Part shown: positions 1 through 13,036 of the stretch, piece after piece
Numbering within the stretch: position 1 is the stretch's first letter
Layout: the number at the start of each line of letters is the position of its first letter
IMG/VR virus record: IMGVR_UViG_2724679140_000014
Reading direction: 5' to 3' (one strand)
Source of the DNA: a virus
Lineage: Duplodnaviria > Heunggongvirae > Uroviricota > Caudoviricetes
Length of the DNA: 13,036 bases
Notes under the pieces: generated by a model
Database searches by the model: none
Told to the model about the DNA's origin: nothing
What the model saw: the letters and a program-made list of their open reading frames with translations, nothing else
Program-made: the position numbers and the translations under genes

Positions 1-1242
1 ATGGCACGAAAAACCACCCCACTAACCATTACGGAGATCAAAAACGCACGACCAGGGGAAAAGGAATACACCCTGCAGGATGGCGGAGGATTATTTCTTC
101 TGGTGAAGCCCTCCGGATCAAAAATATGGCGTTTTACGTACTACCGCCCGGCAGATAAAAAACGGACTATTATCAGCCTTGGATCGCTAAATGATGTTTC
201 CCTGTCTGATGCCAGAGAGCGACGGAATGAATACAGGTCACTCATAGCAAAGGGAATTGACCCACAGGACCATGAACGCCGGAAACGTGAAGCAGAGAGC
301 CGGAAAAAGGGCAACACGTTCGAAAAAGTTGCCTCGGACTGGTACGAGATGAAAAAAGGCCAGAATCTGGCTTACAACACGATTAAGGATATCTGGCGAT
401 CCCTGGAAAAATACGTATTCCCGTACATCGGAAACACGCCAATAGATACCCTCACCGCTCGCCGCTTTGTTGAGATACTCACCCCCATTAAAGCACGCGG
501 CAACCTGGAAACTCTGAAACGCGTTTTGCAGCGCATCAATGAAGTGATGGATTTTGCCGCCAACAGTGGGCTGATTGACATCAACACCGCCGCGAACGTC
601 CGCAAGGCATTCCCCTCACCCACCAAAAAGCACATGCCAACCATCCGACCGGAACAGCTACCGCAGCTAATGCACGATTTATCGGTCGCCAGCATAGAAC
701 GGCAAACCAGATTGCTGATTGAGTGGCAACTGCTGACCGTAGCACGCCCAGCCGAAGCAGCCGCCGCACGCTGGGAAGAAATAGATCTCGATGCCGAAAC
801 CTGGACGATTCCAGCCGGACGCATGAAGATGCGCCGTGACCATGTGATCCCACTTTGCGGTCAGGCTATGGCTGTACTGGAAACCATGAAGCCAATCAGC
901 GCACACAGGGAACACGTTTTTCCCAGCCTTAAAAATCCGATGCTGCCAATGAGCAGCCAGACCGCTAACGCTGCATTACGCCGGATGGGTTACGCTGGTG
1001 TGCTGGTGTCTCACGGATTACGCGCCATATTCAGCACAGCAGCGAACGAGGAAGGATTCGAGCCGGACGTAATCGAGGCCGCACTCGCACACGTGGACAC
1101 GAACGAGGTAAGGCGGGCATATAACAGAAGTAACTACCTGGAAAAGCGCGTGGTGCTTATGCGCTGGTGGGGGGAATTTGTAGAGGCCGCAGCTACCGGA
1201 GTGACCATAGCCAGTGGTAAAAGGGGTATCCGTGCCGTGTAA
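1..1242 (+). CDS. int: Tyrosine recombinase/integrase, P4/CP4-57 (IntA-like) family, 413 aa, apparently full length
   Basis: 413-aa ORF starting at base 1. The N-terminus (MARKTTPLT..EIKNA..GGGLFLLVKPSGSKIWRFTYYRP) and C-terminal catalytic region (HGLRAIFST..VIEAALAH..RAYNRSNYLEKR) match the P4-type integrase pattern as I recall it. The length equals E. coli IntA, and an alpA gene follows as in CP4-57-like islands. Confidence 0.9.
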   Translation: MARKTTPLTITEIKNARPGEKEYTLQDGGGLFLLVKPSGSKIWRFTYYRPADKKRTIISLGSLNDVSLSDARERRNEYRSLIAKGIDPQDHERRKREAESRKKGNTFEKVASDWYEMKKGQNLAYNTIKDIWRSLEKYVFPYIGNTPIDTLTARRFVEILTPIKARGNLETLKRVLQRINEVMDFAANSGLIDINTAANVRKAFPSPTKKHMPTIRPEQLPQLMHDLSVASIERQTRLLIEWQLLTVARPAEAAAARWEEIDLDAETWTIPAGRMKMRRDHVIPLCGQAMAVLETMKPISAHREHVFPSLKNPMLPMSSQTANAALRRMGYAGVLVSHGLRAIFSTAANEEGFEPDVIEAALAHVDTNEVRRAYNRSNYLEKRVVLMRWWGEFVEAAATGVTIASGKRGIRAV

Positions 1243-1266
1243 CTGTACAAAAAACCAGTAAAAGCG

Positions 1267-1295
1267 ATGCAAACCATGCTAAACCATCGTATAAT
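1267..1295 (+). promoter_or_regulatory. Candidate sigma70 promoter (perfect -10 TATAAT at 1290-1295, weak -35 about 17 bp upstream)
   Basis: TATAAT hexamer read directly in the int/orf80 intergenic region; the -35 match is poor (ATGCAA). Confidence 0.25.
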
Positions 1296-1358
1296 CGCCA
1301 CAACCCACCCAATACAGAGAGGAGTCACCCAAATCATGAAATTCAAGGAGCTATCCAG

Positions 1359-1601
1359 GTGTTTTTCAATGAAAAGGTATCCCCTGCTTGCGGCGAAGGG
1401 CTGCAACTGGCGTTAATGGCAAATCGTGAATTCTGGTCAACATACGATCCGGAAGACAAATCAACAGCCCCCACAAAACACGAGGTAGTCAGTTTTTTAC
1501 GCTCGCGTGGCGCATCGAAAAATCTGGCTGAAAGCATCGACAAGGTGCTGAGGCCCACCAGCCTTAAATGTGGTGGGCGACCTAAGAAGTGGAAACGGTA
1601 A
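1359..1601 (+). CDS. Hypothetical small protein (80 aa, GTG start)
   Basis: ORF with a Shine-Dalgarno-like AAGGAG 8 nt upstream of the GTG, followed by a strong intrinsic terminator. No recognisable family. Confidence 0.35.
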   Translation: MFFNEKVSPACGEGLQLALMANREFWSTYDPEDKSTAPTKHEVVSFLRSRGASKNLAESIDKVLRPTSLKCGGRPKKWKR

Positions 1602-1606
1602 TCACA

Positions 1607-1636
1607 ATAGCGGCCCCTTGCGGTCGCTATTTTTTT
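1607..1636 (+). terminator. Rho-independent terminator
   Basis: 9-bp stem ATAGCGGCC/GGTCGCTAT (one G-U pair) with a 6-nt loop, followed by a T6 run; sits right after the orf80 stop. Confidence 0.6.
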
Positions 1637-1665
1637 GCAAAAAGAAAGCGTAATCAATGAGATAA

Positions 1666-1705
1666 AAAACAGTGAGTACCGTTTTAAAACGGTGAGTACT
1701 GTTTT
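1666..1705. promoter_or_regulatory. Two tandem 20-bp dyad-symmetric operator-like sites upstream of alpA
   Basis: AAAACAGTGAGTACCGTTTT (1666-1685) and AAAACGGTGAGTACTGTTTT (1686-1705), each with inverted AAAAC/GTTTT flanks around a GTGAGTAC core, 20 bp centre to centre. Confidence 0.4.
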
Positions 1706-1770
1706 TCCCGCCCTGCCCTGTTTTACCGTATTTATCACCGGAATACGCCGGATTAACGAGGTAAAACACG

Positions 1771-1977
1771 ATGGAAGTAATCAGAAAAATTCTTACCCGT
1801 CAGGAAGTAAAAAATATTCTGCGCATCAAGGCAGACAGTTCGCTACAGGACATGATCAACGCCGGAAAATTCCCGAAAGGCTTCAAAATCGGTCTGCGCC
1901 GTGTTGGCTGGTATGAAGATGAAGTGCTGGCCTGGCTGAAAGAGCGCGAGGAAGAAGCGCGCGGAACGGCTGCGTAA
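1771..1977 (+). CDS. alpA: AlpA-family transcriptional regulator (Phage_AlpA, excisionase-like HTH), 68 aa
   Basis: Small protein with the AlpA-like pattern (..FPKGFKIGLRRVGWYEDEVLAWLKERE..) directly downstream of a P4-family integrase; GAGG 9 nt upstream of the ATG. Confidence 0.85.
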   Translation: MEVIRKILTRQEVKNILRIKADSSLQDMINAGKFPKGFKIGLRRVGWYEDEVLAWLKEREEEARGTAA

Positions 1978-2259
1978 TGGTGTGAGGCGTAACGCGATGA
2001 ACATAACAAAAAGCGCCCCGTTGCCGGAGCGCCCTTGCGAACAATTAACCTGCTGCGAAAAAAATGGATCAGTGCAGGGGAATTATATCAACCGTGTGGC
2101 GAAGCGCCACAATTGCCGGATAACAGGCAAAACAAAGGCCACCCGCTACGGTGGCCCCTCGACACAAGCTACACGTTATCCCCAACGCATGAGCATAGCC
2201 AACAATGCCACATTTGCGGCTGGTGGGCAATGTGATCAGTGTGCTGGCTTGCTGGTGGG

Positions 2260-2457
2260 CTATTCCTGCTCTTTAGTATCGCCATGCTGCGATGTTTTCC
2301 AGGCATGCGATCCCATTTTTGTGCGCCTGTACTCTTTAAGGAATTTCTCAAGAGCAAACGAACAAGGTGCGAATCTTTCCTGTTCTTGTTCGCTTACCGC
2401 ATTTTTGCGTTGTTTTTTCCTGGATGAGGATAATTTCTTTAATGATTTGTCAGTCAT
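2260..2457 (-). CDS. Possible small basic protein (65 aa), weakly supported
   Basis: ORF just downstream of the 2515-2694 gene on the same strand. It ends in ..KEQE like that gene, and the 3' end repeats the DNA motif TCCTGCTCTTT (2264-2274 and 2518-2528). Weak RBS. Confidence 0.2.
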   Translation of the reverse strand: MTDKSLKKLSSSRKKQRKNAVSEQEQERFAPCSFALEKFLKEYRRTKMGSHAWKTSQHGDTKEQE

Positions 2458-2514
2458 CGTATATACCTGTAACCCTGTGCGCCACAGTTCATCACTCCAC
2501 GGCGCTAGTGATGG

Positions 2515-2694
2515 TTACTCCTGCTCTTTGGCCTTGCGACGCTGGCGGCGTTTGATCTCGCCGCGCATGGCTGCACTTATAAACTGCCCTGTACTTTCGC
2601 CTTCTTCTTTCACGTTTTCCATGCCTTCAATAATTTCATGGGCAATACGTGCAGTTACAGATTGTGATTTTGCATTCTTTGGACCTGTTGCCAT
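2515..2694 (-). CDS. Hypothetical small basic protein (59 aa, MATGPKNAKSQ..RRQRRKAKEQE)
   Basis: Internal ATG of the 2515-2733 ORF preceded by a strong RBS (AAGGAG, 6-nt spacer); a promoter-like -35/-10 (TTCAAA/TATATT on the minus strand) and a GTGTAAGACA operator-like site lie immediately upstream. Confidence 0.45.
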   Translation of the reverse strand: MATGPKNAKSQSVTARIAHEIIEGMENVKEEGESTGQFISAAMRGEIKRRQRRKAKEQE

Positions 2695-2715
2695 GTCTAA
2701 CTCCTTATGTTGTTG

Positions 2716-2796
2716 GTGTAAGACAATATACACGAAAAAAAATTATTTTGAAGGCTTGACGTGTAAGACACTTGTATTTTACATTGTGTCTTACAC
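2716..2796. promoter_or_regulatory. Divergent promoter/operator region with three copies of a 10-bp GTGTAAGACA motif
   Basis: GTGTAAGACA at 2716-2725 and 2761-2770 (direct) and TGTCTTACAC at 2787-2796 (inverted); TTGACG -35-like at 2756-2761 on the + strand; minus-strand -35/-10 candidates at 2749-2754 and 2726-2731. Confidence 0.5.
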
Positions 2797-2893
2797 CTTG
2801 TTAATGCAAGGCACAGAAACGACGAAACCCCGCACTGTAGGAGCAGTAACGGGGCTTCTAACCACCAACGATAGCAGAAGTATCGAGGTAGCT

Positions 2894-3433
2894 ATGAGAA
2901 ATCATACCACACACCCGCAAGGGCGGGACTCGCACAACCTGAATAAAGCGGGTATGAAAAACCTGTTGATCGCCACTGCCAGCCAGGGCTATGATTTACC
3001 CGCACCAGCAAAATCTGGTGCCGGGATTGGCGTCCTGGTATTTAACGAAGCGCACAACACGCGCCCTGCGTGTTTTTTTGTGCCGGATAGTCACACCTTA
3101 TCAATGGTGGGCTGTATGGGGGCGGAGCAATCCGCGCCGGGTTCTTCGTTAACCGGTTACGCCAACCCTGTACAGTCCACCGCCAGCGAAATTGGCGTTT
3201 CCTGCGGTGGGTTTATTAAACCTAACGAAGAGGCTGCCAACATGGCTACTACCCCTACCCTTGTACATTCTCAAACTGCCTTTATCTGGCGCTTTATCAT
3301 CTTTGGCGCGTCAGAGTCCCAAATCATCCACGTCACCGCCTGGACGGAACGCGAAGCGCGTAACCATTGCCCGTCAGGTTGTGTCGCTGTATTCGCCGCC
3401 CGTATTCGCCAGGGGGTGCACCATGTGCAATAA
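2894..3433 (+). CDS. Possible CDS (179 aa) of unknown function; the coding part of a long stop-free frame
   Basis: 3' portion of the 483-aa ORF. GAGG 5 nt upstream of the ATG at 2894 and a hairpin (2822-2855) in the putative leader. Ala/Gly/Ser/Thr-rich composition is atypical, so this may be non-coding. Confidence 0.25.
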   Translation: MRNHTTHPQGRDSHNLNKAGMKNLLIATASQGYDLPAPAKSGAGIGVLVFNEAHNTRPACFFVPDSHTLSMVGCMGAEQSAPGSSLTGYANPVQSTASEIGVSCGGFIKPNEEAANMATTPTLVHSQTAFIWRFIIFGASESQIIHVTAWTEREARNHCPSGCVAVFAARIRQGVHHVQ

Positions 3434-3662
3434 CACCCGTCCGGACGCAGCCGCCGAAGCTATAAAAACACTGATTGATGCGCTGATTGATATTTCTGTT
3501 ATCGCAGACAAGGCGCATAAGTACGCCACCAGCGAAACAGAATATGCCGGGGCTTTCGTTCCTCACTCACTGGCTGTTATGCAACTTAGTGCTGATATGG
3601 CGCTGAATGAGGCTAAAGCAATCCTGATTGCTGATTGTGAAAATGGGGGGGGTTATGCGTGA
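3423..3662 (+). CDS. Hypothetical small acidic protein (79 aa)
   Basis: Internal ATG of the 3192-3662 ORF preceded by AGGGGG; protein-like helical sequence (AEAIKTLIDALIDISVIADKAHKYA..); stop overlaps the next start. Confidence 0.4.
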   Translation: MCNNTRPDAAAEAIKTLIDALIDISVIADKAHKYATSETEYAGAFVPHSLAVMQLSADMALNEAKAILIADCENGGGYA

Positions 3663-3888
3663 TGATCGTTTTAATGCCCTGAAACAGGAATTTGATGGCG
3701 TATCGGATGATGCGGGTGATGCGTTGCTGGTTGTTAATGACCTGATAAAGGCCGCATGTTTTTTAATTGGAACCACTGAGCATTCAGGAACAGGCAGCGA
3801 TATTCTCGTTATTGCGTCGGACTATGCTGAATATGTGGCAGAGGCACGTTACAGAAGAAAATTCCCGGAAGATGTAAGCCATGTGTGA
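3655..3888 (+). CDS. Hypothetical small acidic protein (77 aa)
   Basis: ATG at 3655 overlapping the upstream stop (translational coupling), preceded by a G-rich RBS. Confidence 0.4.
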   Translation: MRDDRFNALKQEFDGVSDDAGDALLVVNDLIKAACFLIGTTEHSGTGSDILVIASDYAEYVAEARYRRKFPEDVSHV

Positions 3889-4114
3889 TATTTACAATGA
3901 CACAGTAGACCGTGCATACCGTGCTCTTGCTTACAGTGAAAACATGCTTGAAATATTGCGCTTATGGCTTGAAACGCTTGGCGATAATGAAAGAGATAAA
4001 CGCAACAGCAATATTGCGACGGCGTTAATAACGCTTCTTGAGCCGGTAATAATGGAACTACAAGAAATAGACCTTTTGCACGACAGATATAAAGAACAAC
4101 ACACCGGGAAATAA
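3881..4114 (+). CDS. Hypothetical small protein (77 aa)
   Basis: ATG overlaps the upstream stop (ATGTGTGA); part of the same tightly packed operon. Confidence 0.45.
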   Translation: MCDIYNDTVDRAYRALAYSENMLEILRLWLETLGDNERDKRNSNIATALITLLEPVIMELQEIDLLHDRYKEQHTGK

Positions 4115-4119
4115 AAACC

Positions 4120-4434
4120 ATGAAACAGAAAATTTCTGGCTTTACTGCCAGCGGCCCCGCTCGGCCTGAAATCCGCCCCGGCGATATTTTCAAAGATAAA
4201 TATGGTGGACGAATAACGATAAAAACCGTTGACGATTTTCGCGTGACTTATATTCGCGAAGGTTATGCGCATCCCTGCGTGTCGTCACATATGCGTTTTG
4301 AGAGTGAATTCACCCTGGTAAGCAAAGCACCACCAGCGAACTTAAGCGACATCGACAGAATCATGCGCGTTACAGGTATGGAACGCATTAAGGCAGTACG
4401 TGAAATTATTCGTGAACGGGGAAAAGCAAAATGA
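4120..4434 (+). CDS. Hypothetical protein (104 aa) immediately upstream of, and overlapping, the replication gene
   Basis: ORF whose stop overlaps the start of the 710-aa gene (ATGA at 4431-4434). Confidence 0.5.
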   Translation: MKQKISGFTASGPARPEIRPGDIFKDKYGGRITIKTVDDFRVTYIREGYAHPCVSSHMRFESEFTLVSKAPPANLSDIDRIMRVTGMERIKAVREIIRERGKAK

Positions 4435-6563
4435 AACTGGCACCGAACGTAAAACTGTTACCGAAAGATAAAGGCGAGGATGCAGTGATTTTTGCGGGGG
4501 ATGACGCATACAGCCACGCAGAGCATTACATGCAGGGCGGAGAAGCCAGAAAGCGCGGCGACAAAATACCACCTGTTTATCTCGGACGGCGTGACCTGGG
4601 TAATCTGGAAAACCTGCGTATTGTGGATGAGGGTCGGTCACGCGCCATCGTCAGACGTGCCGGAAAACTGGATGACAAACTGGCGCTACAGATTGAAACC
4701 CTGCTGGCAGTGGCTGGTGTTAAGGAAGCCTGTTTTTGTGACGAGAACGGCGATTTACTGGAGGACTGGACACCACAGCTTGCCCGACTGAAAGACGAAT
4801 ACGAGCGCGGGGAAAGTCTGGTGTTGCCCTTAAAGAAAAAAATCACAGAAAACCAGGGCGATGATGAATTAAAGCCCCGCGTTGAAAGCCGCGCCGATGG
4901 TGTTTTCTGGGTAACGCCAAAAGTTGACAAGCAGTCAGGCGAAATTATCCGGCCTGAGACGTGGTTATGTTCCCCGCTTGAACTACTGGGAACGGGGACA
5001 ATCGGCAAAGAGCATTACCGCGTGATGCGCTGGAAGAAACCCGCAAACCATGAAGTCATCACAATGGCGGTTCCGTGCGGGGGCATTGGCGACCGTGACG
5101 GCTGGCGGTTGCTGAAAGACCACGGCCTGAACGTGACAACCAACGGCAAATACAGGGCTATCCTGGCTGACTGGATGCAGTTAAGCGGAAACCATGAGGA
5201 ATGGCAGTTAAGCACAACAACGGGCTGGCATTTTGGCGCGTACATCATGCCGGACGGTTCGGTCATTGGTGATTGCGAAAAGCCAGTCCTGTTTACCGGA
5301 AAAACGGCTGCTGTTAATGGTTATTCCGTGGCAGGAACGGCGGAGGGCTGGCGCGATACCGTTGCGCGGCTGGCTGGTGGTAATCCGTCCATGATGCTGG
5401 GTGTGGCGGTATCGTTATCTGCACCATTAATCGGGCTGGTGGGCGCTGACGGCTTCGGGGTACATCTTTTCGAACAGTCATCGGCAGGTAAGACCACAAC
5501 GCAGAACATCGCATCAAGTTTATGGGGAGAGCCGGACGCGCAGCGGCTGACCTGGTACGGCACAGCGTTAGGTATCGCCAACGAAGCAGAGGCACACAAT
5601 GACGGGCTTTTACCCCTGGATGAAATAGGCCAGGCCGGAAACGCGCGGGAGGTGTCCACGTCAGCCTATACGCTGTTTAACGGTTCCGGGAAATTACAGG
5701 GGGCGAAGGACGGCGGCAACAGGGAGATCAAACACTGGCGCACGGTGGCAATCAGCACCGGAGAAATGGACGTTGAGACATTCCTCAAAACGGAGGGGAT
5801 AAAAGTCAAGGCGGGGCAGCTTGTCCGCCTGCTTAACGTGCCAATGGAAAAAGCCACGCAGTTTCACGAATACAGCACCGGAAAGGCGCACGCAGACGCG
5901 TTAAAAGATGCCTGGACAGAAAATCACGGGGCGGCGGGGCGTGAGTGGGTTAAATGGCTGGCAGACCACCAGCAGGAGACAAAGGACACGGTAAGGGCAT
6001 GCCGTGAACGGTGGCGCAACCTGATACCGGAGAGCTACGGCGAGCAGGTACACCGCGTGGGTGAGCGTTTCGCCATACTGGAGGCCGCGCTTGTGCTTTC
6101 CGGTCATGTGACTGGCTGGGATGAGCAGGAATGCCGTGATGCCATTCAGCATAATTTTAATGCCTGGGTGAAGGAATTCGGTACGGGCAACAGGGAACAC
6201 AGGCAGATTATTGAACAGGCTGAGGCGTTTCTTGCGGCCTATGGCCTGAGCAGGTTCGCCCCTGTCAATTATGACCCTGCCAGCCTGCCGATTTCAGAAC
6301 TGTACGGCTACAGGGAAAGCGACGGGCGTTATGACGAGCCTGTTTTGTTTTACGTGCTGCCGGAGCCGTTTAGCTCACATGTGGCGAAGGGATTTAACAA
6401 GGATGCCGTAGCAAAGACCCTTCATGAAGCCGGAATGCTGAGAAAACCAGCCAGCGGGCGGGGATGGCAAATCAGGACACCACGACTAAAACACCTGAAA
6501 GGGGCGCGGCTAAGAGTGTATGGCCTTTTGCTGACACAGGACCACGATGCTGAAAATGATTAA
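4431..6563 (+). CDS. Satellite replication initiator: primase/helicase-like protein with a P-loop NTPase domain (DUF927/D5-like), 710 aa
   Basis: Large ORF with a Walker-A-like motif (FEQSSAGKTT), placed directly upstream of an iteron array as in PICI pri-rep modules. Family assignment is from recalled domain architecture, not a search. Confidence 0.75.
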   Translation: MKLAPNVKLLPKDKGEDAVIFAGDDAYSHAEHYMQGGEARKRGDKIPPVYLGRRDLGNLENLRIVDEGRSRAIVRRAGKLDDKLALQIETLLAVAGVKEACFCDENGDLLEDWTPQLARLKDEYERGESLVLPLKKKITENQGDDELKPRVESRADGVFWVTPKVDKQSGEIIRPETWLCSPLELLGTGTIGKEHYRVMRWKKPANHEVITMAVPCGGIGDRDGWRLLKDHGLNVTTNGKYRAILADWMQLSGNHEEWQLSTTTGWHFGAYIMPDGSVIGDCEKPVLFTGKTAAVNGYSVAGTAEGWRDTVARLAGGNPSMMLGVAVSLSAPLIGLVGADGFGVHLFEQSSAGKTTTQNIASSLWGEPDAQRLTWYGTALGIANEAEAHNDGLLPLDEIGQAGNAREVSTSAYTLFNGSGKLQGAKDGGNREIKHWRTVAISTGEMDVETFLKTEGIKVKAGQLVRLLNVPMEKATQFHEYSTGKAHADALKDAWTENHGAAGREWVKWLADHQQETKDTVRACRERWRNLIPESYGEQVHRVGERFAILEAALVLSGHVTGWDEQECRDAIQHNFNAWVKEFGTGNREHRQIIEQAEAFLAAYGLSRFAPVNYDPASLPISELYGYRESDGRYDEPVLFYVLPEPFSSHVAKGFNKDAVAKTLHEAGMLRKPASGRGWQIRTPRLKHLKGARLRVYGLLLTQDHDAEND

Positions 6564-6588
6564 TCTCGCGTGTAGGAGGTAAAAATAT

Positions 6589-6900
6589 GTTGTCCCAGTC
6601 GTCCCAGTAAGCAATAAGCAATCGTAACACATTGAATTACATATATTTCACTTACAAAAAGTGGGACAACAGCGGGACAATATTCAGGCATTTTGGGACA
6701 ACATAGCGGCATTTTGGGACGACACGACATGTATTTTTTACCGTGCTGGAGGGTGGGACAACACAAAAAACCTCATGTCGTCCCAAAATCGCCTTATGTC
6801 GTCCCACTTTGTGGAGTGTGTTTTTAATAAAATCAACAGGTTAACATTAAGTGGGACAACCGGGACAACTGGGACGACGTGTTTTGTATATATATATACG
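6589..6900. repeat. Iteron-type origin of replication: at least 13 copies of a 9-10-bp GGGACRAC motif in both orientations around AT-rich spacers, ending in a (TA)n tract
   Basis: Forward copies at 6661-6670, 6672-6681, 6693-6702, 6714-6723, 6753-6762, 6851-6860, 6861-6869, 6870-6878; inverted copies (GTYGTCCCA) at 6589-6598, 6599-6607, 6777-6786, 6798-6807; AT-rich blocks at 6608-6660 and 6880-6900 (GTATATATATATATAC). Confidence 0.7.
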
Positions 6901-6919
6901 AAAAATCGAGATCTGAACT

Positions 6920-7162
6920 ATGAAGTTAAACCGCAAACAACCACACTACCGCGCCATTGACCTTACAGAGCACTGGCTGAGGGTGGCGATAAAAATCATC
7001 GACCGCAACGCGGGAGAAGGATACGCGAAAGCACATCCCGAACTGATAAGCGCATTCATGGCCACGGCGGCGGCAAATTTTGCCACGCTGACAGAGCGGG
7101 AGATTGCCGAAGCGGAACAGGTGACAACCATCAACGTTAAAACCGGAGAGCAGACAGCATGA
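6920..7162 (+). CDS. Hypothetical small protein (80 aa)
   Basis: ORF just after the ori; stop overlaps the SSB start (ATGA). Weak RBS. Confidence 0.4.
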   Translation: MKLNRKQPHYRAIDLTEHWLRVAIKIIDRNAGEGYAKAHPELISAFMATAAANFATLTEREIAEAEQVTTINVKTGEQTA

Positions 7163-7581
7163 CAGCACAGATAGCAGCTTACGGGCGGCTGGTGGCTGAC
7201 CCGCAGTTAAAGACCACCAGCAAGGGGACACAAATGGCGATGGTGAGTATGGCGGTTCCCCTGCCGTGCAGCCAGGCAGATGACGGAACGGCGACGATGT
7301 GGTTATCCGTCCTGGCGTTTGGCAGACAGGCCGATGCACTGGCCAGGCACCAGAAAGGCGAACTGGTGAGCGTGGCGGGTAACATGCAGGTAAGCCAGTG
7401 GACAGGCCAGAACGGCGAAACGCGGCAGGGCTGGCAGGTCATCGCAGACAGCGTAATCAGTGCGCGAACGGCGCGACCGGGCGGCAAAAAAGGTCAACAG
7501 GGCCAGGCTACTGACGCACTGAACAGGGCAAAACAACAGGCGGGAAATGATGACCCGTACGGGGATAACATCCCGTTTTAA
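7159..7581 (+). CDS. ssb: Single-stranded DNA-binding protein (SSB-like), 140 aa
   Basis: OB-fold-like N-terminal pattern (..YGRLVADPQLKTT..G...WLSVLAFGRQAD.LA...KG..V.V.G......W....G..R..W.V.) and an acidic C-terminal tip ending DDPYGDNIPF, resembling the SSB ..DDDIPF tail. Confidence 0.75.
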   Translation: MTAQIAAYGRLVADPQLKTTSKGTQMAMVSMAVPLPCSQADDGTATMWLSVLAFGRQADALARHQKGELVSVAGNMQVSQWTGQNGETRQGWQVIADSVISARTARPGGKKGQQGQATDALNRAKQQAGNDDPYGDNIPF

Positions 7582-7617
7582 TTCACAACAGCGAACAGAG
7601 TAATTACAGGGGAAGGC

Positions 7618-8154
7618 ATGACAACGCTGACCATTAACCGAAAACCGAAAGGCATTTACGGCACGCAGTCAGAAACGACGCAGGCGGCACAGCAGCAGGA
7701 TAAAACCACATCGGCGCATAAAGTGATACCCGGCAATCAGAACGCACAGCAGAGCCGCAAAGGGCAGCCCACAGGGGTGACACCGTGGCGGCATATGACC
7801 AAACGCCAGCGCAAAAACCGCAGACGCGTTAACCGCCTTATTGAGCTGTGGCCTGATTTATTCAGCCGGGAAACACCGAAGCCGCTTAAGGTGGGGATAT
7901 TCGACGACCTGATGCAGGATCTCGCCGTCAGGGGGCTGGCATTCGGGCCAGGGGCATTACGTGCGACGCTGGCATCTTATGCGCAGTCTCCGCGCTATTA
8001 CCGCGCCTTAATGGCTGGTGGTGCACGTTACGACCTGAAAGGCCAGCCATGTGGGGAAGTGACACCACAGGAACAGCAGGAGGCAGAAACGCGGCTGGCA
8101 GCACTGAATGAAAAGCGCAAACGTCAGGCGACAAAGGAGAGGACAGGCGCATGA
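7618..8154 (+). CDS. ProQ/FinO-domain RNA-binding protein (RNA chaperone-like), 178 aa
   Basis: Core region LIELWPDLF..PKPLKVGIFDDL....ALRATLASYAQSPRYYRAL..GGARYDLKGQPCGEVT matches the ProQ/FinO fold signature as in E. coli ProQ (..[43 protein letters not shown]..). Confidence 0.75.
   Translation: MTTLTINRKPKGIYGTQSETTQAAQQQDKTTSAHKVIPGNQNAQQSRKGQPTGVTPWRHMTKRQRKNRRRVNRLIELWPDLFSRETPKPLKVGIFDDLMQDLAVRGLAFGPGALRATLASYAQSPRYYRALMAGGARYDLKGQPCGEVTPQEQQEAETRLAALNEKRKRQATKERTGA

Positions 8155-13036: not shown

Follow-up and report, generated by a model that had tools for sequence, protein, structure and literature searches.

Introduction

How helpers turn on Gram-negative PICIs and capsid-forming PICIs has been a question since 2018, with transcription of alpA as the trigger. 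The alpA promoter (PalpA) is the control point of induction in Gram-negative PICIs (PMC6092414, PMC11773190, PMC10803314), being auto-activated by AlpA and turned on by the helper phage (PMC6092414, PMC11773190, PMC10803314, and the cf-PICI preprint). Helper induction of alpA is independent of SOS (PMC6092414) and partly independent of AlpA (PMC6092414, PMC11773190, PMC10803314), and in reporter work the promoter was found to be activator-dependent with no repressor reported (PMC6092414), its activity being weak without AlpA and dependent on trans factors (PMC6092414, PMC11773190). The cis elements of PalpA and the helper inducer were left undefined in these studies (PMC6092414, PMC11773190, PMC10803314).

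A first-pass annotation of the window (the whole 13,036-nt stretch of DNA analysed here) described two adjacent dyad sites just upstream of alpA, read them as arranged for cooperative binding by a dimeric HTH regulator with AlpA or helper-phage regulators as the suggested binders, and proposed that this locus may be the control point of satellite induction, the last of which agrees with the three reports cited above. The questions addressed here are what kind of element the two dyads form and what most plausibly occupies them.

The host island and its distribution

The window opens with a tyrosine integrase gene (1-1242), and downstream of alpA it encodes DUF4222, a DUF927 primase, SSB, ProQ/FinO, a PerC-like protein and terS. 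The co-directional order int-alpA-primase, together with the SSB, PerC-like and terS genes, is that of a PICI/cf-PICI satellite. Of 5426 complete E. coli genomes, 98 contain near-identical DNA, located at tRNA-Pro beside yejM. Related islands at that site (L001, L074) carry major capsid, decoration and terS genes as well, so the host element is a PICI and probably a capsid-forming one. The alpA upstream region is more widespread in a diverged form (80-85% identity), which occurs in 373/5426 complete E. coli genomes (about 7%), O157:H7 included. A search of genome contigs with the AlpA peptide returned only distant relatives from Acidobacteria and Alcanivorax.

A tandem pair of dyads upstream of alpA

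The two near-identical sites lie exactly where the first-pass annotation had put them (Table 1), head to tail with a period of 20 bp and 18/20 identity. They also occupy the place that had been claimed for them, following the orf80 terminator hairpin (stem 1606-1631) and preceding alpA. Each unit consists of an 8-nt arm, a 4-nt centre GAGT and an inverted 8-nt arm (AAAACRGT-GAGT-ACYGTTTT), with 7/8 arm complementarity in both window sites and 8/8 in site 1 of the most frequent allele type besides that of the window (N type, for example L004). The dyad centres are 20 bp apart in the window and N types, bearing out the proposed two-turn spacing, and 19 bp apart in L069. A third, perfect palindrome is formed at the junction because the two sites abut without a spacer, and because the two copies have their arms swapped, positions 1665-1706 as a whole are also an imperfect palindrome with 21-nt arms that are 81% complementary. 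The half-site ACYGTTTT has exactly four occurrences in the 13 kb window, all within the dyad element, and the four ACNGT cores alternate in orientation at 9-11-9 bp spacing, on one helix face.

The pair is non-random. A period-20 tandem pair with two or fewer mismatches was found in 0/300 dinucleotide-preserving shuffles, a tandem pair at any period from 15 to 25 in 7/300, and a 40-mer palindrome of equal quality in 1/300; these counts rule out a chance origin of the tandem pair.

Table 1. Positions in the window of the dyad element and of the genes and signals around it
Feature	Position	Strand	Description
Putative orf80 promoter, -10	1290..1295	+	TATAAT consensus; GTATAAT invariant in five diverged alleles, flanks vary
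orf80	1359..1601	+	80 aa, small helical protein with basic GRPKKW tail; candidate dyad occupant
Terminator-like hairpin and T7 run, 3' of orf80	1606..1638	+	stem 1606-1631: 10 bp, 5 G-C pairs
Distal dyad (site 1)	1666..1685	.	AAAACAGTGAGTACCGTTTT; AAAACAGT-GAGT-ACCGTTTT
Perfect 16-bp palindrome at junction of both sites	1678..1693	.	ACCGTTTTAAAACGGT; inverted repeat, read from sequence
Proximal dyad (site 2)	1686..1705	.	AAAACGGTGAGTACTGTTTT; AAAACGGT-GAGT-ACTGTTTT
Fold-back hairpin, 5' arm	1719..1727	+	pairs with Shine-Dalgarno region; 9-bp perfect helix with 1760-1768
Candidate alpA -10, weak	1724..1729	+	TACCGT; invariant in all alleles
Direct repeats, 10-bp period	1736..1754	+	CACCGGAAT / CGCCGGATT; invariant block, triplicated in L047
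Fold-back hairpin, 3' arm	1760..1768	+	9-bp helix; overlaps Shine-Dalgarno GAGG (1759-1762)
alpA	1771..1977	+	68 aa, MerR/excisionase-type winged helix; Pfam PF05930 Phage_AlpA, 4.5e-8

Selection on the dyad arms

Alleles of the region were gathered from IMG/VR by matching the invariant block TTTACCGTATTTNYCACCGGAATA, which lies outside the dyads, and this yielded 64 loci with 27 distinct sequences. In site 2, both 8-bp arms (16 positions) are unchanged in 27/27 distinct alleles, and all variation is confined to the 4-nt centre (GAGT, GGGT, GGGA, GACT or TGGT). The arms of site 1 are degenerate over the same 27 alleles (AAAACAGT/CGGT/CGAT/CGTT/CTGT; ACCGTTT/ACAGTTT), with changes that are single and never compensated, its centre is highly variable, and the exact 20-bp unit of site 1 has been lost in two independent natural variants (L006 and L028). 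The invariance of site 2 is seen across considerable divergence: between the window type and the N type the dS of the adjacent orf80 is saturated, the 14-bp spacer 3' of site 2 is mostly different, and across all alleles the terminator is present at the same place with differing sequence. The diagnostic differences between the two dyad copies are likewise stable across many alleles.

On this allele comparison the dyad arms are under strong purifying selection, and since the arms are conserved while the centres are free to vary, the pattern is that of a protein operator rather than an RNA helix. The uncompensated arm changes of site 1 and its loss in two lineages suit a primary operator with an auxiliary one. 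In our judgement the element is very probably a two-site protein operator, predicted to lie at the candidate alpA promoter and to gate transcription of the master activator. The regulator-site layout that had been proposed for this locus therefore holds as far as the two dyads and their position in the sole non-coding stretch before alpA are concerned; the binders proposed with it are not the best supported ones, for the reasons given below.

The putative alpA promoter and leader

A sigma-70 consensus scan from the terminator to alpA found no consensus promoter, and a scan with our own position weight matrix for sigma-70 gave weak candidates only, none of them convincing. Of the TAnnnT hexamers whose position fits the fold-back hairpin of Table 1, only TACCGT is unchanged in every allele. 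With TACCGT as the -10, transcription would start at about 1737 and the dyad centres would fall at -41.5 and -61.5. An alternative -10, [T/A]ACTGT at 1697-1702, lies within the proximal site and would place the dyads over the core promoter.

One pair of the fold-back helix has changed on both sides with pairing fully kept, being A-U in 13 alleles and U-A in another 13. Given a start at about 1737, the helix would form only in read-through transcripts from upstream, and it may thus insulate alpA from read-through transcription of orf80; this logic would favour the TACCGT promoter. Fold-back inhibition of read-through transcripts is known in IS10, where the logic is similar to that of the Shine-Dalgarno-sequestering helix upstream of alpA.

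Repeats common to attL and the alpA leader

AlpA has a PHROG match annotated as 'excisionase and transcriptional regulator', and the structures nearest to its model are BldC, RdfS and the GIsul2 excisionase. Proteins of the BldC, RdfS and Xis types also act at att arms, and the sites that they usually recognise are direct repeats, occupied in head-to-tail fashion or by filaments, and not palindromes (PMC11963761). A search for sequences common to the attL arm and the alpA upstream region of the same islands identified the motif CACCGGAWT, not the dyad half-site. This motif is present in 2-5 copies in the attL arms (tRNA-int) of L001 (11575-11612), L074 (12052-12175) and L069 (155-245), and its counterpart in the Salmonella island L082 (90-98) is CCGGTAT. 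ACYGTTTT is absent from the attL-int region of L001, and the full dyad half-site is not among the 7-mers common to attL and PalpA in L074 (only CTGTTTT) or L069. An excisionase-type site would show same-orientation repeats of about 10 bp and a motif recurring in the att arms; the dyad half-sites alternate in orientation and do not recur there.

The CACCGGAWT repeats are therefore a candidate binding motif of an AlpA/excisionase-type protein at its own promoter and at attL. In Salmonella islands whose AlpA is 72-73% identical, the CCGGWAT repeats are kept and the AAAACGGT dyads are absent; the recognition-helix stretch of the two AlpA proteins is nearly identical (QDMINAGEFP versus QDMINAGKFP). 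Because the attL motif is a different one and the Salmonella islands are without dyads, the dyads constitute a second, separate element of which AlpA is not the most obvious occupant.

The orf80 gene and its association with the dyads

The gene immediately upstream of the dyads is a real one, since orf80 shows a dN/dS of 0.09-0.17 against its relatives. It has a good Shine-Dalgarno sequence, and the TATAAT at 1290-1295 is presumably the -10 of its own promoter. The structure model of Orf80 has three helices (pLDDT 77). Searches of Pfam, PHROGs and NCBIfam gave no family match and no DNA-binding family, and Foldseek found no significant PDB neighbour of the model, so that Orf80 is a candidate DNA-binding protein as read only from a helix-turn-helix-like pattern and the basic tail. 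Orf80 corresponds to the stand-alone C-terminal domain of a larger family, with 572 HMMER matches that are mostly 190-280 aa long. Genes of this family lie between int and alpA wherever the neighbours are visible (L076, 1641-2363; L082; L243, 1501-2109; L244, 1501-2232), and in L242 (1501-2193), where only the start of an alpA-like gene is visible, that gene is immediately downstream. A possible parallel to the family is provided by the 'iolg/icg' genes of PICMIs (PMC10803314).

At every dyad-bearing locus orf80 is directly upstream of the dyads, about 60 bp away, and an orf80-based scan of IMG/VR yielded 53 loci on essentially the same contigs as the dyad-based scans. In five alpA lineages without an orf80-family gene the dyads are absent. 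An exact GGT-N4-ACC dyad core, a pattern chosen post hoc, was found in 6/8 intergenic regions between an orf80-family gene and alpA (chance 0.015-0.09 each) and in 0/5 alpA upstream regions without such a gene; L242 is without the pattern and each of the window sites is one base off it. As in the window, A/T flanks surround the GGT...ACC arms of the dyad in L243 and L244, two islands in which the Orf80 domain is 53-54% identical to that of the window, compared with only 37-39% for AlpA. The dyads thus track orf80 rather than AlpA, which is the reason for considering Orf80 as the occupant.

Candidate occupants and other readings of the element

Tentatively, we regard the dyads as an operator of Orf80, which is the most likely occupant. 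In the mechanism that would follow, Orf80 is made from its own constitutive-looking promoter immediately upstream of an operator pair that sits directly before a weak, factor-dependent alpA promoter. The proximal site would serve as a high-affinity operator and the distal site as a weaker, auxiliary one. An Orf80 dimer on both dyads would keep PalpA shut in the quiescent island; infection by the helper phage would relieve this block, and AlpA might then lock the switch on through its own, separate CACCGGAWT repeats. The identity of the occupant, the sign of the regulation, any cooperativity between the sites and the position of the promoter are all inferred. Several observations weigh against an Orf80 operator. 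The protein is without a DNA-binding family match or PDB neighbour, and the adjacency of about 60 bp confounds the co-occurrence, because genes and sites so close together would be co-inherited whatever their function. The GGT-N4-ACC pattern is weakened by its post hoc choice and by the exceptions given above. The homologous dyad of L243 follows directly on the stop codon and precedes a T8 run, so that it could be a plain terminator. PalpA has been published as activator-dependent with no repressor (PMC6092414), in constructs that may or may not have carried an orf80 homologue.

It is possible, if rather unlikely, that the dyads are instead the site of AlpA auto-activation. Four winged-helix monomers or two dimers would then sit on the ACYGT cores with their wings in the A/T tracts and recruit RNA polymerase from about -41.5 and -61.5, giving the published positive feedback. 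AlpA alone does activate a PalpA reporter that is otherwise weak (PMC6092414, PMC11773190), the region is without a consensus promoter, the four ACNGT cores share one helix face at 9-11-9 bp, and, if TACCGT at 1724-1729 is the -10, the dyad centres would be at classical activator positions. A related TTACCGT recurs both in the attL arm and upstream of alpA in islands that encode no small DNA-binding protein other than AlpA. What speaks against AlpA is that the attL arms share the CACCGGAWT 10-bp direct repeats and not the dyad half-site, that the Salmonella islands with an AlpA 72-73% identical keep CCGGWAT without dyads, and that its structural relatives of the BldC, RdfS and Xis types bind direct repeats rather than palindromes (PMC11963761). 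The first-pass annotation's choice of AlpA or helper-phage regulators as binders is accordingly not the best supported one, given that another repeat suits AlpA better, that no similar sites turned up in the phage genomes searched, and that it is orf80 with which the dyads co-occur. A non-island trans factor, either a helper-phage inducer or a host regulator, that docks on the dyads and turns on alpA seems to us improbable. Such a factor would suit the other alpA promoter types, which bear other sets of upstream repeats (in L073 resembling P2 Cox boxes), and these differences suggest that each type of alpA promoter answers to a different helper; the variation of the dyad centres from island to island could mirror different helpers as well. 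It would also suit helper induction of alpA without SOS and partly without AlpA (PMC6092414, PMC11773190, PMC10803314). No match to the element was obtained by BLAST in 50,697 phage genomes, and an IMG/VR scan for AAACGGT-N4-ACCGTTT gave only isolated single matches outside satellites and no phage with clustered sites, although both are weak tests. No LexA, CRP, IHF, PurR or TrpR consensus was recognised in the element by eye.

We consider it quite improbable that the element acts as RNA, forming one long A/U-flanked hairpin or two small ones in orf80 read-through transcripts and insulating alpA by back-up termination or attenuation. The region folds better than its shuffles (z = -3.46), the 40-nt palindrome is predicted to form a hairpin followed by U5, positions 1677-1694 give a marginal terminator-like match (7 pairs, 3 G-C), and the homologous dyad of L243 stands between a stop codon and T8. 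The alleles argue otherwise and show no consistent covariation: 12/17 pairs are constant, and what variation there is mostly disrupts pairing, with unpaired cells at four pairs. At the sole pair to have changed on both sides (from G-U to U-A, 4 alleles), another 4 alleles are unpaired. In the variants that retain a single site the long hairpin is lost. The stems consist largely of A-U pairs, whereas a terminator requires G-C; moreover, a strong terminator is already present 30 bp upstream, and Rfam gives no match at the dyad site. That the pair has no function and simply reflects a palindromic spacer recently duplicated by slippage is barely credible, although the 20-bp unit has been gained or lost by slippage (L006, L028) and the centres of both copies change in parallel in some lineages (GAG/GAG, GGG/GGG, GACT/GACT), a pattern suggestive of one copy converting the other. 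Against this reading, the site 2 arms do not vary among lineages with saturated synonymous sites, the copies keep their diagnostic differences over many alleles, and the same architecture recurs in distant islands.

Tandem dyad operators as a kind are textbook, and the value of this one is that it provides a defined handle on the induction question: a 40-bp, precisely bounded candidate control site under strong selection, which belongs to a promoter type found in about 7% of complete E. coli genomes and directs attention to the neighbouring orf80, whose product could be a regulator. Should the dyads be bound by AlpA, they are an ordinary auto-regulatory site; if Orf80 is a repressor, the activator-only model of induction needs revision. 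A wider reading, in which Orf80 and its family of 200-280-aa proteins are the missing master repressor of Gram-negative PICI-type satellites with the dyads as operators, appears unlikely to us. Were it true, helpers would induce by inactivating Orf80 (anti-repression, compare Stl) and not by supplying an activator.

Comparison with known regulatory systems

The layout resembles lambda OR/OL-type switches in having two adjacent dyads of about 17-20 bp, with centres about two turns apart, at a position predicted here to be the promoter of a master regulator, and in that one site is strong or invariant and the other weaker or auxiliary. The two differ in that Orf80 has no detectable relationship to CI or Cro, and in that the dyads here have 8-bp arms around a 4-bp centre and abut without a spacer.

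In P4, the promoter PLL precedes vis, a gene of the AlpA family, and the Cox and Ogr proteins of the helper P2 converge there with satellite regulators. PalpA is similarly the promoter of an AlpA/Vis-family gene adjoining int in a satellite. The site of the late activators P2 Ogr and P4 delta is a TGT-N12-ACA dyad near -55; in contrast, no such dyad was seen by eye on either strand of 1640-1740, and direct repeats like Cox boxes were seen only in the other alpA promoter type (L073). The dyads are not known to have a counterpart in P4.

Should Orf80 be the occupant, the hypothetical likeness to SaPI Stl would be that of a constitutive island repressor, acting on the promoter of activation genes and lifted by the helper. 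Orf80 differs from Stl in having only 80 aa and no sensor domain, and the genes here are co-directional, not divergent; the published switch of Gram-negative PICIs, too, is activator-based with no repressor (PMC6092414). BldC, lambda Xis, RdfS and TorI share the AlpA fold, and the half-site, an ACYGT core with a T tract, has the form of their targets, a short core contacted in the major groove beside an A/T stretch contacted in the minor groove. However, their sites are direct repeats with the motif also at the att arms, whereas the dyad half-sites alternate and do not occur at attL; this site pattern is better matched by the CACCGGAWT repeats at 1736-1754 than by the dyads.

Pae AlpA is a Q-like antiterminator, with contact residues extending to 142 and a ring-forming N-terminal segment, that binds a single GGGACG element (ABE) between -35 and -10 as a monomer, at a promoter that also has a pause signal resembling a -10 (PMC9371919, PMC7969949). 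It has in common with the present case the AlpA name and a site in the promoter of co-directional downstream genes. The protein studied here differs in being a simple winged helix of 68 residues, the 40-bp dyad pair is unrelated to the ABE, and there is no GGGACG in the region.

Additional observations on the island

Repeats of TAGCTAYACG, both direct and inverted, occur in L001 at 11615-11690 (attL-int) and at 22003-22026 (near the right end of the island), and these are probably the arm-type integrase sites; a reading of the dyads as such sites was rejected for this reason. Replication origin and pac site readings of the element were also rejected, as were CRP and IHF sites. The resemblance of TATCACCG at 1733-1740 to a lambda CI half-site was dismissed on account of its second position, which is variable between alleles. 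For a LexA box (CTGT-N8-ACAG), only TACTGT is present, with no partner at N8 as judged by eye, and alpA induction is SOS-independent (PMC6092414).

The orf80-alpA region is prone to rearrangement. Exact 20-bp deletions at about 2500 in L006 and about 1641 in L028 (oriented) have each left one dyad, L047 carries a 10-bp triplication of CACCGGAATA, and in the gene for protein P0013 a deletion fuses orf80 codon 42 to alpA codon 22, with the whole control region gone.

A different type of alpA promoter is found in L070-L073, 150-300 bp upstream of alpA and without orf80 or dyads, where a strong TTGACT-18-TATTCT/TATGCT promoter is accompanied by long palindromes just 3' of int (AATTGGTTCCTAATTGGTACCAATTAGGAACCAATT). 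In L073, three direct repeats CATTATTTAAAGTNAGAAG lie upstream of alpA, and these resemble the P2 Cox box (TTAAAGNCA). The gap between orf80 and alpA is 574 bp in L069 versus 169 in the window, and within the extra ~400 bp of L069 (2040-2215) there is an iteron-like array of four or five copies of TTTTGAGACAACATT. The Salmonella island L080 has an iteron-like array of about eight copies of AAAACTTCCA upstream of alpA (2215-2440).

Farther downstream in the window, two terminase-small-subunit-like ORFs lie on opposite strands, at 8731-9279 (+, phrog_141) and 9966-10568 (-, phrog_57), the second of which may derive from a neighbouring element past the right end of the island. Two Rfam matches at gathering level were obtained on the plus strand: positions 3002-3078 match the Hfq-binding RNA isrK (80 bits), and positions 3100-3187 match C4, an antisense RNA of the P1/P7 immunity type (75 bits). 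Both matches fall inside a 483-aa ORF (1982-3433) in which the Ash family signal is confined to approximately the last 200 residues, so that this ORF is probably not a single gene; the island appears to carry an immI-like module, comprising a C4 RNA and icd/ash, downstream of alpA.

Follow-up and report, generated by a model that had tools for sequence, protein, structure and literature searches.

The 13,036-nucleotide DNA stretch analysed here (the window) is, by its gene content, a Gram-negative PICI-type satellite of enterobacteria. It carries int, alpA and a DUF927 primase gene, and PerC-, ProQ-, SSB- and Nu1-like genes were found alongside the PICI core genes. The ends of the window are not att sites, and relatives of the island adjoin tRNA-Pro. 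The interval of interest, 1982-3433, follows alpA (1771-1977, + strand; Pfam PF05930, 33.3 bits), a gene for an AlpA/HTH_17 regulator whose 3' end overlaps the start of a long stop-free frame. An earlier note, made from the letters alone, had proposed that this interval carries variable cargo. None of its small ORFs matched a PADLOC defence model, and it is likely that the interval is instead a conserved regulatory/immunity zone with three layers, whose parts we identified and from which we infer a mechanism. Its core consists of IsrK-like and C4/CI-like RNA genes, which the earlier note had missed. Control regions of the GTGTAAGACA type, described below, were found in about 430 of 5426 complete genomes. 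The useful set of relatives came from an IMG/VR search with Icd, while a YlcI search of genome contigs gave only five loci. As some relatives lack ylcI and some lack the C4 module, neither layer is obligatory.

Two small genes occupy the minus strand. The first, of the ylcI family (2515-2694), encodes the basic 59-aa protein that had been singled out for its strong ribosome-binding site, and both gene and site are real: the ATG is the reverse complement of 2692-2694 and AAGGAG lies 7 nt upstream. The product passes the NCBIfam model NF041551 (YlcI/YnfO) with 66.9 bits against a curated cut-off of 30, and 151 homologues were found across Enterobacterales. In the monomer model, a strand is followed by two helices with a G-x-S/T turn between them, as in the fold of Arc, MetJ and CopG, and YlcI is predicted to be a ribbon-helix-helix (RHH) protein. 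A Foldseek search for this fold found nothing, sequence profile searches with YlcI gave RHH-related matches at sub-threshold scores only, and hhalign of YlcI against P22 Arc aligned the correct elements at a probability of just 2.9%, which is a hint only. The second gene, orf65 (2260-2457, minus strand), had been listed as a possible second small basic ORF with the same KEQE end and 3' DNA motif. Its reality was confirmed by a full-length match to phrog_21027 (E=1.7e-43). The encoded 65-aa protein is basic and helical and is confined to Escherichia (37 homologues); its AF2 model consists of two helices at a confidence too low for a structure search (pLDDT 63). Both products end in KEQE, and the 11-mer TCCTGCTCTTT is common to both genes (2264-2274 and 2519-2529). 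The ylcI-orf65 operon is followed on its own strand by a proximal (2134-2159) and a distal (2009-2036) terminator-like hairpin, both of the intrinsic type. Comparing pN/pS between the minus-strand genes and the overlapping + strand frame could not tell them apart, as wobble positions are common to both.

An RHH protein encoded next to a second small protein could represent the antitoxin and toxin of a type II toxin-antitoxin pair, or some other defence or cargo module, and the earlier note had suggested such functions for this position. This is a highly improbable reading of ylcI-orf65. Many relatives carry only one of the two genes, evidence against a toxin-antitoxin pair, where co-occurrence is obligate. 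The orf65 product, at 65 aa and with two low-confidence helices, is unlike RelE or ParE. In the YlcI model, helix B reaches the end of the 59-aa protein, leaving no C-terminal extension for toxin binding. Searches of Pfam and PADLOC gave no match for ylcI or orf65, and two of the three operators lie on the promoter facing the replication genes rather than on that of ylcI itself. On these grounds, the toxin-antitoxin and defence-cargo readings were rejected.

The predicted operators lie upstream of ylcI as three exact copies of GTGTAAGACA, at 2716-2725 (+; O1), 2761-2770 (+; O2) and 2787-2796 (-; O3), which extend to 11-nt inverted repeats. By chance the whole window should hold about 0.025 copies of an exact 10-mer; three were observed within 81 nt, and such clustering is far beyond chance. 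A scan allowing up to two mismatches revealed no enrichment (9 sites found, 8.6 expected). O1 adjoins the start site and the conserved -10 (TATATT, minus strand) of the ylcI promoter. O2 abuts the -35 of a candidate rightward promoter (2756-2785, +; TTGACG, 18 nt, TACATT), which is probably operator-controlled, and O3, in the opposite orientation to O2 and with its 11-nt arm 14 nt away from that of O2, covers the start site of the same promoter. In relatives, three predicted operators lie at constant distances from the ylcI ATG and from the conserved -35, and the -35 sequence CTTGA(C/A) is kept in all operator types. The operator sequence tracks the KSQxxxxR N-terminal strand of YlcI through at least 11 types, of which GTGTAAGACA and GTGGGCCACA are two, and the similarity is graded. 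Since this strand co-varies with the operators, YlcI is very likely an operator-specific repressor of the divergent promoters, and the earlier suggestion that a divergent promoter region with three repeats forms a repressor switch was borne out to this extent. Around K-12 ylcI (DLP12, divergent from nohD), the three-operator layout was absent. Downstream of the rightward promoter, a conserved leader hairpin with compensatory changes (2825-2857, +) is followed by the invariant C-rich TCTAACCACCAACGATA, and a second hairpin (2869-2885, +) abuts the GAGG (2885-2888) ahead of an ATG at 2894.

The RNA genes begin with an internal promoter (2966-2995, +; TTGATC, 18 nt, TATGAT), the analogue of P4 PLE, both hexamers of which are invariant in C4-bearing relatives. 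Its predicted start at ~3002 is the 5' end of an IsrK-like RNA (3002-3078, +), the counterpart of the P4 seqA leader. This RNA matches RF01394 with 80 bits (gathering score 50) and holds the sites b1 (3027-3033) and a1 (3042-3050) and an intrinsic terminator (3056-3078); model match, promoter-like site of its own and terminator are all present, as in IsrK. A C4 / P4-CI-like antisense RNA follows (3100-3187, +). It gave a full-length match to RF01695 (clan CL00128) with 75.3 bits (gathering score 45), and its MFE fold has a long outer stem with two inner hairpins, as in the model, presenting a' (3142-3152) in a loop and b' (3159-3165) as single strand. Pairing of the a' loop extends over 9-10 nt with both a1 and a2 (3223-3232), and that of b' over 7 nt with both b1 and b2 (3192-3198). 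As is characteristic of C4, a' and b' are complementary to upstream and downstream targets in the same transcript, and the downstream target reaches into the ribosome-binding site ahead of icd/kil: a2, TAACGAAGAG, overlaps the icd Shine-Dalgarno sequence GAAGAGG, 9 nt before the ATG at 3242. The match to the Rfam c4-a1b1 model falls just below its gathering score (44.5 vs 46.7).

Alignment and loop-level pairing were used to judge specificity, the 7-mer b sites being too short for a pairing matrix alone to be specific and whole-segment duplex energies being too noisy. Among 14 relatives and P4, a1, a' and a2 change together, as do b1, b' and b2, giving at least seven specificities around an invariant Shine-Dalgarno sequence and ATG. 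These are predicted to be heteroimmune, and the RNA cassette re-assorts freely with the repressor types.

The Icd/Kil-like gene downstream (3242-3433, +; 63 aa) matches NF033153 with 59.7 bits and is under purifying selection in its frame. P4 Kil matches the same model with 76.1 bits; BLASTP of the window Icd against P4 Kil produced no alignment, so that their kinship is seen only at the level of the family HMM. icd is the first gene of an operon of overlapping ORFs that extends to a DUF4222 gene and the DUF927 primase gene. It is also the in-frame terminal part of an Ash/Eta-like ORF of 179 codons (2894-3433, +; phrog_29966, E=4.5e-94), which starts upstream of the internal promoter and spans both RNA genes before ending as Icd, the arrangement of P4 eta and kil. 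Pfam Ash (PF10554) matches this ORF at nt ~2999-3271 with 56 bits (gathering score 26) and covers exactly the RNA region both in the window frame and in P4 eta. Because the Ash family coincides with the isrK and C4 RNA genes, membership of it is no proof of a functional protein. The earlier proposal, that coding sequence, if any, is likely confined to the 3' portion of the long frame, holds for the Icd-like end, but the part rich in Ala, Gly, Ser and Thr corresponds to RNA genes read as codons.

It could be argued that the long + strand frame, or only the 179-aa stretch of it made up of Ash and Icd, encodes a sequence-specific regulatory protein of the Bro/Ash network and that the RNA matches are secondary. 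The 179-aa product does match Pfam Ash, phrog_29966 and several 'transcriptional regulator' PHROGs, relatives are labelled 'ash family protein' by PGAP, and tblastn places the segment inside antirepressor genes of many phages. We nevertheless consider a regulatory protein very unlikely. Only residues ~335-475, the stretch taken up by the RNA genes and icd, show similarity at the protein level, and variation in that segment obeys RNA rules: loops and targets co-vary three ways, and the stems carry compensatory changes. Codon rules are not obeyed, pN/pS being 0.5-0.8 and no better than in other frames. Relatives without C4 delete exactly the Ash segment and retain Icd, and PGAP itself flags such ORFs as incomplete pseudogenes.

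The long + strand open frame that the earlier note had pointed out is present, and is in fact stop-free for 497 codons (1940-3433), from the 3' end of alpA to the icd stop, and conserved in relatives. It opens 38 nt inside alpA. Its first GTG is at 1982 (483 codons) and its first ATG at 1997, 20 nt past the alpA stop, with GAGG (1984-1987) 9 nt upstream. Automatic pipelines alternate between the long ORF and the small antisense genes, and pieces are flagged as pseudogenes. No stop interrupts the frame between 1978 and 3241, where the remaining two + frames have 23 and 21 and the minus frames 13-17. If only ylcI, orf65, the RNAs and icd were functional, the frame upstream of ~2894 would be a shadow of the antisense genes combined with chance and ancestry. 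The frame indeed shares wobble positions with both antisense genes, and in 66% and 47% of trials in which these genes were resampled synonymously no stop arose in it, which makes its openness over them unremarkable. Many close relatives share ancestry, and module swaps inside the icd sequence would keep the frame automatically; the relative L010 has a partial icd duplication. The improbable segments, however, are non-genic. Markov-1 probabilities of an open frame in the non-genic segments were 0.038, 0.58, 0.0015 and 0.086 (joint ~3e-6). In the 200 nt upstream of ylcI, which across 17 operator types have a median identity of 42% and a GC content of 36%, the long frame has a single stop compared to 111 and 81 in the other frames, counts that are partly inflated by conserved motifs such as TGA inside TTGAC. 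Openness is also kept across four classes of alpA junction, with or without the C4 module, and in the relative L015 the frame remains open through a duplicated cassette (819 codons). On this evidence a by-product is unlikely, and the 5' end of the frame, which had been dismissed as a non-coding accident, stays open in diverged relatives, including where it crosses AT-rich promoter DNA.

The open frame was therefore not considered accidental, but its product is a separate matter. Values of pN/pS of ~0.5-1.6 in 1997-2257 and 2693-2893 revealed no amino-acid-level purifying selection outside icd, a point that also fits the by-product reading, and suggest that selection probably does not act on the long-frame product, if there is one. 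An uninterrupted frame between alpA and the icd stop occurs in 21 of 47 sequence clusters, and nearly all of the rest cover the interval with two overlapping + frames. The median number of stop-free stretches needed to tile the + strand was 3, compared to 10 for the minus strand and for shuffles. Since about half of the relatives have two overlapping frames, the pattern indicates that the requirement is continuous openness of the + strand and not one protein. We propose, tentatively and at somewhat below an even chance, that the full frame of 483-497 codons is a 'conduit ORF' selected for its translatability and not for its product, within a three-layer switch that has YlcI as master repressor.

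The identity of these parts, the RNA complementarity, the covariation and the conservation of the open frame were observed in this analysis, and suggest how the layers may work together. YlcI, made from the divergent ylcI-orf65 operon, would bind the three GTGTAAGACA operators, one acting on its own promoter and two bracketing the -35 and the start site of the rightward promoter, which is aimed at the replication operon. The internal promoter, presumably constitutive, would make a short IsrK-like RNA ending at its own terminator, and read-through past this terminator would yield, after processing, the C4/P4-CI-like RNA. Its a' and b' would pair with the sites in the IsrK leader and with those just before icd/kil, and the downstream pairing would cover the icd ribosome-binding site and stop icd translation. 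The untranslated icd transcript would be open to premature termination and the primase operon silent, as in the P1/P7 immI region and in P4.

Because no stop interrupts the frame between alpA and the end of icd, transcripts started upstream should be translatable through the RNA cassette. These may come from the YlcI-controlled promoter, with translation from the ATG at 2894, or from the helper-induced alpA promoter, with translation from the ATG at 1997. Translation of the long frame would prevent C4 action and Rho-dependent termination, as with P4 eta, and in the case of alpA read-through it would protect a transcript crossing the repressor operon in the antisense direction. In the conduit version, ribosomes finishing alpA may re-initiate at 1982 or 1997 and escort the alpA transcript across the repressor operon, the operators, the promoters and the RNA cassette into the replication genes. 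Such an escort would keep both Rho and the C4 RNA off the transcript, and transcriptional interference might also silence ylcI.

AlpA activates its own promoter and the downstream genes of EcCICFT073, and the paper that defined the Gram-negative PICIs left open the existence of a repressor (PMC6092414). No named repressor for these elements was found in the literature consulted, and YlcI/YnfO is listed only as a 'prophage-associated protein' (PMC13612085). Matches to the C4 and isrK Rfam models in the 'Bro zone' of Gram-negative PICIs have already been reported (PMC10111431). RNA immunity in such islands is thus published, and the repressor assignment and the conserved frame are the new predictions. 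The YlcI/YnfO-family protein, with its predicted RHH fold, is a candidate Gram-negative PICI repressor, with mapped operators and at least 11 natural specificity variants, and this gives a first functional prediction for an E. coli family without characterisation (ylcI and ynfO of K-12). The islands appear to combine this candidate repressor with an antisense-RNA cassette of the P4/P1 type as modular immunity. An open frame running through AT-rich promoter DNA and two antisense genes would extend the principle of P4 eta and, if the conduit ORF and YlcI act as proposed, the switch would unite a protein repressor, an antisense RNA and translation-dependent anti-termination. For annotation, 'Ash family protein' calls are best read as translations of RNA genes.

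The immI region of P22 consists of the RHH repressors Arc and Mnt, the sar antisense RNA and ant. Unlike P22, the island has one repressor gene instead of two, other operators and a C4-type RNA instead of sar, and sequence homology is undetectable. In the immI region of P1 and P7 (c4-icd-ant), the C4 RNA is cut from the transcript that it controls, acts through a1/b1 and a2/b2 targets and masks the icd ribosome-binding site, and heteroimmune variants differ in a'/b'. The island shares the C4-type RNA, both pairs of targets and, by prediction, the covered icd ribosome-binding site. It differs in that the controlled genes are replication genes rather than an antirepressor gene, and in having a predicted RHH repressor upstream, where no C1-type operator is known. 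In the Gifsy-1 isrK-orf45-anrP region of Salmonella, IsrK acts in trans to activate translation of orf45/anrP (PMC4825925). Gifsy-1 likewise has an IsrK-family RNA provided with a promoter and a terminator of its own, a C4-like processed RNA on a read-through transcript, and an ORF over the C4-like RNA that is conserved in nucleotide and not in amino-acid sequence (PMC4825925). Downstream genes differ, being icd and the replication operon in the island. With Gram-negative PICIs such as EcCICFT073, the element shares the int-alpA-...-primase layout, tRNA-adjacent integration in relatives and PerC-, ProQ- and TerS-like genes downstream. In P4, CI and a constitutive internal promoter lie within eta, which is coupled to the alpA homologue and whose translation prevents termination (PMC10111431). 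Unlike a P4-like satellite, the element is of PICI type, has a DUF927 primase and lacks sid, delta and psu. ylcI-orf65, the operators and an extra rightward promoter lie antisense inside its eta-like frame, which is stretched from 217 to 497 codons, and the a/b specificities differ. The analogy is inexact in that eta of P4 starts after the alpA homologue and ATG 2894 after the YlcI-controlled promoter. The order of the P4 immunity region, PLL-orf88/vis-eta[PLE-seqA-CI-seqC]-kil-...-alpha primase, is nonetheless alike, with the alpA/vis homologue, a long ORF, an internal constitutive promoter, an isrK/seqA-like leader and the C4/CI RNA, then a target over a ribosome-binding site, a Kil/Icd-like gene ending the long ORF and the replication operon. 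The same isrK and C4 matches lie inside the 217-codon eta frame, which ends in Kil, and P4 and the island share the same Rfam, Pfam (Ash) and NCBIfam (Icd-like) matches and a nearly identical Shine-Dalgarno/ATG context.

The 59-aa protein encoded on the minus strand downstream of alpA (2515-2694), credited with a strong ribosome-binding site in the earlier note, has AAGGAG ahead of its ATG and is a member of the YlcI/YnfO family, found widely across Enterobacterales, for which the literature searched gives no function. A confident AlphaFold model of this YlcI, built from 38 homologues (pLDDT 87.6), shows two helices after an extended N-terminus; G-E-S-T is invariant in the turn between the helices. 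The three GTGTAAGACA sites noticed earlier are exact copies, here termed operators O1 (2716-2725), O2 (2761-2770) and O3 (2787-2796), with O3 inverted. The layout of this control region is fixed in relatives: O1 is next to a conserved -10, ~22 nt from the ylcI ATG, O2 lies directly 3' of the conserved -35, CTTGA(C/A), of a rightward promoter, and O3 follows 23-35 nt beyond O2. The operator sequence itself varies by locus and tracks the YlcI N-terminal segment KSQxxxxR. The strand/operator pairs include SVTARI with GTGTAAGACA, ALKARV with GTGGGCCACA, KLQARA with CTGGAATCCA, MTTVRI with GTGTATTTCA, LTTVRV with GTGTGTTTCA, MTTIRV with GTGTATATCA and QLNARF with GTGCGATTCA, and further such pairs exist. 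Operator likeness parallels strand likeness, and two relatives (L017 and L045) with a window-type strand and a different YlcI C-terminal half still have window-like operators. This strong comparative evidence suggests that YlcI represses both its own promoter and the rightward promoter (2756-2785) in an operator-specific manner.

Also in agreement with the earlier note, a second small gene lies on the minus strand (orf65, 65 aa, 2260-2457) and has the KEQE end and an 11-nt 3' stretch in common with ylcI. Toxin-antitoxin functions were among the kinds of cargo suggested for this position; as ylcI and orf65 are each found without the other in relatives and no toxin-like features were found in orf65, this reading of the pair was rejected. 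The 11-nt stretch is a direct repeat, TCCTGCTCTTT, at 2264-2274 and 2519-2529, which encodes the shared KEQE at the 3' ends of the two genes. Alternative C-termini (...RRQRRKAKEQE or ...ARRQAEGSGENPLV) occur among YlcI homologues, and the repeat may be a recombination joint for module exchange. There is also a strong promoter-like site on the minus strand (2776-2804; TTAACA, 17 nt, TAAAAT; 10/12 matches); the -10 hexamers of this site and of the rightward promoter, on opposite strands, overlap between O2 and O3. Going by these consensus matches, RNA polymerase binding at the two sites would be mutually exclusive. In E. coli K-12 DLP12 (L092, 4252-4446), ylcI and nohD lie divergently on the two sides of the cos region. 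The three-operator layout was not clearly seen at this locus, where a TTGACGTGG motif is similar to the -35/O2 junction, and the role of the family in lambdoid prophages may be different or decayed.

Rfam searches detected RNA genes that the earlier note had not recognised: an IsrK-family RNA at 3002-3078 (80 bits against a gathering score of 50), a C4 antisense RNA at 3100-3187 (75.3 bits against 45) and, with a score near threshold, a c4-a1b1 target motif at 2989-3041. The predicted start of an internal promoter-like site on the + strand (2966-2995; TTGATC, 18 nt, TATGAT) is the IsrK 5' end, and an intrinsic terminator (3056-3078) ends IsrK. Folding of C4 places a' (3142-3152) in a 12-nt loop and leaves b' (3159-3165) single-stranded; a' is complementary to TTAACGAAG at 3042-3050 and TAACGAAGAG at 3223-3232, and b' to TTGGCGT at 3027-3033 and at 3192-3198. 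The downstream a site (3223-3232) overlaps the Shine-Dalgarno of icd. When the RNA segment was aligned across 14 related loci and P4, the stems, promoter hexamers and icd Shine-Dalgarno and ATG were conserved; the a and b elements varied, and every change recurred in the loop and the two targets alike. One b series comprises UUGGCGU/ACGCCAA, UUAGCCU/AGGCUAA, UUAGGAC/GUCCUAA, UUACCAC/GUGGUAA and UUCUCAC/GUGAGAA, and one a series comprises UAACGAAG, ACUGAAG, GUUACAGG, GUCAAAGG and AAUCGAGG, with a matching loop for each. At least seven RNA-immunity specificities were distinguished among the 14 loci and P4. Such loop/target covariation is the pattern that would be expected for heteroimmune C4/CI systems, as is known for P1 versus P7. 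The isrK-C4 module is absent in many relatives (L002 4192-4398 and L009 2342-2548, compared with window 2894-3433), in which MRNHTTHPQGRDSHNLNK is joined directly to the Icd core to give a 68-aa Icd-like protein. Relative to this form, the module is an exact 111-codon in-frame indel. In L010-type loci, part of icd is duplicated upstream of the module, which suggests exchange by recombination within icd.

The stop-free + strand frame reported in the earlier note spans 1940-3433. The view that only its 3' part, if any, is coding holds for the last 63 codons (3242-3433), which encode an Icd-like protein (NF033153) and are clearly under purifying selection; it falls short in that the openness of the frame is itself conserved across relatives. 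A Pfam 'Ash' match at residues 340-430 (nt ~2999-3271) coincides exactly with the IsrK and C4 RNAs. Between 1978 and 3241 the long frame has no stops, compared to 23 and 21 in the other + frames. Third-codon positions are common to the long frame and both antisense genes, and synonymous resampling of these two genes left the frame open in 66% and 47% of trials, so that openness over them is unremarkable. In the non-genic parts, the Markov-1 probability of an open frame is 0.038 (1978-2259), 0.0015 (2695-3001) and 0.086 (3002-3241), and openness there is improbable by chance.

For comparison, 80 IMG/VR loci found by the Icd protein and five E. coli loci gave 47 sequence clusters with alpA and icd. 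In 21 of the 47 clusters no stop interrupts the icd frame as far back as the alpA stop, in three more this is nearly so, and in almost all the rest the interval is tiled by two overlapping + strand stop-free stretches. With the alpA frame counted, the + strand needs three stretches or fewer in 35/47 clusters, compared to a median of 10 for the minus strand and shuffled sequence. Openness is seen in loci that differ in alpA type, in loci that have the C4 module and in loci that lack it, and also extends through a duplicated cassette. The locus with a duplicated ylcI/orf65-type cassette (L015, 1230-3689) has an 819-codon stop-free frame from alpA to icd, with one stop in the alpA-icd frame compared to 49 and 42 in the other two. 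The sharpest test was made on 17 operator types, other genera included, over the 200 nt that precede the ylcI ATG, a stretch of intergenic DNA with 36% G+C and 42% median identity. The frame sharing the ylcI wobble positions contained one stop compared to 111 and 81, and none compared to 50 and 52 in the first 99 nt, 5' of the rightward start site; the other-frame counts come partly from conserved motifs, such as TGA in TTGAC, and the asymmetry is far too large for such motifs alone. Substitutions outside icd show no third-position preference in the long frame, and it is therefore translatability, not protein sequence, that is conserved. Annotation of the alpA-icd zone differs between genomes: PGAP calls long-frame pieces 'ash family protein' or 'Icd-like protein' pseudogenes ('incomplete, missing C-terminus'; L001 3997-4515, L008 2495-2752, L010 1748-2263 and 2417-2755), and in L010 the antisense orf65 homologue is not called.

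YlcI binding, RNA processing, termination and translation are steps that we infer in the following switch, the most likely mechanism. In the quiescent island, the rightward promoter would be held off by YlcI and the internal promoter would supply IsrK-like and C4-like RNAs. With the icd ribosome site masked by C4, read-through transcripts would be left untranslated and terminated before the primase operon. Induction would begin with a helper activating alpA transcription; AlpA is an activator of its own promoter and of genes downstream (PMC6092414). No terminator follows alpA on the + strand, so alpA transcripts would run on antisense through orf65 and ylcI. Untranslated antisense RNA is normally removed by Rho. 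With an open frame that has a start 5-20 nt past the alpA stop, ribosomes would be able to protect these transcripts and could then carry them over the operators and RNA cassette, like eta translation in P4. Convergent transcription would also reduce the expression of ylcI and relieve the rightward promoter, whose transcripts could start a 179-codon ORF at ATG 2894, which has GAGG 5 nt upstream. The leader between this promoter and ATG (2825-2893) is conserved, also in C4-less relatives. Seven of the 13 predicted pairs in its GC hairpin (2825-2857) are changed on both sides, in a compensatory manner. An invariant C-rich TCTAACCACCAACGATA, perhaps rut-like, follows, and beyond it is a second hairpin, with its 3' arm directly against the GAGG. 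The leader probably adds further control, possibly as an element of processing, antitermination or translational control.

Judged by gene content, the window has the layout of a Gram-negative phage-inducible chromosomal island (PICI) (PMC6092414, PMC10111431). A tyrosine integrase (1-1242) and alpA (1771-1977) are followed by a chain of short overlapping ORFs up to a DUF4222 gene, a DUF927 primase (4431-6563) and genes for SSB, a ProQ/FinO-domain protein (7618-8154), PerC, a DUF1441 protein (8731-9279) and, on the opposite (minus) strand, a full-length Nu1-like small terminase (9966-10568). Related E. coli loci, which adjoin tRNA-Pro beside yejM, have the same gene order, and 1700-4500 is matched in about one third of complete E. 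coli genomes. A ProQ/FinO RNA chaperone beside an antisense-RNA immunity system may be relevant. Given two PerC-family regulator genes, at 8151-8438 (123.5 bits) and 12728-13036 (81.8 bits, reaching the window end), the island or a neighbouring element may be duplicated or in tandem. Family searches gave no match for an 80-aa ORF between int and alpA (within 1359-1631), annotated as hypothetical in relatives; a + strand terminator-like hairpin (1606-1631) lies 3' of it, just 5' of the alpA promoter region.

Relative to the literature searched, the new predictions are that YlcI/YnfO is a ribbon-helix-helix repressor with mapped, co-varying operators, that repressor types re-assort freely with RNA-immunity types, and that an open frame is conserved through the antisense repressor operon and its promoters. 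What was already known comprises RNA immunity of the C4/CI type, Icd/Kil, the principle of nested eta/kil genes and the occurrence of such RNAs in Gram-negative PICIs. Several of these PICIs are matched by C4 and isrK profiles (PMC10111431), so the RNA immunity in the window is of a known kind. P4 gives the same isrK and C4 Rfam matches as the window, within a 217-codon stop-free frame from the end of orf88/vis to the 65-aa Kil. P4 Kil and the window Icd-like gene match the same Icd-like HMM, and BLASTP between the two proteins gave no pairwise alignment. Since Pfam Ash covers the isrK-C4-seqC region in P4 eta (residues 40-164), the 'Ash family' is an eta-frame translation of the RNA immunity region. 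In P4, Kil is a shortened form of Eta, and translation of full-length eta, which is coupled to the alpA homologue, prevents termination (PMC10111431). The 179-codon ORF of the window is the counterpart of P4 eta, starting 5' of the internal promoter and ending as Icd/Kil.

Follow-up and report, generated by a model that had tools for sequence, protein, structure and literature searches.

The four small open reading frames that precede the replicase gene in the window, that is, the whole stretch of 13,036 nucleotides of Caudoviricetes DNA analysed here (IMG/VR record IMGVR_UViG_2724679140_000014), are best explained as cistrons that are translated individually and belong to the early (replication) operon of a phage-inducible chromosomal island (PICI) or P4-like satellite of E. 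coli, which would be held under RNA immunity of the P4/P1 type. We assign this reading a probability of about 70%.

Organisation of the gene chain

The genes ORF1 (3423-3662, 79 aa, pI 4.5), ORF2 (3655-3888, 77 aa, pI 4.5), ORF3 (3881-4114, 77 aa, pI 4.7) and ORF4 (4120-4434, 104 aa, pI 10.0) are all located on the plus strand. An earlier note on this DNA had described four ORFs of 77-104 aa at these coordinates, the first three of them acidic and similar in size, and both descriptions hold (77-79 aa and pI 4.5-4.7 for ORF1-3). The next gene (4431-6563, plus strand) encodes a 710-aa DUF927 replicase of the primase/helicase type (Pfam PF06048, E 8e-46), and origin-like iterons, TGGGAC(A/G)AC, are found downstream of it at 6582-6885. 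ORF1 and ORF2 overlap by 8 nt (ATGCGTGA), as do ORF2 and ORF3 (ATGTGTGA), and ORF4 shares the 4 nt ATGA with the replicase gene. The overlap of stop and start codons claimed for the chain is thus seen at three junctions but not between ORF3 and ORF4, which lie 5 nt apart (TAA-AAACC-ATG). The chain is tightly packed and runs directly into the replication gene, as had been noted. It starts one cistron further upstream, with an Icd-like ORF (3242-3433, plus strand, 63 aa; NCBIfam NF033153, E 2e-16), which overlaps the start of ORF1 by 11 nt (ATGTGCAATAA) and is a fifth coupled cistron.

Shine-Dalgarno (SD)-like sequences precede the Icd-like ORF, ORF1, ORF2 and the replicase gene alike. The predicted pairing with the anti-SD sequence amounts to -10.7 kcal/mol for ORF1, whose SD is strong and G-rich, and to -11.1 kcal/mol for ORF2, the strongest of the operon. 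The weak SD of ORF3 (-3.5 kcal/mol) and that of ORF4 (-4.3 kcal/mol) reach only the background level of -3.3 ± 2.7 kcal/mol. The complete order of the operon is promoter, isrK/seqA-like RNA with its terminator, C4/CI-like RNA, Icd-like ORF, ORF1-3, the DUF4222 gene ORF4, DUF927 replicase gene and iteron-type origin. The isrK RNA, the C4 RNA, the Icd-like ORF and a variable poly-G tract, all of them features of operon control, were missed in the earlier reading.

The window shows the layout of a Gram-negative PICI of the EcCI type, with an integrase ORF (1-1242), an AlpA gene (Pfam), a unidirectional early operon, a replicase gene and iterons. A near-identical island in a relative (L001) adjoins tRNA-Pro. 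The window genes for PerC, SSB, ProQ/FinO and DUF1441 are likewise PICI-like, whereas sid, delta and psu of P4 were not seen in the window.

Coding status and distribution

The dN/dS ratios in the annotated frames are 0.26 for ORF1, 0.34 for ORF2, 0.31 for ORF3 (36-44 distinct relatives for these three) and 0.26 for ORF4 (6 relatives), against 1.0-2.0 in the other two frames; the Icd-like ORF shows a ratio of 0.47. The lengths and junctions of the ORFs are conserved across dozens of loci, and homologues of constant length number in the hundreds. On these sequence grounds, ORF1-4 are regarded as genuine conserved protein-coding genes under purifying selection. It could be argued that a transcribed leader happens to contain these open frames and that they encode no protein, in favour of which nothing can be cited beyond the absence of an annotated function. 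This is refuted by the contrast between 0.26-0.34 in frame and values above 1 out of frame, and the constancy of lengths, junctions and homologues as well as the Pfam match of ORF4 also speak against it; its probability is practically nil.

Related islands retain both the ORFs and their frames, as the dN/dS ratios and the homologous chain of EcCICFT073 demonstrate. EcCICFT073 is mobilised by helper phages, as shown by Fillol-Salom et al. 2018 (PMC6092414). Its chain consists of an Icd-like ORF, ORF1-like (49% amino acid identity), ORF2-like (59%), ORF3 (73%) and DUF4222 (52%) genes, followed by genes for a replicase, SSB and PerC. It resembles the window in its unidirectional organisation, the AlpA gene upstream, the gene order and the stop/start overlaps, and differs from it in that a further ORF of 76 aa follows the Icd-like ORF, the replicase is of the primase type and no C4/isrK match exceeds the Rfam threshold. 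In the available text of PMC6092414 and in the database annotation, these small ORFs are given only as hypothetical proteins, and our literature search found no paper dealing with them.

A match to this segment is present in 1072 of 5426 complete E. coli genomes, and proteins identical to ORF1 and ORF2 are encoded on 125 and 154 contigs, respectively. ORF1-3 are confined to such islands: the ORF1-2 fusion described below and ORF3 gave no tblastn match in 50,697 phage genomes, and just 62 clusters were found among 1.84 billion representatives. The alleles of the module reassort freely, and the module sits upstream of four replicase types. Some islands contain a 127-aa ORF between ORF1 and ORF2, and others are devoid of ORF1/2 or of ORF3.

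The G-tract between ORF1 and ORF2

The junction of ORF1 and ORF2 contains a run of eight G residues (3645-3652, plus strand), which is the SD-like element of ORF2 and is hypermutable. Among the relatives, its length ranges from G7 to G11. With G8, as in the window, or G11, two proteins are encoded; with G9, ORF1 is longer by 7 aa; with G7 or G10, ORF1 and ORF2 are fused into one protein of 154-155 aa. ORF2 remains intact and keeps its own start at every run length. The split, two-protein form dominates. The ORF1 and ORF2 alleles of the window occur on the 125 and 154 contigs mentioned above, compared with 5 contigs for the matching fusion, and the halves of the CFT073 type are each found on at least 1000 contigs, compared with about 40 for the fusions. 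When distinct loci are counted, the fused frame is present in about 29%.

The fused form raises the question of whether ORF1 and ORF2 are merely halves of one gene of about 154 aa, separated by a +1 frameshift in the poly-G tract through pseudogene formation, sequencing error or an off-state, so that the chain would comprise only three small genes. The nearest complete genome, which is 99.2% identical, indeed carries G7 and a single annotated 154-aa CDS, PHROGs contains a 154-aa family (phrog_2512), and the share of distinct loci in the fused frame points in the same direction. Among the best 120 matches to the fused query, all but two longer ones have 150-156 aa, but this list is biased by the use of a fusion as the query. 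A broken gene is also difficult to reconcile with the contig counts or with the helper-mobilised EcCICFT073, whose junction is the same G8/ATGCGTGA as that of the window. Interrupted tracts, which are expected to be less mutable, all occur in non-fused frames, six of nine in the G8 frame. Distant relatives are mostly single-domain proteins, and the ORF2-like ones begin at the equivalent methionine. In 14 E. coli loci and in E. ruysiae, another ORF is inserted between ORF1 and ORF2, and ATGCGTGA is retained. Finally, ORF2 possesses the strongest SD of the operon and is intact whatever the run length. The single-gene explanation was rejected on these points and is considered very unlikely.

The reading of ORF1 and ORF2 as separate cistrons is compatible with a further role of the tract, namely that of a true contingency switch, in which slipped-strand mispairing would toggle between separate proteins, an extended ORF1 and a fusion, and thereby alter the interaction with the helper or the expression of the downstream genes. 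The tract has the sequence signature of a contingency locus, being a homopolymer that is at least about 7 residues long, lies by the reading frame and is length-polymorphic among close relatives. The run length differs within 7 of the 12 clusters in which the 690-nt flanks diverge by no more than 0.5%, and the tract length agrees with that of the nearest neighbour in just 34 of 74 cases. All three frames are populated. The pure G-run persists in alleles whose protein sequences are up to 50% different, even though synonymous GGN codons exist, and the 60 nt around the tract (3633-3692) show 98-99% nucleotide conservation versus 58-86% for the body of ORF1. Islands that carry neither ORF1 nor ORF2 show a second polymorphic G7/G8 tract at a different ORF junction.

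The G-tracts of Neisseria and Haemophilus contingency loci are similar in that at least 7 residues are placed at a coding junction, the length varies among near-identical sequences and the frame changes as a result. Unlike in those loci, the frame change here leaves no gene switched off; instead, two cistrons become a fusion, or a tail of 5-12 aa is altered. The dominance of G8 by contig count equally fits a mutable SD that is selected for one length and overlaid by mutational and sequencing noise, and some of the differences in run length could stem from sequencing errors in the homopolymer. The existence of interrupted tracts and the predicted structure of the junction RNA, which is not unusual compared with shuffled sequences (z -0.78), also speak against a switch. 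A contingency function is regarded as possible rather than probable. In its stronger form, the poly-G tract would be a selected, reversible satellite switch, whose carriers would be mixtures making separate ORF1 and ORF2, tail-extended ORF1 or the fusion, and these forms would differ in their helper or host target or in the translation reaching the replicase; this proposal is quite unlikely. If it were true, it would mean bet-hedging in a satellite early operon, in which the ORF array would serve as a set of cassettes for sensing specific helpers or interfering with them.

A putative RNA switch at the head of the operon

A consensus scan yielded a sigma-70-like promoter candidate (TTGATC-18-TATGAT, 2966-2995, plus strand), a pattern match alone, just upstream of the 5′ end of an isrK-family RNA. 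This RNA, the counterpart of P4 seqA, matches Rfam RF01394 at 3002-3078 (plus strand; 80 bits, gathering score 50) and ends in a predicted intrinsic terminator (stem at 3056-3074 followed by a T-run). It is followed at 3100-3187 (plus strand) by a C4 antisense RNA (Rfam RF01695; 75.3 bits, gathering score 45), the counterpart of P4 CI and P1 c4, which lies within the operon leader in sense orientation and is predicted to fold at -45 kcal/mol. The C4 RNA contains two recognition elements, each of which has one upstream target within isrK and one downstream target in the segment 3192-3231 (plus strand). The loop element 3143-3152 is complementary to 3042-3050 and, exactly, to TAACGAAGA at 3223-3231 (the b2 site), and the element 3159-3165 is complementary to 3027-3033 and, exactly, to TTGGCGT at 3192-3198. 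The b2 site overlaps the SD of the Icd-like ORF, GAAGAGG (3227-3233). This ORF lies immediately downstream of the C4 RNA and has phrog_1743 in common with the 'cI ORF' of P4. In the relative L029, the loop element covaries with both of its targets, reading GTCAAAGG, CCTTTGAC and GTCAAAGG at the same three positions. The presence of the C4 RNA, of its upstream and downstream targets and of the Icd-like ORF identifies the locus, at the sequence level, as a putative C4/CI antisense-RNA immunity operon of the P1 immI or P4 type.

The C4 and isrK models detect relatives of P4 CI and seqA in Gram-negative PICIs (PMC10111431). Among the 14 sources scanned here, C4/isrK matches above the Rfam gathering score were obtained in three, namely the window, L023 and L029. 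The ORF module is thus not always accompanied by the RNA immunity, and the idea of a universal partner was dropped, since C4/isrK was found in no more than 2 of the 13 related loci and was not found in EcCICFT073.

The left (alpha) operon of P4 is arranged in the order seqA (isrK family), CI RNA (C4 family), 'cI ORF' (Icd-like), epsilon, orf151, orf106 and alpha primase gene, with Rfam matches to the isrK family at 8615-8692 and to the C4 family at 8420-8507. In P4 and in the window alike, an AlpA/Vis-type gene is situated upstream, followed by the isrK element, the C4 RNA, the Icd-like ORF, small ORFs and the replicase gene. ORF1-3 thus occupy the position of the P4 anti-repressor gene epsilon, orf151 and orf106, and the 8-nt stop/start overlaps of the window correspond to GTGCGTAA and ATGTTTGA in P4. 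P4 differs in having the alpha replicase in place of the DUF927 type, and no poly-G junction was found in the P4 overlap contexts compared.

The immI region of P1 and P7 (c4, icd, ant1/ant2) resembles the window in its C4-family RNA, in the two recognition elements with one upstream and one downstream site each, and in the downstream C4 site that covers the icd ribosome-binding site. In P1 and P7, the genes downstream depend on icd translation. The c4 mechanism was reportedly described by Citron and Schuster in 1990 and by Biere and colleagues in 1992. Heinrich et al. 1994 is cited in PMC8546580. The covariation of one element between the window and L029 parallels the heteroimmunity of P1 and P7. 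Differences exist as well: icd is followed by the Ant antirepressor in P1/P7 but by four unrelated small ORFs and the replicase gene in the window, and the window has an isrK-type terminator element before C4, as does P4.

By analogy with P1 immI and P4 immunity, we propose that in the quiescent island the C4 RNA pairs with the transcript, which would block translation of the Icd-like ORF, cause premature termination, or both. The block would spread to the four small genes and the replicase gene through translational coupling and polarity, because the downstream cistrons begin within, or adjacent to, the stop codon of the gene before and the SDs of ORF3 and ORF4 are at background level. The polarity is assumed to be Rho-dependent, following the P1 and P4 literature. 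Upon helper-triggered activation, transcription would outrun C4, and the whole chain would be made in a fixed order just before replication. The coupling may be partial; independent initiation is possible at the Icd-like ORF, ORF1, ORF2 and the replicase gene, since these have SD-like sequences of their own.

Possible functions of the encoded proteins

ORF1-3 gave no informative match in Pfam, NCBIfam, PADLOC or PDB sequences, and their PHROGs families (phrog_5146, phrog_24341 and phrog_2196, respectively) are all annotated as 'unknown function'. The pairwise comparison suggested in the earlier note detected no paralogy of ORF1, ORF2 and ORF3 by BLASTP or hhalign. ORF1 is predicted as a two-helix hairpin and ORF2 as helical in an AlphaFold model of ORF1-2 of low confidence (mean pLDDT 48), which results from the shallow alignment. 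The helical appearance that had been ascribed to the first three proteins is supported for ORF1 and ORF2 to the extent of this model; ORF4 is a basic β-barrel.

A role in helper sensing, derepression or interference had also been suggested for the four proteins. The position argues for it, as its P4 counterpart is held by epsilon, annotated as a helper derepression protein, with 8-nt overlaps of the same style, but neither homology nor structural evidence for ORF1-4 adds to the argument. No significant similarity of ORF1-4 to P4 epsilon, orf151 or orf106 was found, and epsilon belongs to phrog_10016, outside the families of ORF1-3. A 22-aa local match between ORF1 and epsilon (36% identity, E 1e-3 in a search of five proteins) was taken as chance and the homology rejected; profile comparison gave a probability of 13.5% with the A1 profile and of 0.6% with the broader A4 profile.

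The product of ORF4 matches DUF4222 (Pfam PF13973) at residues 16-67 (66.3 bits, cut-off 27, E 1.8e-18). Its predicted fold consists of a five-stranded β-barrel (residues 23-68) and two C-terminal helices; the barrel is basic, of the SH3/Tudor/KOW type, and resembles the Tudor domain of UvrD/PcrA helicases. In nearly all cases the replicase gene is immediately preceded by the DUF4222 gene, the two overlapping by ATGA whatever the replicase type, and the N-terminal 130-140 aa or so of the replicase are common to this and the three other types found downstream of the module in relatives. DUF4222 is therefore most likely an accessory or adaptor of the replicase. The same observations, together with the location of ORF1-4 directly upstream of the co-translated replicase gene, which is followed by an iteron origin, could be extended to a reading in which all four proteins are replication accessory factors (initiator cofactor, helicase loader or origin-binding subunits) and do not interact with the helper or host. 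We consider this extension unlikely. ORF1-3, which are small, acidic and island-specific and are arranged like exchangeable cassettes, most likely bind helper or host proteins, for derepression, interference or takeover, and not DNA. In-frame fusions of ORF1 and ORF2 occur naturally, which makes it probable that the two act together.

Implications

Gram-negative PICIs are widespread in E. coli, and the interval between AlpA and the replicase gene has so far been treated as encoding hypothetical proteins. Four of its genes can now be placed behind a putative P4/P1-type RNA immunity switch with covarying specificity, in a coupled chain with the replicase gene as its last member. The variable G-tract is a testable phase-variation candidate and also a warning for annotation, as the same locus is called one gene or two. 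If the proteins prove to be ordinary replication accessories, the finding would be routine. Being island-specific, cassette-like and under selection, the genes are obvious candidates for the helper-sensing or interference functions of these islands.

Organization and coding potential of the small-gene chain

The four small genes ahead of the replicase gene are all located on the plus strand: ORF1 (3423-3662, 79 aa), ORF2 (3655-3888, 77 aa), ORF3 (3881-4114, 77 aa) and ORF4 (4120-4434, 104 aa). They are followed by the gene for a DUF927 replicase (4431-6563, +, 710 aa). The earlier note described the four ORFs as tightly overlapping. This holds for the ORF1/ORF2 junction ATGCGTGA, the ORF2/ORF3 junction ATGTGTGA and the ORF4/replicase junction ATGA, but ORF3 and ORF4 do not overlap and are separated by 5 nt. 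A fifth coupled cistron, the Icd-like ORF (3242-3433, +), was overlooked; it lies ahead of ORF1 and overlaps its start by 11 nt. The products of ORF1-3 are indeed acidic, with a computed pI of 4.5-4.7, and that of ORF4 is basic (pI 10.0). The G+C content is 0.55 in the Icd-like ORF and the replicase gene compared with 0.40-0.49 over ORF1-ORF4, with the minimum in ORF3 (3881-4114), which is consistent with ORF1-ORF4 cassettes of other origin than their flanks.

Relatives were collected as 82 stretches from IMG/VR, retrieved by the junction pattern, together with E. coli genomes, and 74 segments were aligned. Among these the in-frame dN/dS is 0.26 for ORF1, 0.34 for ORF2, 0.31 for ORF3, 0.26 for ORF4 and 0.47 for the Icd-like ORF, versus 1.0-2.0 in the non-annotated frames of the same alignment. 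The same ORF lengths and junction types are seen again in other loci. Since they recur and the in-frame dN/dS of the four ORFs stays at 0.26-0.34, the loss of ORFs or reading frames in related islands, which the earlier note had regarded as evidence against its proposal, is not what is observed.

The proteins belong to uncharacterised families. No match to ORF1-3 was found in Pfam, NCBIfam, PADLOC or PDB sequences, and their PHROG families are all of unknown function. Neither the ORF1-ORF2 fusion nor ORF3 gave a tblastn match among 50,697 phage genomes. When 1.84 billion cluster representatives were scanned in full with HMMER, only 62 related clusters were returned, and just two of the GTDB species representatives, E. 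ruysiae and S. flexneri, encode relatives. Pairwise comparison of ORF1, ORF2 and ORF3 detected no relationship. AlphaFold modelled the fused ORF1-ORF2 sequence as all-helical at low confidence (pLDDT 48); in the model each half forms a helical hairpin, and the Gly-Gly linker that the G-tract encodes is unstructured.

A length-variable G-tract at the ORF1/ORF2 junction

ORF1 and ORF2 overlap by virtue of a run of eight G (G8, 3645-3652), whose length in relatives varies from G7 to G11. The pattern-retrieved loci comprise 23 with G7, 34 with G8, 18 with G9, 4 with G10, 2 with G11 and nine interrupted tracts. In the loci anchored on ORF3, a sample of 72 chosen independently of the ORF1/ORF2 junction, the corresponding numbers are 13, 22, 8, 3 and 1, with eight interrupted tracts. 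G8 and G11 produce the ATGCGTGA overlap, G9 lengthens ORF1 to 86 aa, and G7 and G10 fuse ORF1 and ORF2 into one frame of 154-155 aa. Run length is mixed in 7 of the 12 clusters with flank divergence of at most 0.5%; the tract therefore outpaces point substitution by far. The run is also the best anti-Shine-Dalgarno match in the operon (-11.1 kcal/mol), and conservation over the 60 nt surrounding it is 98-99%, compared with 58-86% for the ORF1 body. No special RNA structure was predicted at this junction, and no description of a length-variable G-tract turning two cistrons into a fusion was found in the literature.

The initial reading, in which ORF1 and ORF2 are one broken gene, was rejected. 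The exact 79-aa and 77-aa proteins occur on 125 and 154 contigs, respectively, versus 5 for the matching fusion, and the CFT073-type halves are each found on at least 1000 contigs. G8 is carried by the model island EcCICFT073, a PICI of E. coli mobilised by helper phages (PMC6092414). None of the interrupted tracts has the fused frame. Distant relatives are mostly single-domain proteins, the ORF2-like ones starting at the equivalent Met, and a G-run with ATGCGTGA is kept where a different ORF precedes ORF2. That natural fusions exist and are tolerated suggests joint action of ORF1 and ORF2.

The module behaves as a cassette. ORF1 adjoins ORF2 in 55 of the 72 ORF3-anchored loci, a 127-aa ORF lies between them in 14, and another ORF of 66-70 aa stands instead of both in 3; in E. 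ruysiae, ORF3 is replaced. In the three loci that lack ORF1 and ORF2 (L101-L103) a second poly-G tract, G8 in L101 and L103 and G7 in L102, is located about 10 nt 5′ of the ORF3 start at the junction with the 66-70-aa ORF, and its length alters the end of this ORF. Length-variable G-runs at cistron junctions thus recur in the operon. Subtypes of ORF1, length variants of ORF2, variants of ORF4 and the replicase types occur in free combination with one another. Downstream lies a RepA-like replicase in 47 loci, a primase of either of two types in 25 and a DUF927 replicase in 4. These four types have the N-terminal 130-140 aa in common (38-66% identity; 4431-4850 in the window, and related loci L003, L004 and L089), so the conserved cassette reaches into the replicase gene, with recombination breakpoints within it. 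DUF4222, the ORF4 protein, might have this N-terminal domain as its partner. Directly 3′ of the replicase gene, 6582-6905 contains at least 12 iteron-like TGGGAC(A/G)AC motifs in both orientations followed by the AT-rich palindrome TTTTGTATATATATACGAAAAA; it is a probable origin of replication.

RNA genes at the head of the operon

Rfam models identify an isrK-family RNA (3002-3078, +), with an intrinsic terminator at its end, and a C4 antisense RNA (3100-3187, +) just 5′ of the Icd-like ORF. The single-stranded C4 elements 3143-3152 and 3159-3165 have two pairs of exact complements, one within isrK (3042-3050 and 3027-3033) and one downstream (3223-3231 and 3192-3198), where 3223-3231 overlaps the Icd-like Shine-Dalgarno sequence GAAGAGG. 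The variable C4 element and both its targets covary: target, element and target read TAACGAAG, CTTCGTTA and TAACGAAG in the window, and GTCAAAGG, CCTTTGAC and GTCAAAGG at the same positions in the related locus L029. P1/P7 c4 and P4 CI with seqA and seqC reportedly work by such pairing, in studies attributed to Citron & Schuster, Biere et al. and Sabbattini et al., and the covariation follows the same logic. The C4 and isrK models pick up relatives of P4 CI and seqA in Gram-negative PICIs (PMC10111431).

A frame open from ATG 2894 crosses both RNA genes to the Icd-like stop (2894-3433, +, 179 aa); phrog_29966 (188 aa) matches this long form. Its N-terminus, MRNHTTHPQGRDSHNLNK, matches that of the Icd-like protein (66 aa) encoded by EcCICFT073, an island with no C4 or isrK above the Rfam threshold. 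The isrK-C4 block thus has the appearance of an insert that interrupts an Icd-like ORF. This resembles P4, where CI is located within a larger ORF. There is almost certainly no gene corresponding to the 483-aa GTG-initiated ORF 1982-3433 (+): it crosses both RNA genes and a region that relatives annotate as non-coding or opposite-strand, and coding conservation is confined to the 63 codons at its 3′ end, which make up the Icd-like ORF.

A small gene of the YlcI/YnfO family (2515-2733, -), which may act as a divergent regulator, is situated between alpA and the RNA genes. EcCICFT073 and other relatives have it in the same position. Around 2725-2804 in the window, promoter-like sites occur on either strand. 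The island also encodes a ProQ/FinO-domain protein of the RNA chaperone class (7618-8154, +; Pfam E 1e-24).

Comparison with known satellites and proposed roles

In its architecture the locus conforms to a type already known from P4-like satellites and PICIs, an early operon controlled by C4-type RNA. P4 has the same layout, with an isrK match at 8615-8692 and a C4 match at 8420-8507, and phrog_1743 is common to the C-terminus of its 'cI ORF' and the Icd-like ORF. Next come epsilon, annotated as a helper derepression protein, then orf151, orf106 and the alpha primase; GTGCGTAA and ATGTTTGA are 8-nt overlaps in this series. The remaining genes of the window are PICI-like (integrase, AlpA, SSB, ProQ/FinO, PerC, DUF1441). 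EcCICFT073 carries a homologous chain of Icd-like, ORF1-like (49% identity), ORF2-like (59%), ORF3 (73%), DUF4222 (52%) and primase genes, and differs by an extra 76-aa ORF after the Icd-like ORF. That island already contains the ORF1-4 genes, which are unstudied there.

A second or degenerate module possibly makes up the right part of the window, which contains two PerC-family ORFs on the plus strand, 8151-8438 with a Pfam match and 12728-13036 matching a gene annotated PerC in the near-identical locus L001. Similar N-terminal HTH-like motifs occur in 8731-9279 (+), which corresponds to the L001 gene annotated DUF1441, and in 9966-10568 (-); 9300-9960 and 10570-11900 are without long ORFs.

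We propose that transcription from a promoter near 2966-2995 would either halt at the isrK terminator or continue past it. C4, cut from the same transcript, would pair with the sites in the isrK region and at the Icd ribosome-binding site and keep the chain silent. The Shine-Dalgarno sequences of ORF3 and ORF4 are at background level only, and every cistron adjoins or overlaps the next; ribosomes that come from upstream would therefore be required to translate the small genes and the replicase. RNA left untranslated would be exposed to Rho, an action described for P1 immI and P4, and activation would lead to ordered expression of the chain. ORF1-3 hold the slot of the P4 anti-repressor and are acidic, island-specific and exchangeable, which tentatively favours roles in targeting helper or host proteins. 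The leading candidate for a replicase accessory is DUF4222.

Follow-up and report, generated by a model that had tools for sequence, protein, structure and literature searches.

The intergenic region at positions 6564-6919 of the 13,036-bp stretch of DNA analysed here (the window) is very probably the origin from which a Gram-negative phage-inducible chromosomal island (PICI), inserted at tRNA-Pro between yejM and yejO, replicates vegetatively. The first-pass annotation had proposed an iteron origin for the upstream Rep with AT-rich unwinding segments. This proposal is strongly supported because the layout of the region is kept among relatives, its sites co-vary with the C-terminal domain of Rep and the rep-ori segment of EcCICFT073 replicates. 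The origin is of a known kind (PICI/SaPI-type) and leaves the accepted picture of PICI replication unchanged. What is gained is the annotation of this origin, together with a probable specificity determinant, for a DUF927-type PICI replicon widespread in Enterobacterales.

The island occupies about 14 kb at tRNA-Pro in E. coli. It is flanked by direct repeats of 17 bp, found at the 3′ end of the tRNA gene and about 14.1 kb apart. It carries int, an AlpA-like HTH gene (whose product matches a phrog annotated ‘excisionase and transcriptional regulator’), icd/ash, DUF4222, rep, the origin, a small ORF, ssb, perC and terS, and two small-terminase-like proteins are encoded, one DUF1441/Nu1-like and the other TerS. 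The context is thereby that of a PICI: a size within the usual 10-15 kb or so, an integrase with its att site, an AlpA-type regulator, ssb, perC and two terS-like genes. PICIs whose integrase has an identical 413-aa annotation are catalogued at this locus; the att sequence of the yejM-luxR PICIs in Table S1 of PMC6092414 (TTTGTAGTTATACG...) was not found in L001. The first gene past the origin encodes a conserved protein of 80 aa (phrog_1231; 6920-7162, + strand) and is followed by the ssb of the island (7159-7581, + strand; Pfam SSB, E=3.5e-16). An ssb gene follows the origin in the window, in EcCICFT073 and in most relatives whose genes are listed, L029 having ProQ there. The island SSB is probably part of the replication module.

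Rep and the organization of the repeat cluster

The rep gene (4431-6563, + strand; its RefSeq start lies 12 nt upstream, at 4419) encodes a 710-aa initiator-helicase of the DUF927 family. The protein matches Pfam PF06048 (E=8e-46), phrog_1139 ‘DNA primase’ and two PDB entries, 8tch (E=3e-15; ‘Pathogenicity island protein’) and 5dgk (E=2e-3; the Cch helicase), the latter being also the best Foldseek match of the Rep model (E=5e-9, for a low-confidence model). A Walker A motif, GKTT, is invariant at residues 353-356. By these comparisons, Rep is a homologue of solved mobile-element and pathogenicity-island helicases, within the SaPI-Rep/Cch self-loading family. A search with Rep retrieved 1,833 proteins at E <= 1e-10, and Rep is devoid of the N-terminal extension of about 240 residues (primase-annotated, phrog_1139) found in longer relatives. 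Comparison with the Rep of L026 set the boundaries of its mosaic modules: an N-terminal domain (1-120), a helicase core (121-588) and a C-terminal domain (589-710). The AlphaFold model of full-length Rep, built on a 40-sequence alignment, has a mean pLDDT of 61, with values below 50 for residues 368-475 of the ATPase core and 583-710 of the C-terminal domain; the latter domain modelled alone has a pLDDT of 44. Because a profile of the C-terminal domain gave only chance-level matches against PDB sequences, we infer its winged-helix nature rather than observe it.

Eleven exact matches to GGGACRAC are found in the window, every one within 6589-6878, against a chance expectation for the whole window of 0.78 on average and 3 at most in dinucleotide-preserving shuffles. 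When one mismatch is allowed, only GGGACAAT at 6674 is added inside the origin region, and this site is GGGACAAC in two relatives. The cluster announced by the first-pass annotation is thus genuine, with 11 exact sites and one variant in 290 bp where 0.78 would be expected in 13 kb, but its copy number is 12, not ‘at least 13’. As that annotation had also described, the sites lie in both orientations just 3′ of the Rep gene and are interleaved with AT-rich segments and a TA tract. Minus sites are at 6589, 6598, 6777 and 6798, plus sites at 6663, 6674, 6695, 6716, 6755, 6853, 6862 and 6871, and the cluster starts about 24-26 nt past the Rep stop codon (TAA, 6561-6563). Each site is 8-9 bp long, TGGGACRAC in its 9-bp form.

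The sites are arranged in two tandem modules. In both, a pair of leftward sites is followed by 45-57 bp of AT-rich spacer and then by rightward sites. Ahead of iteron 1 lies GCGTGTAGGAGGTAAAAAT (6568-6586, + strand), which represents here a semi-conserved RYRYGAG(G) followed by an A/T run and has counterparts in other iteron classes such as ACATGTGTGAGGTAAAAAT in L016 and CTGTGTGAGGTAAAAAG in L028. Iterons 1-2 (GGGACAAC and GGGACGAC; 6589-6605, minus strand, 9-bp spacing) form the left arm of module A; they sit 24-31 nt past the rep stop in relatives with a mapped stop (L026-L028 and L030 included), L029 being different. They are followed by the AT-rich spacer S1 (6606-6662; 57 bp, 74% AT), a candidate DNA-unwinding region of module A that has counterparts of 44-68 bp and 73-84% AT, little conserved in sequence, in all relatives. 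The right arm consists of iterons 3-6 (6663-6723, + strand: GGGACAAC, the variant GGGACAAT, GGGACAAC and GGGACGAC), spaced 11/21/21 with phased CATTTT tracts. All nine full-length origins with matches to these four sites have this spacing, as do L006-L010, L015 and L018.

The two six-iteron modules are separated by the variable linker S2 (6724-6754; 31 bp, 55% AT). The distance from iteron 6 to iteron 7 ranges from 17 to 169 bp among relatives, and this is the sole place where large insertions or deletions are tolerated. Module B contains iteron 7 (GGGACAAC; 6755-6762, + strand), iterons 8-9 (GGGACGAC twice; 6777-6805, minus strand, 21-bp spacing), each preceded by an ATG on the + strand (ATGTCGTCCCA), the AT-rich spacer S3 (6806-6852; 47 bp, 72% AT) and iterons 10-12 (GGGACAAC, GGGACAAC and GGGACGAC; 6853-6878, + strand, 9-bp spacing). 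The IHF-consensus core AATCAACAGGTTA lies within S3 at 6831-6843, is perfect in L027 and has one mismatch in L002; this may be an IHF site. The last iteron is followed by GTGTTTTGTATATATATATACGAAAAA (6879-6905), which contains (TA)6 at 6887-6898 and has the lowest duplex stability in the origin. Regardless of iteron class, the full-length origins examined carry the consensus TTTTG-YWT-ATATATA-(CG)AAAA at this place, and in all relatives 15-40 nt separate iterons 10-12 and this TA element from the start of the next gene downstream. When the 25-mers of the window are ranked by duplex stability, three of the lowest 12 fall in the origin, among them 6635-6659 in S1 and 6882-6906, the third least stable of the 13 kb. 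With two modules and three AT-rich segments, the arrangement is more complex than a single AT-rich region with an iteron set on either side.

Scans for other signals gave little. In an Rfam search at a permissive threshold the origin had no match, the only ones in the window being isrK, C4 and a1b1 near 3000-3190. Scanning 6300-7200 for promoter and terminator consensus sequences found none in the intergenic 6564-6919; one promoter-like match (6531-6560) and one terminator-like match, both at chance level, are in the 3′ end of rep. With no promoter match in 6564-6919, there is no support for the TA element acting as a promoter. The DnaA box TTWTNCACA has no match anywhere in the window. Two ORFs run over the origin (6661-6960 on the + strand, 6560-6766 on the minus strand); they were rejected as coding, being unannotated, with spacer indels that are not multiples of three and with variable lengths.

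Conservation of the layout and co-variation with Rep

The first-pass annotation had made conservation of iteron positions in related elements a test of the origin, and the same layout is found across genera. Relatives keep the orientation --+++++--+++ and a spacing of about 9/63/11/21/21/variable/23/21/51/9/9 in Cedecea, Winslowiella, Tenebrionibacter, Apirhabdus, Citrobacter, Pantoea and Rahnella, as well as in a 106-kb Klebsiella phage record. The iterons of relatives sharing this layout are TGAACCAAC, TGAACCACG, TAACCCAC, TGAACCGRM or GGGAYAAG, and further E. coli classes have TAACCCGC (half-origin only) or GAGACAAC (rearranged layout). Altogether the 8-9-nt site sequence defines nine classes, and the layout is kept in at least six of the nine. 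In the half-origin islands the sequence from the S2 linker to the ssb start is missing, including module B and the gene for the 80-aa protein. Megablast of rep-ori against phage records returned only two partial matches, at 73% identity, one of which, Klebsiella phage P12620-1, carries the same type of cassette.

At closer range, comparison with the 82%-identical origin of L002 gives 95.8% identity in iteron columns versus 75.2% in spacer columns (Fisher p=2.5e-6), and the four iteron changes all either affect the degenerate R or bring the site back to the consensus. Judged from this alignment, the iteron sites are under purifying selection.

The iteron class changes in step with the last approximately 120 residues of Rep (589-710) and not with the core. 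The Rep of L026, an E. coli allele, is 98.5% identical to the window Rep over 167-560 and near-identical over 121-588, but the two share only about 27% identity in the C-terminal wing segment, and the iterons of L026 are TAACCCGC. Conversely, the Rep of L027 has a core only 82.5% identical and an identical wing segment (RGWQIRTPRLKHLKGARLRVYGLL), and its iterons are also GGGACRAC. An identical DUF4222 protein, WP_000770163.1, is found in two islands with different Rep families and repeats, so that the iteron class follows the Rep allele and not the DUF4222 neighbour. These comparisons make residues 589-710 of Rep the probable specificity determinant, in agreement with a C-terminal domain that would read the iterons as a winged helix does in SaPI Rep. 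This co-variation is confounded by linkage, because the DNA coding for the domain abuts the origin and one recombination event moves both. In E. albertii, a single R-to-E change (SGRGW to SGEGW) may go with a C-to-G change at position 8 of the iteron. In all, nine C-terminal domains can be paired with their iterons, and the natural domain swaps among them could guide work on origin recognition by SaPI/Cch-type self-loading helicases and on incompatibility between co-resident satellites.

According to the model that we propose, the island would be excised after induction and Rep would bind the twelve TGGGACRAC iterons via its C-terminal approximately 120 residues. As a Cch/SaPI-Rep-like AAA+ self-loading initiator-helicase, it would assemble on origin DNA, open neighbouring AT-rich DNA (in S1, S3 or the TA element) and load itself as the replicative helicase, the unwound strands being coated by the island SSB encoded just downstream. 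We infer, in this scheme, binding through the C-terminal domain, the site of melting, the occupancy of one hexamer per module and any role of IHF. More speculatively, the 12-site layout could be a hard-wired platform on which each iteron receives one Rep subunit, two hexamers being loaded in all; TTTTG-TATATATA-CGAAAA would then serve for melting, priming or the binding of a host factor whatever the specificity of Rep, and the half origins would be single-module versions; we regard this as possible but doubtful. If true, it would offer a sequence-readable model of how a self-loading MCM-like helicase is positioned on DNA.

The mini-ORF and other readings of the repeats

The first-pass annotation described a perfect SD, AGGAGG, 6 nt before an ATG at 6586 opening a 7-codon ORF over the first two iterons, and proposed that translation or ribosome occupancy may intersect with Rep binding, leaving coincidence as the other option. 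The hexamer is indeed at 6574-6579, within the element that precedes iteron 1, and the ORF exists (MLSQSSQ*; 6587-6610, + strand, ATG TTG TCC CAG TCG TCC CAG TAA), but the ATG is at 6587-6589, which makes the spacer 7 nt. A functional role could take the form of translation or ribosome occupancy on read-through rep mRNA, modulating Rep binding or downstream expression, or of a regulatory peptide. In its favour, the strand is probably transcribed within a rightward operon, the SD and mini-ORF are retained in those E. coli genomes of the sample that are at least 97% identical, and the GAG(G) motif before iteron 1 recurs in several iteron classes. However, the mini-ORF is present only in that clade. 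L003, with a 93%-identical origin, has AGGCGG as its hexamer, has lost the stop and has an ORF of 85 codons; in L002 (82% identical) the hexamer is AGGGGG and the stop is likewise lost, giving 50 codons, and yet both keep all 12 iterons. L027 has GGGACRAC iterons but no SD-like match, and its ATG-initiated ORF has 12 codons. Over 20 relatives no consistent ORF covers iterons 1-2, the length ranging from 7 to 85 codons with varying frame, start codon and SD-like match. The ATG itself is accounted for as part of the extended iteron ATGTYGTCCCA, i.e. the CAT flank of a reverse-oriented iteron (4 of the 12 iterons carry ...ACAT), and the 9-bp iteron spacing trivially preserves the reading frame. 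A function for the SD and mini-ORF is therefore highly improbable, and of the two options it is coincidence that holds: on this comparative evidence both are incidental by-products of the repeat sequence, AGGAGG being a lineage-specific variant of the conserved element preceding iteron 1. The ‘perfect’ mini-ORF was a tempting but false lead, and is removed.

The repeats could also be taken mainly as operators, for the downstream ssb-proQ-perC operon or for rep itself, and not as an origin. In iteron plasmids, initiator binding sites commonly serve autoregulation too, and the constant proximity of iterons 10-12 and the TA element to the start of the next gene, 15-40 nt away in all relatives, would suit an operator. 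Nevertheless, 6564-6919 contains no sigma-70-like promoter, the single match at 6531-6560 being inside rep and at chance expectation, and an origin fits the finding of 12 sites over 290 bp, separated by AT-rich spacers, directly downstream of a helicase gene whose C-terminal domain co-varies with them. Moreover, the equivalent region of EcCICFT073 is needed in cis for replication (PMC6092414). We thus consider a purely regulatory reading very improbable, though the repeats may have a secondary regulatory role beside their origin function. Another proposal would make them a packaging recognition site, cosB- or pac-like, for the DUF1441/Nu1-like protein and TerS. The island encodes these two small-terminase-like proteins and has the IHF-core match at 6831-6843, and lambda cosB also pairs repeated sites with an IHF site. 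Yet L002, without DUF1441 or TerS genes, keeps all 12 iterons, the layout is common to islands with different packaging modules, and the iteron class tracks the C-terminal domain of Rep, which leaves a packaging site scarcely credible. The replication origin is the reading retained here.

Comparison with known replicons

Classical iteron plasmids such as pSC101, R6K, RK2 and P1 (oriR) use direct-repeat iterons of 17-22 bp and a small winged-helix RepA-type initiator that recruits host DnaA and DnaB. They share with the window origin initiator sites beside AT-rich DNA, a possible IHF-like site and a matching specificity of iteron and initiator. In contrast, the initiator in the window, a 710-aa protein, is itself the helicase, its sites are of 8-9 bp in two orientations and the window has no DnaA box, and the window origin is not of this classical type.

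The alpha primase-helicase of P4 binds octamer iterons via its C-terminal domain and acts as a helicase, its bipartite ori and crr being both needed. Like the window island, P4 is an enterobacterial phage satellite with a multifunctional initiator-helicase and iteron sites. Alpha belongs to another protein family than the window Rep, ori and crr are kilobases apart instead of in tandem after the gene, and the iteron sequence is different. PICI Pri-Rep proteins differ in sequence from P4 alpha (PMC6092414).

The relationship with the SaPI and SCCmec Cch systems is closer, Rep being homologous in sequence and fold and the origin lying directly after rep. SaPI Rep reads 6-12 iterons immediately 3′ of rep via a winged-helix in its C-terminal domain, and SaPI origins have at least two iterons on each side of an AT-rich region, in opposite directions (PMC9371898). 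Each of the two window modules fits this description. The window lineage differs in being Gram-negative, in a site core of 8-9 nt versus the penta- or hexanucleotides of SaPIs, and in having two tandem modules and the conserved TA element.

Among E. coli PICIs, for which the yejM side and tRNA-Pro are among the attachment loci listed (Fillol-Salom et al. 2018, ISME J, PMC6092414), EcCICFT073 has, like the window island, the order DUF4222-rep-origin-small ORF-ssb-perC, with the origin immediately 3′ of rep. In a pKO3-blue assay, its rep-ori segment drives plasmid replication and fails to do so if either rep or ori is mutated (PMC6092414). Its origin contains GGTAGAYA iterons, in both orientations and at the same position, and EcCICFT073-type origins resemble that of the window in that AT-rich DNA is surrounded by short iterons of both orientations. 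The Rep proteins differ, that of the window being a DUF927 protein of 710 aa versus a 584-aa ‘DNA primase family’ protein in EcCICFT073 and a RepA-type helicase in EcCI11128, as do the iterons, GGGACRAC in the window versus GGTAGAYA or AAGTGGGGA. The window origin further differs in its fixed 12-site layout in two modules.

Iteron cluster and the reading frame over its first sites

The non-coding stretch of 356 bp that separates the stop of the 710-codon ORF (TAA 6561-6563) from the gene starting at ATG 6920 contains all the copies of GGGACRAC found in the 13,036-bp window: 11, every one within 6589-6878, against a mean of 0.78 and a maximum of 3 in dinucleotide-preserving shuffles. With one mismatch allowed, the region gains one more copy (GGGACAAT, 6674); two relatives have GGGACAAC at that position. 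The sites thus number 12 (11 exact and one variant) instead of the at least 13 of the first-pass annotation, which correctly saw their highly non-random clustering and their presence in both orientations. Iterons 1-2 (starts 6589, 6598) and 8-9 (6777, 6798) lie on the minus strand, iterons 3-7 (6663, 6674, 6695, 6716, 6755) and 10-12 (6853, 6862, 6871) on the plus strand, with start-to-start distances of 9, 65, 11, 21, 21, 39, 22, 21, 55, 9 and 9. The AT-rich segments also hold, as two spacers at 6606-6662 (74% AT) and 6806-6852 (72% AT); the TA tract described as (TA)6-7 is (TA)6 (6887-6898), within GTGTTTTG(TA)6CGAAAAA past iteron 12. Three of the 12 least stable 25-mers of the window fall in the origin (6882-6906, 6635-6659 and 6825-6849). 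Conserved features include an IHF-consensus core at 6831-6843 and T-tracts in phase with the 21-bp repeats; a DnaA box search of the window found none.

It had also been proposed that ribosome occupancy of a seven-codon frame might intersect with Rep binding. The AGGAGG (6574-6579) and the frame (MLSQSSQ*, 6587-6610, over iterons 1 and 2) are present, the ATG being at 6587 and not 6586 and the spacer 7 nt and not 6. Four of the 12 sites are TGGGACRACAT, and because this sequence is read in reverse, three of the four reverse-oriented sites begin with a plus-strand ATG; the mini-ORF ATG is thus a piece of the iteron flank. With the 9-bp spacing of iterons 1-2, any frame stays open across both. 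The perfect Shine-Dalgarno and the seven-codon length are present in sampled E. coli genomes, at identities of at least 97%. L003, a relative with 93% identity in the origin region, has AGGCGG in place of the hexamer and AAA in place of the TAA stop, giving an ORF of 85 codons; L002 (82%) has AGGGGG and an ORF of 50 codons; the E. coli allele L027, with GGGACRAC iterons as in the window, lacks an SD-like match, and its ORF from the ATG is 12 codons long. Each of these relatives retains 12 of 12 iterons, and with the SD and the length lost while the sites are kept, the proposed link to Rep binding is not supported. Across 20 relatives, ORFs over iterons 1-2 range from 7 to 85 codons and differ in start codon, frame and SD-like match; the SD, stop and length being so inconsistent, coincidence was preferred over a functional mini-ORF. 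A semi-conserved element, RYRYGAG(G) plus an A/T run, stands ahead of iteron 1 in many classes; AGGAGG is its version in the window and seems to be a feature at the DNA level and not a ribosome-binding site. On these comparisons we regard the mini-ORF as incidental. Its occasional translation from read-through mRNA is possible, with no sign of selection for translation.

A constant scaffold with exchanged sites

The region occurs in 23 of 5,426 complete E. coli genomes, chromosomal and single copy in all. Comparison with related elements, suggested as a test by the first-pass annotation and run here, found the iteron positions kept: against L002, iteron columns are 95.8% and spacer columns 75.2% identical (Fisher p=2.5e-6), and the four iteron differences either affect the degenerate R position or return a site to the consensus C. 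A distant set was formed by 16 Rep relatives from other genera, four E. coli alleles (contig look-ups) and one deposited Klebsiella phage genome. Nearly all relatives examined have two reverse sites 24-31 nt past the rep stop. The shared grammar then comprises an AT-rich spacer of 44-68 bp followed by four forward sites spaced 11/21/21, a variable linker (iteron 6-to-7 spacing of 17-169 bp), one forward site, a reverse pair, another AT-rich spacer (43-67 bp), and three terminal forward sites at ~9-bp intervals. What changes among relatives is the sequence of the sites, with classes TGAACCAAC, TGAACCACG, TAACCCAC and TAACCCGC, and further TGAACCGRM, GGGAYAAG, GGGACAAG and GAGACAAC; TAACCCGC and GGGACAAG are represented by half origins only, and GAGACAAC by a rearranged layout.

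Module A alone (iterons 1-6), without the 80-aa ORF, is found in E. albertii and in an E. coli allele group that is very common. These half origins (L004, 5137-5375, in E. albertii; L026 and L028 in E. coli) also do without module B (iterons 7-12) and the TA element, the sequence running straight into the ssb ribosome-binding region. They represent a common configuration, since the Rep clusters concerned range in size from several hundred sequences to more than 1,000. Where the linker is longer, a second semi-conserved motif, TTTTT-RCC-TGGCTGG, lies past iteron 6 (window 6724-6754; L004, L018, L010, L027); it is missing where the linker is 17-19 bp. In the Klebsiella phage P12620-1 (L030, PQ569648.1), a 106.5-kb record deposited as phage, a cassette at 98633-101200 carries a DUF927 Rep of the same family, then the 12-site grammar (11 exact TGAACCAAC and one degenerate) and the TA element. 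Small satellites are therefore not the only carriers of the cassette; the record could be that of a phage-plasmid or include an island.

Whatever the class, TTTTG-YWT-ATATATA-(CG)AAAA follows the last iteron (window 6879-6905). This TA element was seen at the equivalent position in L002, L005-L007, L009, L010, L014-L016, L018, L027 and L030, ending 15-40 nt before the start of the next gene. A simple consensus scan called no promoter there; melting may start at the element, or it may serve for priming or for binding a host factor.

Rep modules and iteron specificity

The 710-aa Rep (4431-6563, plus strand) matches Pfam DUF927 (E=8e-46). Its residues 212-602 match PDB chain 8tch ('Pathogenicity island protein', E=3e-15), and it also matches chain 5dgk (SCCmec Cch helicase), the sole significant Foldseek match (E=5e-9) of its AlphaFold model, which is poor overall. 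The Walker A GKTT is invariant in 40 homologues. SaPI Reps of this family are self-loading initiator-helicases that read 6-12 iterons directly downstream of rep via a C-terminal winged-helix domain (PMC9371898). A winged-helix fold was not confirmed for the Rep C-terminal domain, both models having pLDDT <50 at residues 583-710, and a PDB search with a profile of this domain gave no match. The best PHROG match, phrog_1139 ('DNA primase'), reaches ~240 residues further N-terminally, an extension missing from Rep; longer Rep relatives (894-978 aa) have a different, larger N-terminal extension.

Iteron class tracks the Rep allele and not the adjoining DUF4222 protein: two islands share an identical DUF4222 protein, yet their Rep families and repeats differ. 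Within the DUF927 family, the last ~50 Rep residues are distinct for each class, the C-terminal 'wing' segment being ...SGRGWQIRTPRLKHLKGARLRVY with GGGACRAC, ...SGEGWQIRTPRLKHMKGARLRVY with GGGACAAG, ...GRGYQRKSPRIDGRQINVY with TGAACCAAC, and ...R(R/G)(Y/H)KKKAL...GGKQHVFY with TAACCCAC / TAACCCGC. Two natural mosaics are informative here. L026 Rep is 98.5% identical to the window Rep at 167-560, near-identical over 121-588 and unrelated past ~589, and its iterons are TAACCCGC despite the near-identical core. In L027 the Rep core is only 82.5% identical, but the wing segment is identical and the iterons are likewise GGGACRAC. From these mosaics, iteron specificity would map to Rep residues ~589-710. 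Physical linkage alone would move both together, because the DNA of the C-terminal domain adjoins the origin; the persistent one-to-one match of class and domain is consistent with functional coupling, without proving it.

Compared with the L026 allele, Rep is a three-part mosaic (residues 1-120 ~40%, 121-588 at least 98%, 589-710 ~27% identical). This pattern implies recent recombination, the N-terminal domain, and the C-terminal domain with the origin, having been exchanged independently of the helicase core.

The island and its relation to known origins

The window represents nearly all of a ~14-kb island flanked by a 17-bp direct repeat, at the tRNA-Pro 3' end in the yejM/yejO interval of E. 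coli STEC strains, and is 100% identical to strain STEC276. The order is tyrosine integrase, AlpA-like helix-turn-helix protein, P1 ImmI-like block (c4 antisense RNA, isrK, icd-like, ash), DUF4222 protein, Rep and repeat region, 80-aa conserved protein, SSB, ProQ/FinO-domain protein, PerC and two small-terminase-like proteins. This organisation is that of Gram-negative phage-inducible chromosomal islands (PICIs); Table S1 of Fillol-Salom et al. 2018 (PMC6092414) lists yejM-locus PICIs with identical integrase annotation.

On the plus strand, Rfam identifies isrK (3002-3078, 80 bits), C4 antisense RNA (3100-3187, 75 bits) and the a1/b1 targets of C4 (2989-3041, 44.5 bits, slightly below the gathering score of 46.7). 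Because this block (2989-3187) is immediately upstream of the icd-like and ash genes, it appears that an antisense-RNA control module of the P1/P7 ImmI type is present in the island. A mechanically listed ORF of 483 codons at 1982-3433 is probably not a real gene; the RefSeq annotation of that stretch is limited to an HTH gene, an ash pseudogene and a small ORF on the minus strand, and the icd-like gene follows just after it. The ProQ/FinO-domain RNA-binding protein gene (7618-8154) adjoins a PerC-family regulator gene (8151-8438), a second PerC-family gene lying close to the right end (12728-13036); the c4/isrK RNAs are obvious candidate partners of the ProQ/FinO protein. Two unlike small-terminase-like genes in opposite orientations, DUF1441/Nu1-like (phrog_141, 8731-9279, plus) and phrog_57 TerS (9966-10568, minus), suggest either that the island can redirect the packaging of different helper types or that it carries a remnant.

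With the site grammar conserved and the class tracking Rep, the first-pass reading as an origin was right, and we regard the repeat region, on sequence comparison, as an origin of the PICI/SaPI type belonging to the DUF927 Rep lineage. A constant scaffold with swapped recognition sequence is expected of an origin read by a protein, and is hard to explain by chance, coding potential or an RNA element; an Rfam search of the origin region gave no match. Operator sites could be a secondary role of the repeats; as their only role, this is opposed by the architecture, which suits an origin, and by the lack of a detected promoter. A packaging site is contradicted by L002, which has 12 iterons yet no terminase genes, and by the co-variation of iterons with Rep. 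A classical plasmid-type iteron origin was also set aside, the sites being 8-9 bp in both orientations, the initiator being the helicase itself and the window having no DnaA box.

The anatomy and the co-variation come from the present comparisons, and the remaining mechanism from homology with SaPI and EcCICFT073. Rep would bind the iterons via its C-terminal domain, oligomerise, melt the neighbouring AT-rich DNA without a separate loader and continue as replicative helicase, assisted by the island-encoded SSB. The 12 sites split into two six-site modules at the sole linker tolerating insertions or deletions, and six sites per hexamer, with two hexamers per full origin, would be an attractive reading. 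The fixed 6+6 grammar, natural domain swaps, half origins, class-independent TA element and nine matched C-terminal domain/iteron pairs are useful leads rather than surprises.

In PICIs, the origin is the region directly 3' of the initiator gene, with two iteron sets around AT-rich DNA; the rep-ori segment of EcCICFT073 replicates a temperature-sensitive plasmid, and mutating rep or ori abolishes replication (PMC6092414). EcCICFT073 shares with the window the order DUF4222-rep-intergenic-small ORF-ssb-perC. Its intergenic region contains ~11 repeats in both orientations, and while its iterons are GGTAGAYA and those of the window GGGACRAC, both sets lie after rep in both orientations.
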